From positions 1-59,276 of the IMG/VR virus record IMGVR_UViG_3300030118_002680: a stretch of DNA of 59,276 nt; one strand, 5' to 3'. Source of the DNA: a virus (taxonomy: Duplodnaviria; Caudoviricetes). Under the pieces are notes generated by a model, which saw nothing but the letters and a program-made list of their open reading frames with translations, did no database searches and was not told where the DNA came from. Positions 1 through 59,276 of this stretch are shown here, in pieces (position 1 is the stretch's first letter; every line of letters begins with the position of its first letter). The translations under genes and the position numbers were made by a program.

Positions 1-345
1 AAAAAATATAAGCTTACAACTGCAGAATTAGAAACTCTTTTGTTTTTAAAAACTGAAGGAAGGTTTTCTAGAGATGACTTTCAAAAGTTTAATGAAGTCA
101 TTAGTTGGAATAAAGATAGGTTTGAGAAACTACGAAGAGATGGATGGATTGTTGTTTTTAGAAAACGAGTAGGAAAGCGTAGAGCATTGTACGAGTTGTC
201 GTACAAGACGAAGAGACTTATCGCTTCAGTTTATTCAAAACTAAATGGCAATGAGATTCCTACTTCTGTGTTTAGTAACAAGAAGTATACAGACAAAGTA
301 TATAGAAATCTTATAGAACAACTACGACATCCCTCTCCTGAATAA
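1..345 (+). CDS. Hypothetical protein, possibly winged-helix; 5'-truncated by window edge
   Basis: Frame is open from position 1 (KKYKLTTAELETLLFLK...); LRRDGWIVVF...YELSYK resembles a wHTH wing; overlaps the groES 3' end convergently. Confidence 0.65.
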   Translation, partial: KKYKLTTAELETLLFLKTEGRFSRDDFQKFNEVISWNKDRFEKLRRDGWIVVFRKRVGKRRALYELSYKTKRLIASVYSKLNGNEIPTSVFSNKKYTDKVYRNLIEQLRHPSPE

Positions 346-568
346 CCGTAACCTTTTTTCCTTCTATCAATAAAGTGTGTGCATTCCTGAAGTCATAATA
401 TATTTCTTCTGTTGGAATAATAGTACTCACTTCATTTCCTACAGCAATGACTTTACCTTTATGGTATCTACGTCTTTGTGCTTCGTCATTAGTTAACAGT
501 ATTCCTGATTCTGTTTTGAGCTCTTCTTCAATCTGCTCAATTAGAATGTACTTAGATATTGGACGCAT
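311..568 (-). CDS. groES: Co-chaperonin GroES
   Basis: MRPISKYILIE...KTESGILL (mobile loop)...GKVIAVG...IQERDV; start reassigned to ATG at 568. Confidence 0.9.
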   Translation of the reverse strand: MRPISKYILIEQIEEELKTESGILLTNDEAQRRRYHKGKVIAVGNEVSTIIPTEEIYYDFRNAHTLLIEGKKVTVIQERDVVVVL

Positions 569-683
569 ACGTTTTTTCTTTTGATGATACAACGTAGCCG
601 TTCTTTTGTAAAAGCTTGATAGCTTTCTCAATCTCTAATCTTCTGTTTCTTTCTGCTTCGAATATGTGATTATCTATTGGCAT
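552..683 (-). CDS. Small hypothetical protein (43 aa) between groEL and groES
   Basis: Hand-translated MPIDNHIFEAERNRRLEIEKAIKLLQKNGYVVSSKEKTYASNI; fills the gap tightly. Confidence 0.6.
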   Translation of the reverse strand: MPIDNHIFEAERNRRLEIEKAIKLLQKNGYVVSSKEKTYASNI

Positions 684-688
684 AATAA

Positions 689-2284
689 TTATTTTTTATT
701 TCTATGCATGGTTATAATTGCATTAGTAGATAGCAAAGTTACTGCAACACTAATAGCATTTTGTAAAGCTGACCTAGTCACTTTAACAGGGTCTATAACT
801 CCCATGGAAATCATATCACCCCACTCTTCATTTTTTACATCATATCCTACTCCCCACTCTAAGTCTCCTTCTCTTTCATATAAGTATTCATCCATACCTG
901 CGTTTCTGAGAATCTGTATTAATGGAGTTTGCAATGCAGCTCCTAAAATTGCGTAAGCAATTTTTTGCGCAGAATTTTTCATAGACTTAGATTTCTCTTC
1001 GTATTCATATCCTGTATAATATAAAGACAATCCACCTCCCGGAAGTATACCTTCTTCAAGAGCAGACTTGACAGCACATACTGCATCGTCCACTCTATCG
1101 TATAACTCCTTTTGCTCAAGGTCTGTGTTACCACCAACATGGATAACACCTATACCACCTGTAAGCGAAGCGATTCTTTTTTCGATAAAGTTTTTTAATT
1201 GTTTATCGTTTGTCACTTCATGCTGAACCCATAGCTCTTTGACTCTTTCATCTATCGCTACTTGGTTCTCCATCTTATCATCTTTAATGACGATACTTGA
1301 GTCACGCCCAACTATCACCTTGGAACAATGACCCAAGTCGCCAAAGTTTATTAGGCTTAAGTCATCTCCTGTTTCACCACTAAAGTATTTAGCTCCTACT
1401 GACAAAGCTATGTCTTGCATTAATTCATGCTGCCTATATCCAAAGTCCGGTGGTGCAATATTGACAAGCTTCAAATTATTCTTCATTACGTTTGCTGCCA
1501 ATGTATTTATAAATCCTTGTGAGCATGGAGCTATGATTAATAACTTCTTCTGCTCATTTATGATTGGCTTCAATACACTTTCGATTTGTAGTATGGTATT
1601 TATTTCCGTATCACATACTAGCACCATAACATCTTCCATGATACACTCGTCATGCTTTTGGTCGTTTACAAATAAGTGGGATGTGTACCCTCTATCTATT
1701 TTGATTCCTTTGGTAGTCTCAAAATAGGTAGTGTTTGTTTTTGATTTCTCTACAGTAACAATACCGTCTTTGCCTACAGATTTATAAACGTCTGCTATTT
1801 GTTTTCCAATCTTCTCATCATTGTTGGCTGAGATGACTGCAACATCTTTTAATTTTTTTCCTGAAACCTTTTTACCATTCTTGGTTAGCTTCTTGACTAT
1901 GACCTCACATTCTTTCTGTAGCCATGATAATACATCAGGTCTATTGACCTCTTCATCTATTAGCTCCATACCTATCTTGACTAATGATTCTGTCAAGACG
2001 ATAGCTGTGGTCGTTCCATCTCCTGCTGTGGTGGCTGTTCTATCTGCTGCTTCTTTCATTATGCGTACAGCTAGATTTTCAACCTCATCCATAAGGAAGA
2101 TTGATTTAGCTACAGTCACTCCATCTTTGGTAACTGTGATTCCGTGAGTATGTTCAGGTGATTCGATTAGGACCGTATTCCCTCTTGGTCCGAGTGTGGA
2201 CTTTACTGCTTTAGCGATTTGAGTTATACCATTTAAAAGCTTGGCTCTGCCTTCGCTATCGAAGTGTAGTTGTTTTGGATTCAT
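689..2284 (-). CDS. groEL: Chaperonin GroEL (viral type)
   Basis: TLGPRG, TKDGVTVAK, AGDGTTTA, EEGILPGGG and GVIDP motifs; 531 aa; lacks the GGM tail. Confidence 0.97.
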   Translation of the reverse strand: MNPKQLHFDSEGRAKLLNGITQIAKAVKSTLGPRGNTVLIESPEHTHGITVTKDGVTVAKSIFLMDEVENLAVRIMKEAADRTATTAGDGTTTAIVLTESLVKIGMELIDEEVNRPDVLSWLQKECEVIVKKLTKNGKKVSGKKLKDVAVISANNDEKIGKQIADVYKSVGKDGIVTVEKSKTNTTYFETTKGIKIDRGYTSHLFVNDQKHDECIMEDVMVLVCDTEINTILQIESVLKPIINEQKKLLIIAPCSQGFINTLAANVMKNNLKLVNIAPPDFGYRQHELMQDIALSVGAKYFSGETGDDLSLINFGDLGHCSKVIVGRDSSIVIKDDKMENQVAIDERVKELWVQHEVTNDKQLKNFIEKRIASLTGGIGVIHVGGNTDLEQKELYDRVDDAVCAVKSALEEGILPGGGLSLYYTGYEYEEKSKSMKNSAQKIAYAILGAALQTPLIQILRNAGMDEYLYEREGDLEWGVGYDVKNEEWGDMISMGVIDPVKVTRSALQNAISVAVTLLSTNAIITMHRNKK

Positions 2285-2308
2285 AAATATATTTAATTAA
2301 ATTCTATA

Positions 2309-2316
2309 CAAATGTA
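2309..2316 (-). promoter_or_regulatory. Bacteroidota-type -7 promoter element (TACATTTG) for groEL
   Basis: Matches TAnnTTTG 24 nt upstream of the groEL start. Confidence 0.6.
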
Positions 2317-2321
2317 TAAAA

Positions 2322-2582
2322 TTATTCTTTAATCTCACGAGTGTTAAATACAGAGTTAAACCAACCATCGTAAAAATTATTGATATGGTAAATCTCTATC
2401 ACCTTACCTCTGTGTCTTATACTATTGATATAAGTGAAAGCTTCATCTTTGGTTTCAAAGACTAAACGATTCTTGAAACGAGAGGACCATTTGTTTCCTT
2501 CACAAAGGATTAATGGTTTCGTAGGATGATGTATTTCGTATTCGTAATAGTCGTCTTCGTAGGAAGTTAGTGGTTCATTCAT
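2322..2582 (-). CDS. Hypothetical protein
   Basis: 86-aa ORF with its own upstream promoter and AT-rich leader. Confidence 0.6.
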   Translation of the reverse strand: MNEPLTSYEDDYYEYEIHHPTKPLILCEGNKWSSRFKNRLVFETKDEAFTYINSIRHRGKVIEIYHINNFYDGWFNSVFNTREIKE

Positions 2583-2605
2583 AATGTAGTGTTTTTAATT
2601 TTGAA

Positions 2606-2637
2606 CAAATATACGAAAAAAATTCGACATAAACAAA
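2606..2637 (-). promoter_or_regulatory. Bacteroidota-type promoter TTTG-N20-TATATTTG
   Basis: Both -33 and -7 elements with 20-nt spacer containing TGTCG...TCG. Confidence 0.75.
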
Positions 2638-2703
2638 TTAACCTGTTGAGAATATTTCGCTATACTCTCTCTCTCTCTATTATAACGTATATATTTTTTT
2701 TCC

Positions 2704-2812
2704 GTATACGACCCCTTAAAAGTTAACAAGGTTAACAGAAGTCTTGATTATCAAGGAGTTAGGTTTCAAAAGTCAACAGAAACTCAACAGAAAGTTAACA
2801 GGAAGTTGACAT
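2704..2812 (+). repeat. Iteron-like element copy 1 (four tandem 11-mers, 2769-2812)
   Basis: aaagtcaacag aaactcaacag aaagttaacag gaagttgacat, preceded by gtatacga...aaaagttaacaa...tgattatcaag; second copy at about 12.9 kb. Confidence 0.8.
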
Positions 2813-2818
2813 ATATAT

Positions 2819-2849
2819 AAAAAAAGAAGGGGATGTGAGGGTCCCCTTC
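2819..2849 (-). terminator. Intrinsic terminator
   Basis: gaagggga/tccccttc stem preceded by an A-run (U-tract on - strand), downstream of ORF 2908-3114. Confidence 0.65.
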
Positions 2850-2907
2850 CAAAAGTGAGGATAAGAAAAACACTACTAAAACCTATCCTCTACACAAACT
2901 AAATCTA

Positions 2908-3114
2908 TTATCGTTTGAATAAATCTATATTAGCTCGTGCTAGTTCGTTTCCTTCAGCAATCATCTGTACTTTCTTGTATCTCTTTGCTGCGTTCTTCAT
3001 ATCTGCTAACTCAGTAATACCCATTCTAGGTGAAGGAGCCATATTGATTAGCCTACCGTCTTTTACTTCATACCCTTGCATTGAAGGAGGAATGTTAAAT
3101 CTACTGTGTGCCAT
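2908..3114 (-). CDS. Hypothetical protein
   Basis: 68-aa ORF with TATCTTTG upstream and a terminator downstream. Confidence 0.65.
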   Translation of the reverse strand: MAHSRFNIPPSMQGYEVKDGRLINMAPSPRMGITELADMKNAAKRYKKVQMIAEGNELARANIDLFKR

Positions 3115-3136
3115 GACTATTAATTTTATATATATA

Positions 3137-3144
3137 CAAAGATA
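3137..3144 (-). promoter_or_regulatory. -7 promoter element TATCTTTG
   Basis: Consensus TAnnTTTG upstream of ORF 2908-3114. Confidence 0.6.
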
Positions 3145-3232
3145 GAAAATTTTATTTAGATACTTAGGGCTTTCGGGTTATATGTATGTGTCACAACAAT
3201 GTGCGCTGCAGGAAACACAAAAAATTTTGTAT

Positions 3233-3403
3233 GGGGGGGGTCGTCTTCTGTTGGTGCATGTCTGATTTTTTTAGCTTTTTCTCATGCGTATGTGTGCGTA
3301 TGTGTGCATGCGTCATGCGTTGCGTGTGCGATTCAGGTCAGGACTCCGTGCATGCGTGCATAATGCGTGTGTGTACGCACCTACCTGCATGTGTGCGTGT
3401 ACT
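3233..3403. repeat. G8 run followed by an alternating purine-pyrimidine tract (TGCGTG/CATGCG)
   Basis: gggggggg at 3233-3240; catgcgtatgtgtgcgtatgtgtgcatgcg... across 3283-3403. Confidence 0.7.
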
Positions 3404-3548
3404 GAACAGAAAATTTAGACAATAACCTTCCCTCGTTAGTACCTGTAGCCAAGGATATATATATAAACAAAACTTAGTAATCGCATTGTTAATAACTCGC
3501 TGAAAATCAAAATTTTACTCTGTTGAGGAAAAAAAGTTATTAACAAAG

Positions 3549-3579
3549 TTTGGAAATTCGAAATATTAAACTACCTTTG
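3549..3579 (+). promoter_or_regulatory. First early promoter TTTG-N19-TACCTTTG
   Basis: Bacteroidota consensus directly upstream of ORF 3612. Confidence 0.75.
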
Positions 3580-3611
3580 AACAAATATTAATCAAAAAAA
3601 ACACAAAAATT

Positions 3612-3800
3612 ATGAAAAATTTAATCAATTCAACAGAAGTAAACGTAGTTTCTAACTCTATTACAGAACAAGCGCAAATGCAGTTCGCTCTCGAAGACAA
3701 GCTTGAGAGAGATTTTCACTCAGGGTTCATCTCTGAAGAAGAGTACAACGAAGGGTTACAGGGAATCTTCAGAAGGTTTCAAGATATCTACGGCTTCTAG
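3612..3800 (+). CDS. Early hypothetical protein
   Basis: 62-aa ORF after the promoter with an A-rich leader. Confidence 0.65.
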   Translation: MKNLINSTEVNVVSNSITEQAQMQFALEDKLERDFHSGFISEEEYNEGLQGIFRRFQDIYGF

Positions 3801-3821
3801 AGTACAGGGGACTATGTCCCC

Positions 3822-3872
3822 TCTGTCGAGAGATGTGTGTCTCTCCTGATGAGTCCCAAAGGACGAAACAGA
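3822..3872 (+). ncRNA. Type III hammerhead ribozyme
   Basis: Core CUGAUGA (3846-3852) and GAAA (3865-3868); GUC triplet 3825-3827; stem I gagaga/tctctc, stem II gtcc/ggac and stem III tctgt/acaga are all perfectly paired. Confidence 0.93.
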
Positions 3873-3901
3873 AAATTAACTTAAATTAAAAATTTAAAAT
3901 T

Positions 3902-4840
3902 ATGAGTACAAACAAGAATGCAGTTCTCAAGAAAGTAAAAGCCACGCTTCTCGAAGGACTTAAGAAAGACGGCTTGAAGTGGTTCAAACCTTGGAAATCA
4001 GGAGAGAATCACCCAATCAATAACAAATCAGGTAGAGCTTATCGAGGATTCAATACCTTCATCCTTAACTATCAGATGGTGCAAGAAGGTTATGACCACA
4101 ACGAATGGGATACCTTCAAGAGCATATCTGCTAGAGGTGGTAAAGTCCTGAAGGGTCAGAGAGGAACAGATATATTCTTTTGGTTAATATCATATTGCTC
4201 GAAGGAAAACTTCGGAACTTGGTACAGAACGAAAGCAGAGTGTATGAAGAAGGAAAATTGTAACGAAGATGATATCTTCACAAATTTTGACCTGAGATAC
4301 TACAGAGTATGGAACATTGGACAATGCGAAGGTTTGAAACCTCTGAGAAAATTAGGTGAGACGAAAGAAGTAAAGCCTATCGAAAGCTGTGAAAAAATCG
4401 TAGCGAAGTACAAGAAGATAGCTAAGAAGTTAACCTTCAAGGATGTTGAGCAGGACAGAGCTTACTACTCTCCTTCGAAGGATATGATAGTGATGCCGTT
4501 GATGACTCAGTTCGATTCAGAAGATAAATATTATCACACTCTGTTTCATGAGATGGTTCACTCAACAGGTCATGACTCGAGGTTGAACAGAGAAGGAGTT
4601 GCTACAGCATATCAGTTAAATAAAACCAAGCATGATTATGCCTTCGAGGAACTGATTGCAGAGTCAGGAGCTATGGTGTTATCAGGTATTGCAGGAATCA
4701 ACACAGATGACGAAGATAAGCAGAGTCAAGCTTACGTCAACGGATGGGTCAAAGCAGTTGAGAAAGCTGATGAGAAAGCCATCGTATCAGCTCTAACGCA
4801 GTCGGCTAAGGCTACTGATTACATCCTCGGTAACAAATAA
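3902..4840 (+). CDS. ardC: ArdC-family antirestriction protein (ssDNA-binding N-domain + zincin-like metallopeptidase)
   Basis: W.KPW, P.N..SGR.Y.G.N, GGKVLKG, AYYSP..D.I.MP, HEMVHSTGH..RLNR, YAFEELIAE. Confidence 0.9.
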   Translation: MSTNKNAVLKKVKATLLEGLKKDGLKWFKPWKSGENHPINNKSGRAYRGFNTFILNYQMVQEGYDHNEWDTFKSISARGGKVLKGQRGTDIFFWLISYCSKENFGTWYRTKAECMKKENCNEDDIFTNFDLRYYRVWNIGQCEGLKPLRKLGETKEVKPIESCEKIVAKYKKIAKKLTFKDVEQDRAYYSPSKDMIVMPLMTQFDSEDKYYHTLFHEMVHSTGHDSRLNREGVATAYQLNKTKHDYAFEELIAESGAMVLSGIAGINTDDEDKQSQAYVNGWVKAVEKADEKAIVSALTQSAKATDYILGNK

Positions 4841-4850
4841 ACCGAGGATA

Positions 4851-4896
4851 TTCGAGAATGGTTGCAGGGTGGTTCGATTCCACCCCTCGAAGCTAA
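4851..4896 (+). ncRNA. tRNA-like mini element 1 (acceptor + T-arm)
   Basis: ttcgag/ctcgaa stacked on gggtgg-TTCGATT-ccaccc (12 bp total); 10-nt linker aatggttgca; followed by G-CTAA. Confidence 0.7.
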
Positions 4897-4916
4897 TTTT
4901 AAATATATATATAACT

Positions 4917-5348
4917 ATGAAAAACACACACAAAATCAAAGCTATGAACGCACTCAGAAAGTTAGGAATAACTTGTAAGGAGTCAGAAGTTTATGACCAC
5001 CAAGGTAACGACCTGAGAACTGAAGGATTATTGTTTTGGATTGACAACGAGAGCAACGTAGAAACAGAGTACCATCTTGAAGGAGGTCAATGGGGTAATC
5101 CTACCGAGACATTTGAGCAGGTTTGCGAGGAGTTTAATCTGTTCGTGGAGCCATTCAACTCAGCTATATATTTAGTTTATCTAGATGACATTCCTGAGCC
5201 AACGGAAGTACCTGCAGATGTACTAGCCTTAGATTCAGATTGTCATGCGATAGACAGATGCGATTTCTGTGGCAGTCATGAAGTAACTTATCATCAGTAC
5301 ATAGGTGATTCATACTGCTCGGATTGTGGCGAATGGCAATCAGAGTAA
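4917..5348 (+). CDS. Hypothetical protein with C-terminal Zn ribbon
   Basis: CDFC...CSDC; start reassigned to ATG 4917. Confidence 0.7.
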   Translation: MKNTHKIKAMNALRKLGITCKESEVYDHQGNDLRTEGLLFWIDNESNVETEYHLEGGQWGNPTETFEQVCEEFNLFVEPFNSAIYLVYLDDIPEPTEVPADVLALDSDCHAIDRCDFCGSHEVTYHQYIGDSYCSDCGEWQSE

Positions 5349-5382
5349 ACGAAAAAAGTTTAACCTGTTGGGCAAAAAAAGA

Positions 5383-5414
5383 TTTGCATATGTCGTTTTT
5401 TTGTCGTATGTTTG
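5383..5414 (+). promoter_or_regulatory. Early promoter TTTG-N20-TATGTTTG
   Basis: Both consensus elements; TGTCG repeats in and after the spacer. Confidence 0.75.
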
Positions 5415-5434
5415 TCGAAATTCTGTTGCATAAT

Positions 5435-5507
5435 CGTGGGGAGTCGGTCTAATTTAGGGACTCGAAAACCCTAAAAAAGAAGGTTCAATTCCTTCCCCCA
5501 CAACTAA
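5435..5507 (+). ncRNA. tRNA-like element 2 (no D-stem)
   Basis: gtgggg/ccccac acceptor, D-loop-like agtcggt, tttaggg/ccctaaa arm with loop a-CT-CGA-AA-a, T-arm gaagg-TTCAATT-ccttc, then A-CTAA. Confidence 0.7.
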
Positions 5508-5524
5508 CTTAAACACTATATAAC

Positions 5525-5647
5525 ATGAGAAAATTAATTTCAAAATTATCAATCGAGAACGTAATCACTTACGGAGTAATGGCTTTTGTATTATCGTCTT
5601 GGACGGCATTAGTATACCACATCATCGTAACAGGTAATACTATATAA
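5525..5647 (+). CDS. Small membrane protein (40 aa)
   Basis: Hand-translated MRKLISKLSIENVITYGVMAFVLSSWTALVYHIIVTGNTI; one hydrophobic helix; abuts the next ORF. Confidence 0.6.
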   Translation: MRKLISKLSIENVITYGVMAFVLSSWTALVYHIIVTGNTI

Positions 5648-5648
5648 T

Positions 5649-5915
5649 ATGAAAGGAAGAGGTTGGTTAAACGACACCACTTACAGAGATTTCCCATTCA
5701 ATTATATGGGAAACTCTGCAGGTGAAGAACTAAGCTACTACGATAGGCTAGCTAGTTATATAAAACACAATGAGCTACTCAACGAAGAGCAAACCTTCGA
5801 GCTACTCAGTAGAATTGAAATGTTTATTGAGCAAGAGATTGAAGAGATAAAAGCTGAAGACCAAAGTGAGTGGAGCAGTTCAATTGTTTGGGAGAAAAAA
5901 GATTTTAATAAATAA
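5649..5915 (+). CDS. Acidic hypothetical protein
   Basis: ORF track; tight operon packing. Confidence 0.65.
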   Translation: MKGRGWLNDTTYRDFPFNYMGNSAGEELSYYDRLASYIKHNELLNEEQTFELLSRIEMFIEQEIEEIKAEDQSEWSSSIVWEKKDFNK

Positions 5916-5925
5916 ATATATATAT

Positions 5926-6297
5926 ATGGCGAAAACACACATAGGAACTTCGGTTCCAAAGGATAAGGAAATCAAGCATTATATATTTGATTGCCTTGGT
6001 ACAGCCGATGGATACGAAATCGGTTGGCTACACGAGAAAGATGACGACAATATCAGCGACCCTGATTCAGAATTATTCTATGATAAATATGGGATGATGG
6101 ACGTAGCGAGGGAGCTGATACTTGAAGGACATGACTTCACTAACTATTGGTTAGATGAGGAGGACATAGAAGAATGGGAAGCTGAGAGAGATAAGTGTGA
6201 GGAATGCGATGGTGAAGGGACAATCATATCCCCCACCTACGATGACCCTTACCATGAGGTGCCATGTCCTGAGTGTTCTTGTGGGCATGATATATAA
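5926..6297 (+). CDS. Acidic protein with DnaJ-type Zn-finger motif
   Basis: CEECDGEG...PCPEC; start reassigned to ATG 5926. Confidence 0.65.
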   Translation: MAKTHIGTSVPKDKEIKHYIFDCLGTADGYEIGWLHEKDDDNISDPDSELFYDKYGMMDVARELILEGHDFTNYWLDEEDIEEWEAERDKCEECDGEGTIISPTYDDPYHEVPCPECSCGHDI

Positions 6298-6350
6298 ATA
6301 TATAATAACTCACACCCCCTTCATTTATGAAGGGTGTGAGTATTATATAT
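6298..6350 (+). other. Long imperfect hairpin directly after a stop codon
   Basis: atatataata(a)ctcacaccc(cc)ttcat / atgaagggtgtgagtattatatat. Confidence 0.7.
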
Positions 6351-6356
6351 AAATAC

Positions 6357-6490
6357 AGAGCAGATGCTACCTTGGAGGTCGATGTGGTTTTGGAATCATA
6401 ATCCGTTTGACACAGCGTTAGTTAATCATCGATGACCTGTTCACAATCATAGATGTAAAACAGAGGTTCGAATCCTCGTCTGCTCTCTAA
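6357..6490 (+). ncRNA. tRNA-like element 3 with about 95-nt internal insertion
   Basis: agagcaga/tctgctct acceptor, T-arm gagg-TTCGAAT-cctc, internal aggtc-gatg/catc-gacct helix, then T-CTAA. Confidence 0.7.
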
Positions 6491-6510
6491 CTTAATTAAA
6501 CACTACGAAT

Positions 6511-7713
6511 ATGACTAAATTAGAAAAGTCGAACTATGACTATCTCAAGGAGGTACAATGGTTCAATCATGTAGAGTCAATGAAGATTGTCATGCATGAT
6601 AAGGAAACAGGTAGGACTACTAGCTTTACCTGTCACCTGAAAGAAGGTGAATCAGTTGCCGAAGCTCTGCTTAGAGAGAAGGTGACGAAAGACAGAGTTG
6701 ATGTGACGAAAGCAATCAATGACGGAGTACAGGAGTACATGCAATCATATATAGATAGAGAGTTGCTGAAGTACGACAAAGCTATTGCGATACACAACAT
6801 GTTGTGTGACCTGAAGGTCAAAGACAAGAGGACTTACTCGAGTGGTGAAACTTACGAAGGTAAGATAAGAAGTGGAGAACTAATCAACACTCTTCCCATG
6901 AACGATGAGCAGAAGATAGCTTATACCAATGACAAGTTTGTTGTGAAGTTCAATTGTCCATACGATTACGATTGGAGTAATGGTGGCAACAGAAGAGTGT
7001 GGGACAAGAAGAAATGTCTTGTTAGTTATATTCCTGCTTGTGACCTACACCTCACACTAGAGATTACCTCTCAAGCAGTCGAGCTTCCTGTTGGTGATGG
7101 CACCAAAAAGTTTCTGAAGCTCCCACTCTATGACTTGCAATATATATTAACCGAGACGGACAACAAGCCGTATCACCTGTGCCTACTCAACGCTTGTAAC
7201 AGGACTCGCAAGTGGTCGTCCAAGACACACAAGAATGAGTGGAACTACAAGTTCAGTAGCTATCGTGTAAACAAAGAGCAACGAGAAGTAAGCTTGAACA
7301 CATTTATTATCTACTGCCGTGAGAAATCCGAGGACAACAAGAGTATGTTTATTCAAGAGATGAAAGAGGATGTGAACGCAAGAGAAATGATGAATGAGTT
7401 ACGAGAAAAGTTTGGTGTTGATAATGTATCTCAATGCAACATGGGTAAATCAGATGTGAACTTTAACTATTGTTCTTATTGGGGTAGGTACGGCTCCAAG
7501 TGTGTGAAGATATCTTTGGAGGATGGTAGCTACATCCTGTATGACTTCAATGACCTGAAGAGATACAGAGACCTGAAGTTACTTGGATTATATGACAGCA
7601 CATATCAGAAAGAAAAAGTATCTGATGCGTACAAGAGAGTCATGACGACCAACAAGATAGATGCAGAGTTGGTGACGGACATGATGGAAGTATCATTCAA
7701 AAAAAATAAATAA
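6511..7713 (+). CDS. Hypothetical protein (400 aa)
   Basis: Long ORF; no recognised motif. Confidence 0.8.
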   Translation: MTKLEKSNYDYLKEVQWFNHVESMKIVMHDKETGRTTSFTCHLKEGESVAEALLREKVTKDRVDVTKAINDGVQEYMQSYIDRELLKYDKAIAIHNMLCDLKVKDKRTYSSGETYEGKIRSGELINTLPMNDEQKIAYTNDKFVVKFNCPYDYDWSNGGNRRVWDKKKCLVSYIPACDLHLTLEITSQAVELPVGDGTKKFLKLPLYDLQYILTETDNKPYHLCLLNACNRTRKWSSKTHKNEWNYKFSSYRVNKEQREVSLNTFIIYCREKSEDNKSMFIQEMKEDVNAREMMNELREKFGVDNVSQCNMGKSDVNFNYCSYWGRYGSKCVKISLEDGSYILYDFNDLKRYRDLKLLGLYDSTYQKEKVSDAYKRVMTTNKIDAELVTDMMEVSFKKNK

Positions 7714-7865
7714 TGCTGAGAATAAAAAAGCTTAGAACAAAAGTGATTTGTGTGTTTGATGAGGATGAAGGGGGACAGATAGATGTCTATCGTCCCTCGG
7801 ACTCCGAATACCAAATCTATTTAGAAATATATAATAACAAAAATAAAATCAAATACTATGGGTAG
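7713..7865 (+). CDS. Small hypothetical protein (50 aa)
   Basis: TAATG coupling; MLRIKKLRTKVICVFDEDEGGQIDVYRPSDSEYQIYLEIYNNKNKIKYYG. Confidence 0.5.
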   Translation: MLRIKKLRTKVICVFDEDEGGQIDVYRPSDSEYQIYLEIYNNKNKIKYYG

Positions 7866-8244
7866 ATATTATTATGGGGACATCGAAGGTAAGTTTATGT
7901 TCGCTGTCCAACCAAGTGACGCAGGAGAAAGGTTCGGTGCATACGAGACACCACAAGAACCATCATCAATTGACTATGCTGTAAGCAGAGATTCATACGA
8001 TAAACTCTCCAAAGAATTAAAAGAGATAGAACTTTCAGGTGCTGTAGCTAGAGTCGAGCATATGTGGGAAGAGTTAGAGAAGGAAGGACAGCATGGGTAC
8101 AACATGGAGAAGGATTGTGCAAGATTCAATGTAACTCCAAATGACTTATCGGAGTATGCTGATTGGAGAATGGGTAAGCAGATGAAGGATTACTTTGATA
8201 AGAATCCTGAAGCTGAATCATTATGGTTTAACGCAGAGCTGTAG
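7858..8244 (+). CDS. Phage hypothetical protein
   Basis: MGRYYYGDIEGKFMFAVQPSD N-terminus; operon context. Confidence 0.75.
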   Translation: MGRYYYGDIEGKFMFAVQPSDAGERFGAYETPQEPSSIDYAVSRDSYDKLSKELKEIELSGAVARVEHMWEELEKEGQHGYNMEKDCARFNVTPNDLSEYADWRMGKQMKDYFDKNPEAESLWFNAEL

Positions 8245-8246
8245 CT

Positions 8247-8399
8247 ATGAGTGATACGAGTAGATACATGGACAATTGGTCACGCAAGGCGTGTGCCGAT
8301 GAGTTAAGAGAAGTAATAATGTTTGGTGAATCAGACCGAGAACTCCTGATTCGTGACATCACCGAAATAATAGATAAATATATAGATTACAGGTTATGA
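8247..8399 (+). CDS. Small hypothetical protein (50 aa)
   Basis: Hand-translated MSDTSRYMDNWSRK...; ATGA overlap with the next ORF. Confidence 0.55.
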   Translation: MSDTSRYMDNWSRKACADELREVIMFGESDRELLIRDITEIIDKYIDYRL

Positions 8400-8572
8400 G
8401 TAAAATTTATAAAGCAATTGACAAAAGCCACAAGTTTCAGCTAGTATTATATAATATACTTGAGGACATCGTGGATGAGGATGAGTGTGTTGACACTCTC
8501 CTCCAAGATTCATTGGTTGATATAGCTGATGCCATAGAATCAAACCGACATAGAAGGTCTATGTGGGGTTAA
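8396..8572 (+). CDS. Small hypothetical protein (58 aa)
   Basis: Hand-translated MSKIYKAIDKSHKF...RRSMWG. Confidence 0.55.
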   Translation: MSKIYKAIDKSHKFQLVLYNILEDIVDEDECVDTLLQDSLVDIADAIESNRHRRSMWG

Positions 8573-8593
8573 CTAAAATTTAAATATAATATT

Positions 8594-8941
8594 ATGACAT
8601 TAAGTAAATTAGTATCCGTAATTAAGCATGCTCGAAATGAGAGCAAGGTGAAAGTAAAAATTCAGAACCGAAGTGTGTATCACAAGTTCGCAGAGGTAGA
8701 GATAGAGATTCCGAAAGATTGGAGAGATAAGGATGGAGTTAAAGATTATTATGATGGATACCTCCTCGATTATCTACATGACAATGAAGATTTGTATGCC
8801 GATAAAATGGATGAAGCAATCAGTAAAGCTGAGTACATCCATGGCAATGGCTCATATGATTATAGAGGAATGGATGATACTCTGTCTACAAGCGAGTGGA
8901 GATTTGAATGTGATGAAGAAGATGAAGGAGGACACCTGTAA
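8594..8941 (+). CDS. Hypothetical protein
   Basis: ORF track; AT-rich leader. Confidence 0.65.
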   Translation: MTLSKLVSVIKHARNESKVKVKIQNRSVYHKFAEVEIEIPKDWRDKDGVKDYYDGYLLDYLHDNEDLYADKMDEAISKAEYIHGNGSYDYRGMDDTLSTSEWRFECDEEDEGGHL

Positions 8942-8970
8942 TCTGTTGTTAATAAATAATTACGAAATGA

Positions 8971-9002
8971 TTAGGAATTGTCGATTTCTTTTCGTAATAT
9001 TG
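8971..9002 (+). promoter_or_regulatory. Variant early promoter TTAG-N20-TAATATTG
   Basis: Near-consensus; same TGTCG...TCG spacer as the promoters at 2606 and 5383. Confidence 0.55.
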
Positions 9003-9024
9003 TCGAACTTAAATTTAAAACACT

Positions 9025-9390
9025 ATGACAAAACTATTATCTTATGAAGGTGCAACCTTCAAAACATTAACCAACGATGAACACTATTTTGATGGTGGCA
9101 GTTGGAAAGTAGGAAACCTAAACAATGTATGCTACCAAGAATTAATTGACATCTTTGGACAACCCACATACCCAACGGAGAGTGGTGACTTCAAAGTACA
9201 AGTTGAATGGGCGATTGAAGTGAACGATGGTGACAAAGTTTATATCCTTAGAATTTATGATTGGAAAACTTATGACAGAGATTACACTTTGTCTCAGCTT
9301 AGAACTTGGAGTATAGGTGGTAACGATGAGGGTAATCCTTATCTGCTGAAGTCGTTTGTCCATGCACATCAATCAGTTGAACTTAATTAA
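9025..9390 (+). CDS. Phage hypothetical protein
   Basis: Y.EL...FG.P....GD.KVQVEW...IYDWK pattern. Confidence 0.75.
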   Translation: MTKLLSYEGATFKTLTNDEHYFDGGSWKVGNLNNVCYQELIDIFGQPTYPTESGDFKVQVEWAIEVNDGDKVYILRIYDWKTYDRDYTLSQLRTWSIGGNDEGNPYLLKSFVHAHQSVELN

Positions 9391-9397
9391 ATATATT

Positions 9398-9739
9398 ATG
9401 GCAAACGAAAACAAAACAATAGAAGAAGCTAAGAATGTATTAACTGAGTGTGGTTACGCAGTCACTTGCCTATGGCATATCCGTGATGTGAAAACTATGT
9501 ATCCTTATCTAAGTGATGACGAATGTCAGAAGGTATTGGAAGAAGTTCTTTCACATGAAGGTTTAACTGAAGAGCATTTCAATATCATGGACATCGTAGT
9601 CAACGACTTGTTCAGCGATGAGAAAACTGACACAGGACTTGACATTCCTTATCAAATGTATGAGGATGAAATAGTAAGGATGAAGATGGAAGGTAAACCC
9701 AAGGATGAGATACAAAAGAAACAGCAGGAGAATGGATAA
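9398..9739 (+). CDS. Hypothetical protein
   Basis: Start reassigned to ATG 9398. Confidence 0.65.
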   Translation: MANENKTIEEAKNVLTECGYAVTCLWHIRDVKTMYPYLSDDECQKVLEEVLSHEGLTEEHFNIMDIVVNDLFSDEKTDTGLDIPYQMYEDEIVRMKMEGKPKDEIQKKQQENG

Positions 9740-10037
9740 GAGATTGTATACCACAAAGGATAAGTTTAGTTGGTGGATTGTCACCGACAAAGCTGATAAG
9801 ATATTTGAATCAGGCAGTATTCCTTTATATGTTATATATGAAGACGAGTCTGAAAGTTTAATCGAGAGCATCGATGAGCTTCACGAAGCCATCAATCTTA
9901 ACCTACCCATAGCCATGGAGTTAGGTTATATAAAAGAAGAAAGACCATCTCTTTGGGATAAATGCGAGAGAGTATTGAAGAATGGTCATTGGTATGTGAA
10001 GCTATCAGATGTAGTAAAACAATTGAATCATGGCTAA
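9732..10037 (+). CDS. Hypothetical protein
   Basis: Start reassigned to ATG 9732. Confidence 0.65.
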   Translation: MDKRLYTTKDKFSWWIVTDKADKIFESGSIPLYVIYEDESESLIESIDELHEAINLNLPIAMELGYIKEERPSLWDKCERVLKNGHWYVKLSDVVKQLNHG

Positions 10038-10191
10038 AAAATTTATAACACATTGGACAATTAAAGTTAAGTGGAATGATGGGGAGGAAGAGTTTCTTGA
10101 GGATATACCTCAGTTCATAGCTACTCCTGTCGATGAGCATTTATCTGCAATAGAAATGTCTAGAGAAAATCATAGAAAGATATATGGCTAG
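10030..10191 (+). CDS. Small hypothetical protein (53 aa)
   Basis: Hand-translated MAKKFITHWTIKVKWNDGEEEFLED...; fills the gap, overlapping both neighbours. Confidence 0.6.
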   Translation: MAKKFITHWTIKVKWNDGEEEFLEDIPQFIATPVDEHLSAIEMSRENHRKIYG

Positions 10192-10471
10192 TACTGAAGA
10201 ACTAATAAAACAAGTGGCAAGAGATGTAGTTCTCTTGTTGCTTGAAAAGAACAAAGCTTATGGTGACACAGCTAACAATCCTCCTCAGATTTTTAGTAAG
10301 CTGTCAGCACGAGAGGGAATACTTGCACGACTTGATGACAAGTTGAGCAGAGTAAAGAACAAAGGACTGAACGATAACACAGAGGATACCATTAGTGACA
10401 TCATTGGTTATCTTATCTTGTATAAAGTTCAAGTATTAAAAGAGGAGTTAATTAAAAAGAAAGACAAATGA
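10184..10471 (+). CDS. DUF1599/Nmad1-like (MazG-fold) nucleotide-modification-associated protein
   Basis: KNKAYGD...RLDDKLSR...EDTISDIIGYLIL. Confidence 0.7.
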   Translation: MASTEELIKQVARDVVLLLLEKNKAYGDTANNPPQIFSKLSAREGILARLDDKLSRVKNKGLNDNTEDTISDIIGYLILYKVQVLKEELIKKKDK

Positions 10472-10761
10472 AGTTAAATATTTTCAATGACTATGTAACA
10501 GAGGTTGCAAACCTATATAACATAGAGGAAGAAAAGATATTTGAGAAGTCAAAGGAGAGAGGTATAGTTGACGCTAGACATTTACTTTACTATCTTTGCT
10601 ACTACAGACCTATGAAGCTTAAGTATATACAAGATTACATGGGTCAAAGAGGTTATGAGATTGGACACTCAAGTATCATTCATGGAATTCAATCTGTCCA
10701 TAAAGCTATGGCACAGGATGATGACTATCAAAAAGTTATTAATGAAATAAATGGTAAGTAA
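10468..10761 (+). CDS. DnaA domain IV-like HTH protein
   Basis: KSKERGIVDARHLLYYLC...GHSSIIHGI resembles the DnaA C-terminal R..IV.AR...YL...DH.TVIH. Confidence 0.7.
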   Translation: MKLNIFNDYVTEVANLYNIEEEKIFEKSKERGIVDARHLLYYLCYYRPMKLKYIQDYMGQRGYEIGHSSIIHGIQSVHKAMAQDDDYQKVINEINGK

Positions 10762-11164
10762 GTTCAAAGCAATAACATTAAAAGATATATGGATGGAAGC
10801 CAAGCAAGACGAATATGCGTCAGGCTTAGACGGAAATACATACGAAGCACGCATGGTCTTCGGTATCAAGATTGTTTATGACCATGATACAGATGGTGTA
10901 ACCATTTGGAATACGTCAAGAGGTGGTGACTTCTACACAGAAGTGATTGACCTTGACCCATTCTTTGAAGGAGGGTGGAGGTATGGAGTATATCAAACTG
11001 CTTTAAATAATTATAGATTCAAACTAGATAAAGTTGAAGAAGCTATGAAGAAAGAAGTAAATGGTAAACGAAATCCAAAACAAATAAAATCGTTGAAGAA
11101 TTCGAGAGTAAGATTACTCAATAAATATAATTATATTAGTGATAAATTAAATGAAATAAAATAG
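10751..11164 (+). CDS. Hypothetical protein
   Basis: ORF track; operon packing. Confidence 0.7.
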   Translation: MVSKFKAITLKDIWMEAKQDEYASGLDGNTYEARMVFGIKIVYDHDTDGVTIWNTSRGGDFYTEVIDLDPFFEGGWRYGVYQTALNNYRFKLDKVEEAMKKEVNGKRNPKQIKSLKNSRVRLLNKYNYISDKLNEIK

Positions 11165-11166
11165 AT

Positions 11167-11697
11167 ATGGCAAAATTAAAATCAGTAAACATCAAAGGGA
11201 AAGAGTATGTAGAAGTGAACGAGAGACTGCGTTACTTCAGAAGCACATACCCAAATTATTCTTTAACATCAGAAGTGTTAGAGAAGACAGACAAATCAAT
11301 CCTAATCCTCGCATCTATTATAAATGAAGATGGTAGAGTCATAGCAAATGGTATGGCAGAGGAAGAGAAAGGGAGTACCTTCATTAACAAAACATCATAT
11401 GTAGAGAACTGCGAAACATCAGCTTGGGGTAGGGCGTTAGCCAACTTCGGTATCGGACTTGATACTTCAGTTGCTTCGGCTGATGAAGTGCAGAACGCTA
11501 TAGCAAATCAAGAACCAAAGGGAGTATTGATGGACTTGAATGATGAGAAGATGGAAGATGTTCTTAAGTATGTGGTAGCCAACAAGAGCAAAGGTCTTGA
11601 GTGGATAGTTAAAAACATAAGTAAGAAATATAATGTAACTTCCAAGGTAAAGAACACTATAAAAAAGACGCTACAAAATGGAGACAAAGGTAACTAA
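11167..11697 (+). CDS. Putative single-strand annealing protein (Rad52/Sak-like)
   Basis: KGKEYVEV.ER...ENCETSA.GRAL..FGIG...ASADEV; adjacent to an exonuclease and SSB. Confidence 0.6.
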   Translation: MAKLKSVNIKGKEYVEVNERLRYFRSTYPNYSLTSEVLEKTDKSILILASIINEDGRVIANGMAEEEKGSTFINKTSYVENCETSAWGRALANFGIGLDTSVASADEVQNAIANQEPKGVLMDLNDEKMEDVLKYVVANKSKGLEWIVKNISKKYNVTSKVKNTIKKTLQNGDKGN

Positions 11698-12436
11698 GAA
11701 AGTAATTAGCTTACTTAAATCTGACACCGAGTATTACACAGGGATTGGAAAACAATTCTTATCCAATTCTGATATCGGAACTTTACTTAAAAACCCACAG
11801 CAGTTTGGTATACCTCAGCCTGATAATAAAAACTTTATCATGGGTAGGTACTTTCATTGCAAGATGTTAGAACCTGAGAAGCTAGGGGATTATTTAATAG
11901 CTCAGGTGAGTAGCAGAAACACAAAAGCATACAAGGAATTTTGTGCAGAGCATTTGATTCCTTATGCTATGCTTCAGCCTGAAAAAGAAATGGTAGATGG
12001 ATGGTGTGAAACTATGCTAGGGAACATGGAGTTCTATGATTTGATTCAGGATGGTTCAAACAAATATGAAGTGCCTAGTGTAAAGAACATAGGTGAGTAC
12101 GAAGGTGGAGCTTTATGGAAAGGTAAGGCAGACATTGTACATAAAGATTATGTGATTGACCTGAAGACAAGTGGGGACATCACCAAGTTTAAGAACAGCG
12201 TTTATAATTACAATTATGATTCACAAGGTTATATATATCGTGAACTCTTTGGTAAGCCTATACTCTTTCTTGTTATCGACAAGTCGACACATGTATTGGG
12301 TATGTATGAATTATCTGAAGAGACTTACGAAAGAGGTAAGTACAAAGTGGAACAAGCTCTTGAAGTTTATAAGACTTTCTTTGGAGAGAATAGAACAAAA
12401 GATATTGAGCTACACTATCTTAAGGGTACCATATAA
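11678..12436 (+). CDS. RecE/ExoVIII-like PD-(D/E)XK exonuclease (DUF3799-like)
   Basis: LSNSDI, G..FH...LEP, KGKADI...IDLKT, YDSQ..IY. Confidence 0.8.
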   Translation: METKVTKKVISLLKSDTEYYTGIGKQFLSNSDIGTLLKNPQQFGIPQPDNKNFIMGRYFHCKMLEPEKLGDYLIAQVSSRNTKAYKEFCAEHLIPYAMLQPEKEMVDGWCETMLGNMEFYDLIQDGSNKYEVPSVKNIGEYEGGALWKGKADIVHKDYVIDLKTSGDITKFKNSVYNYNYDSQGYIYRELFGKPILFLVIDKSTHVLGMYELSEETYERGKYKVEQALEVYKTFFGENRTKDIELHYLKGTI

Positions 12437-12583
12437 ATGGGTAGCCAATAAGATAAATAAGAAACAGACACATTGGATTATTCAAGTTCCATTAGAATTC
12501 AATGATGTCGATGACTACAACGAGTTTGTAGTAGCAACAAACAAATTAATGGAACGTAATATTAATATTAAAAATTATAGATT

Positions 12584-12838
12584 ATGGCACAGACTGAAGA
12601 AAAAATCTTTGCTGACGGATTCTCGTTCAAGAAGAGAGAGAATGCACCTGACTTCGTTGTCGGAAGAATTAGCGTGAAAGTAGATGACGCAATATCTTTT
12701 CTGAAAAAACATCAGAAAGGTGGATGGGTAAACCTAAATTGCAATCAGGCTAAGAGTGGTAACTACTACTTAGAGTTAGATACTTTCGTACCTAAAACTA
12801 CTGAAGTAAAAGAAGAGAAGGCTGACCTTCCATTCTAA
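12584..12838 (+). CDS. Putative single-stranded DNA-binding protein
   Basis: Small beta-rich protein with acidic DLPF C-terminus, located after the recombination genes. Confidence 0.55.
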   Translation: MAQTEEKIFADGFSFKKRENAPDFVVGRISVKVDDAISFLKKHQKGGWVNLNCNQAKSGNYYLELDTFVPKTTEVKEEKADLPF

Positions 12839-12845
12839 ATAAAAT

Positions 12846-12875
12846 AGGGAGGGGTTTTTTCCTCTCCCTTTTTTT
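12846..12875 (+). terminator. Intrinsic terminator
   Basis: agggaggg/ctctccct stem followed by a T-run. Confidence 0.75.
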
Positions 12876-12896
12876 ACTTACTTTTATTTTATTCTT

Positions 12897-12983
12897 GTAT
12901 ACGAGGGCTAAAAAGTTAACAAAGTATGCAAGTGACTGATAATCAAGACTAAACTTAACAGAAAGTTGACAGAAAGTCAACAG
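12897..12983 (+). repeat. Iteron-like element copy 2 (three tandem 11-mers, 12951-12983)
   Basis: aaacttaacag aaagttgacag aaagtcaacag, preceded by gtatacga...aaaagttaacaa...tgataatcaag. Confidence 0.8.
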
Positions 12984-12997
12984 CGAACCACTAAAAT

Positions 12998-15418
12998 ATG
13001 ACATCAGAACAGAAGATTACTATATTTAAAAACATAAAAGAGACAGACACACCATTCCACAGACCTGTCAAACACATACTTAAAAGAATCAAAGACGGCT
13101 CAACCAAAGAGCTAGTCAAACAAATCAGAGCAGAGAAAAGAAAAGCAGAACGCAACGAGCTGAAGAAGAATCTACCTGCCATTTGTTTCTCAGGAATATT
13201 TAACAAGCGTAACGATACATCCATCCAAGAACACACAGGGATTATATGTCTTGACTTTGATGGGTACGAAAAGAACAAAGACTTACTGCAGGACAAAGAG
13301 AACCTGACCAAGAACAATTTTGTTTACTCGGTTTTCATTTCTCCATCAGGCTTAGGTCTAAAGGTATTGGTCAAGATACCAAAGGACGCAGAGAATCATA
13401 TCAATTACTTCAATGCATTATCAAAACACTTCGACAACCCACACTTTGATGAGACATGTAAGAATGTATCTCGTGTATGCTATGAAAGTTATGACCCCCT
13501 TATATATATAAATGAGAACTCAAGCGAGTGGGACAAGATAGAGGAGAAAGAATACCAAGAGAAACATTCTTTGCGTGACCTACCTACGATACCAATCACA
13601 GATGAGAATAAGATTGTAGATATACTTACGAAGTGGTGGGTAAAAAAATATCCAATGAATGAAGGGCAAAGAAACAATAACACTTTTGTATTGGCATCAG
13701 CGTTCAATGACTTTGGAATCAATAAGTCCTTAGCTAGCTATGTTCTTACTAACTATCAAACAAAAGACTTTGGTGAGAGAGAGATACAAAGAACTATAGA
13801 TTCAGCTTATGCACAGACCCAAAACTTTGGGACGAAATACTATGAGGATGACGAAAGAATAAATACCATCAAGCTAAAGCTTAGAAGAGGTGTATCGAAA
13901 AAGGAAATCAAAAGTCAGTTGATGGATACAGAAGTTGAAGCAAGTGTTATCGATGCTGTACTTCAAAGAGTTGATGAAGAAAATAAAGAACAAAAGTTTT
14001 GGTCGAAGAGTGATAAGGGTGTAATAAAAATAGTACACATCTTGTTCAAACAATTCTTAGAGGACAACGGATTCTATAAGTATTGTCCTGAGGGTAGCAA
14101 GAACTATGTATTTGTTAAGGTAACTAATAACCTCATCGACCATACTGATGAAAAACAAATCAAAGACTTTGTGTTGAATCATTTGTTTCAGCTAGATGAC
14201 GCAAACATTTACAACTACTTTGCTGATAACACTAGGTTCTTCAAAGATGAGTTCTTATCGATGTTATCTACCATAGATATATATTTCATCGAAGATACTA
14301 AGAACACCTCTTATTTGTACTTTAAAAACTGCGCAGTCAAGATTACGCAAGACACTTTAGATATACTAGACTACTTAGATTTAGGTGGGTATGTTTGGAA
14401 AGACCATGTGATAAATAGAAACTTCAATGTGTGTGACTATGACGGAGCTGACTACAAGAAGTTCGTATATAATATATGCAAGAGAGAAGATGACCGAGTA
14501 AAGTCTATGGAATCTACGATAGGTTTCTTAATGCAGGGACACAAGAACCTCAGCTATTGTCCTGCTGTAATACTGAATGATGAAGTTATATCTGACAACC
14601 CTGAAGGTGGGACAGGTAAAGGAATATTCATGAATGCTTTGGCTCAGATGAAAAAGGTTGTGACTATAGATGGAAAATCTTTTTTCTTTGAACGAAGCTT
14701 CGCTTATCAATTGGTATCAGCCGACACACAGATACTAGTATTTGATGATGTGAAAAAAGCATTTGACTTTGAAAGGTTGTTCTCCGTAGTAACTGAAGGC
14801 TTAACCTTAGAAAAGAAAAACAAAGACGCTATCAAGATACCATTTAGTAAATCACCTAAGATAGCTATCACAACTAACTATGCCATCAAAGGTGCAGGTA
14901 ATTCTTTTGCACGAAGAAAGTGGGAGCTTGAACTACATCAGCATTATAATAAAAACTTTACACCCTTAGATGAATTCAAGAAGTTAATGTTTGGAGATTG
15001 GGATGACAACGAGTGGTGTAAGTTTGATAACTACATGATTAGCTGTCTTCAATTATATTTAGGTGAAGGATTAGTTAAAAGTAAATTCGTAAATTTAAAG
15101 ATAAGACAACTATCTGCTGAGACTTGTCATGACTTTATCGAATGGTGTGGAGTCATCAATGGTTCTATAGCTAATGAAAAACTTAGAGTAGATACAAAGA
15201 TAAACCTTCAGGATTGTTACTATGATTTCATAGAACAATACCCGGACTATGCACCTAAAGCAAAGCTGACAATCTCTCGGATTAGATTTAATAAATGGAT
15301 GGTATCATACGCACACTATCAAACAGGTGGCTCCCCTGACGAAGGAAGAGATGAGCATGGCAGATGGATAAGATTAAAAAGAATAGACGAACTTAACACA
15401 CAAACCAAACTATTATGA
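12998..15418 (+). CDS. Primase-helicase (BT4734/VirE-N-like AEP primase + PriCT + SF3 helicase)
   Basis: K..LP, CLDFD, FISPSG.GLK, EGQRNN, Walker A GGTGKG, Walker B LVFDD, ITTN. Confidence 0.85.
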   Translation: MTSEQKITIFKNIKETDTPFHRPVKHILKRIKDGSTKELVKQIRAEKRKAERNELKKNLPAICFSGIFNKRNDTSIQEHTGIICLDFDGYEKNKDLLQDKENLTKNNFVYSVFISPSGLGLKVLVKIPKDAENHINYFNALSKHFDNPHFDETCKNVSRVCYESYDPLIYINENSSEWDKIEEKEYQEKHSLRDLPTIPITDENKIVDILTKWWVKKYPMNEGQRNNNTFVLASAFNDFGINKSLASYVLTNYQTKDFGEREIQRTIDSAYAQTQNFGTKYYEDDERINTIKLKLRRGVSKKEIKSQLMDTEVEASVIDAVLQRVDEENKEQKFWSKSDKGVIKIVHILFKQFLEDNGFYKYCPEGSKNYVFVKVTNNLIDHTDEKQIKDFVLNHLFQLDDANIYNYFADNTRFFKDEFLSMLSTIDIYFIEDTKNTSYLYFKNCAVKITQDTLDILDYLDLGGYVWKDHVINRNFNVCDYDGADYKKFVYNICKREDDRVKSMESTIGFLMQGHKNLSYCPAVILNDEVISDNPEGGTGKGIFMNALAQMKKVVTIDGKSFFFERSFAYQLVSADTQILVFDDVKKAFDFERLFSVVTEGLTLEKKNKDAIKIPFSKSPKIAITTNYAIKGAGNSFARRKWELELHQHYNKNFTPLDEFKKLMFGDWDDNEWCKFDNYMISCLQLYLGEGLVKSKFVNLKIRQLSAETCHDFIEWCGVINGSIANEKLRVDTKINLQDCYYDFIEQYPDYAPKAKLTISRIRFNKWMVSYAHYQTGGSPDEGRDEHGRWIRLKRIDELNTQTKLL

Positions 15419-15645
15419 ACCTAGAAGAATATGTAGACGTAGCACATAGAAACTCCTATGATGTTATTATAAACAATAAAGATGCAAAGAACTTAATCGT
15501 AAGAGATGATGGGTATTTTATTCACCATCCTGCTGAACCTGTAACTAAAGATGTACTTGAAGATTTGAAGATGTACTTTAGTGAGATGGAGGAGTTTGAG
15601 AAATGCATAGAGATAATGAAATATATAGATGAAAACATTGATTGA
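15415..15645 (+). CDS. Hypothetical protein
   Basis: ATGA coupling; YF...EEFEKC motif. Confidence 0.65.
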   Translation: MNLEEYVDVAHRNSYDVIINNKDAKNLIVRDDGYFIHHPAEPVTKDVLEDLKMYFSEMEEFEKCIEIMKYIDENID

Positions 15646-15874
15646 TTTTTCTGACAAAGGTTTTAATGACTATGAATGCTTACAACAAGCAAAGGTATTG
15701 AAGAAGGTTATGTTTAATACCAAAGAAGTAAAGACAGGCAGAGGTAGGAAAGCAATTGTAACACATGAATTTATTTTTAACACAGAAGAAGACGACCAAG
15801 TAAGAGAGAAAATAATAAACACTATAAAACACTATGAAGCTAAGTTGGAGACCATACCAAACAAGAATAATTAA
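15629..15874 (+). CDS. Hypothetical protein
   Basis: ORF track. Confidence 0.6.
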   Translation: MKTLIDFSDKGFNDYECLQQAKVLKKVMFNTKEVKTGRGRKAIVTHEFIFNTEEDDQVREKIINTIKHYEAKLETIPNKNN

Positions 15875-17069
15875 TAAGGCACGAGAAGTCCTACACAAGT
15901 ATAGGTTTGTTTATCTAGCTATGGAAGTTAGAACAGGAAAGACCTTGACTGCATTGGGTACAGCTCAAGCTTGTGCTTTTAGGAATGTAGTATTCTTAAC
16001 TAAGAAGAAAGCTATATCATCTATAACAAATGACTATGAGTTACTGAATCCTAACTTCAAGTTTGATGTTATCAATTATGAATCAATGCATAAGTTACTA
16101 ATCAATCGATGTGACTTCTTGATACTTGATGAAGCTCATGGATTGGGTGCGTTTCCAAAACCAAGTAAGCGTGCAAAAGCTGTGAGAGATTTTATCAGGA
16201 AATATAATTGTGCTGTTTGCTTGATGTCAGGGACACCAACACCTGAAAGCTATAGTCAAATGTATCACCAAGTATATGGTATACCTGCCAATCCTTTCAA
16301 TCATTTCAAAAACTTCTATGCTTTTGCTACGGACTATGTTAAGGTTACAAGAAAGAAAATAAACTCTCTATATATAAATGATTACAGCAATGCCAAGACT
16401 AGTGTGTTACGAACTATGGAACCCTATACTATAAAGTATACACAGAAAGAAGCAGGTTTCAAAGTACAAACTACCGAACAGGTAATGAAAGTAAAGATGA
16501 ATGATGCAACATATCAGATAGCAAAGAAACTTAAAAGGCACCACATCGTAGAGGGTAAAGAAGAAATTATATTAGGTGACACACCTGCGAAGCTGATGAA
16601 TAAATTGCACCAATTATATTCAGGTACAATTATATTTGAATCTAACAATGCTACCACTCTTGATTTGAGTAAAGCAGAGTTCATCAAAGAACATTTTAAA
16701 GGAAAGAAGATAGCAATATTCTATAAGTTCCGTCAAGAATTAAAAGCTTTGAAGGAAGTTTTTAGTGGTACTTTAACTACAGAGCTAGATGAATTTAATT
16801 CTACGGACAAGTGTATTGCTCTTCAGATTGTTAGTGGGAGGGAAGGCATAAGCCTTTCAAAAGCTGAGTGTTTAGTTTATTATAACATAGACTTCTCGGC
16901 TACCTCCTATTGGCAATCAAGAGATAGGATGACAACCAAAGAACGATTGAAGAATAATGTGTATTGGATTTTTGCTGACGATGGTATAGAGAATGATATA
17001 TATAAGACAGTAATAAAGAAGAAAGACTACACAGTAAATCACTTCAAGAAGGATTTGTTATCTTTGTAA
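15834..17069 (+). CDS. SF2 (SNF2-like) helicase
   Basis: RPYQ, TGKT, DEAH, SGTP, SGREGISL, QSRDR. Confidence 0.85.
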   Translation: MKLSWRPYQTRIINKAREVLHKYRFVYLAMEVRTGKTLTALGTAQACAFRNVVFLTKKKAISSITNDYELLNPNFKFDVINYESMHKLLINRCDFLILDEAHGLGAFPKPSKRAKAVRDFIRKYNCAVCLMSGTPTPESYSQMYHQVYGIPANPFNHFKNFYAFATDYVKVTRKKINSLYINDYSNAKTSVLRTMEPYTIKYTQKEAGFKVQTTEQVMKVKMNDATYQIAKKLKRHHIVEGKEEIILGDTPAKLMNKLHQLYSGTIIFESNNATTLDLSKAEFIKEHFKGKKIAIFYKFRQELKALKEVFSGTLTTELDEFNSTDKCIALQIVSGREGISLSKAECLVYYNIDFSATSYWQSRDRMTTKERLKNNVYWIFADDGIENDIYKTVIKKKDYTVNHFKKDLLSL

Positions 17070-17070
17070 C

Positions 17071-17277
17071 ATGAGGTTTATTAAGTTTCTCTTGGTTTGG
17101 ATTAGCCAAAACTTAGCAATTCCTTTTTGGGTTGTTGGTCACATACATTTATCCATCCATGATTTTCATGACCTCTACGAGCTACTAAGTTCTATAGCCA
17201 TGAACATTATAGTAGCCGTTGGATTTTTAATTGACTATAATAATGACCGAACAACAAATACAAAGGAAAAGAATTAA
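17071..17277 (+). CDS. Small two-helix membrane protein
   Basis: Two hydrophobic segments. Confidence 0.6.
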   Translation: MRFIKFLLVWISQNLAIPFWVVGHIHLSIHDFHDLYELLSSIAMNIIVAVGFLIDYNNDRTTNTKEKN

Positions 17278-17482
17278 GGAACTTGAGAGTGAAGGTTATT
17301 ATGTAATAAAGCTAACTGTGACTAACAAGAATGGTATACCTGATTTGATTGCTATACCTCGAGACTCACAAGTTTTATTTGTAGAATGTAAAAGGAAGGA
17401 CGGAAAGTTATCCGAGCTTCAGAAATATAGAATAAAAGAATTAAAAGATTATGCTAAGACAGAAGTATATAGGGGAGGTTAA
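17243..17482 (+). CDS. VRR-NUC domain nuclease
   Basis: E..IQ, GIPDL, FVECK, G.LSELQ. Confidence 0.85.
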   Translation: MTEQQIQRKRIKELESEGYYVIKLTVTNKNGIPDLIAIPRDSQVLFVECKRKDGKLSELQKYRIKELKDYAKTEVYRGG

Positions 17483-17822
17483 ACACTACGAGGTAGATGA
17501 TTACTTTGTAGATAAGATTAGAGACTTACCCACTAAGGTTGGGTTTGATATTGCTAAACAAATTGACCGAGCTGCTTCTGACTTGCCTGAATTAGATTTT
17601 TGGGAACAACAAGTAGCCGTTGTAACCCACGCTTTAAATCAACCCATGTATTTTGTAGTGGAATATATTCATTCCGAAGATGTAGCTCCTGTATTTTTAG
17701 ACTTACATCAAATAGAAGTAGATGACTACTTAGATTATTATAATGAAAACAAAGCAATTAAATTAAATCAATACACATATGATTACAGATGCACAGATAC
17801 GATACCTGAAGAAGATAGTTGA
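17451..17822 (+). CDS. Hypothetical protein (start uncertain)
   Basis: ORF track. Confidence 0.6.
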   Translation: MLRQKYIGEVKHYEVDDYFVDKIRDLPTKVGFDIAKQIDRAASDLPELDFWEQQVAVVTHALNQPMYFVVEYIHSEDVAPVFLDLHQIEVDDYLDYYNENKAIKLNQYTYDYRCTDTIPEEDS

Positions 17823-18222
17823 TAATGAATTCAATGTAGATATTCTTGAAAAGAAAAGAACACGAACTCTAGTAGATGCCCGGCTAGTATATAGTTATAT
17901 ATTAAGACAGAGAGGAGTGGGGTTAGTTAGAATAGCTGAATCAATAAATAAAAACCACGCTACTATTGTATATCTCCTGAAGAATGCCACCTCTTATTTC
18001 AAACAAGATGAAGATTTAAACTTCCGATATGAGAATTGTAAGAGTCTTTTTGAAAGCCATCACTCTCCTATCATGGACATGACTCGCAGAGAAATATTAA
18101 GGCTATATGTCAAGCTAGATTCTCAATATGACATGCTAATAAAACATAATGAAGAGTTGCAGGAAGAGAACACTCAACTAAAAAAAACCATAGAAGAGCT
18201 AGATTTATCAAAAAATTATTAA
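17779..18222 (+). CDS. DnaA domain IV-like HTH protein with C-terminal coiled coil
   Basis: KRTRTLVDARLVYSYILR...IAESINKNHATIVY. Confidence 0.75.
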   Translation: MITDAQIRYLKKIVDNEFNVDILEKKRTRTLVDARLVYSYILRQRGVGLVRIAESINKNHATIVYLLKNATSYFKQDEDLNFRYENCKSLFESHHSPIMDMTRREILRLYVKLDSQYDMLIKHNEELQEENTQLKKTIEELDLSKNY

Positions 18223-18238
18223 TAAATTAGACAACTGT

Positions 18239-18469
18239 ATGGAATATACAATAAAGGACATTGATAAAATAGCCGAGTTTAAAACTTGGACTACGAAACA
18301 AAAGCTTGATGAACTCCTAAGACTAGACTGCCGTCAGTATTGTAACTTAGGTAAGGACTCTACGAATCAAGAGAGAGAAGAAGTCAAGAAAAAATCACGC
18401 AGAATATATCGTTTAATTAAAAGGATAGACAAAGAGCTAGGCGAAAAGTTCTTACACTATATGGATTAG
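18239..18469 (+). CDS. Hypothetical protein
   Basis: ORF track. Confidence 0.65.
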   Translation: MEYTIKDIDKIAEFKTWTTKQKLDELLRLDCRQYCNLGKDSTNQEREEVKKKSRRIYRLIKRIDKELGEKFLHYMD

Positions 18470-18473
18470 AACC

Positions 18474-18662
18474 ATGGTAATTACAGCATTGGAGCAAGAG
18501 AGATTAACTTACATCAATACGTTGATGCAGGAACTCCACTCTGATAATGTAATTATATATGAGTCTTTGTGTGACCGAGAATATGTAGATACCAAGTTAG
18601 CTATAGATAGAATTCAAGAAAGGTTAAAGAACCTTAGCGACTCAATACAAGATGAAATCTAA
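18474..18662 (+). CDS. Hypothetical protein
   Basis: ORF track. Confidence 0.6.
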   Translation: MVITALEQERLTYINTLMQELHSDNVIIYESLCDREYVDTKLAIDRIQERLKNLSDSIQDEI

Positions 18663-19044
18663 AACATGTAGAGAGTGCAAGAAAGATTTACCTGAAACTG
18701 AATTTTATTTTAGTGGTCATGTTACTTTAAAAGGAAAAAAAATTAGAGACACTTTATGTAAGTCGTGTAAAGTTGCATACAAAAAAAAGAGAAGAAGAGG
18801 ATTAAGAAAATGGTTGTCTGAAATAAAATCCAATATGGCGTGTAGCAAATGTGGATACTCAAAAGAAACCAACCCTTCATTCAAACCAACAGGACTTACG
18901 TTTCATCACCCACAAAACAACAAAGGGTTTTGGATTGGAGATGCTAGCTCAAAGGGTTATTCAAAAGAAAGTGTACTAAAAGAAATAGATAAGTGTGTGT
19001 GCCTTTGTGTAAGGTGCCATGCTGAAATACATAATCATGAGTAG
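18652..19044 (+). CDS. HNH endonuclease-like protein with N-terminal Zn finger
   Basis: CREC...CKSC; CSKCG...FHH...EIDKCVCLCVRCHAEIH. Confidence 0.8.
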   Translation: MKSKTCRECKKDLPETEFYFSGHVTLKGKKIRDTLCKSCKVAYKKKRRRGLRKWLSEIKSNMACSKCGYSKETNPSFKPTGLTFHHPQNNKGFWIGDASSKGYSKESVLKEIDKCVCLCVRCHAEIHNHE

Positions 19045-19132
19045 GAAATATAAAAATAAAATGAGAGCTTTATTCATAAGCTATCTAGGAGTAATAGTAA
19101 CCTTGTTCTACATTTACCTGACAAGAACATGA
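19037..19132 (+). CDS. Tiny membrane peptide (31 aa)
   Basis: MSRKYKNKMRALFISYLGVIVTLFYIYLTRT; ATGA overlap with the next gene. Confidence 0.45.
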   Translation: MSRKYKNKMRALFISYLGVIVTLFYIYLTRT

Positions 19133-19542
19133 GGTTTGAACAAGACAAGGATTTAAAGCGTGAGAAAAAAGCAATAGAATATTTTGTAAAAAGATTTCAA
19201 GGGTCATACAAAAAACTTGGACCCAACGATGTGGACTACAAAGTCTTTGATAAAGATGACAATCTTATTGCCTACGCTGAGGTGAAAGGAAGGTACAGAA
19301 GTATAGCTAGTTGTTATCCTCTGCCTATTGCATGTCGTAAAGTTGTAAAGCTATGTGACAAACGATTGAATCCTGTTATGATATGGGCTTGTGATGATGG
19401 TATAGTATATGGTCAACCTGCACAGCTTGATGGATATGTAAAGTGGGGTGGAAGAAAACCAAGAGAGGGAGCTGTCAATGACCAAGAGTTAATGATATAC
19501 TATGACAAACAAAAAACACTAAGATATTTTAGATACTACTAA
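19129..19542 (+). CDS. PD-(D/E)XK-fold nuclease-like protein
   Basis: E...E, VDY...YAEVKGR. Confidence 0.65.
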   Translation: MRFEQDKDLKREKKAIEYFVKRFQGSYKKLGPNDVDYKVFDKDDNLIAYAEVKGRYRSIASCYPLPIACRKVVKLCDKRLNPVMIWACDDGIVYGQPAQLDGYVKWGGRKPREGAVNDQELMIYYDKQKTLRYFRYY

Positions 19543-19676
19543 GGCTTTAGTCCTCTAGGTTTCTTAGGAGATTTTTTAAATCCATCAGTTGCATAGTACA
19601 ATCTAACTTGTGCGTCAGTAAATACTCTTCCACTTGGACTTTGATTTTTATTTTTTCCTATCTTTTTAAATGGCAT
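19539..19676 (-). CDS. Small basic protein (45 aa)
   Basis: Hand-translated MPFKKIGKNKNQSPSGRVFTDAQVRLYYATDGFKKSPKKPRGLKP; last gene of the late arm. Confidence 0.6.
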   Translation of the reverse strand: MPFKKIGKNKNQSPSGRVFTDAQVRLYYATDGFKKSPKKPRGLKP

Positions 19677-19678
19677 AT

Positions 19679-22600
19679 CTATCGTTTAGGTGCAAAGACA
19701 CTTTTTCTTTTGGTGTTACCTTTCGGAGCAAACACCGAGTTCTTGCTCATATTTTTTCTTTGTCTTTGTAATCGTTCTTGCTCTCTGTAATACTCTTCAT
19801 TTAATTCTTGCAGAGTTTTAGTTTTTCTACTACTTGATTTTTTCTTTGGTCCTTCAATCACATAATCAGAAAAATTAAACAATCTTAAAATCTGCGTACC
19901 TACATCACCTCCCTTACCCATTTTCTCTAAGTTATCGATGAACCTAGTTACTTGTGTTGCAGGTAAACCTGTAGTATTAACTATCTCTGTGTATAGTTTA
20001 CCAAAGTTTTCAGCTCGCTTCTTAGGGTCTTTAGTATTCAAAGCTCTTGTCGCTAGCTGTGAGATTCTAGCTATAGACATTAATGGAGCAATACTTTTAC
20101 CTTGTTTACCTGCGTATGGTTTCTGTTGTATTACGTCTACAACCTGATTTACAACATCTCCTATTATGAATAAAGCGTTCAGGTTACCAACAACCATAGC
20201 TCTAACCAAATCTTCTTCATCTTCAGGACGCACAGGTCTAAGAAGTCCCGGCAAACCTAATGCAACATATTGGAACAAAGTAGGTGCAAGTATATGATAT
20301 GTGATAAAGGTTCTAAGATTCTCACTTAACGTACCCTTACCTGCGTTTCTATCCCAAGCTATCAACTTTCTGAATAAGTTACGAGTAGATTGTATTTCTT
20401 TTCTTAAGTATTGTTTAGGTGTAGTTAAGAACATATTCATTCCTCTATATAACGCACCTGATGTTTGATAGAAGTCTCTATCCTGTAAGTCCATAGATTG
20501 CTGTGTTCTCTTGGTATCTTTTTCAAACTTAAGGATAGCTTCTTTCTTTGCTTGGTCTTCAGTTAAACCACGCTTTAATGCTTGGTCTTTGTAATATAAA
20601 TAGTTAGGCATACCTCCAAGATATATAGCTGCCTTGTCACCAAACTTAGTTGAATACATAATAAAGTTTACATAGAAATCCCAATACTGATTAGGAACAA
20701 ACTCCATCATTCCATCTTCTGTGTATGACTCTATTACTCTAGTAATTGATTGTCTGTTTCGGTCTTGCATATAAACAGAGTTCTCTGATATTTCCTTAAA
20801 GGTTTTTTTAATTTGAGGAATATTTTTTAAAGAATACTTTAACCAATTTACATATCCAATATCATTAGCATAAGTAATCATAGATGTCAACTGCTTTATC
20901 ATAACAGTTGGGTTCAAACCAATTCTAGAAAATATAAATAAGTTATTCATCTGATTAATAAACCTGTCTGCTCTATTATTACTAACACCTCTGTTAGCAA
21001 TCTTTGCTAACATATTCTTAATTAATCTGTTTACATATTGTCCATGTATACTTTCAATTGCTTGACTTACTTGCTTGTTTGAAAACATCTTATGAATGTC
21101 TCTTATGGTTTCACCATAAGCTGCAAAGTATTCCATATCTCTTAAGTAAGTTGCCATAACATTCATGTTGTTCATCTCTCTTATAGGAAGATTGTTTTGT
21201 GTTCTAAACTTAGTCGAAGACGCACCTACAGATGTATTCATGATTGATTTATCTGACAACATATCTAATGGTTCTTGCTCTATTGCATTCCCCTCAGGGT
21301 CATTTCTATATATCATACCGGCATAGAACCTGTTCCATGGCATATTAGTTCGGTATAAAGCTTTGTATGTTTTATTATAATGCTCATATAAAGCAGGATA
21401 AAATTCATTTACTTGCCAATCTGCAAACTCTTTTACCTTTTCATCCATATTGGATATCATCTCATCCATTATTCTTTTATAGTCTTCACCAAACGTAGCT
21501 TCAAAAGCTCCTTTGTTTGCAGGGTCTTTGTAAAGATTGTAGTAATACATCATTACATTTTGAGGTAGATGTACTTCGTTTTTAAACAAAACTTTTTTTA
21601 GGTTTTCTTTATTCTTAAGACTTGGGTCTTGCTCGTATGCTTTTTTAGCATCCTCTACAGCTTTTGGGTCTAATAAATAAGTAGCTTTTTTGTCAGGCTT
21701 GTTATTATCTCTAACTTTATTTCTCCATTTCTTTCCATATAATTCCTCAAATTTTTTGGCTATGATATCTTCCTGCTGCATCATTCTAGCTTTAAACTTT
21801 CTGCTTGAAGCATCTACTCTTCCTGTTACCATCTCTTGCAACCTTCCCCCAAACATTTCCCCCGGCAATTTAGATATCAAATCCATCAGACCATCTAAAG
21901 CTTCAGCCTCATTGAAAAACTTTTTAACCCCTGTGTTTATTTTAGTCACAAACTTTTTAAGCACACCTTTAAGTTTATTTTTTTTCTCCTCTAATCTTTG
22001 CTTGTTTTTTAAATCTGCTTCTTTACGCTTACCCTTATCTCCTAAGTCTGCCTTTTCACCTGTTACTTCTTCATAAGCTATGGACGCATTTTTATTATAT
22101 TTATTGTGAGCATCTTCAAGCTCTTGTTTCAACTCGCTTCTACCTTGTTGAACCATTTCTTCTAAAGTTGCTAGAGCTGTATCAAGTGCACCTGTCTTAT
22201 TGACATCAGTATTCTCCATTAACAATGCGTTGTTCAGATTAATTAGAACTTGCAAGTCTACCATTCTATCAAAGTCACCTTCGGTCATTTTAGATTTGGC
22301 AGCTATTTCATTAAACTCCTGAGTTAACGCTTCGTTCTCAGCCTCAATCTGCTGAACTGTAGAGTTCTTACTTAGTCGGTCTTGTTTTATCTTTTGTATT
22401 CTTTCTTTAATTTTTAAACTAATTTTAGCTCCTTTCTTTCTACCTGCTACTTTGGTTTCGTATTTACCATTGAGTATATTTTCAATTTTACTTTCAAGTC
22501 TTGTGTTGTTCTTTTTATTTACAAACTCTAACACCTCCTCGAATATGTTTTCAATATTAGATTCGTTTGCGTTAGTAACTTTTCTTATAAGACTCATGAC

Positions 22601-25600
22601 TTCACTACGAGTATATATATCAGCAGGTAAAGACTTTCTAATAAAGTTTCTTATAGCTGCTTTGGCTTTCTGTAAATCTTTAGCACCACGCCTTCTTTCC
22701 TGTACCATTCTACGAGCAGCAGTAAGTTTCTCTTGTACATTTTCACTTGTTCTTGTACCTACTGCTCTTTGGAATTCAACCTGTAGTAACGCTTGCTTGG
22801 TAGTTAGATTCTTACTTCCGTCACCTTCGTTTATATATTCAGGTTGTTTCTGTAGGAATTCAATAGTTTGGTCTGCTATTTGCTGTTCTGTAAGCTTGAC
22901 CTTTCTTCTCTTATTTCCTCTAATAAGTTTTTGTTCAAACGCTTTTACTCTTTGGAACAATTTAATACCTGCTTCCATACCACCCTTTATGTTTGCAAAC
23001 GCTTTAGGTAGAGTGTTAAATAAATCTACATCTATATTCATCAGATTGTTAACCACACTAGCAGGATAACCTTTTGTTCTAACTAAAAAGTCTTTGATAA
23101 CTTCATCTCTAAAGTTCATGTCCCTACCTTCGGTGATAATATCTACTATTTCTTTTTGCTCTCTACCTCTAGGAGTTTCAGTAATCTTTTCAGTTATAGT
23201 TTCAAACAATGGTAGTTTAGATTGAGCAATCATACTAACAGCGTTTGCTTTACCTACCACCATCAAGTCTTTGTTTTTGTTTTTAAACGCTATTTTGTTT
23301 ACACCTGTTAAGTCTGTGTATGTACGTTGGTCTAATGGTTTGTTTGCTATTCTTTTTTTGTTATATGATTTATCGTCAGGGTATTGTTCTCTAACTCTCT
23401 CATTTATTTCTTCTGTTTTAGTTTTGTCTCCTATTAAAGTTTCAGGCATATAAGGTTGTAAAGATGTTTTGACGCTATATAAACCATCAAATATAACAGC
23501 ACTATTAGGTTCTGAAGGAACTTTACCTACAAAGAATGGATGAGTGATTCCTTTATCTTGTACTCCATCCACTAAAGATTTAGTGTCTTCCGGAACCACA
23601 TAGGTAAAGCCACCTACTACATAGCCACCTTTGTTTTCTTTCAAGAAGTTCTCTCCTAATAAAGCTTTGTCTCCAAACTCTAAAACAAAATCTTGAGTGT
23701 TGGTACCATTATCTAAAAATGCTTTTTTATATCCCGGAGTTTTAACATTAGTTTTAAGGTCTTTGTTCTTTGGAATAACCCCTTCCATATAATATCTTCT
23801 TCGGTCAAAGTTTTCATTCTTCATAGCCTCAACAAATTCCTCAGGACTTACAGACTGTGGGTCTTTAATCATGTCTTGCATTTCCTGTGAAAGAGCTCCA
23901 CCCATTCTATTGTTTTTATATGAAGCTAGCTCCTCGGCAAATGCTGCATAAGCTTTAGGGTCTTTCTTTTGTAGGTCTTCGATTGCGTCATAGAAAAACT
24001 CTGCACCATACATGTTTCCGTACATAGCATCAGGAGTTTGAATCATAACTGCTACACCTACTCTATCTCCTGCCTTGTATTTCTTTTTAAGTTTATCCAT
24101 ATTGCTTAAAGCTTTGCCGGAATTCAAAGATGCAAACCCTACTCCGTTTTCATTGTTCTCCTTCAAAGCTGCATAACCGAAGCCACCAAGCAAACCTTTG
24201 TCAGGGTCAAGAGCTGTAGCATCAGAATTAATTACATATATATTTCCATTGTGCTGTTCAGCAAAATCATTCAGAGTAATAATCGGAAGGTCCGATACAT
24301 TGTCTCCTTTAAATACTTTCTGTTCTCTGCCCGGAACTTTTTCAACTTTACCTTTAGGATTTACTGTAGCTGCTACACCATTGTCAGAAAATGGTTCTGA
24401 CTTTTCAAGAATCTTGAACTCATCAGTAAATATTTCTTGACCCATAGTAATTTTGTCTGCTAAAGTATTTAGTAAGTCAACTACTTGTGCGTCTTGTTGT
24501 GTGATGTTAGGACTAATGTCTATTAATTTATCTATTCCTAAAGTTCTAGCTGTGCTTTTTAAGAAGTTTAGTATAGCACTTTGCGCAGGTCTGTCTAGTC
24601 TTTGATACCTGCTCGACATAATACCAAATAATTCTGCTAATCTCTCCTCGTTTTGAGCAGTCATTCCTTGGTCTTTATATTGCTTGGAAAATGCGTCAGC
24701 TTTTTTATAAAGTAAACTATTTTTATCTACAGCACTCATCACTCCTTTTGTAAGTGTGTTAACTGCCTTGGCTACATTAGCTTCACCTAATCTTTCAAAC
24801 AACATAGCATGAAAAGCTTCGTGAGCTACGGTAGTTTCTGAAGCTTTATTCATATCAATATGAATAGTGTTGGTATCGAAATCATAAAATCCTCTACCTC
24901 CTCTACCTGTAGCTTTATTAAACTCATCAGAAGATTCATGTAAAACTATTTTAGTTTTAAAGTTTTTAGCTAAGGCTTGAGCTGCTTTTACTGCTCTGTT
25001 AATTACTTTATTACGAGTAGATTTTTGCTCTTTATCTAATGCACCTTCTTGTTTTCCTTTTCTATTAAAGAATAAGTTGTCTTGTGTTTGTTCTGCTTCT
25101 GTCTCGGTACCAAATGCTTCTTGAATATCTTCTTTCTCTTGAGCAGTAATATCACTATCTTCATCTAGTTCTTCTGAAGTTTCAGTTTGAGTTGCTGTTG
25201 TACCAAACTCTTGTATCTTAGACTCTGCATCTTCAGCAGCCTGTTGTTCTTGTGCAGCTATAACCGTTATGTTCTCAAGCTGTTCATTGATTTCAGCTAT
25301 TCTGTTTTGGTCACTCTTAGTAAGCTGCTTGTCTTTGCCGGTGATTTTATTCTCTATGTTTTGTTTCTCTAATAGTAAGTTTAAGGCAACTCTTGATTGT
25401 TGAACTGTGTAGTCGCTAGGAATCTGTGGCATCAATGCTTCAATCTTATTATAGTTTTCAAGTAAACCATCTGCACCTGCCTGAGTTAGTGGGTCATTAG
25501 GGTCGGCTACTCTTTGTTTTAGATTAGTAACAAAAAACTTTTTATACTGTGGGTCTTTCAACATTTCTTGATACCAACCAAAAGCTTCATCAGATACTAA

Positions 25601-28165
25601 ATCTAAATCATTAGGGTTGCTTGCCATAGCAGATATAGCCGTAGGTATTGCCATTACTTTACCACCAAGAGCTTCAAGATAACCTTGATACATTACTTCT
25701 TCAAAAAATGCTCCTACTGTTTTAGGAGTTTGGAACATCTCTTTTTCTTTAGCCATGTTATATATATACTCTGAAGATAGTTCAGCTACAGATTGTAAAG
25801 CTCCTGTTTCAAATTCAGTTGCTGCACCTGCACCAAGTACTAATGCTCCTTGTGTTGCACCAATTCTTAATTTACTCTTACCTTCTTGAGCCATCAAGTT
25901 CTTTAAATCTTTTCGGATAAATTCAGCGAAGGTTTTACTTGTAGTGTTTTTATTACTTTTTAATAATGCTCTTCCTACAATACCGTTTACTAAACCTTCT
26001 TGTTTTAATAAGTTTCTAAAACCGAAATCTTCTAATACAGCAGTAGCGATAGCTACCGGATATGCGATTAATCTTTTTTCATTGTCAGAAATATTGTCAA
26101 AGTTTGGATTCATTGACATTTTTTCCATTTGTGCATCGGTACTTTGAGCCATTAACCTTACGATTCTCGTAGCTTTGTTTTTACCTTGGCGAGATTTAAT
26201 CATTTTCTTACCTAACTCAGGACCATATTTTATAGACAACTCAGTAGCTTTTTTACCACCGGTTTTCAGCGCACCAACAAAAGCAGGAATAGAATAAAAC
26301 ACCCCATGCGTAGCTTTTTGCAAATCATTACCGTTATTTTTGTAAGCCTTTCTAATATATTCTTGAGGTAAATCTTCTTGCCCTATATATCTACTTAGAA
26401 CTTTATTAAAAGCCTCTCGACTTCCTTCTTCTAATCCTCTAGCTCGGAAATCTGCACGCCCTGTATATATATTTCTATTAAAAGCATCCCCTCTAGCTGC
26501 ACTCAATGCTCTATCAAACGCACTTACTTTGGTGCCATCAGGTAAAGTTATGATGCCTTGACTTATACCTGAGAACTCGCCTTTAAACAAGTTACCATCA
26601 TCATATATTTCTGACGCATAAAAACCGGTAGGGTCTCCACCTCTTTCTCTAAAGGCATTCATAGCTACTGTTTTATAGGTGTCACCCGTATATTGTCCTA
26701 ACTCTCCATCGTCATTAGATATATTTTCAAACAATACCTCACCATTTTGAGGTCCTAAATCAGCCATTATATTTTTTAATCTGAGCTCATCATAAGCATC
26801 TAAATTTTTTCCTTTGTTAAGTATTTCTTTTATCTCTATCAACTCATCGGTAAAAGCATCTCCTAAAATTGTGGTGTCATCAAGCTTATATTTAGTCTCT
26901 CCGTTTTGTGATAGCGCATCCATTGCAATATCCAAATGAACATCATAGTTTTTTGCAACATTATCAGGCGTAAAATTACCTATTAAACTTGCAAGACCTG
27001 TACCTATTTCTTCAGGAACACCTATGATAGCACCACCAATACCTTCTAATAATGAATTACTGAGTCTTTCTACAAATAACATTCCCCCTTTACCTCTATC
27101 CTGTCTCATCTGTACAAACTCACCTACCATCGCATCAAATTCTGCACCCTTAAGCATAAAAGCTTTTTGCCTAGCACGCAGAGATTTTTCTGCCATGTCT
27201 AGTCTTTCTGTTGCCATTAAATAAGTGTTGTAATTAGGGTCGTCAGCTAGCTCTTCAGGAGTTTTTCCTCCAAAAGCATTCCTATATATTCTGTCAAGTC
27301 TAATTTTTTCAGCAGAGTAACCTTTAACATCCTGCGCAAACCTATCTACTTGTGTATTAAAAAGAGTATTCAAAGCCATCAACTCTTTTTCGTTTTGAAT
27401 TTTATTTAGCTTCTCTTCTTCCTTTCTTAATCCTGCTCTAAATGCTGCTTCTGAAGCTTCTTTGTTGTCTTGTAAAAACTTTTTTAATTTATTAGCTCTT
27501 CTTTCTGCACCGAATTCTACACCTTCAAAAAATGGTATACCATATGCATCGAGAGGTATAGTTATTTCTTGGTCATTAGCTGAGGTTACCTTCATTCTAT
27601 CTCCTAAGCTTGTCTCCTCAAACTTAAAACCATACTGACCAAACTTGTAGTTCATTTCAGGAACCACAGCTTCTTCTTCTCTATCAGATGTTAACTCTTT
27701 GTCTATGGAATTGATGCTAGCTTCAAAGGCATTCTCTCCTACATTTGTGCTGTATTCATCAGATAAAATACTTTGTGCGAATGGGTCAGATTCATCAAAG
27801 GTCGACTGACTCAAATAAGATTCCGATGTAATATCGTCTCCTGTTAAACCTGAAGGAGAACCCGAAGGGGATTGAATTCCCATTTCCGGTGGAGCTTGTT
27901 GAGTGAATGGAAGGTCCGGATTTTTTTTTTCATCTTTCACCTCAACATCTTCCACAATTTCTTCACTTGAAACCACGGTATCACCTAAAGAATACTGCTG
28001 ATTAAATTCATCTTGACTTTTTGTATATAATCCCTGTTGAACAGCTACATTATAAACCTTATCCCTATAAGCTTCATCTTGATACTGCTGCTCAAATTCA
28101 TCATAGGATTTGGTGTAAAGCCCTTGTTGAGTTAATACGTTATAAAGCTTTTGTAAGTTCTCCAT
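19679..28165 (-). CDS. Giant internal virion/ejection protein of polyvalent type with zincin metallopeptidase motif
   Basis: 2828 aa, mainly helical; RGFY...IHID...HEAFH...EERLAE; last of three large genes after the tail genes. Confidence 0.7.
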   Translation of the reverse strand: MENLQKLYNVLTQQGLYTKSYDEFEQQYQDEAYRDKVYNVAVQQGLYTKSQDEFNQQYSLGDTVVSSEEIVEDVEVKDEKKNPDLPFTQQAPPEMGIQSPSGSPSGLTGDDITSESYLSQSTFDESDPFAQSILSDEYSTNVGENAFEASINSIDKELTSDREEEAVVPEMNYKFGQYGFKFEETSLGDRMKVTSANDQEITIPLDAYGIPFFEGVEFGAERRANKLKKFLQDNKEASEAAFRAGLRKEEEKLNKIQNEKELMALNTLFNTQVDRFAQDVKGYSAEKIRLDRIYRNAFGGKTPEELADDPNYNTYLMATERLDMAEKSLRARQKAFMLKGAEFDAMVGEFVQMRQDRGKGGMLFVERLSNSLLEGIGGAIIGVPEEIGTGLASLIGNFTPDNVAKNYDVHLDIAMDALSQNGETKYKLDDTTILGDAFTDELIEIKEILNKGKNLDAYDELRLKNIMADLGPQNGEVLFENISNDDGELGQYTGDTYKTVAMNAFRERGGDPTGFYASEIYDDGNLFKGEFSGISQGIITLPDGTKVSAFDRALSAARGDAFNRNIYTGRADFRARGLEEGSREAFNKVLSRYIGQEDLPQEYIRKAYKNNGNDLQKATHGVFYSIPAFVGALKTGGKKATELSIKYGPELGKKMIKSRQGKNKATRIVRLMAQSTDAQMEKMSMNPNFDNISDNEKRLIAYPVAIATAVLEDFGFRNLLKQEGLVNGIVGRALLKSNKNTTSKTFAEFIRKDLKNLMAQEGKSKLRIGATQGALVLGAGAATEFETGALQSVAELSSEYIYNMAKEKEMFQTPKTVGAFFEEVMYQGYLEALGGKVMAIPTAISAMASNPNDLDLVSDEAFGWYQEMLKDPQYKKFFVTNLKQRVADPNDPLTQAGADGLLENYNKIEALMPQIPSDYTVQQSRVALNLLLEKQNIENKITGKDKQLTKSDQNRIAEINEQLENITVIAAQEQQAAEDAESKIQEFGTTATQTETSEELDEDSDITAQEKEDIQEAFGTETEAEQTQDNLFFNRKGKQEGALDKEQKSTRNKVINRAVKAAQALAKNFKTKIVLHESSDEFNKATGRGGRGFYDFDTNTIHIDMNKASETTVAHEAFHAMLFERLGEANVAKAVNTLTKGVMSAVDKNSLLYKKADAFSKQYKDQGMTAQNEERLAELFGIMSSRYQRLDRPAQSAILNFLKSTARTLGIDKLIDISPNITQQDAQVVDLLNTLADKITMGQEIFTDEFKILEKSEPFSDNGVAATVNPKGKVEKVPGREQKVFKGDNVSDLPIITLNDFAEQHNGNIYVINSDATALDPDKGLLGGFGYAALKENNENGVGFASLNSGKALSNMDKLKKKYKAGDRVGVAVMIQTPDAMYGNMYGAEFFYDAIEDLQKKDPKAYAAFAEELASYKNNRMGGALSQEMQDMIKDPQSVSPEEFVEAMKNENFDRRRYYMEGVIPKNKDLKTNVKTPGYKKAFLDNGTNTQDFVLEFGDKALLGENFLKENKGGYVVGGFTYVVPEDTKSLVDGVQDKGITHPFFVGKVPSEPNSAVIFDGLYSVKTSLQPYMPETLIGDKTKTEEINERVREQYPDDKSYNKKRIANKPLDQRTYTDLTGVNKIAFKNKNKDLMVVGKANAVSMIAQSKLPLFETITEKITETPRGREQKEIVDIITEGRDMNFRDEVIKDFLVRTKGYPASVVNNLMNIDVDLFNTLPKAFANIKGGMEAGIKLFQRVKAFEQKLIRGNKRRKVKLTEQQIADQTIEFLQKQPEYINEGDGSKNLTTKQALLQVEFQRAVGTRTSENVQEKLTAARRMVQERRRGAKDLQKAKAAIRNFIRKSLPADIYTRSEVMSLIRKVTNANESNIENIFEEVLEFVNKKNNTRLESKIENILNGKYETKVAGRKKGAKISLKIKERIQKIKQDRLSKNSTVQQIEAENEALTQEFNEIAAKSKMTEGDFDRMVDLQVLINLNNALLMENTDVNKTGALDTALATLEEMVQQGRSELKQELEDAHNKYNKNASIAYEEVTGEKADLGDKGKRKEADLKNKQRLEEKKNKLKGVLKKFVTKINTGVKKFFNEAEALDGLMDLISKLPGEMFGGRLQEMVTGRVDASSRKFKARMMQQEDIIAKKFEELYGKKWRNKVRDNNKPDKKATYLLDPKAVEDAKKAYEQDPSLKNKENLKKVLFKNEVHLPQNVMMYYYNLYKDPANKGAFEATFGEDYKRIMDEMISNMDEKVKEFADWQVNEFYPALYEHYNKTYKALYRTNMPWNRFYAGMIYRNDPEGNAIEQEPLDMLSDKSIMNTSVGASSTKFRTQNNLPIREMNNMNVMATYLRDMEYFAAYGETIRDIHKMFSNKQVSQAIESIHGQYVNRLIKNMLAKIANRGVSNNRADRFINQMNNLFIFSRIGLNPTVMIKQLTSMITYANDIGYVNWLKYSLKNIPQIKKTFKEISENSVYMQDRNRQSITRVIESYTEDGMMEFVPNQYWDFYVNFIMYSTKFGDKAAIYLGGMPNYLYYKDQALKRGLTEDQAKKEAILKFEKDTKRTQQSMDLQDRDFYQTSGALYRGMNMFLTTPKQYLRKEIQSTRNLFRKLIAWDRNAGKGTLSENLRTFITYHILAPTLFQYVALGLPGLLRPVRPEDEEDLVRAMVVGNLNALFIIGDVVNQVVDVIQQKPYAGKQGKSIAPLMSIARISQLATRALNTKDPKKRAENFGKLYTEIVNTTGLPATQVTRFIDNLEKMGKGGDVGTQILRLFNFSDYVIEGPKKKSSSRKTKTLQELNEEYYREQERLQRQRKNMSKNSVFAPKGNTKRKSVFAPKR

Positions 28166-28178
28166 TCTTCAATTTTAT

Positions 28179-30185
28179 TTAATCGAGTATTCCTGAGGGT
28201 CCTTCACCTGACCTTCTTGGTCCTGCAAAGTCTGCCATGAATGCTTCTTGTGCTGCGATATTTCCAACAGGAGTTCCACTTCTAATATAGTCAATTAATA
28301 AGTCTAACTGCTCCTGCATATTATCCTGATTTGTAAAGAATATATGTGGCTGTTCACCATCAGCAGCACCCGGTCTCTTGATTTCTAAGAAATTCGTTCC
28401 TTTGCCTTTTAATTTAAAACTTGGATTGTTAATGGTAAATCCAAGCCCTTGAATGTACGGAGCTAATTTTGTTTCAACATATGCATCATCAGTTTCTATT
28501 CCACCGTCTGCATTCATAAGAATGTTTTCTTTTGTTATAGCTTTGTCTAAATATCTACCTAAGTATTCTTGCTCACTCTCGATTGTCTCTGTTCCTGCAC
28601 CTGCACCTGATGGAGTCAGCGAACCAAGGTTGATAGTTCTACCTATTATATAATCAGGAGAGTCAGGGTTGGTATACTTATCGTCAGTAATCATTTCTCC
28701 TGCAGGAAGTTTTCTTTGTTCCTTTCTACCATCTTCAAACTCGAATATAACGAATTCTTTATTCTTAGGGTCTGTATATATAGATTCAATTTTTCCTGTT
28801 CTTATACCACCTGCTAAATCAACACTATCTTTTATGTTAGATATACCTGTTAGCAATACTGCAGACTCTGCAAAATCATCAAAGCTCATTAAATTTCCTT
28901 GAGGGTCTGTTAAAGGAACTTTTTTAGTTACTCCTCCCTCAGTTATATATATTATATTACCTTGTTTTCTAACCCTATCTGCGCCTAGTAAATCTCTGAA
29001 GTAAGTTTCTGATGCTGCAACCTCTTCAGCAGTTCCATAAAATATATCACCTAACTTATTGAATGTTACTTTATCTTTCTTAAGTTGGTCTCCTTTTGCA
29101 ATATTAGTAGAACTCTCGAATGGTTGTCTACTTCCTGTGGCTTTTATCTTTTTATCTACGGAATCATTTAGTCTTTGCTTAATAGCATCTTTTACTACTT
29201 TCTTTTGGTCATCAGTAAATTCAGGCTCACCACCTGCATTATTATCTCTATTCAAATAGATTTCGTTTGCCTTTCTTTTCTTTGGGTCTTTCTCATAAGT
29301 AAAAGTATAAGGTACTTTTTTACCATCTACTTCAACCATTAAGTTTTCATTAGTTAAAATAGAAGTTACATGGAATGGGTTAGCCATCATAGCATCTGCC
29401 GTGTAACCTGCCCACTCATTATATTCTTTAATTAACTCTGCATCTCCACTATATTTTCCACCTTGTGATGTGGTTGTAACAATAAGGTCTAACCCTCCTT
29501 CTTTTCCTGATAACTCAAGAGCTAATTCATCAATTAATCCTAAATCATCTACTGCAGTATTAACTTCACTTCTTACATCAAAATAATCATAAGTACCTTG
29601 AAGGTTACCCATCAGTTCAGGAACCGTTTGGAAGCTAGATGGGTCGGTATCCATCTTGCCATCTTTCCATAAACCAATTGAAACCATTCCACTATTAGGA
29701 TTGATTAATGCTTTACTATTTTTTAAGTTATATAATCCTTCTGCCTGCTCCATTTTCCATTGCTCTAACATTTGAGACCTAGTTGCAGGGTCAGCCGAAT
29801 TCATTCTTTCCATCTTAAGTTTAAATGCTTCTTGATAAGCTTCACCTAATTTAAACATCATGCTGTTAGAGGAGTTTAAGTTAGCACGAACTCTTGAATA
29901 TTCTCTAGGTTTTATAATACCTTGTCTTAAAAGTCTATCTTGTGTAAGTAAAACTTGCTGTGCATCAGCAGCATAATCAGCAATAAAAGTATTTCCATCT
30001 ACATAATCTCCGGTGGGTGCATTGTTTAATGTTTCCACCATTTCACGAGAGCGTTCTTCAATTTCTTTTTTTGATTGCTCTCTTACTTTAGCTTCTTCAC
30101 TTAATATAGTGGTGAATTGCGTTGCTACAGCTCCCCAATCTACTTGGTCTGTGGCTTCCCTTCTGACATATCCAAATTTACTCAT
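28179..30185 (-). CDS. Putative internal virion protein
   Basis: 668 aa; lies between the small and giant internal proteins. Confidence 0.55.
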   Translation of the reverse strand: MSKFGYVRREATDQVDWGAVATQFTTILSEEAKVREQSKKEIEERSREMVETLNNAPTGDYVDGNTFIADYAADAQQVLLTQDRLLRQGIIKPREYSRVRANLNSSNSMMFKLGEAYQEAFKLKMERMNSADPATRSQMLEQWKMEQAEGLYNLKNSKALINPNSGMVSIGLWKDGKMDTDPSSFQTVPELMGNLQGTYDYFDVRSEVNTAVDDLGLIDELALELSGKEGGLDLIVTTTSQGGKYSGDAELIKEYNEWAGYTADAMMANPFHVTSILTNENLMVEVDGKKVPYTFTYEKDPKKRKANEIYLNRDNNAGGEPEFTDDQKKVVKDAIKQRLNDSVDKKIKATGSRQPFESSTNIAKGDQLKKDKVTFNKLGDIFYGTAEEVAASETYFRDLLGADRVRKQGNIIYITEGGVTKKVPLTDPQGNLMSFDDFAESAVLLTGISNIKDSVDLAGGIRTGKIESIYTDPKNKEFVIFEFEDGRKEQRKLPAGEMITDDKYTNPDSPDYIIGRTINLGSLTPSGAGAGTETIESEQEYLGRYLDKAITKENILMNADGGIETDDAYVETKLAPYIQGLGFTINNPSFKLKGKGTNFLEIKRPGAADGEQPHIFFTNQDNMQEQLDLLIDYIRSGTPVGNIAAQEAFMADFAGPRRSGEGPSGILD

Positions 30186-30192
30186 ACTGATT

Positions 30193-31236
30193 TTAATTTA
30201 TAGAACTTCTTAACGTAGCTACCTCTGCTTGCTCCTCTACTGTTAATCCTCCACCAAAACTCATTTTATTCATAAGCTCTTGTAGTCTAGCCATTTTTGC
30301 CTCATCAGTCATCATAGTATTAACTTGAAGGAAATCACTCGGTGGAAGAGGGTCAGCATTACCTGAGTCCATAGTTTGATTTTGAAACGCTTGTTGTCGG
30401 TTTGCTGTCAATCCTAATCCATATTGGGTTTGATACGATTGACTTCCAAATAACGTAGCTTTTTGGTCTGCATCAAGACCTCTTCTGAATTGTCTAAACT
30501 CTCTGTTGGTCATACCGGGGATTCTAGTCAAATCTAAATTAGTAAATCCTTCTCCTGCTGCTTCACCCATGCCTACATCTACATTACCTATCGCTGCAAA
30601 TTCATCAGCCGTCAATTGTGTATTTCCTAAAGCTGCTTTTTGAAGAGCTGTGTTTTGTTGATATAAAGGTATTTGAGATAGCCCTGTCTGTAATGCCGTA
30701 CCTGCTGCAGAAATACCTGCTTGCGTAGATGCAGCAGCCATTCGTTGAGCATCAGCAGCAGCTCTTTGCTGTCCTTCTATTTCTCCTAAATCTAATTGTA
30801 CATTGAGGTCTCTTAATCTTGAATCTTCTTTTGCCACAGCCATTTCAATAGCTTGTTGTTCTTTACTCATAGCAGCACGAGTCTGTGCCTGTGCTTGATT
30901 CTGTGCTTGTTGTAATCTTCCTGCCGTTGCAGCTACTCCTCTTTGGTCTCCTTCTCTCGCAGCATCTAAAGCCGTAGCTCCTGCCTGTAGCATTGCTTCT
31001 CTTTGTAATTCATATGGTTCTTTTTTAATTGCTAGTTGCTCCATATAATTTACATTCAATCTTTTACGAGCTCTACGCATCATTGCTTCAGCTTCTGACT
31101 CTGCGTCTCTCTGCGCTCTTTTACTTTTACCGGCTTGAGCAAAGGAAGCAGCACTTGAACCTACAGCAACTGCTGTAGAGCCAATAGCTAACCACCCTGT
31201 CAAACCAATTGTTGCTGCTGTTGCGACTCCTGCCAT
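30193..31236 (-). CDS. Putative internal virion (ejection) protein, Ala/Gln-rich
   Basis: Hydrophobic Gly/Ala N-terminus followed by coiled coils, as in T7 gp14-like proteins. Confidence 0.6.
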   Translation of the reverse strand: MAGVATAATIGLTGWLAIGSTAVAVGSSAASFAQAGKSKRAQRDAESEAEAMMRRARKRLNVNYMEQLAIKKEPYELQREAMLQAGATALDAAREGDQRGVAATAGRLQQAQNQAQAQTRAAMSKEQQAIEMAVAKEDSRLRDLNVQLDLGEIEGQQRAAADAQRMAAASTQAGISAAGTALQTGLSQIPLYQQNTALQKAALGNTQLTADEFAAIGNVDVGMGEAAGEGFTNLDLTRIPGMTNREFRQFRRGLDADQKATLFGSQSYQTQYGLGLTANRQQAFQNQTMDSGNADPLPPSDFLQVNTMMTDEAKMARLQELMNKMSFGGGLTVEEQAEVATLRSSIN

Positions 31237-31751
31237 ATTTTTTTTATTTTTTTTATGACCTTTTTAGGAAGGTCTTTATAGTTATTTGTGTAAACATCTG
31301 CTTCAGCTTCTTCAAAAGTCTTAGCATTTGTTTTATATACGCAACACCAAGTTGTATCTTCGTGTATATATAATACTCTTTGGGTGCCTATTTTAGTAAA
31401 TATTTTATGTGGACCCTCTACCGTTCTGACAACACCCTTGTCATCCAAGTAAGAAACCACTCCTTTTAATACAAAAGAGGGATGGTCTTGTTTGTGTATC
31501 ATACTCACAACCACCATTCCTTTCGGCATAAATATTTCTCGAGTATACAGCCCTCCTTCTAAATGCTGTTTTAAAGGTAAAGTTTCTTTTAATTCTTCAC
31601 TTTGTTCAGCACCTGCTTCATGATTCATAACTCCTTCAAGAGTATTCAATTTTTCTTGAAAAAGTTTTATTTTATCCCACATTATACCTGTTAATTGTGG
31701 AATACCTCCTAATACCCTTTCTGCAAGGATTGACTCTTGTCCATCAACCAT
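31200..31751 (-). CDS. Cupin-fold protein
   Basis: H...GLYTREIFMPKG..VVS.IHK..H...LKG...GTQRV..IHEDT.W. Confidence 0.6.
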   Translation of the reverse strand: MVDGQESILAERVLGGIPQLTGIMWDKIKLFQEKLNTLEGVMNHEAGAEQSEELKETLPLKQHLEGGLYTREIFMPKGMVVVSMIHKQDHPSFVLKGVVSYLDDKGVVRTVEGPHKIFTKIGTQRVLYIHEDTTWCCVYKTNAKTFEEAEADVYTNNYKDLPKKVIKKIKKIWQESQQQQQLV

Positions 31752-31769
31752 ACAACAAAGATACTAAAA

Positions 31770-32606
31770 TTAAGGAAAACTTTTCATTACATCCGATTCT
31801 ACAACAAATAACTCCGATGGGGTTGTAACATCTAATGTTAGTTCAAATATGCAATAATGACCTAAAACTCCGTGTGATTCAGCTATTGGATTCTTAATAA
31901 AGAACCAATAATCGTTACTTACAGGTAAAACTGTAGGTTGTGGTGAAGGAAATGGTGGGTTAGCTGTAGAGTTTATTGTGATTGTAAATACATTTCCAAC
32001 CCTAGTTATACTAGTTAATACACCTGCAAACTGAGGGGTACTGTAGCTTGGTCCTACTGCAAAATACATGAAGTCTCCAACGCTAATGATACTTCCTACA
32101 TTGATTCCTGCAGGAAAAGTTATAATTATATTGGCAGGGTCAGTAGTATCAAACGAATCACCTACACCAATACCATTTACACTTCTCAACTCCCATTGAC
32201 TTTGGTCTGTGTTAGGTCCTGTTGGTCCATCGTTTCTTACAAAAGCAAACCATGCTCCTTCTTTTTGCTCAAAGTATGCAGCTTCTATTTCACCATCAAA
32301 CTGAATGTCTGTTTCTAAAGTAGCTGACCATGCGTCATCACCTTCTAAGTTTAATGTTTTAAATATTTTATTTTCTAACGGTTGCTCGTTAAATACACTT
32401 GTAATTCTTGATGGGTATTGTTGACCATAATAATTGTTTCTTATCTCATTTGTATTATGTCTCCACAAGTTTCCATTTTTAAATGTATATAAATATTGAT
32501 TCATCCCTTTAATAAATTCAGGACAATAGGTATAGAACGAAGGGAAACCTTGTGAGTCTTCGCTATAAGTAATAGTACATTTATTTTCTTCGGTTATTGG
32601 TATCAT
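31770..32606 (-). CDS. Tail protein (resembles the C-terminal part of stabilization/nozzle proteins)
   Basis: TITYSE...GFPSFY...PE...YTFKNG.LW.HN...RNNYYG...FNEQP...KIFKTL.LEG. Confidence 0.55.
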   Translation of the reverse strand: MIPITEENKCTITYSEDSQGFPSFYTYCPEFIKGMNQYLYTFKNGNLWRHNTNEIRNNYYGQQYPSRITSVFNEQPLENKIFKTLNLEGDDAWSATLETDIQFDGEIEAAYFEQKEGAWFAFVRNDGPTGPNTDQSQWELRSVNGIGVGDSFDTTDPANIIITFPAGINVGSIISVGDFMYFAVGPSYSTPQFAGVLTSITRVGNVFTITINSTANPPFPSPQPTVLPVSNDYWFFIKNPIAESHGVLGHYCIFELTLDVTTPSELFVVESDVMKSFP

Positions 32607-32607
32607 A

Positions 32608-33537
32608 TTATGGACAATTTACTAAGTTAGTTATTACTCCGTTTGCATCTACAGTCATTTGCTTTTGACCGGATGGAGGATTTATTGTATAGGAACCGGC
32701 AGGTAATTTTGTTTGACCACTTCCATCAGTAAATACAAACTCAAATACTGCAGGCTCTCCTGCAGTCCCACCTCTATTCGGTGCAGCATAACAAGCACCT
32801 TCGGTAACAGCACAATTTTCTCCTTCAACTCCCATAGGTGTAGCTGTCAAGACTACCGGACAATTAATTTCTAAATCCCATTGTGTTCCACAAAAACCTA
32901 CAACTGATACTAAACATGTATTAGCAATATTAGTTGGTCTTGGTATTACTAATGTACAATATCCCGGTGGACCTGCTGTTAAGTTTACATCAGTACCTGT
33001 TCCGGTAACAACTCCTGAGTTTCCTATCACATCATATTGTGAGGTCACAACATTATACTCATATTCATCTAAATTACTATATCCTCCTGCATTTAATGTA
33101 GCAGCAATTCCGGGTGTACAATCGCTACCTGTGTTTCCAAGCACCACATAATTTCCGGGTGTGGCAGATGCTAGATATCCAAAGTTAGGACTTGTAACCT
33201 CGTTGTAAGTAACGGCATCAAATAAAACTCTGATACCATCAGGTACACTTTGAGGACTAAAGTATATAATCATTGCACCCAATTGTGTGCCTGTATCAAA
33301 TGTAAGGTTGTAAATACCTGTGTTTCCACTTTCTGTTATGGTACTAGCACAGCTTGTATTACAAGAAGGACAAGTCGCAGCATTTAATAATGAACAATTG
33401 AACTGCTGTCTAACAATTGTACCATCAGAATAGAATCCATCTGCTGCACATATTGTTAAATTGATATCATCAAAAACTGCAGTTGCAGTTGCTAATGTAT
33501 CTCCGTCTATAAAATAATTTCCTAAAGTTGCTGCCAT
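32608..33537 (-). CDS. Virion structural protein (Cys/Gly/Thr-rich)
   Basis: ATAVF.D..L...AADGFYSDG...R motif; tail gene context. Confidence 0.6.
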   Translation of the reverse strand: MAATLGNYFIDGDTLATATAVFDDINLTICAADGFYSDGTIVRQQFNCSLLNAATCPSCNTSCASTITESGNTGIYNLTFDTGTQLGAMIIYFSPQSVPDGIRVLFDAVTYNEVTSPNFGYLASATPGNYVVLGNTGSDCTPGIAATLNAGGYSNLDEYEYNVVTSQYDVIGNSGVVTGTGTDVNLTAGPPGYCTLVIPRPTNIANTCLVSVVGFCGTQWDLEINCPVVLTATPMGVEGENCAVTEGACYAAPNRGGTAGEPAVFEFVFTDGSGQTKLPAGSYTINPPSGQKQMTVDANGVITNLVNCP

Positions 33538-33547
33538 ATCTTAATTT

Positions 33548-36500
33548 TTATGATGAACATCCACATGAATAGAATGAAACATTGAATTGCTGTGGTGTAG
33601 GGAATGACTTAACACATCTAACCTGTACACCTGTTGGGAGTACTTCAACCGTTGCTACATTGTCATTACAATCTGTATAGAAGAATGTTCTCGTTTCTGT
33701 AGTTGAAGGATTCTCTATAAAGTATTCATCACATTCACATTCAATTACTGTTGAATTAACTATAGCAGTTTGAGGTAAATTAGATGATTGTATTACATTA
33801 TATGTACAAGCTCCAAACCCTTGTAAAGTTACGATATCTCCTATCTGTACCACTCCATCTTGAGGAATATACTCTAGTGGTTTTGTTCCGGTGCCATCAA
33901 TTTGACATCTTTCTACTTCCCAAGTTAGAGTACATCCACAATCCATCTCTGCTACTACGTTAGTTAAAGTTAAGTCTTTTGCACAAATCAATAAGGTTTC
34001 TCCTGCAAGCAGTTCTCCTGATTGATTTTGACTACTACAATCTACATAGTCATATGTTCCTCCACCTGCACCACCGGTTAGAGTGTAACTACTACAAACG
34101 TCAGTACAGTCTGTGATAGTTGGAAGAATGCTGTTTACTATTTCATTAGAATTATTTTGTGTTTCTGCACCTACTACATATACACACGATGGTTGAGAAA
34201 CAATACTAATAAACGTACCTGCTGTAACTCCTGAGGTAGGTGGTATTACTACTTCTAGTGGTTGACCACTTGCCGGAGTTGCTTCATCGTCTATACATAA
34301 AGTTGCAAATCTATTTGCACTTGGAACAGGAGTACCACTACAATCACAACATGCTTCTATCGCACTAACATTTGAATAACATAAATCTAAATTTGTTATA
34401 TCTCTTAAATCCCAAATTAAATATAAAATACTATCCGATGTGTTAGGCATTGCAAATAATGCTTCATAAGTATTACCTCCACCTAGAATTGGTGTTGCGT
34501 CTTGTGTGCTTGGGTTTGCAAGCAACGCAGCCACAGAGGTCGGACTGTTAGTGTAAACCGTATTAGTTCTTAGGTATCTAAATTTATTAGACAAAGGATT
34601 GAAAACAAAGTCATCTCCATCAGGCACAATTTTGTTACTAATAATTCTGATAGTAGCTCCATTTGCAGGTACTAAGTTTCCACCTTGTTGAGCTTGAGTT
34701 TGAGTAAACTGAGATACAATTAATCCTGTGCCTGTGTCAAACACCACTTGCTCAGATTGTAATGCACTTATAAATACTCCGTCTGTCCATCTATACTCAT
34801 TATGAATTAACTGCCCTGCTTCATTGTCTGAAGTAACAGTTACTTGAACTATATTAATTAGTGGAGCATCCGGACAAGTTACAGTAAACTCAATACTAAC
34901 ATCATCATTAGTAGCAGGAACAGAACTAAATTGTAAAAACAATTCTTCTGCTGATACTGAGGATTTGTTGAAGTTAAATGTAAAGGCTCCGTTTGCATTT
35001 AAGTCTGTATCTATTACGTTTACACCATCATATACTCCTAAAATTGGTATAGGTGTTCCACCATAGTTACTTACTTCTATGGTTACATCTACAGGACCAA
35101 CAGATACACCAAGCTCATATATATATTGTAATGAAGTTTGCCCTGTCCAAACCACAGTTTGTGTAACACCACAATTAATAACCGGAGGTAAAACAGGCTG
35201 AAGTCTGTCGGAACGATTTAAAACATATTCATTCATGTAGGGGTCATATCCTCCAAACTTAAATGTGTTAAAGCTTTCAATAAAGTAATCTCTAAAGAAA
35301 GACCTCATTCCTGTTTCAGATATTACAGCAAGCTGTTCGTTTTGAGCTGACGTACCTTTAAGCTGTAATACAGCTCCACGCTTGGCATCAGTAAAGAACT
35401 TATCTGAACCCCATTGTACATAGCTTTCAGGATTGTTGCTATTCCCATACTCTTCTATTCTAGCAATCTGAGTTCCTAAAACTTCAGGGACAGAAGTAAC
35501 GGCACCACCACCTGCAGAATCAGATAGTAGGTTTTTACCGGTTAACACATAAGAAATCTTATCTTCCTGTAAACACAGCACATCTGTTTCTCTTCCATCT
35601 AAAACTGTAATCGGACCATATGTGTCTTCAAGTGGTTTAAAGTTTAGTAAACCTAAGTTAAATACATTAAGCCTGTTAACATTGTTTTCATCATTATATA
35701 CACCACTATAAGTAATATCAGCAAATCTATGAGCTTGTTTAAATTCTTGCTCTGATGTGCTTGTAACACGGTTACCGAGCTCTAATGGTTTTCCTATAAT
35801 AGAGTCTTGTATTTTTGAGCTTTCAACACCATTACCAAATGTATAACAATTAAAAAATTCAGTATCAATAATCGCAGGTTGCGTAGGCGTTTGGTCTTGT
35901 ACATTTCCTGTATGAATAGCGTTTGATACAGGAGTGTCTGTTATTGTAACATTTGCAGGGTCAGTAGCAGGAGTGGATGCGCTAACTGCTGCTGTACCAC
36001 AATCTCCATAAACCACTTGCGTGGTGCCCGGTGCTACTGTAACACTTTCAGTAACTCCTTGAACCTCATAATCTATTATTAAAGGATTAGGTTCGGCTGC
36101 GTCTACAGTTATTGATATAGAACACTCTTCATTAAAAATAGGATAAGTTTTTGGAGACTCGTACCATAAATCAGGAGTTGCATCTTGAGGGTCAGACTCA
36201 AATATAATTAATGTATTGCTTCTTATAATTGTAATTTCCACATTCAAATTTGACCTACGGTTTCTGTTGCTACCACAACCTTTTGTACCTGTCATACCAA
36301 ACACTTGTTTACCTGATAAGTCAGGGTCGGTTCCATTATAATCTAAAAACCTCATGTTGTTAAATGAAAACTCACAAGGAAGGTCAGAAGTATCATTTGG
36401 GGAACTAAAGTTTCCTATTGTAGGGTCATATGCAAACTCAGAAGGTTGGTCATTTGTATCAGTTCTACATTCAGCTTGACTTGTTAAACCAAAAATATTA

Positions 36501-39022
36501 TCTCCATCAAAAAAGTCTTTTATATTTGCATAGTCTTGAGAAGCTGTAGCTGTAGTTTCCCATATACATTCTCTTAATTCACACCTGTTTCCATTACCAC
36601 CATTTCTTCTGTTGAAGTATTCAATCTTCATAGTTGAACCTTCAGGAATATCGAAGGGGAAAAATGCAAAAGTTGCAGGGTCTGCAGGGTCATAAAGTGT
36701 AGAGTCATAGTCAGGATTTGGAACTGTACAAACACTCATTAAAACTTTAGGACAATCTCCTCTATTACCCCTTCCACTTTGGTCATCGCTTACTACAGGA
36801 TTATCACCTAACTCTGTTGCGATTTGATTAGTTGCCACTAACATATAAGTTCCTGCAGGAACAATAGCCACATTGCCGGCTGCGTCTGTAGGTTTAGGAT
36901 TTATAAAGTCTTCTTCTTTAGCTTCTTTTTCTAATACAGTTACTTCTGTACACCTTAGCTTTGGTCCATTAGTATCTGCTTTTACAAACAAAGTGTCTCC
37001 TGCTTCTACCTTTTGAGAGTTCTCCCCTTCAAGCCTAAACCATGTTGCGCCTAAGGTTGCATCTTTAAAAAATAAATTTGTATATATAACATCATAGTTT
37101 TCTTTATCAGCCTTGATACAAAACTTATAATACTTGGCATAAGCCGGTGGAAGCTGAGTAGGAGGAATCTCTACTCTAATTTTGTTTTGACTAATAGACC
37201 TGTCACACGGAACATACTGCGTGTTGTTGGGACTAACAAGAGCTGTAGAAGCTCTCATGTATTCATCTAAATATATAATACCAACCTCATATCCTCTGTT
37301 ACTTTTTAAGCTAGTGGCATTAGCAACTTTGGTGTAGTCAGCTTCAGCTAAAGAAACCTGAAGATATTCATATGCTACATTTGCAGGATTGGTACTATCA
37401 ATATATTCAGCAGCGTTTATTTGAAGTAGTAAAATGTCAGGTTGACCGGGAGCATTAGTTGCTACAAAAAATGGTTCGTTTATACCGGTAATACCTGTTC
37501 CTGTTTTCTCATAGTTAGTGTCTAAAGTTAGTTGTAACGCACAATTAAACTCATCAGTTAATGAGGTGCCATCACATGCGTCAGCAAAAACAGGTTCTAG
37601 TAACTGTATAGCATCAAGAAAATCTTGGTCGTTAACTAAATCTTGTAGGGTTGGATAATCTTGTGTAAGCAGATATACAAAAGTAAGTCCTATATTACTA
37701 TTAGTTTGTGTAAGCTGCTGACCTGTTGGGTCAAAAGATTGATGCACCAAATCTATATCAATAGCTATACTTGAGCCTGCCACTAAATCAATACCTGCGA
37801 GATTTACTTCTATTACTGTATCAGGAATATTTACTACAGGTCCTCCTGCAATTGTATATCCTCCTGATGAGAGTTCTACTTCTAAAGCTGTAAACTCCAC
37901 TTGCTCACTCAAAAGTTCAGTAGTGTATTCAAGTTTTATTGCAGTCCCATTGTTGTCCACTAAATCATAACCATCAAAATAATTACCATACATCAAACGA
38001 TTACCCATTAATGTTTGAGCTTTTGCTTTTAACGGTACATTGTCATAAAGTCTTAATATTTCTGAATCAGGTAGAATAGTAAAAATTTTACTGTTACTAA
38101 ATGTATATTGTTGTTCGCTGTTATTTGGAATACCGAGGTCTGCCTTATCAAGTTTTTCAATAACTTTTATTGTGCCTGTATTCATATCTTTGAATAACAG
38201 GTCTATTCCTACAACTAACTCTCCTCCTGAGTTGTATGTTATTTCAGCAATGTTTGTAGTGTTTAACATTCCTTGATTTAAAAATGTAGCTGATGAAAAG
38301 TCAAAAGGTCCGGGTATAAAAGAAGGTGGAGAAAAAGGTGAGGTTGCAGAGTACTCATTATCTATATATCTATACCTATATCCAAAGCATACAAATCTAT
38401 CTTCTAAATAATTATTTGTTCCACCTGATTGTGGAGAAATTAAGGGTGCTGTGTAAGGAGGTCTCTTAATTACTAAAAGAGATTCAGCACTAAATTGGTC
38501 AATAAAGTTTCCATCAGGATTTGGATAGTTTCTATTTACATTGAAAAATCTTGGAGGGTTATTGTTATCAGTAAAAAATATTAACTCGTCTACATAGTTA
38601 ACACCTAACACTAAATAGTCAGGGTCAAAATTTAAAGTAGTATTTACTCCTCCTCCGTCATCAATACTTACAACATGATAAGTTAAGGTTTGACTATTCG
38701 TGTTAAATGAAACTATCATATCACACTTTCCTGTATCTCCTTGACCATAAGAAGGGTCGTGAACAAACCAATACATAGTTTCTTCTTCCCCTACTTCAAT
38801 AGCTCCTAAACATATAGCAGCACTTGAAAGATTGATTCCGTTATAATTAAGAGTAGTCAACTGCTCGTTTCCTTTAGAGTTTTCAACTGCACCAATCTCT
38901 GTGGTTTCAGTAGAACCTAAACGAACATTAACAGCATCTATATACTGTCCATTAGGTAAGAGTCTTTCATCAAGACCCTTGTTCATTTTACCTGCTACAA
39001 AATTTCTGCTTGTATTCGCCAT
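33548..39022 (-). CDS. Tail stabilization/nozzle protein with Cys-rich C-terminal extension
   Basis: F..GKMNK.LDERL.P.GQY.DA.N, FTDN.NPPR, F.YRYRY, NRL.YGNY, NGVES..I.D, YG.S.NPES; 1824 aa. Confidence 0.75.
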   Translation of the reverse strand: MANTSRNFVAGKMNKGLDERLLPNGQYIDAVNVRLGSTETTEIGAVENSKGNEQLTTLNYNGINLSSAAICLGAIEVGEEETMYWFVHDPSYGQGDTGKCDMIVSFNTNSQTLTYHVVSIDDGGGVNTTLNFDPDYLVLGVNYVDELIFFTDNNNPPRFFNVNRNYPNPDGNFIDQFSAESLLVIKRPPYTAPLISPQSGGTNNYLEDRFVCFGYRYRYIDNEYSATSPFSPPSFIPGPFDFSSATFLNQGMLNTTNIAEITYNSGGELVVGIDLLFKDMNTGTIKVIEKLDKADLGIPNNSEQQYTFSNSKIFTILPDSEILRLYDNVPLKAKAQTLMGNRLMYGNYFDGYDLVDNNGTAIKLEYTTELLSEQVEFTALEVELSSGGYTIAGGPVVNIPDTVIEVNLAGIDLVAGSSIAIDIDLVHQSFDPTGQQLTQTNSNIGLTFVYLLTQDYPTLQDLVNDQDFLDAIQLLEPVFADACDGTSLTDEFNCALQLTLDTNYEKTGTGITGINEPFFVATNAPGQPDILLLQINAAEYIDSTNPANVAYEYLQVSLAEADYTKVANATSLKSNRGYEVGIIYLDEYMRASTALVSPNNTQYVPCDRSISQNKIRVEIPPTQLPPAYAKYYKFCIKADKENYDVIYTNLFFKDATLGATWFRLEGENSQKVEAGDTLFVKADTNGPKLRCTEVTVLEKEAKEEDFINPKPTDAAGNVAIVPAGTYMLVATNQIATELGDNPVVSDDQSGRGNRGDCPKVLMSVCTVPNPDYDSTLYDPADPATFAFFPFDIPEGSTMKIEYFNRRNGGNGNRCELRECIWETTATASQDYANIKDFFDGDNIFGLTSQAECRTDTNDQPSEFAYDPTIGNFSSPNDTSDLPCEFSFNNMRFLDYNGTDPDLSGKQVFGMTGTKGCGSNRNRRSNLNVEITIIRSNTLIIFESDPQDATPDLWYESPKTYPIFNEECSISITVDAAEPNPLIIDYEVQGVTESVTVAPGTTQVVYGDCGTAAVSASTPATDPANVTITDTPVSNAIHTGNVQDQTPTQPAIIDTEFFNCYTFGNGVESSKIQDSIIGKPLELGNRVTSTSEQEFKQAHRFADITYSGVYNDENNVNRLNVFNLGLLNFKPLEDTYGPITVLDGRETDVLCLQEDKISYVLTGKNLLSDSAGGGAVTSVPEVLGTQIARIEEYGNSNNPESYVQWGSDKFFTDAKRGAVLQLKGTSAQNEQLAVISETGMRSFFRDYFIESFNTFKFGGYDPYMNEYVLNRSDRLQPVLPPVINCGVTQTVVWTGQTSLQYIYELGVSVGPVDVTIEVSNYGGTPIPILGVYDGVNVIDTDLNANGAFTFNFNKSSVSAEELFLQFSSVPATNDDVSIEFTVTCPDAPLINIVQVTVTSDNEAGQLIHNEYRWTDGVFISALQSEQVVFDTGTGLIVSQFTQTQAQQGGNLVPANGATIRIISNKIVPDGDDFVFNPLSNKFRYLRTNTVYTNSPTSVAALLANPSTQDATPILGGGNTYEALFAMPNTSDSILYLIWDLRDITNLDLCYSNVSAIEACCDCSGTPVPSANRFATLCIDDEATPASGQPLEVVIPPTSGVTAGTFISIVSQPSCVYVVGAETQNNSNEIVNSILPTITDCTDVCSSYTLTGGAGGGTYDYVDCSSQNQSGELLAGETLLICAKDLTLTNVVAEMDCGCTLTWEVERCQIDGTGTKPLEYIPQDGVVQIGDIVTLQGFGACTYNVIQSSNLPQTAIVNSTVIECECDEYFIENPSTTETRTFFYTDCNDNVATVEVLPTGVQVRCVKSFPTPQQFNVSFYSCGCSS

Positions 39023-39023
39023 A

Positions 39024-39947
39024 CTACTTTATCCATTTATCTCTACCCCTAAGATTCATTAAGAGTCTACCCGGGTGTATATTGCTTATTCTAATTTTTG
39101 CGTTGCGCAGCAATGAAGCTTTCTTTTTTCTTAATCTATTAACTATATACTCTTGCACACCAACCTTTGAACTTAGAATAGCATATTCGATATATGCATA
39201 AATATAATCTTCAAATAATTTGTTTACTGTCACTAAGGAGTCGTTACCATTTTCCATACCATCCGATACATATTCTAAGATACATTTTTCGTTAGCCATT
39301 CCTGAGCTAAAGTTTATGACCCCACCTTTTCTGTCAATAGAAAAAGTAGGATTGGCATTAGCTGTCTCGGTGTTTAATCCAAACCTAGCACCAATTGCAT
39401 AATCGAAATACCAATATCCATCACAACACCAACCTTCATAGCCATAGAAAATACTATTTTTATTTAAGTAAATACTTTTTAAACCGGATGTGATTCTTTC
39501 AAAATCTAAATCTGAATATTGAGGTTTCAATACATTTCCATCTTGGTCAAACAAAATTCTACAATCATGGTCTTGAAGATATGCATCGCTATAATTTGTT
39601 TGAATGTTTTCCGTTAAAGGATATAGTAAGCCGTTTCTGAATACTTGTATTCTCACCCAATTTACATAGTCAGGTGGCAACACAAATCTTAAGTTGTTAC
39701 ACACATCAAGCTCTAATATTTTTATTTCTTTAAAAGCATCGTAGTTTAGTTCTTGTATTCCTCTTTTGGCATGGAATAAAATTTTATACCTTTCTTCATT
39801 GTTTACTAATGAATGGTTACCTGCATACATTAGTTGAAAGTTTGTAACGATATCCTCTAAGCTAACATATTGATATGACCCCCAATTAGCATTCTCAGGT
39901 GGATTCCCTCCGTTTTCATAATATTGATAAGCTGATATATAAGTCAT
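39024..39947 (-). CDS. Head-tail connector/ring protein
   Basis: LPPDYVNWVRI, LEYVSDG; position between capsid and nozzle genes. Confidence 0.6.
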   Translation of the reverse strand: MTYISAYQYYENGGNPPENANWGSYQYVSLEDIVTNFQLMYAGNHSLVNNEERYKILFHAKRGIQELNYDAFKEIKILELDVCNNLRFVLPPDYVNWVRIQVFRNGLLYPLTENIQTNYSDAYLQDHDCRILFDQDGNVLKPQYSDLDFERITSGLKSIYLNKNSIFYGYEGWCCDGYWYFDYAIGARFGLNTETANANPTFSIDRKGGVINFSSGMANEKCILEYVSDGMENGNDSLVTVNKLFEDYIYAYIEYAILSSKVGVQEYIVNRLRKKKASLLRNAKIRISNIHPGRLLMNLRGRDKWIK

Positions 39948-39953
39948 AATCTA

Positions 39954-40709
39954 TTATTTTTCTTCTGTATTTTCTAAAGTTTCTAGTTGTCCACCAAATT
40001 GAACAGCAGTTACCTCTCTAATCGACATGCCTGCAAACTGTAATATTTTGCTAACTAAATTATACTCATCGTCAAGTGGTAACTCAAAGTCTTGAAACGA
40101 TGGGTTTGATTGATTAAACACAGGTTCTCCTCCGGTTAATGTAGTGTATGTCCATTGTGGGTCTCTAGGGTATCTTATATATTGACACCATATACTATTT
40201 TGCACTAATCCTGTTGGACCAAAAACCGTTAACAAATCTCCTTCAGTTGTATATGCAGGATAAGTTTCATTAGGCGCAGTAAGTAAAGAAGACCTTAGTA
40301 AATTAATTTTTTTATGAGTAACCTTTTCCACTTCTACAAAATCAGTAGCAAGAACACCTGTCCCTGCAGCTTGAGATGGAGAAAACAATACTTTATTAAT
40401 AAAATAATAATCCGATGCAGTAGTAGCTACTGATGGCATATTATAGAACTGAGAAGCCACAAAGTTTAACGGAAGAAAAACAGAAAACAAATCTATTACC
40501 TCTTCGTATCCTTTTTTAATATCGGCATAACCTGTACCGGATTGTCTTGCGTTTTCTTTGTTTACCTGATAGTTATATTGATAAAAATAATCCTCAAACA
40601 AATCTAGCTGTGCTTGCTTTGCATAAAGGTTGAAATCTTGTGGCGATATGTATCCGTAATTATTTTTATTAAGTATAGCTAATACCGTGTTTCGGACTGA
40701 GTTTATCAT
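39954..40709 (-). CDS. Head-tail adaptor/tail tubular-like protein
   Basis: NK...GY..P..FN..A..AQ; YIRYP..P.W; DFELP. Confidence 0.6.
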   Translation of the reverse strand: MINSVRNTVLAILNKNNYGYISPQDFNLYAKQAQLDLFEDYFYQYNYQVNKENARQSGTGYADIKKGYEEVIDLFSVFLPLNFVASQFYNMPSVATTASDYYFINKVLFSPSQAAGTGVLATDFVEVEKVTHKKINLLRSSLLTAPNETYPAYTTEGDLLTVFGPTGLVQNSIWCQYIRYPRDPQWTYTTLTGGEPVFNQSNPSFQDFELPLDDEYNLVSKILQFAGMSIREVTAVQFGGQLETLENTEEK

Positions 40710-40725
40710 CTATAAATCTTTTTTA

Positions 40726-40733
40726 CAAAGATA
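40726..40733 (-). promoter_or_regulatory. -7 promoter element TATCTTTG
   Basis: Lies between a terminator and ORF 40709. Confidence 0.6.
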
Positions 40734-40736
40734 AAC

Positions 40737-40770
40737 AAAAAAAAAAGAGGGTTGAAAAAATCAACCCCCT
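40737..40770 (-). terminator. Intrinsic terminator
   Basis: gagggttga/tcaaccccc stem with a long A-run on its left. Confidence 0.7.
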
Positions 40771-40798
40771 ACTAACTAAACCACAATGTGTGCCTACA

Positions 40799-41545
40799 CT
40801 ACGATAATTGTTTTTCTAAATACTCAAGTTTTTCTACACCCTCATCAGTCTTAAAATAAGAAGCTAATACATGCAGAGGTTCTTCACCAAAAGGAATAGT
40901 TACTAATCTCTTTTTGTTTGATGGTAGATTAAAATAAACATCTTTCTTTTTGTTTCTATAAGATAACATTCCTTCTTCAAAAAACTTTTGAATAGTTGAA
41001 TGTAACTTTAATGCAGGGTCATCAATGACTTGTAAAAAGTCTGAAGGATAATTTCTAGCGTAAACTAAAATGTCTCGTTTCAATTCAGAGCTAGACATTT
41101 TTGTTACATCTCCTTTTAATATCACTCTTCCTACTGCTTCCATTTCTTCTACATCCATTTGCTTGGCTGCAATTAAAGCGTCTACTTCAACATTCAAAGA
41201 TTCAACTTCTCTAGCTGCATCTTTGGCTGTATCTACTTCTTCAAACTTTCTTCCATTCAAAGGATGATAAGCTAGAAATCTTTGTAAGGCTTGATTTTGT
41301 TTTGGAACTCTTAGTAATCCTGATTCAAAGATAATAGGCGTTACGATAGCATTGCCATCTTGCTCATCTTTAAAAGGACTTTGTTGATTAGTTGCGTATC
41401 TGATTTCTCTATTTTCTCCTGTTTCTTCATCAAAGTAAAGTAGAGGTCTACGCTTTGAACTTTTGGATGGGAGCATGAAGCTCAAGGGAGCTGCTCCTCT
41501 CGTCAAACGATATATTCGTGACTTAAATTCTTTTTGCTTTTTCAT
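40799..41545 (-). CDS. Hypothetical protein downstream of the major capsid gene
   Basis: 248-aa ORF flanked by terminators. Confidence 0.75.
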   Translation of the reverse strand: MKKQKEFKSRIYRLTRGAAPLSFMLPSKSSKRRPLLYFDEETGENREIRYATNQQSPFKDEQDGNAIVTPIIFESGLLRVPKQNQALQRFLAYHPLNGRKFEEVDTAKDAAREVESLNVEVDALIAAKQMDVEEMEAVGRVILKGDVTKMSSSELKRDILVYARNYPSDFLQVIDDPALKLHSTIQKFFEEGMLSYRNKKKDVYFNLPSNKKRLVTIPFGEEPLHVLASYFKTDEGVEKLEYLEKQLS

Positions 41546-41571
41546 TATATTTAAAATTAAAGTTGATTAAT

Positions 41572-41606
41572 AAAAAAAGATAGGGGAGTCCGAAGACTCC
41601 CTTATC
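41572..41606 (-). terminator. Intrinsic terminator after the major capsid gene
   Basis: 12-bp stem with C(UUCG)G loop on the - strand and a U7 tail. Confidence 0.85.
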
Positions 41607-41622
41607 AATATATATATAGGTA

Positions 41623-43110
41623 TTATTCTTCAAATAATACGAAGTTGTTCGCACCCATAACACAAACACATCTTTCTGATAAGAAGTTAACTCTCATCTC
41701 ATCAATGTCTGTAGTAGCTGCTCCACCTGCTGAACCTGTAATCCAAGTCTTGTAACGTCTGTCTTCAGTTTCTGAAGCTCTATAACGTACATGAAGGAAA
41801 GGTCTCTTAGCATTTTTACCAAGTACTTGGTCATAAACACTTGTAGAACCTGCCGGTACTAATAAACCTGTGATTGCACCTGAACCCGGAATAACAGGGT
41901 TGTTTGTTAAACCACCTCTCATTGTTGGGTCATTCAGATATTTCCAATCAGACTTATAGAAGTCATAACCTCTTCGGAATCCTGAGAATCCTAAGTTAAG
42001 AGCCATTTCCTCATCGTTGTCAAATAGTCCGTAAGACGTACCACCTGCACCATATGAGTTTTGAGCTGCTAACATATCATCAATATCGAATCCGAATTGT
42101 CTGTTAACGAAGAGTACATTTTCTTCGATTGCTCCTTGCTTGTCTAATCTATCGATAACTGCATCAAAGTCAGCTAAAGCGTCAGGGTTACCACCACCCC
42201 ACAAGTTTCCTCTAGTTCCTACAGCGTGGAATACACCTTCTGAACCAATGAATCCTGCGACTGCTGCACCTGAAGCTGCTCCTGCCGGTACTGCTTCAAT
42301 CATTGAAGTTTCTAAATAGTCATCGAATCTTAATCTAGTTTCGTGCTCTGATTTTAGGTACCATAAGTATCCTGATGCACCATCCTCAGTTGTGATTTCA
42401 ATCCAACCGATTTGAGCCATATCCGAACCATTTACTAGATAAGTATCTTTTAAAATGATTGGGTTGTTCTCAAAGATGTAGTCATCAGACTCTAATGAAC
42501 CATCCATTCCTGCTGTTCCTTTTTGGAACTCAGAACCATAGATGAATACTGTAACATCATCGTTACCGAATCCTGTTCCTGCAGTTACTAAACCTGCTGC
42601 TTCATAGAACGCTACAGTAAATTGAAGAATATTACCACCCACTTCTACTGCTGTGATAATACCTTTGTTTTCACCTGAACCATTGTTTTGGCTAACAACT
42701 ACAGTTTGTCCTACTCTTAAGGCTATACCACCTTGAGCATCAAACGGGTTGCTACCCGTGATAACTGTCCCTGCAGGGTTTGCACCGATTGCCGGGTCGT
42801 TAACTTGGAATGTACATGTTGCATCACCAATGTTTGATGCAGGGTCTCCCCCTACTTGTACATATTTAATATGTAGCCTACCTTGCTCTGCCCACTTAAT
42901 AAGGTCAGAGTTAGAAGGCATCTCAGCTCCCACCATTCTTAGGAACGAGCTAAGTGTACGATTACCATATCTTTCAAATTCTTTCTCATATGTATCAGGA
43001 AGATACTGATTCAAGAAGTCAAAGTTGGTAATGTAATTTGTCTCCAACGGTACTTTCTGTGCAGAAGGCTGCAAAGAAAATGTTGGATTCGCTTGTAAAT
43101 TACCTGCCAT
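41623..43110 (-). CDS. Major capsid protein
   Basis: 495 aa; follows the scaffold and precedes a strong terminator; QYLPD.YE.EFERYGNR, W.EQGRLH. Confidence 0.8.
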   Translation of the reverse strand: MAGNLQANPTFSLQPSAQKVPLETNYITNFDFLNQYLPDTYEKEFERYGNRTLSSFLRMVGAEMPSNSDLIKWAEQGRLHIKYVQVGGDPASNIGDATCTFQVNDPAIGANPAGTVITGSNPFDAQGGIALRVGQTVVVSQNNGSGENKGIITAVEVGGNILQFTVAFYEAAGLVTAGTGFGNDDVTVFIYGSEFQKGTAGMDGSLESDDYIFENNPIILKDTYLVNGSDMAQIGWIEITTEDGASGYLWYLKSEHETRLRFDDYLETSMIEAVPAGAASGAAVAGFIGSEGVFHAVGTRGNLWGGGNPDALADFDAVIDRLDKQGAIEENVLFVNRQFGFDIDDMLAAQNSYGAGGTSYGLFDNDEEMALNLGFSGFRRGYDFYKSDWKYLNDPTMRGGLTNNPVIPGSGAITGLLVPAGSTSVYDQVLGKNAKRPFLHVRYRASETEDRRYKTWITGSAGGAATTDIDEMRVNFLSERCVCVMGANNFVLFEE

Positions 43111-43133
43111 TTTTTCTAATTTTTAATTATTAA

Positions 43134-44276
43134 TTACTTTCTACTTTTAATTTTGAGTCCTCTCCCCTCAGTTGGGTTGAGAGCTCTAATTGTCATACCA
43201 TCCTTCTTCGCAACTTGAGGTGTATTCCTCGTAGACATATTGACATTTTTAATTTTTTTTGTCACATCTGTCGTTGCGTCAGCCATACCTTGTTCATAAA
43301 AAAACTTGGCAAACCTTTCAGGATTCTGAGCAACGGATGCAGCTCTATGGTAACCTACTGCGTCTTTGATTAAACCTGTTTCTTCATCAAGAAACCTTTT
43401 AATAAAGTTTGATGAATCAGAATTTAAAGTTTTAATCTCAGCCACATTCGTAGAAGGTAAAAAAGTTATCACTTTGTCTTCACCAACTTTGAAGTCAAAA
43501 CCTTTGAACTCCGGGGAAAAAACTTCTTCGGTCTTAGATAAGAACCAATCTCGTTTCCTTTTTGCTTCCTCTTCATAGGTCTGAGCATCCTTTACATATT
43601 GATTATAAGCTTCAATAGTTTTTTGTTGCTCTTCAGAAATAGATGCCGTACTTGACTCAAGTGGCTCCTTATACATTTCTTTCTGAGCTTCGAAAAACTT
43701 TCTTGCTTTACCAATCTCTTTTTTAAAAGCTAACTTCTTTTTCTTTATTACATTTTCTTCATCTACATCTGCGTCATACGCAAAATCTTCAAGCATGTAA
43801 TTAATATCATCTCCATCTAATGAATCTTCAGTAGCATGATAATATTCTCTAAGAAGCTGCTTTTCATCCATAGCTTTGAAGTCTCTATTCAATTTAGAAT
43901 AGTCTTCAAAACTACGTCCTGTCTTTTTTCTATACTCTAAATATGCAGCAACGTCTTCAGGAATTTCTTCGTTTGCTTCTTTTTCTGCAAACAAATCTGA
44001 AACGGATGCAACATCTTTGTCGTATCTATTCTTAATAAATGAAAGAACATCCTCCTCTTTTAACTCTGAGGATTGAGTAACTTCTTTTGGTGCTTCCTCT
44101 TGAGGTTTAGCACTCTCTTCAACTTGTGGTGTTGGTTCGCTAGGTGTTTCTGAACTAACCTCTTCCACTTTTGGAGCTGCAGTTTCTTTTTCTACAGCTT
44201 TGTCAAGAACTTCTTGTTCCTTTTGGGATACTGATTTTTCTTCATCAGACCCAAGGTCTTTTACTTTTATTTCCAT
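43134..44276 (-). CDS. Putative capsid scaffolding protein
   Basis: Acidic low-complexity N-terminus; helical; between portal and capsid genes. Confidence 0.65.
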   Translation of the reverse strand: MEIKVKDLGSDEEKSVSQKEQEVLDKAVEKETAAPKVEEVSSETPSEPTPQVEESAKPQEEAPKEVTQSSELKEEDVLSFIKNRYDKDVASVSDLFAEKEANEEIPEDVAAYLEYRKKTGRSFEDYSKLNRDFKAMDEKQLLREYYHATEDSLDGDDINYMLEDFAYDADVDEENVIKKKKLAFKKEIGKARKFFEAQKEMYKEPLESSTASISEEQQKTIEAYNQYVKDAQTYEEEAKRKRDWFLSKTEEVFSPEFKGFDFKVGEDKVITFLPSTNVAEIKTLNSDSSNFIKRFLDEETGLIKDAVGYHRAASVAQNPERFAKFFYEQGMADATTDVTKKIKNVNMSTRNTPQVAKKDGMTIRALNPTEGRGLKIKSRK

Positions 44277-44293
44277 TAGATTAAATTTTTATA

Positions 44294-44301
44294 CAAAGTT
44301 A
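44294..44301 (-). promoter_or_regulatory. -7 promoter element TAACTTTG for scaffold-capsid
   Basis: Consensus match in the intergenic gap. Confidence 0.55.
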
Positions 44302-44328
44302 ATAAATATTTTTCGTTCAAATTATTTA

Positions 44329-46764
44329 CTATCTAGGGTCAAATTCTGCCAAGTCGAATCCGTCTAGACTGTCCTCATTTGATTCAAAATTTTGAGGTGG
44401 TAAATTATTTTTACGTTGAGCAATCATTTTAGATTGTTCTGTATTTTGTTGGCTTATTCTTTTAGACTTAGCTTCTTCTCTTGCTCCTTCTCTAAAAGCC
44501 AACGCTTGTTCTGATATACCACGAAGCTTTTGATTATAATTAAACTCTTCTTCCATTAGTTTACTTTTCAATGCAGCTTCATTGTTCATCTTCTCTATTT
44601 CAAATGCTATCTCTGCCTGCTTCAATTGCATCTTGCCCTGTATCTCTTGTTGTGATTTTTGCATTGCCATTTGAGCAGCCATCTGTTGTGATTGCATTTG
44701 AGCTTGAGCTTGAGCTTGTTGCTGTTGCATTTTCATCTTCTGTTCTTCTTCAGCCTTTTGCTTACGCTTTAGCTTGAGTAATTGATTAGCAAGTTTTAAA
44801 TTTTTAAGCTCTCTAATATCAATTGCATCTTCTAAATTTATATCCTGTTTAGATAAAGCCATTTGAATGTTTTGCTCTAACTGTTGTCTTTGCTCTTCAT
44901 CCGGTGCTACCTCAATAAAGATTCCAAAGTCATATATATATAAGTCAGAAATATCATTTAAGATACTCACATTGTATTTACCGATTTTATTTATGAAATC
45001 ATCTTTAAAATCTGCATACTCTAAAATGTCAGCTACTCTATAAGTCAGAGCTTCAGATAAACTTCTATATATATATAACGCACCATCTAATATATGACGA
45101 GTGGCTACATTAGAATTTAAGGCTGCAAGTTTTTGTAGACCAACTAAAGAGTTAGGGTCAGGTACACTTGCATCTCTTGCTTCATTCAATCCTGTAACAT
45201 CTCTTAACATTTGAAGATAATGGTTGTAATTAGCAATCAGCATTTGAGCTTTCGATGCTCCTGAACTAGAAGCTATTTCTTTGATTGGAACTCTAGCTTG
45301 ATTAAAGTCACCATCTTGAGTGTAGCTTCTTCCAATAACCGAACCTGTTTGGAAAAACATTCTTAATGCGTCCTCAGGATTATATGCTTGACCTGTCCCT
45401 AAATCAACTTCATTCAATCCATCTGCATCAATAAATACTCCATCAGGAACTGTTCGTGCAATTACTTGTTGAAGTTTTAAATGAGTCACTTGGATTAAAT
45501 CAGCAAATGGAATCATTCTTCTAACTAAAGATTCAACAACACCTTTATACATTCTAGGTGCAACTGCTACATAATTAGGTAGAGCATGTTGTGATGAAGA
45601 CTTAGGTCTAACCATGTTCTCAGCCATCTGCCACTTCAATAAAATGTTGGTACCCATAACCATTATTCCGTCATACCATACGTCAATAGTTTTCTCTATC
45701 TTTTCAAAGTTAGCTTCTTCCATTACTTCTACGGGTGGATTAAATTGGTCATCTTTCTCAATAACCTTATTACCACCTGTAGCTAATATTTTTTTCTTGT
45801 ATACTATTTTTTTAGTTGTCTTGTAGTTAAAATAAAGCAATGTACATGTGTCTTTATAGAACATGTCATTCTCATAATATTGTGCTACATTATAATAATC
45901 ATACCAATTTTGACTATACTTACTTATAGTATCTAAATCCTCATTCGTTAGTGAAGGGTCAATTTTTATTAGCTCTACAATAGGAAGTGTTTTTACTTCT
46001 CCCCAATAGAAACAATCTTTAAAATGTGGGTCTTCAGTATAGCTGTATACAATATTAGCAGGGTCAACATAACTTACTTCTACTCCTGACCCCGGAAGGA
46101 ATTGATGTTTGCTTACTGCAATACCTAAAACAGTTAAATCATAATCTAATCTTTTTCTTAAATCAATGTAATGGTTTTCCTCGAAGATAGTATTGATAGC
46201 TTCTTCTTCAGCTATCTCAATTGCAGGTTTATAGTTAAGCTCCATATATAATGAAAGCTCCTCATCCGATTGAGGTAATTGTTCAGGTGAAACCATGAAT
46301 GGGTCAAACCCTGTATTCTGCTGTAAGTTTAGTAGAAAATCTTTTGATACCATCTGAGCTTCTACCATATCCTGATACTTGCTCCTCTTTGATTGTGACA
46401 TAGCATCTTGTGCATATGCCTTTACCTTAAATAATCGGTCAGACATTCCGTTAACAACTATATCTACAAACTTAGGAATGATAGGTACCGGTGTCCAATC
46501 TAAATTTAGATAACTTAAATCTCCATCGATAGCGAGTTCATTCTTATATTTTGCTACAGATTGCTCTCCTCTTGCGTATAAGCGAAGCCTATGGAATTGT
46601 CGGAATTGGTCATAGAATCTACAACTAACTCCGTCCCTACGGAACCATTCATACTGTATAGCTTGTCCTATCTGTAAGCCATACTCCTGAGTTTCTTTTT
46701 CTGCGTCAGATACAAATTGACTTGGGAAAGCTGCTTCGGTTATGTTTACTTGTACATCTTTCAT
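44329..46764 (-). CDS. Portal protein
   Basis: 811 aa directly after terL; PIIPKFVD.V, TG.N..R, Gln-rich C-terminal coiled coil. Confidence 0.85.
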   Translation of the reverse strand: MKDVQVNITEAAFPSQFVSDAEKETQEYGLQIGQAIQYEWFRRDGVSCRFYDQFRQFHRLRLYARGEQSVAKYKNELAIDGDLSYLNLDWTPVPIIPKFVDIVVNGMSDRLFKVKAYAQDAMSQSKRSKYQDMVEAQMVSKDFLLNLQQNTGFDPFMVSPEQLPQSDEELSLYMELNYKPAIEIAEEEAINTIFEENHYIDLRKRLDYDLTVLGIAVSKHQFLPGSGVEVSYVDPANIVYSYTEDPHFKDCFYWGEVKTLPIVELIKIDPSLTNEDLDTISKYSQNWYDYYNVAQYYENDMFYKDTCTLLYFNYKTTKKIVYKKKILATGGNKVIEKDDQFNPPVEVMEEANFEKIEKTIDVWYDGIMVMGTNILLKWQMAENMVRPKSSSQHALPNYVAVAPRMYKGVVESLVRRMIPFADLIQVTHLKLQQVIARTVPDGVFIDADGLNEVDLGTGQAYNPEDALRMFFQTGSVIGRSYTQDGDFNQARVPIKEIASSSGASKAQMLIANYNHYLQMLRDVTGLNEARDASVPDPNSLVGLQKLAALNSNVATRHILDGALYIYRSLSEALTYRVADILEYADFKDDFINKIGKYNVSILNDISDLYIYDFGIFIEVAPDEEQRQQLEQNIQMALSKQDINLEDAIDIRELKNLKLANQLLKLKRKQKAEEEQKMKMQQQQAQAQAQMQSQQMAAQMAMQKSQQEIQGKMQLKQAEIAFEIEKMNNEAALKSKLMEEEFNYNQKLRGISEQALAFREGAREEAKSKRISQQNTEQSKMIAQRKNNLPPQNFESNEDSLDGFDLAEFDPR

Positions 46765-48983
46765 CTAATTATTTCGCTTTGTATGCCTGTATTAGTATAC
46801 CTTGCAAAGTTAAGTTTTATTTTTGAATTTTTTCTTTCAGCCACATATAAGTGCTTCTGACAAGCCATTATAGCTAAACCTGAGCTAATACTAGCATCAT
46901 ACTTGGTTCTGTTGTTTATATCAAACTTTGCCCAATCTAATAATGTTCTGTTAAAAGGCATAGAACCCATGTCTTCATCAGGTCTAAATATTCCTTCAAA
47001 ATCAATTCCGATATATTTTTCAATGTAAGATTCTATAGCTGCAGCATGTGCTTGTTTTACTTCTTCGCTTGTGTTAGGAATACCACCTAGCTCCCTTTCT
47101 GTTTTTGATAATTTATTAAAATGCTTGTCAGGTCTATTCATACAATACTTTCTATATCCTCTATTTTTAAAATGATACAACAACCTTGGTTTATTATTCT
47201 CTACTAAGATTGGCATGCCATAAAAAACACAAGCCATCAATACATCTTCAAAAAACATTTCGGCAGTTTGTGGTCTTGCAATATACTCTAAAAAAAACTC
47301 ATTGCTTGGTGCGTCATCCATGTTAAACTTTGTCAGACCATGCAAGGCTCCATTAGAACCTCCTCCTCCAACTACTCCACTTATATCATAGGAGTCACAA
47401 CCAAAAGCTCCAAGATGTTCATTGCCGGGAATCTTTAATCCGTTTCTTTCATGAGCATGGTTTTGTATATTGGCTGACGGCAACCATGATATATTAAACC
47501 TACCTTTTTTGTCCGGCACCCATACTACTTTAGAATCTTTAACTCCATCTTTCCAAATAAATTTTCCACGAGTTATATGATGCTCTGTAATCATTGAGTC
47601 ATTGTAATCTATTTGTTGATATAGTTTGCTTAAATTAAAAATAGAAGAAACACTTTCATCTCTAAAAGCGTGAGAAGTTGTTCTTGGAAACTGCCTGTAA
47701 AATTCATTTAAGTTGTCAGGGTCTGACTTCAAAGATTCTACTTCTCCTTTCCAATACTCAATTGAGCTTGTATAGATTGGCTGTCCATCCACTCCTTCTT
47801 GTTCTACCTTAGGCACCTCCAACACAGGCATTCCATATCTATCTATAAAACCTTCCATGTTCCACTCCATGGGAATAAACAAACTATACAATCCACTTTT
47901 AGTTTGTCCATTAGCATTTCTTTGTAAGGCAGATGAATCGTCATAAAGTTTTTTAAAATTATTCCCACCCTTCTCCAATGCGTTTGATGTACTACCCATC
48001 ATACATTTCCCTATAATTTTGCTACCTAGTCTTAAGCAAGTTTTAGTTACATTCCAATTGTTTAATATATTATTTGGCTTCACCCATTTACCACTTTCAT
48101 CATGAACTAATAATAAAAGCTTTTCTCCATCATAAGAGTTATCGTCTGTGTTTTTCCAATCAATAGTGGTATCTAATCCTTGCATGTCATCTTCAAAAAC
48201 TTCATGCATATTCTTTTTTGTAATCTTAGATGCAGGAACTCTATACGCTAATTCGGATTTAGGTTTGTCCATTCCGTCTTGAATAGGTTTGAAAAAGAAT
48301 GGCAGACGGTTAGAGATTGGAACAACTTTGTCTGTAAACATTTTTTTAGCATCGGCTCCTGTCTTTGAGAGTATACCTATTCTAGAATCTTTAGCTAATG
48401 TTGCTGTATTCACACATTCAGAAGAGCCCATGAATGAAAATCCTGAACGTCTAATTTTTAAATATATCATTCCGTAACTTCTTGAGTCAGCTTTACAAGC
48501 TTCCCAAAAAATAAAAAAAGCTCTGTTAGCTTCTCTAAAGTCAGGATAACCGACATCTATTTTGGTCCATTGCAAATACATATAATGAGAACCGGTTATA
48601 TAAGTTGGAACTCCACGGCTCATAAACCAATAACCTTGTTCTCTATAATCAAACTCTTGCTCTATGTAATCAACATATTTATCTTTGAATGAGTTAGGCA
48701 TTTCATTCCATTGAAATATAGATTTAATTCTAGACAAGTTTTTAGGCAGCTCTTTTCTTTCCCAATACTGCTTTAACTTGCTTTCATGTCTTTTGTAAAC
48801 TTCTTTGGGAGCTTTAGGTAAACCTATTTTTAAATTAGAAATTTCTACTATCTTTCCTAGTTGTCCACTTTTAGATATAATAATTAAATCATATTTTTTA
48901 TTATAACCATACAACCAACTTCTTGCTCTATTCTTATTAGAGACAACATTTTGTGGTATATAATTTTTTATTTCTTTTATCAT
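46761..48983 (-). CDS. terL: Terminase large subunit
   Basis: K.RRSGFS (Walker A variant), LLVHDESGK (Walker B), GSTS, nuclease FGCDSYD, ENNK, D...SSG. Confidence 0.9.
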   Translation of the reverse strand: MIKEIKNYIPQNVVSNKNRARSWLYGYNKKYDLIIISKSGQLGKIVEISNLKIGLPKAPKEVYKRHESKLKQYWERKELPKNLSRIKSIFQWNEMPNSFKDKYVDYIEQEFDYREQGYWFMSRGVPTYITGSHYMYLQWTKIDVGYPDFREANRAFFIFWEACKADSRSYGMIYLKIRRSGFSFMGSSECVNTATLAKDSRIGILSKTGADAKKMFTDKVVPISNRLPFFFKPIQDGMDKPKSELAYRVPASKITKKNMHEVFEDDMQGLDTTIDWKNTDDNSYDGEKLLLLVHDESGKWVKPNNILNNWNVTKTCLRLGSKIIGKCMMGSTSNALEKGGNNFKKLYDDSSALQRNANGQTKSGLYSLFIPMEWNMEGFIDRYGMPVLEVPKVEQEGVDGQPIYTSSIEYWKGEVESLKSDPDNLNEFYRQFPRTTSHAFRDESVSSIFNLSKLYQQIDYNDSMITEHHITRGKFIWKDGVKDSKVVWVPDKKGRFNISWLPSANIQNHAHERNGLKIPGNEHLGAFGCDSYDISGVVGGGGSNGALHGLTKFNMDDAPSNEFFLEYIARPQTAEMFFEDVLMACVFYGMPILVENNKPRLLYHFKNRGYRKYCMNRPDKHFNKLSKTERELGGIPNTSEEVKQAHAAAIESYIEKYIGIDFEGIFRPDEDMGSMPFNRTLLDWAKFDINNRTKYDASISSGLAIMACQKHLYVAERKNSKIKLNFARYTNTGIQSEIIR

Positions 48984-49252
48984 TTAGAACGACTTTCAGC
49001 GAAACCTTGTTTAGTTCTTGGTTTACCCTCACCCATTTCTATTGCCTCTTTTTCTGCTTCTATTCTTGTAAGAATTTCAAAAGCATCAAAGATAGCTAGC
49101 TTTTTAGTTGCTGCAGCATTCTTTAATCTATCAGCAGCCAAGTCATCATCAGTATCTAATTTAATAATATCTTCTTTAGCTACTTTGACTAGTTGCTCTA
49201 CTGCTCTATATCCTGCTTGTATAATTTTTAATTTAGTCTCTTTTAGATTCAT
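48980..49252 (-). CDS. Putative terminase small subunit
   Basis: Small helical protein immediately upstream of terL with ATGA overlap. Confidence 0.45.
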   Translation of the reverse strand: MNLKETKLKIIQAGYRAVEQLVKVAKEDIIKLDTDDDLAADRLKNAAATKKLAIFDAFEILTRIEAEKEAIEMGEGKPRTKQGFAESRSK

Positions 49253-49808
49253 ATGCTATTATATTTTTAGAACGAATTCGATATAGTATTCTATCATCTA
49301 ATCTAAACTCATATTCTGAATCCGGCATGAAAGTAACCACATCACCTTTTTTAATTCCATGTTTATCTATTGAAGGACAAGTATACTCCATTACACCCAT
49401 CAAAGGTTCGTTAGTTATATTCTTATATATATAGGTGTCTATTTTGGGAAGAGGTGATACAAAACAAAAAGGTTCGATGGCTATCCATTGATGTACTTTT
49501 TTGTACATATAATATTGATTCTCGTCTACAAAAAACTGATTGTCACGAAAAAAACTTTTACCACTTTGTCTTCTTCCGTGCATGTCATTAAAAAATTTAA
49601 AAACATTATGGTGAACTAAAATGCTGTCACCTTCTTCAATAGGTCCTTTGTAATTAATTGGTGTAGATAAAACAACAGCTTCACGATTTGAGAAAGAATA
49701 TGATTCTTCTGAAACATCTAATATGACTTGAGTCCCATCAATATCTTTTATATTGTCATACCTTCTGTCATTTTTAGGAATAACTATAAATTGATTTGGT
49801 GACTTCAT
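49233..49808 (-). CDS. Divergent tandem GroES-like protein
   Basis: Two repeats of a GroES-like pattern (AVVLSTP...IEEGDSILV; GVMEY...IKKGDVVTF...EFRLDDRILYRIRSKNII). Confidence 0.45.
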   Translation of the reverse strand: MKSPNQFIVIPKNDRRYDNIKDIDGTQVILDVSEESYSFSNREAVVLSTPINYKGPIEEGDSILVHHNVFKFFNDMHGRRQSGKSFFRDNQFFVDENQYYMYKKVHQWIAIEPFCFVSPLPKIDTYIYKNITNEPLMGVMEYTCPSIDKHGIKKGDVVTFMPDSEYEFRLDDRILYRIRSKNIIAYESKRD

Positions 49809-49822
49809 TTTGTTTCATTTGA

Positions 49823-50053
49823 TTAAAAGTGTATATTAAATTCTAAAGATATAGGCATTGTGCCATTGAACTGTTTCCATAATAAAATTTCTTTCTCATC
49901 GCTATCTTCTATATAGATTTGATAAGCATCTTGCTCAATACTATATTTAATTAAGTGAATAGTGTGTCTGCCATTAAGAACGGATTGTCCTACTAAATAG
50001 TGCATACCTCCTGATTTGTAATCAGGACCGATAGAAATTTTTCTTATTTCCAT
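49823..50053 (-). CDS. Phage hypothetical protein
   Basis: IRKISIG.DYK...MHY.VGQ. Confidence 0.7.
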   Translation of the reverse strand: MEIRKISIGPDYKSGGMHYLVGQSVLNGRHTIHLIKYSIEQDAYQIYIEDSDEKEILLWKQFNGTMPISLEFNIHF

Positions 50054-50063
50054 TTAATTAAAA

Positions 50064-51797
50064 TTATTTTCCTGCTTTGCAAGCGTCAAGCTCTTCCTTG
50101 AGTTCTTGTATAGCTTTGACTAACACAGGTATAAGTGCTGCGCTACCAACTTCCCAAGCATCAGGATTATTTTTGTTTACTAATGATGGCAATATTTCTT
50201 CTGCTTCCCAATCTTGTACTACTTCGTCAATTTCTTGTGCCACAAAACCTGAACCTTTTTTACCCTGCATTGTACCATCTCTTCTGTCCCAATCCCATGA
50301 TACAGGGTCTAAGTCCATGATAAATTGTAAACCACAAGATAACTCTTCAATATTATCTTTATCTCTTACATCAGATAGACCTGAAATAACAGGAGTGTTA
50401 CATCTTAAAGTGGTAACTGCATTATCTCCTAATACTATTTCATCACTTCCTTGTGGTTGAGAGTTGTGACCCAAAGCAGTTGTGTTACTAAATCCTACTA
50501 CAGTAGAACCTGCTGCCTTACCAATAGCTGTATTATTAGTTGCAGTTTGCATTTGCTGTAACGCATCATTACCTACAGCTACATTAAAGTCCCCACCTGT
50601 TTGACTCTGTAAAGCGTTTACTCCAAGTGCTGTATTATAAAAACCTAGGTTACCACTTACATTAGCGTTTTGTCCAATTCCTATATTACCTACACCGGCT
50701 GCTTCTAATCCTGCGTCTGAGCCTATATATATATTATGTTCATATGCCTGAACATTAGTACTTGCACCATTACCACCTGCTCTATAACCAATTAATATAT
50801 TATCATTAACTGATTGTTGGTTAGGATTAGTAAGACCTAAATTTAGTCCTGCTCTTGTTCCAAGGAAAGTATTTTTTTCATTTACTTCGTTATTGGATGA
50901 GCCTTGATTTACATTTGCTGCAGTAAATGCTCCAATAAAAGTATTTGAAGTATTGAATTCATCTCCACATCTAATTGCTGCTGAATGACCAATAATAACA
51001 TTTTCATCTGCTGTTGTAGTCCCGGGTCCGGTCCAATTCATATCTCTTGCTGCTTCAGAACCTATAATAACATTTTGAGTTGCTGAATCAACTTGTTGAA
51101 GGGTTGCTCTACCTATCACTATGTTTTCTTCTGCCTCATCCATACCTGCTGCAAGGTCTCCTATAACAATATTGTCTTTACAAGTTGTTAAGTTATCTGA
51201 TAAGGAAGAGCTACCAATACAAATATTGCCGGTTGCATCACCGTTAGTATTATTTAAACTTCCTCTACCAATAATGATACAACCATCTACAGCGTTTGCA
51301 TTTGTACCTAAGTCTGTACCAAACAAGTGTGATGCATTAATACTAGTTGCATTCCTAGCTAGAATCTTACCCACCATAATGCTACTATTATTACTAGCAC
51401 CACCTAGGTCGTTGATTTCTTGACCTATCAATATGGAATTTGTATATGCAGTACCTATCTTCGAACCAATGTCAATTGACCCACCATCATTTATGGAAGT
51501 TGCTGTTAAAGACATCGTCCCATCAATAACCACGGTATCTTGTCCAACCGAACCTAGTCCACCTGAAATATAAGATAACTTATCTGTATCTACACCCACA
51601 TTAGTAGCATCTCCATAAAGTAGCTTTGTAGCTGTAATTGTTGGAGGTGACTGAGGGGGTGGAGGAGGAACTAAATCGATTATACTTTGAACAGTAATAT
51701 TCTTTGTAGCATCCGGTGGATTACCGTTAACTTGGGTAATAATAATTTTGTCTCCACCTACGGGATTTACTACGGGATATTGTTCAATTTTACTCAT
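50064..51797 (-). CDS. Tail fibre/spike with C-terminal intramolecular chaperone (peptidase S74)
   Basis: N..IG..A beta-roll repeats; SDVRDKDNI...L.PV.W.W...GFVAQE...LVKAIQEL. Confidence 0.85.
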   Translation of the reverse strand: MSKIEQYPVVNPVGGDKIIITQVNGNPPDATKNITVQSIIDLVPPPPPQSPPTITATKLLYGDATNVGVDTDKLSYISGGLGSVGQDTVVIDGTMSLTATSINDGGSIDIGSKIGTAYTNSILIGQEINDLGGASNNSSIMVGKILARNATSINASHLFGTDLGTNANAVDGCIIIGRGSLNNTNGDATGNICIGSSSLSDNLTTCKDNIVIGDLAAGMDEAEENIVIGRATLQQVDSATQNVIIGSEAARDMNWTGPGTTTADENVIIGHSAAIRCGDEFNTSNTFIGAFTAANVNQGSSNNEVNEKNTFLGTRAGLNLGLTNPNQQSVNDNILIGYRAGGNGASTNVQAYEHNIYIGSDAGLEAAGVGNIGIGQNANVSGNLGFYNTALGVNALQSQTGGDFNVAVGNDALQQMQTATNNTAIGKAAGSTVVGFSNTTALGHNSQPQGSDEIVLGDNAVTTLRCNTPVISGLSDVRDKDNIEELSCGLQFIMDLDPVSWDWDRRDGTMQGKKGSGFVAQEIDEVVQDWEAEEILPSLVNKNNPDAWEVGSAALIPVLVKAIQELKEELDACKAGK

Positions 51798-52032
51798 CGG
51801 TTTTTTGTTTTACGACTCCGGTATGCATATTGATAACAGAATCTTTTCCATATTTTTTAATTAGTTTATCTTCCATCTGAGTGAACTCCTGTTGTAGGGA
51901 AGTTACAGATTCATATAAACTTTTCTTTTGCAGTTCTAAATCGCCTATTGCTAATTTATATTTATCTAATGCAACCTTTGCTTCTTTTAGTTCTGCTAAT
52001 TCTTTTTCTTCTAGTTTTACTTCTTTACTCAT
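51790..52032 (-). CDS. Small coiled-coil protein
   Basis: L..KYG...IN..TG C-terminus; TATCTTTG at 52053-52060 upstream. Confidence 0.65.
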   Translation of the reverse strand: MSKEVKLEEKELAELKEAKVALDKYKLAIGDLELQKKSLYESVTSLQQEFTQMEDKLIKKYGKDSVINMHTGVVKQKTDE

Positions 52033-52060
52033 TTTATTAAATTTAATTTATACAAAGATA

Positions 52061-52462
52061 CTATTTTTTATTTTGTCTAATCTTTTCAAAACTACGTCCA
52101 CCGAAGTATGCAGATATAACTGTAATTAAAGTTAGCTGCAAGAGGTCTGTCCATTTATCTTCTACTTCAAACGTAATCATTCCTGCGTCTATAAATATCA
52201 TAACTACCGTAGATACCACAAGAAACAATAAGACTATCGGTCTTATGTTTTTTGTTAACTTAGATGCAGAATTGTCCGATACCCATCTCTCAGTAATATT
52301 TTTTTCCATGTCAGCTTCATGCTTCATGAAGAGCTGTGTCATTTCTTTTTCAAATGCATCTTTTTCTTCAGGAGTTTTTACAAACTTATCTACTATACCT
52401 GCTAATCCATCAGCTACATTAGTTGCTGCTCCTCCAAATATTTTGCTTAAAATTTCTTTCAT
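52061..52462 (-). CDS. Holin (3TM/GTA-holin-like)
   Basis: RW.SD...L.KNIRP, two TM helices, AYFGGRS.EK; adjacent to the endolysin. Confidence 0.75.
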   Translation of the reverse strand: MKEILSKIFGGAATNVADGLAGIVDKFVKTPEEKDAFEKEMTQLFMKHEADMEKNITERWVSDNSASKLTKNIRPIVLLFLVVSTVVMIFIDAGMITFEVEDKWTDLLQLTLITVISAYFGGRSFEKIRQNKK

Positions 52463-52878
52463 AAGTTTTCGTATTCTTTTGTTGCATCAAAACTAGGACA
52501 AGCTTTGTTGGCAAAATCTCTATGTCCATGAATCTTTGCTTCAGGTTGTAATAATTTTAAAAAGTATAATAGATATTCTAATGCTTCTTTTTGCTTTTCA
52601 GTTCTAGTATCTTTAGGAGTCTTACCGTCTTTCTCTACTCCTCCAACATAACAAACTCCCCATGACTTGCAATTGATTCCTTTTGTGTGAGCTCCACATT
52701 CATTTAACTTTCTTCCCACTTCAATCTTTCCATCCATCAACACAACAAAATGATATCCACACCCTCGCCATCCTCTAGCTTTGTGCCATCTATCTATTAC
52801 TTCTACATTGACCGAGTCATCTCCTTCACGAGTTGCCGAACAATGTACTATTATTTTTTCTACGTTTTCAGTTTTCAT
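52459..52878 (-). CDS. Endolysin, T7-lysozyme-type N-acetylmuramoyl-L-alanine amidase
   Basis: IVHCSAT, GYHF, GAH, CYVGG, GHRD, KACPSF. Confidence 0.93.
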   Translation of the reverse strand: MKTENVEKIIVHCSATREGDDSVNVEVIDRWHKARGWRGCGYHFVVLMDGKIEVGRKLNECGAHTKGINCKSWGVCYVGGVEKDGKTPKDTRTEKQKEALEYLLYFLKLLQPEAKIHGHRDFANKACPSFDATKEYENL

Positions 52879-52997
52879 CTTCCTTGTCCTCTATATGGTT
52901 TTACATATCCCGTTTGTCCACGGCTAGCGTTTTTACTATGTGGATGGGATTTGCGTTTTGGTTTTCTATATGTTACTACGTTAGCTCTTCGTGCCAT
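52875..52997 (-). CDS. Small basic peptide ending in YRGQGR (40 aa)
   Basis: MARRANVVTYRKPKRKSHPHSKNASRGQTGYVKPYRGQGR; coupled to both neighbours. Confidence 0.65.
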   Translation of the reverse strand: MARRANVVTYRKPKRKSHPHSKNASRGQTGYVKPYRGQGR

Positions 52998-54229
52998 TAT
53001 AATCTAAAGTTAATTCCTACAGAACTATTATATAATTTTGAATCCCAAAATTTAGTATACTCTGCTTCAATAAATACACCGAGTTGTCTTGAAAGTTTCC
53101 ATCCAACAATTAATCCTGCCTGATAATCATCCCATTGTTCAGGCTCTGCATCTTGTCTTAATCCCCCAAGACCCCAATTGTTTCTATTAAGATATGAAAA
53201 ATCTTCATTGCCTTGTATGTATTTATGATAAGGAAGAATCCAATTACCATAAGCATGTAACCAAAAGTCTTTTTTATATTCATAAAAATCAAAACCAACT
53301 ACAGGAGCTACTTCACCAAACACATCTAACTCAGCCCACTTCTCCTGATTGAACCTGTTCATCAGCCTACCAAATACCAAGTCTCTAAACTGTACGTCAG
53401 TATGTGCCACTACATCTCCTTGTTCATTTATCCAATACCAATCATATGTTTCATTGCCTAATGCATCTTCTTGTGAATACCATATATCTTGATATCCATA
53501 TTGATATCCTAGACTATACCATGGGTTTACAGGATATCCGTCATCATCTATTTCATTCAACCAAATCTCTATAGGATTATATCCGTATGGACGTTGGTGT
53601 GTTCTATATATAACGCCTGCTGAAAGACTAAACTTTTTTCCAATAGGAAGTCTTGCTCTAACTTCTCCCGACATATATTTGAAACCAACATTACCTTGTT
53701 CTCTTTGCTCAAACTTAACTATATGATAGTTACCTGTATGTCTAACAAAGTATCTTGTATTAGTAAACTCTTGACTTCTTTCTCTTTCCTTTTCATAGTG
53801 AATAAGGTATTCAAAACCTTTTACTGCTGAGGTGGGAGAAGATAGAGCTATGTTGTTTTCTTTTCCATCGTAATAATTTTTTGCTTTTATCTCATAGTCA
53901 AATCTAGCTAGCTTACGAAAACCAACACCTATTCTATAGTCATGAGGATGATAAACTGTATTGTCTATAACTTGAGGTACATCATAAAGATTGTCAGGAT
54001 TAGTTCTTACAAAGTAACTTGGACTCTGTGTTTCGTATGCATTAGATACTTCTCCTGCTACATATACAGTTCCGTACTTTAAAAAGTCTGCGTAAAACTT
54101 TTTAAATATACTTTCTTTTTTTGCTTCTTGTGCTTGTACACTAACAGACAATAAAGCAGCTATCAAAAATATTATTATTACTGCTATTGAGTTTAGCGCA
54201 AACTTCTCGGTAATTTTTTTTCTGTCCAT
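52997..54229 (-). CDS. Putative outer-membrane beta-barrel protein
   Basis: Signal peptide (...VSVQA-QE), alternating aromatic beta-strands, C-terminal YNSSVGINFRL. Confidence 0.6.
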   Translation of the reverse strand: MDRKKITEKFALNSIAVIIIFLIAALLSVSVQAQEAKKESIFKKFYADFLKYGTVYVAGEVSNAYETQSPSYFVRTNPDNLYDVPQVIDNTVYHPHDYRIGVGFRKLARFDYEIKAKNYYDGKENNIALSSPTSAVKGFEYLIHYEKERERSQEFTNTRYFVRHTGNYHIVKFEQREQGNVGFKYMSGEVRARLPIGKKFSLSAGVIYRTHQRPYGYNPIEIWLNEIDDDGYPVNPWYSLGYQYGYQDIWYSQEDALGNETYDWYWINEQGDVVAHTDVQFRDLVFGRLMNRFNQEKWAELDVFGEVAPVVGFDFYEYKKDFWLHAYGNWILPYHKYIQGNEDFSYLNRNNWGLGGLRQDAEPEQWDDYQAGLIVGWKLSRQLGVFIEAEYTKFWDSKLYNSSVGINFRL

Positions 54230-54230
54230 A

Positions 54231-54566
54231 TTAAAACTTGCTTTCAATTATTAAATCAATCTCTTCTTGAATAACGTCTAAAGTATTTTCAGGTAGCTTT
54301 AAAGTTATATCACTCTCTACTCTAACAATTTCTTTGCCGTTATGATACAGTACAACTGTTGGCAGAAAAACTATTTTTTCTTTTTCAAAAACGTCAGGGT
54401 GTTTACCCATAAGCAATAGCTGAGTTTCAGCATCACGAATAGGTTCTAATGAAATAGCGTTTTCAGATAAAAAGGAAGCGTTGAATTGTACGACAGATAT
54501 GCCGTCTTTAAAATCTTGGGAAAGTAAAGCTTGAGAATATAGTAATAAAATTATTAACCATCTCAT
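54231..54566 (-). CDS. Exported thioredoxin-fold protein lacking CxxC
   Basis: Signal peptide; VVQFNASF...I..LPTVVLYHNGKEI.R; no cysteines. Confidence 0.6.
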   Translation of the reverse strand: MRWLIILLLYSQALLSQDFKDGISVVQFNASFLSENAISLEPIRDAETQLLLMGKHPDVFEKEKIVFLPTVVLYHNGKEIVRVESDITLKLPENTLDVIQEEIDLIIESKF

Positions 54567-54883
54567 CTTGATTTCTTGCTCATTTCATAAAGACGCTCAT
54601 CCATCTTCTCAAGGGAGTTCTTGATTTCATTTACGTCTTCTTTTACTGTAGTAACATCAGCATCAATCTTCTCAATGGTGGACCTAATTAATTTATCTTT
54701 ATACTCGAACTCAACCTTTTGAATCTCAGGTTTTGGAAGCTCCATTGCAGTTTGTATTTGAGCTTGTAATGTAAAGTACATTCCTATCAGAGAACTGAAC
54801 CCGATAGCTGCTGCAATGATTTCTTTAATTGATAAACTAAACTTTGTATCTGATGTAAGATTTTCTTCTTTCTTTTGTGTCAT
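54563..54883 (-). CDS. Single-TM coiled-coil membrane protein
   Basis: IIAAAIGFSSLIGMYF followed by heptad repeats. Confidence 0.65.
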   Translation of the reverse strand: MTQKKEENLTSDTKFSLSIKEIIAAAIGFSSLIGMYFTLQAQIQTAMELPKPEIQKVEFEYKDKLIRSTIEKIDADVTTVKEDVNEIKNSLEKMDERLYEMSKKSR

Positions 54884-54959
54884 TTTTATTATCCGATTTA
54901 ACTACTTCATATATTATTTTAATGTCCATTAAATAAGAGTTAGTTTGAATAAATTCCAT
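54837..54959 (-). CDS. Small hypothetical protein (40 aa), probably leaderless
   Basis: MEFIQTNSYLMDIKIIYEVVK...; ATG 4 nt after TATCTTTG (54964-54971). Confidence 0.4.
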   Translation of the reverse strand: MEFIQTNSYLMDIKIIYEVVKSDNKNDTKERRKSYIRYKV

Positions 54960-54989
54960 GAGACAAAGATAAAGAAAAAAAATATAGGA

Positions 54990-55733
54990 TTATTTGCCCA
55001 CACGCTCTATAAGAATAGAGGTAGCTATAGAACCTGCAGCCGTACCAATTGCAGGGAATGGATTGTTTCCTACACCACCTGTAAATTCTATTTTGATTTC
55101 TATCTCATCGTTGTCAACACAAGTGATACTATTTTGACCAAAGTAATTTATATCATTTTTAAATCCTGAAGCCACTTCATTGATAAGTCCTTTAATTATT
55201 GAACCACCTGCAACTCGATATATTCCGGCAAATACTGTCATCCCTTGTTGGTTTTGGTCAAAGAAACTTAAGTTAACTCCTATCTTGTATTGACCTGCAT
55301 TAGCAATTTCAAATGTAGTAGTACCGTTGTTTCCGGGTAGACCGTTGTATTGCATTACAATTCCTGTTCCTTGTGAATTAGTGTTTATGTTAGCCTGCTC
55401 ATCGTTGTAAGGAACATTTGTTAAAGTATTTTTTAAAACATTAAAATAAGATTGGTTTGGTGTACCTGCATTTTGGTTAACCCATTCTGCGTAAAGGGTT
55501 TGTCTTACAGGAACATTAGGGTGTTGTGAGGGATTGATAAAATCTACATTACCACCACTAATGTAAAGCATGTCATTGTTGGTTTGATTTGGTGAATCTG
55601 TTAGAGCATCCAACAATGCGAGGTCAGCCGGAACTTTAATATTAGTTCCTGCCACAGTATTCAATCCTACTAACTCAGTAGTTAGATTCTGAGGATTATT
55701 CTCTAAATTAAATTGTGAAAATTTTGTTGCCAT
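54990..55733 (-). CDS. Virion fibre-like protein with possible C1q/TNF-like C-terminal domain
   Basis: MATKFSQF N-terminus; F....AG.Y.I...L and D.IEI patterns. Confidence 0.5.
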   Translation of the reverse strand: MATKFSQFNLENNPQNLTTELVGLNTVAGTNIKVPADLALLDALTDSPNQTNNDMLYISGGNVDFINPSQHPNVPVRQTLYAEWVNQNAGTPNQSYFNVLKNTLTNVPYNDEQANINTNSQGTGIVMQYNGLPGNNGTTTFEIANAGQYKIGVNLSFFDQNQQGMTVFAGIYRVAGGSIIKGLINEVASGFKNDINYFGQNSITCVDNDEIEIKIEFTGGVGNNPFPAIGTAAGSIATSILIERVGK

Positions 55734-55734
55734 A

Positions 55735-55893
55735 TTATTCTACTATTAAAGGTGACCCACCCTCAGTTACTATTTGGTCGTCTGCCGGTACCATTGGTGC
55801 CGACTCAGTTATTATAAAATTTTGTACAGGTGGAGTTATTCCAACTCTTTGTTGAAACGGTATTCCAATTCCTATTCCAATTCCTAAAGGCAT
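55735..55893 (-). CDS. Small structural peptide (52 aa)
   Basis: MPLGIGIGIGIPF...IITE...IVTEGGSPLIVE; fills the gap exactly. Confidence 0.6.
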   Translation of the reverse strand: MPLGIGIGIGIPFQQRVGITPPVQNFIITESAPMVPADDQIVTEGGSPLIVE

Positions 55894-55894
55894 T

Positions 55895-56362
55895 TTACCA
55901 AAGTGCTAATATATCGCTAGCTGTAGTATCTGTTGCAAATACTTTAATACAGTTTACCGGAATGAATGTTCCACCGGGTACTCCTGCAAATACTACATCA
56001 TCATTACCTGAAGTTAATACTCTAACTTCTCCTCCTGTACCTACATATAATACTGCTCCTTGGTTGTTGCCACCATAGATTGCATAAGCATCTCCTATGT
56101 TAGGTACCGGTTGAGCATTCATAATTATCTCGTCTTCACTAACAGACTGAATAATAGCTGAAGCTCCACTTGCAGGGTTTACTACTACCATCCCTCTCTT
56201 TACTCCTATTGTAAGAAAGTTAACAGTTGCATCTTTAAACCCGTTTGCGCTTGTGCCGGTAGTTGTTCCTGTTCCATCTTTTACCATGAACTCAGGAATG
56301 ATTCCATCGTCAGTAGGAATTACTTTCCACGCTCTACTTGCATTTAACTTTTGGTATGCCAT
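55895..56362 (-). CDS. Putative virion protein
   Basis: LYVGTGG.V.V....D.V.F..VP.G.F.PV....V..T.TTA.DI.AL motif. Confidence 0.65.
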   Translation of the reverse strand: MAYQKLNASRAWKVIPTDDGIIPEFMVKDGTGTTTGTSANGFKDATVNFLTIGVKRGMVVVNPASGASAIIQSVSEDEIIMNAQPVPNIGDAYAIYGGNNQGAVLYVGTGGEVRVLTSGNDDVVFAGVPGGTFIPVNCIKVFATDTTASDILALW

Positions 56363-56365
56363 ATT

Positions 56366-56533
56366 TTATTGTTTATATGGAAACACTCTATTCAAAGTGT
56401 CTCGTCTTTTATTACAGCCACAATCACTATTTGTCATTTTGGCTACTGTGTTTACAACTCTTTTTATTCCGGAGGCTGTTGTTATCTTTTCCACCGTGTC
56501 TCCTAGACCTCTTGATTTATGCTTCCATTTCAT
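56366..56533 (-). CDS. Small protein with GLGD...CGC..R...LN motif (55 aa)
   Basis: MKWKHKSRGLGDTVEKITTASGIK...DCGCNKRRDTLNRVFPYKQ; ATG 4 nt after TATCTTTG. Confidence 0.7.
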   Translation of the reverse strand: MKWKHKSRGLGDTVEKITTASGIKRVVNTVAKMTNSDCGCNKRRDTLNRVFPYKQ

Positions 56534-56556
56534 AAGACAAAGATAAACATTTTATC

Positions 56557-57291
56557 TTACTGCTTAACCATCAGGATACCTGCAACATCTAAAGGTGCTG
56601 CTCCGGTACCATCGGTTTGATAAACTTGGTCTGCACCTAGTCCGGCTGCTCCTGCTGCTGCATCATCTGCATATGCAGGTGGATTAAAAAATATGTTTAC
56701 CCACTCTGAAGTTCCACCTAATGAGGCTGTTCCTGACCTTGGTCCAAATGCATCATATGTAACTCCATTCTTAGTTTGAGTTTCAAATCCAAATTTAGAT
56801 GAACCATTACGGGTAATTAACATTGGCTTGTCAGGTACATTACTAGGAGTACCAATCGTAACAAATAAATCATTTGCTACCAACTCTAATTCAGAAAGTA
56901 TATTTCCTGTTGCGTTATCAACATCTCTAATTTCAACTCTTGCATTTGTATTGTCTTCAATAAATAAAGCACCTACACCACTTGTGTTAGACTCTCCAAA
57001 TATTTTTAAGTTACCTCTTAGTTCATACTGACCTCCGTTAGGTGTCGAATAAACTGCTGTTCTTTCTATATCACTATCACCCAATTGTGTTGGAGATATC
57101 CATCTTGAAAGAAATGATGTGGTACCTGCACCTGCAAGTCCACCACCACCACCATTTAGAATTACTGTTGAAGTAATATCTGACATGGTATATGCTGCCT
57201 TTCTACTATTAGTTAATCTAGACCCTCTAAGCTTTGTGTCTACTGCTTCTGATACTGCGTGAAATTTATCACTATTTGGAATCGTTGCCAT
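56557..57291 (-). CDS. Putative virion fibre protein
   Basis: Gly-rich; G.GT...L..W.....LGDS and YADDAAA.AAGL....VY motifs. Confidence 0.6.
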   Translation of the reverse strand: MATIPNSDKFHAVSEAVDTKLRGSRLTNSRKAAYTMSDITSTVILNGGGGGLAGAGTTSFLSRWISPTQLGDSDIERTAVYSTPNGGQYELRGNLKIFGESNTSGVGALFIEDNTNARVEIRDVDNATGNILSELELVANDLFVTIGTPSNVPDKPMLITRNGSSKFGFETQTKNGVTYDAFGPRSGTASLGGTSEWVNIFFNPPAYADDAAAGAAGLGADQVYQTDGTGAAPLDVAGILMVKQ

Positions 57292-57312
57292 TGTTTACGT
57301 TTTTGTTTGTTA

Positions 57313-57453
57313 TTATTTTTTACACATACATTCTGATACAGGACAAGACTCTACTTTAACTATTAACTTAGAGACTAACCAATTCCATTTACATAATACT
57401 TTTATCCAACTCTTGGATATCCAAGTACCTAATTTAACTAATAATTTTCCCAT
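57313..57453 (-). CDS. Small amphipathic Cys-tailed protein (46 aa)
   Basis: MGKLLVKLGTWISKSWIKVLCKWNWLVSKLIVKVESCPVSECMCKK. Confidence 0.55.
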   Translation of the reverse strand: MGKLLVKLGTWISKSWIKVLCKWNWLVSKLIVKVESCPVSECMCKK

Positions 57454-57460
57454 ATTCTTT

Positions 57461-57661
57461 TTATTTTTTACAGCCGAAGTTCTTAGCAAAGTTTGCCATC
57501 TTGACTACAGGAGCTTTGTACTTGTCTTTGTTTTTCATTACTGCACTTGCTGCAGCACAAACCGACTTGCCCGGCATATTCTTTTTAGCCCATGCCGTGA
57601 ACTTGCCCTGATTACCCTTGCTAATCATTTCGCCTAAACCCTTTTCACCTTTCTTAGCCAT
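57461..57661 (-). CDS. Small basic protein
   Basis: GKFTAWAKK...ANFAKN. Confidence 0.65.
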   Translation of the reverse strand: MAKKGEKGLGEMISKGNQGKFTAWAKKNMPGKSVCAAASAVMKNKDKYKAPVVKMANFAKNFGCKK

Positions 57662-57667
57662 GACTAA

Positions 57668-57880
57668 TTATTTTCTAATTAATCCACCTAAGTGACCGTG
57701 AACGTCTTTTGGATAGTGCTTGTCTTCTTTCATTGAGTGGTCTCCTGCATATGCATGTCCACTTAAAGCTTTTGACTCTCCTTTAGATTCGTCTCTTCTG
57801 TCTTTTAAAGATTGCTTATGAGCACCTTTGTGCTTCATTCCTAAAGACTCATCTAGTCTTGCGTTATAACCTTGTTTCAT
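57668..57880 (-). CDS. Small basic protein
   Basis: QGYNARLDESLG...RRDESKG; TATATTTG at 57912-57919 upstream. Confidence 0.65.
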   Translation of the reverse strand: MKQGYNARLDESLGMKHKGAHKQSLKDRRDESKGESKALSGHAYAGDHSMKEDKHYPKDVHGHLGGLIRK

Positions 57881-57919
57881 GATTTTAATTTTTAATGATT
57901 ATTACTGATTACAAATATA

Positions 57920-58210
57920 CTAATATTTTCCTTGTCTATTTTTCGGTGAAGACTTGGTACTACCACCTTTGCCTGCCCATAATTTTTTACATGCCCAATA
58001 TCTTGCTGTTAGTTTTGATTTGGCTGTTGAACATTTGTGTCTTGCTCGAAAGCTTTTCCTTGCAGCTCCTGAATAATTATGTCCATATCCTTTGGCTCCA
58101 AAGTGAATAAGCTTTTCCTTTCCACCTTCACAAGCTTTAACCATTTTCTTTTTACCCGGTCTAGTACTTGGTCTAACAACATTGCATTTCATTTTAGATT
58201 TATTCGCCAT
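57920..58210 (-). CDS. Small basic protein
   Basis: KLIHFGAKGY...RKSFRARHKC...ARYWAC..LW. Confidence 0.7.
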   Translation of the reverse strand: MANKSKMKCNVVRPSTRPGKKKMVKACEGGKEKLIHFGAKGYGHNYSGAARKSFRARHKCSTAKSKLTARYWACKKLWAGKGGSTKSSPKNRQGKY

Positions 58211-58307
58211 CTTCTTCTAACTTTTTATTAAGCTCTTCAGGAGTTGGTAGCAAGTCTTTGTCTCTTGCTATATTATAATTTTGATATTGATATTTATAAA
58301 ACTTCAT
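58200..58307 (-). CDS. Small hypothetical protein (35 aa)
   Basis: Hand-translated MKFYKYQYQNYNIARDKDLLPTPEELNKKLEEDGE. Confidence 0.4.
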   Translation of the reverse strand: MKFYKYQYQNYNIARDKDLLPTPEELNKKLEEDGE

Positions 58308-58419
58308 CTTCTTTTTTTAAAGCTTCCATTAAGTTCATAAGTTCAACATAGTTCTTTACCCAATCTTCAGGTAATCTATTTCTATTGTATTGTTCAACAT
58401 ACCACTCTTCTGAATGCAT
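58294..58419 (-). CDS. Small hypothetical protein (41 aa)
   Basis: MHSEEWYVEQYNRNRLPEDWVKNYVELMNLMEALKKEDEVL; TAATG coupling. Confidence 0.5.
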   Translation of the reverse strand: MHSEEWYVEQYNRNRLPEDWVKNYVELMNLMEALKKEDEVL

Positions 58420-58673
58420 TATCTCTTTGTGTATTTTTTTGTCACCCTTCCTGCTTTGGTATTAGCGACTACAGTCTTGCCTCTTCTACCTGCTCTCTTT
58501 TTCTTACGAGCTGTTCTAGCTCGTTCAGCTTTTGTCATGGACTTAGCTTTAGCTAATGGCAAACATCTATCAGGATTCTTTTTGTTCTTGCTTGTTCCAC
58601 AAGCTCCCTTAATAGAACCATCGGTTCCAATACGAACCCACTTCTCTTCTCGCCACTTCTTAAGCTCACCCAT
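58419..58673 (-). CDS. Small basic protein
   Basis: LKKWREEKWV...CG...CLP..KA..MT..ER. Confidence 0.7.
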   Translation of the reverse strand: MGELKKWREEKWVRIGTDGSIKGACGTSKNKKNPDRCLPLAKAKSMTKAERARTARKKKRAGRRGKTVVANTKAGRVTKKYTKR

Positions 58674-58674
58674 C

Positions 58675-58833
58675 TTAATAGTTTACTTCCATTCCGTATC
58701 CCGGATTGTTCTTCTTAGAACCTTGGTTTAATTTTTCAAAAGCATCAGCTTGTGCTTTCCCTACTGCATTGTATGGAAAAGACTTTGTCATTTTCTTGCC
58801 TGTATCAGGACATGTATAACTTACTGTTGGCAT
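58675..58833 (-). CDS. Small protein (52 aa)
   Basis: MPTVSYTCPDTGKKMTKSFPYNAVGKAQA... Confidence 0.55.
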   Translation of the reverse strand: MPTVSYTCPDTGKKMTKSFPYNAVGKAQADAFEKLNQGSKKNNPGYGMEVNY

Positions 58834-58839
58834 AACTAA

Positions 58840-58983
58840 TTATTTATTTTGGTTTAACACTTTGAAGTCTCCACTATCGATTTGGTCCACAGGAGCACTT
58901 TGTTGAGCAATATACTTTTGCCCTTTAGTTAGTCCTTTGTTTTTATCTCGATGTGGTTTGCTTCCTCTTTTTAATTTACTCAT
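58840..58983 (-). CDS. Small basic protein (47 aa)
   Basis: MSKLKRGSKPH...LTKGQKYIA...IDSGDFKVL. Confidence 0.55.
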   Translation of the reverse strand: MSKLKRGSKPHRDKNKGLTKGQKYIAQQSAPVDQIDSGDFKVLNQNK

Positions 58984-59099
58984 TTCTTTTTCTTTGACAT
59001 TGATTTAATCATTCTCTCAATCTTTGCAGCTTGTGCAGCATGCATCTTCGAAGCTCCTTTAAGTTGCTTCACTACTTCTCTCATTTGTTTTACATTCAT
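58980..59099 (-). CDS. Small basic protein (39 aa)
   Basis: MNVKQMREVVKQLKGASKMHAAQAAKIERMIKSMSKKKK; ATGA overlaps at both ends. Confidence 0.55.
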   Translation of the reverse strand: MNVKQMREVVKQLKGASKMHAAQAAKIERMIKSMSKKKK

Positions 59100-59266
59100 T
59101 TCTTTTTCTTTTTAGCTCCCTTAGCGTAATTAGGGTCTTTACAATATTTACTTGCTGCCATATTCGCATACGCTGACGGATATGTATCAAAGGTTCTCTT
59201 TGCCCATGCTATACCTGCAGGACAAATCTTGTTACCTTTCTTTTTTGTTTTTCCCTTCTTAGCCAT
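59096..59266 (-). CDS. Small basic protein with YPSAYAN motif (56 aa)
   Basis: MAKKGKTKKKGNKICPAGIAWAKRTFDTYPSAYANMAASKYCK... Confidence 0.65.
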   Translation of the reverse strand: MAKKGKTKKKGNKICPAGIAWAKRTFDTYPSAYANMAASKYCKDPNYAKGAKKKKK

Positions 59267-59276
59267 TACGATAAAG

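Follow-up and report, generated by a model that had tools for sequence, protein, structure and literature searches.

A complete type III hammerhead ribozyme is encoded on the + strand at positions 3822–3872 of the window, that is, the whole stretch of DNA analyzed here, which comes from an uncultured marine phage and makes up a complete IMG/VR virus record (59,276 bases; estimated completeness 98%; G+C content 36%). The ribozyme is intergenic and co-oriented with both of its neighbors, namely a small open reading frame (ORF62) upstream and ardC, encoding a putative anti-restriction protein, downstream, and it stands close to the start codon of the latter. With one probable promoter near 3549–3579 serving both genes, self-cleavage of this predicted-active hammerhead after C3827 probably uncouples ardC from the first gene of the unit. 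The motif itself is genuine and complete and lies far beyond chance expectation, and it is an ordinary example within a well-known kind of phage ribozyme; the functional story built on it here, that of message processing, is plausible from the sequence. The features of the locus are as follows.

3549–3579, + strand: candidate promoter of the rightward unit, with TTTG at 3549–3552, a 19-nt spacer, and TACCTTTG at 3572–3579
3612–3800, + strand: ORF62, a small protein of 62 aa taken from the open reading frame list, first gene of the unit
3807–3821, + strand: GC-rich hairpin GGGGAC-UAU-GUCCCC, with zero gap to stem III
3822–3872, + strand: type III hammerhead ribozyme, with predicted self-cleavage between C3827 and G3828
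3822–3826 and 3868–3872, + strand: stem III, UCUGU/ACAGA, five Watson-Crick pairs including U16.1–A15.1 (U3826–A3868)
3827, + strand: C17 (H17 of the cleavage site), in the cleavage triplet GUC
3828–3833 and 3840–3845, + strand: stem I, GAGAGA/UCUCUC, six pairs closing the loop UGUGUG
3846–3852, + strand: core CUGAUGA, in which G5 is G3848
3853–3856 and 3861–3864, + strand: stem II, GUCC/GGAC, four pairs closing the loop CAAA
3865–3868, + strand: core GAAA
3873–3901, + strand: A/U-rich spacer of 29 nt between the ribozyme and the ardC start, without a Shine-Dalgarno sequence
3902–4840, + strand: ardC, with an ArdC-N domain and a zincin-like metallopeptidase domain containing HExxH (Pfam and PHROG)

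The Hammerhead Motif

In the sequence of 3822–3872, all 15 stem pairs are Watson-Crick, and the core holds C3, U4, G5, A6, N7, G8, and A9, followed by G12, A13, and A14, the A15.1–U16.1 pair, and H17. Three helices surround the core: loops close stems I and II, and stem III is left open. A sequence-only reading of this DNA had described a complete type III hammerhead with a full core and exclusively Watson-Crick stems, on which the present reading and the RF00008 and R1 scores given below agree; it had also placed cleavage after C3827 and G5 at G3848, both of which are correct, and had predicted a post-cleavage leader of 74 nt, which corresponds to 3828–3901, with the ardC ATG at 3902.

The Rfam search with Hammerhead_3 that had been suggested in the same reading returned a match to RF00008 (clan CL00010) at 3820–3874, covering model positions 1–54 of 54, with 48.5 bits and E values of 5.4e-10 in a 251-nt search and 1.3e-7 in a search of the whole window with all 4227 Rfam families, the hit being marked as over the cut-off in the genome search. 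No other Rfam match reached E ≤ 0.1 anywhere in the 59,276-base window. The hit is nonetheless borderline, in that its score falls exactly at the gathering score (48.5) and it is seen only with more permissive filters; a default gathering run with fast filters over the whole window did not list the hammerhead. Loop II, with 4 nt as compared with 8 in the RF00008 consensus, lowers the Rfam score. Because the viroid-trained Rfam model misses short-loop and inserted variants, a covariance model, R1, was made from the hammerheads of relatives; in an Rfam scan of the related loci L002–L009 at E ≤ 1, for example, no hammerhead was found, although four are present there. R1 gave 77.2 bits for 3822–3872, with the next best site in the window reaching 13.7 bits (E 0.17, filters off), and our own descriptor scan of both strands of the window yielded one match, the same site.

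Classic type III hammerheads are those of viroid or satellite RNAs. The element of the window shares with RF00008 the consensus core, the three helices, the GUC triplet, and a score at threshold, and differs from the classic representatives in being encoded by a DNA phage, in being placed in an mRNA spacer, and in having a GC hairpin that abuts stem III.

Conservation Upstream of ardC

A survey of how often hammerheads precede ardC in phages, also proposed in the sequence-only reading, covered 40 ArdC loci on viral contigs, each of which was taken with flanks of 700 nt and searched with R1 (filters off) and with all Rfam families at E ≤ 0.05. A hammerhead ends at most about 55 nt before the ardC start in 5 of the 40 loci (L133/L002, L134/L003, L135/L004, L136, and L143, where, as with L137/L005 below, paired names denote a single locus). 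The ArdC proteins of these five are 94–54% identical to that of the window, and all five are among the 11 closest ArdC relatives (at least 49% identity). None of the 29 more distant ArdC loci has a hammerhead, and no other ribozyme class was found in the 40 loci with the Rfam families at this threshold. Counting the window, 6 of 41 ArdC loci carry a hammerhead before ardC and 35 do not, the latter including close relatives such as L138–L142. The association was found within one clade, without any special tie to ardC: the hammerhead is no general companion of this gene, and the connection is limited to one lineage.

Within that lineage the unit with a hammerhead before ardC is conserved across at least six phages, and its helices vary in a compensated manner at homologous ardC sites. 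Stem III is UCUGU/ACAGA in the window, CCGGU/ACCGG in L004, and CCUGU/ACAGG in both L136 and L143; stem I varies, for example, between GAGAGA/UCUCUC and GAGAGC/GCUCUC; and stem II varies between GUCC/GGAC and GACUC/GAGUC. Since every helix shows compensated changes at homologous sites, the element is under selection here, in one phage clade. The number and placement of copies differ among the loci. L136 carries hammerheads both before and after ardC, L137/L005, likewise one of the 11 closest loci, has one only just after the gene, and in L134/L003 an additional copy stands 250 nt further upstream; the window, by comparison, has one hammerhead, before ardC, and none after it. A promoter-like TAGATTTG motif stands directly before ardC in L005–L008, in place of a hammerhead. 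An R1 match in L163 (18.9 bits, E 0.008) has no stem I and was not counted.

ORF62, ardC, and the Candidate Promoter

The gene at 3902–4840 is, on the basis of its domains, ardC, coding for a putative anti-restriction protein, as the sequence-only reading had it. Its product matches the Pfam families ArdcN (PF08401; 72.4 bits against a cut-off of 22.6, E 4.8e-20) and MPTase-PolyVal (PF18818; 99.1 bits against a cut-off of 27.5, E 2.5e-28) as well as PHROG 7245, "anti-restriction protein" (4.3e-59), and the residues H216, E217, and H220 of the HExxH motif are invariant in nine relatives. ORF62 ends with its stop at 3800 and ardC begins with its ATG at 3902; the two genes share the + strand, and the spacer between them is 101 nt long. 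Pfam and PHROG scans assigned ORF62 to no family, and the analysis of ORF62 and eight neighbors yielded no function. Conserved homologues of the ORF62 protein (...EEEY..GLQGIF...YGF) are encoded immediately ahead of the hairpin and hammerhead in L002, L004, L136, and L143.

The candidate promoter stands approximately 40 nt before the ORF62 ATG, and its motif resembles the consensus of the Bacteroidota −33/−7 promoter type. The combined motif occurs nine times in the whole window, as compared with 6.2 times in shuffles, which is not above chance, and the assignment is therefore drawn from position and conservation. In L002 and L136, a block of the form AAGTTTGGA...AACTAnnTTTGAAC precedes the homologue of ORF62 by 37–51 nt, and in L143 it stands 11 nt upstream of the first ATG; in L004 it is absent. 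Most likely, judging from these sequence features, the candidate promoter at 3549–3579 drives ORF62, the hairpin, the hammerhead, and ardC as one unit. Scans of 2200–6600 returned 11 sigma-70 promoter sites (14.3 in shuffles) and four terminator sites (2.5 in shuffles), nothing in either case being above chance. Given the conserved same-strand 62-aa ORF and the conserved promoter-like motif upstream, a cut at the hammerhead would uncouple ardC from the first gene, in line with the earlier proposal.

As for the phage itself, the best match of its chaperonin is to an uncultured 60.8-kb phage (57%), followed by Flavobacterium phages of approximately 60 kb (36.7% identity), and a blastn search of 3000–6000 against GenBank phages gave no match. 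The closest GenBank relative by chaperonin (MW202828.1, 57%) contains no R1 hit. A Bacteroidota host, specifically of the Flavobacteriia, would fit the A/U-rich leaders without Shine-Dalgarno sequences, the chaperonin matches, and the promoter-like motifs before ardC in L005–L008. A tRNA search of the window found none; a tRNA-processing context for the hammerhead was rejected because the window contains no tRNA. The idea that ardC lies at a leading genome end was likewise dropped: position 1 of the L002 record corresponds to position 1286 of the window, inside the chaperonin gene, and record coordinates are therefore arbitrary.

The GC-Rich Hairpin Abutting Stem III

The hairpin at 3807–3821 has predicted pair probabilities of 0.94–0.98 and was not called as a terminator, a T-run being absent. 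Around ardC it takes the form GGGGNN-loop-NNCCCC with covarying inner pairs, as seen in GGGGGC/GCCCCC (L002), GGGAGC/GCUCCC (L004), GGGGUC/GACCCC (L003), GGGGCA/UGUCCC (L136), and GGGGAC/GUUCCC (L143). Under a strict definition (at least 6 bp with at least four GC pairs, ending 0–1 nt before stem III), such a hairpin precedes 33 of 98 hammerhead instances (27 distinct sequences) among the matches listed, whereas shuffled flanks gave a mean of 0.15 and a maximum of two. A looser definition gave 53 of the 98 instances among the matches listed, as opposed to 22.9 in shuffles. The hairpin mostly accompanies leaders without a Shine-Dalgarno sequence (22 versus 3, among the matches listed). Its role may be to shield the newly formed 3′ end or to stack on stem III, and the data fit either. 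Hammerheads of prophages have been described previously, and a hairpin before stem III, such as that in the window, is not mentioned in the available part of that source (Perreault et al., 2011; PMC3088659).

The Wider Family of Phage Hammerheads

At least 119 loci on viral contigs matched a search pattern in which stem III and the core alone were fixed. Of the 129 matches listed, a number that counts the window, L002, and L003, 115 show in addition a stem I with 4 bp or more and a stem II with 2 bp or more; most of the 14 that fail are long matches within coding sequence. The family among the matches listed comprises 81 unique ribozymes in 98 non-identical instances. Sixteen of the hammerheads among the matches listed share the exact architecture of the window, and the 100% pairing of their stems is circular, since pairing was demanded by the filter. 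In all 16, loop I reads UG[U/A]GU[G/A] and loop II reads NAAA, while the stems covary. The sequence-only reading had called loops I and II compatible with a loop–loop contact, and this constancy fits the suggestion but is no proof of it.

R1 was also run over 95 sources, namely the window, L002–L005, L131, and 89 non-duplicate pattern loci passing the descriptor, and gave 158 matches at E ≤ 0.001. In a model-fitted alignment of the best 150 of these 158 (128 distinct), 97.8% of cells are paired, as compared with 67.0% in shuffles and at most 48.7% with slid partners. Changes on both sides were found in 13 of the 15 stem pairs across the 128 distinct hammerheads of this model-fitted alignment. 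Among the matches listed, 35 of 91 sources have two to five hammerheads, which are 255–3741 nt apart in all but one case. The whole records of five related phages contain one to three hammerheads each (two in G002 and three in G005).

The position relative to the next gene is regular. Among the matches listed, an ATG-initiated ORF of at least 40 codons follows within 130 nt in 87 of 98 instances, and in 72 of those 87 the ORF starts 16–40 nt after the ribozyme. The downstream proteins, also among the matches listed, are heterogeneous: three of 87 are ArdC and six of 87 are DUF2201_N, most have no Pfam family, and PHROGs agree. The spacers of the 73 listed instances with an ORF start at 40 nt or less have a mean A+T content of 80%, and 27 of the 73 contain a Shine-Dalgarno-like motif. 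The window hammerhead is one of a very large number of intergenic hammerheads in phages, located before mostly unknown small genes.

Predicted Folding and RNA Data

In the predicted fold of 3801–3905, pair probabilities are 0.94 or higher for the hairpin and for stems I and II and approximately 0.05 for stem III, the nearest-neighbor model preferring a CUG/CAG mini-helix over stem III. The hammerhead secondary structure of this segment lies 3.4 kcal/mol above the minimum free energy (MFE). For a 376-nt transcript, the MFE structure disrupts stem I, and the centroid structure retains the hairpin and stems I and II. In these models stem III is the weak point of the predicted fold. Because folding models ignore the tertiary core, the calculations are no strong argument against activity. 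Competition of the hairpin arms with the arms of stem II was considered on account of the similarity between GGGGAC and GUCC and was rejected, since no such pair exceeds a probability of 0.01 and L002, L004, and L136 do not show the similarity.

Three RNA libraries contain small shares of the window sequence as assembled contigs; aligned to the window, these gave neither ends nor joints nor pile-ups. One contig (X2; 203 nt, depth 3.4) is identical to 3706–3908 and is uncut across the cleavage site; it may represent DNA carry-over or uncleaved precursor.

Proposed Mechanism and Alternatives

From the motif, its position, and its covariation, we infer co-transcription, cleavage in vivo, and any effect on message stability or translation, in the following sequence. 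ORF62 and ardC would be co-transcribed from the candidate promoter. The upstream hairpin at 3807–3821 would fold first and stems I and II next. With synthesis of the 3′ strand of stem III (3868–3872), the core would assemble and the RNA would cut itself after C3827. The upstream product would then end in the hairpin and a 6-nt tail with a 2′,3′-cyclic phosphate, and the downstream product would be an ardC mRNA whose 5′-OH end coincides with the first base of stem I and whose leader is fixed at 74 nt, of which the last 29 nt are A/U-rich and predicted to be unstructured. The element would accordingly serve as a "punctuation mark" in the mRNA that needs no host RNase and gives ardC a 5′ end independent of its context. 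Whether the 5′-OH stabilizes the ardC mRNA, as the sequence-only reading proposed, or promotes its decay depends on the RNases of the host, glmS being a case of decay (PMC6765202).

An active ribozyme could also act in the opposite direction, with cleavage lowering ardC because the 5′-OH provides a handle for 5′-exonucleases, and with ArdC expressed only briefly after entry. RNase J1 is involved in glmS mRNA decay. Self-cleavage of glmS leads to degradation by cellular RNases and to reduced expression, according to a review (PMC6765202). However, the 5′ end after cleavage would be the first base of a 6–7 bp hairpin (stem I), and a 5′-terminal hairpin generally hinders 5′-end-dependent nucleases. 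The fixed placement of 16–40 nt before the starts of many different genes, moreover, is more in keeping with a generic expression cassette than with a signal for decay, and constitutive destruction of an anti-restriction message seems wasteful, so that we regard a lowering of ardC as unlikely. Slightly less probable again is a conditional ribozyme, whose cleavage, owing to the weak stem III, competing mini-helices, and the adjoining hairpin, would respond to temperature, to Mg2+, to a protein, or to the passage of ribosomes over ORF62, such that the ratio of coupled to uncoupled ardC is regulated. The low thermodynamic pair probability of the 5-bp stem III would suit such control, as would the possible extension of the hairpin by one pair (A3806–U3822) into stem III and the uncut contig X2 spanning the site, and regulated cleavage has been suggested for some phage hammerheads (PMC3088659). 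The core positions, on the other hand, are all consensus, no conserved alternative structure was found, and the resemblance between hairpin and stem II arms is not shared by L002, L004, and L136.

The two remaining explanations deny the ribozyme a role in the phage or in its RNA. That the motif is a passenger, either selfish or in decay, or has arisen by chance might be suspected from the single copy in the window and from the close ArdC relatives without a hammerhead, such as L138–L142, and a review still describes as elusive what hammerheads do in bacteria and phages (PMC6765202). An E value of 1.3e-7, compensatory changes in three stems at the same spot in five other phages with ArdC identity down to 54%, and a constrained distance to the start codon make this very improbable. 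Least credible of all is an action of the hairpin cluster as DNA, for example as a single-strand-DNA promoter of the kind that precedes ardC on conjugative elements: the genome is tailed-phage-like with no single-stranded entry, the hairpins are short (4–6 bp), the conserved single-stranded letters are exactly those of the hammerhead core, and the strand-specific covariance-model scores fit a ribozyme.

Relation to Known Systems

The early transcript of phage T7, which includes an anti-restriction gene, is cut between cistrons by RNase III, and the hairpin at the upstream 3′ end is protective. By analogy, the window would resemble the T7 RNase III sites in its intercistronic cutting and in the hairpin at the upstream 3′ end. 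In T7, however, the cut is made by the host RNase III and leaves 5′-phosphate ends, whereas in the window a self-cut leaving 5′-OH and 2′,3′-cyclic phosphate ends is predicted. The element would also work much as RiboJ does, an engineered hammerhead insulator of the 5′ UTR that removes upstream RNA and thereby gives a fixed leader; the extra hairpin of RiboJ is located downstream, whereas the element of the window is natural and has its extra hairpin upstream. The bacterial glmS mRNA, too, carries a self-cleaving RNA in its 5′ region, and there the cut decides what becomes of the message; glmS uses a metabolite cofactor and, by its cleavage, lowers expression (PMC6765202). Unlike glmS, the element of the window has no ligand pocket or gene-specific link.

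Close precedents are the prophage hammerheads, which stand on either side of single genes or of short blocks of genes and cleave both in vitro and in E. coli (PMC3088659, 2011). There, a triple hammerhead arrangement flanks ardA in A. tumefaciens, ardA is directly downstream of a hammerhead in three Legionella strains, and processing of long phage transcripts has been proposed for such hammerheads (PMC3088659). The window hammerhead is similarly intergenic, co-oriented, near a start codon, next to an anti-restriction gene, and assigned the same proposed role, and relatives of the window likewise carry two to five copies flanking single genes; the differences are that the neighbor is ardC and not ardA and that the window has a single copy. 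HHphage of the haloviruses HF1 and HF2, as reported there, is located 13 nt before the start of an early helicase gene, and a mapped 5′ end falls at most 3 nt from its cleavage site (PMC3088659). The window hammerhead, too, stands a short way before a start codon, but HHphage has an atypical core insertion, salt dependence, and an archaeal host (PMC3088659), whereas the core of the window element is consensus.

This locus sharpens the known picture and does not change it. It offers a clean consensus-core example within a simple two-gene unit consisting of a small ORF, a hairpin, a ribozyme, and ardC; it adds ardC, after ardA, as a second anti-restriction family found beside hammerheads; and it contributes a measurable regularity, namely the abutting hairpin together with the distance of 16–40 nt to the start codon. 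A literature search, which did not include the gene lists of ribozyme-association surveys, found no paper linking hammerheads with ArdC; for anti-restriction in general, the prophage study alone came up (PMC3088659). What the thousands of hammerheads in bacteria and phages do is still termed elusive in a 2019 review (PMC6765202). A more speculative proposal, which we put forward tentatively and consider rather less than probable, is that hairpin and hammerhead together constitute one portable cassette (GGGGNN-loop-NNCCCC with a 0–1 nt gap), providing host-RNase-independent mRNA punctuation in Flavobacteriia-type phages without Shine-Dalgarno sequences. The hairpin in such a cassette might cap the 3′ end of the released upstream message or, by stacking, stabilize the weak stem III, and the recurrence beside ardA and ardC might reflect selection for insulated, immediate anti-defense expression.

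A related hammerhead is also present in a cultured phage, Flavobacterium phage vB_FspP_elemoB_14-3B, 17 nt before gp62 at 19026–19078 on the − strand (32.1 bits, E 8.7e-7), with GUA at the cleavage site and CUGAAGA as the core. Since this phage is in culture, the processing hypothesis can be tested in a real phage–host pair.

Core variants and a hammerhead-like core

An extra U separating A9 from stem II (CUGAUGA-U-GAC...) was observed in 31 of the 81 unique hammerheads among the matches listed—for example, at 2541-2594 of L002, the ArdC locus of the closest relative, in three loci retrieved by the pattern search for phage intergenic hammerheads (L021, L059, and L111), and in many more. In another 8 of these 81 listed hammerheads, A faces A or U faces U at 10.1/11.1 and just 2-3 pairs come after it, as in the copy located directly 5′ of ardC in the related viral locus L003 (2927-2975). 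Because both forms recur with differing stem I sequences, they are probably tolerated variants, as judged from this sequence comparison. The locus of a distant ArdC (L163) contains, at 335-375 and about 330 nt 5′ of ardC, a hammerhead-like core consisting of CUGAUGA, a 3-bp stem II, GAAA, and a CUAGU/ACUAG stem III (E 0.008), with merely 8 nt at the expected place of stem I; this core may be a decayed copy or a chance occurrence.

The 5′ end of ardC in distant relatives

No hammerhead precedes ardC in the four loci of more distant ArdC relatives (L005-L008), which instead have a conserved CTTGACTCGTAT...TAGATTTGTA block about 30-60 nt 5′ of the gene. From its sequence, the block looks like a Bacteroidota-type promoter. 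Such a promoter would thus supply a new 5′ end immediately ahead of ardC in this clade; in the other clade, a ribozyme possibly does so.

A hammerhead in a cultured phage

The covariance model built from relatives of the window hammerhead (R1) also detected an unannotated copy in the cultured Flavobacterium phage vB_FspP_elemoB_14-3B:

NC_062741.1 19026-19078 (L131 1501-1553), (-), type III hammerhead, R1 32.1 bits

This hammerhead lies in a divergent region, 17 nt 5′ of gp62, which heads a row of small leftward genes.

Other features of the window and its closest relative

The window encodes a phage chaperonin:

689-2284, (-), GroEL-like chaperonin gene, Pfam Cpn60_TCP1, 1.8e-55

Its closest GenBank matches are from an uncultured 60.8-kb phage (57%) and the about 60-kb Flavobacterium 'elemo' phages (36.7%).

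At 4940-5013 of L002, about 1.4 kb 3′ of an ardC whose product matches that of the window at 94%, lies a tRNA gene that scores 62.9 bits, with a weak YrlA-like match behind it; unlike in L002, no tRNA gene was found anywhere in the window.

Low-complexity DNA was observed at 3186-3425 and 2660-2700 of the window, in the divergent region separating the leftward genes from ORF62 (a 62-aa ORF):

about 3270-3400, imperfect repeats rich in GT/GC, with runs of TGCGTG/TGTGTGCGT
near 2667-2690 and 3455-3465, (CT)n run and (TA)n runs

A 79-aa 'ORF' in this region is a spurious product of the GT/GC-rich repeats. The low-complexity divergent region might serve as an origin of replication or have a regulatory role.
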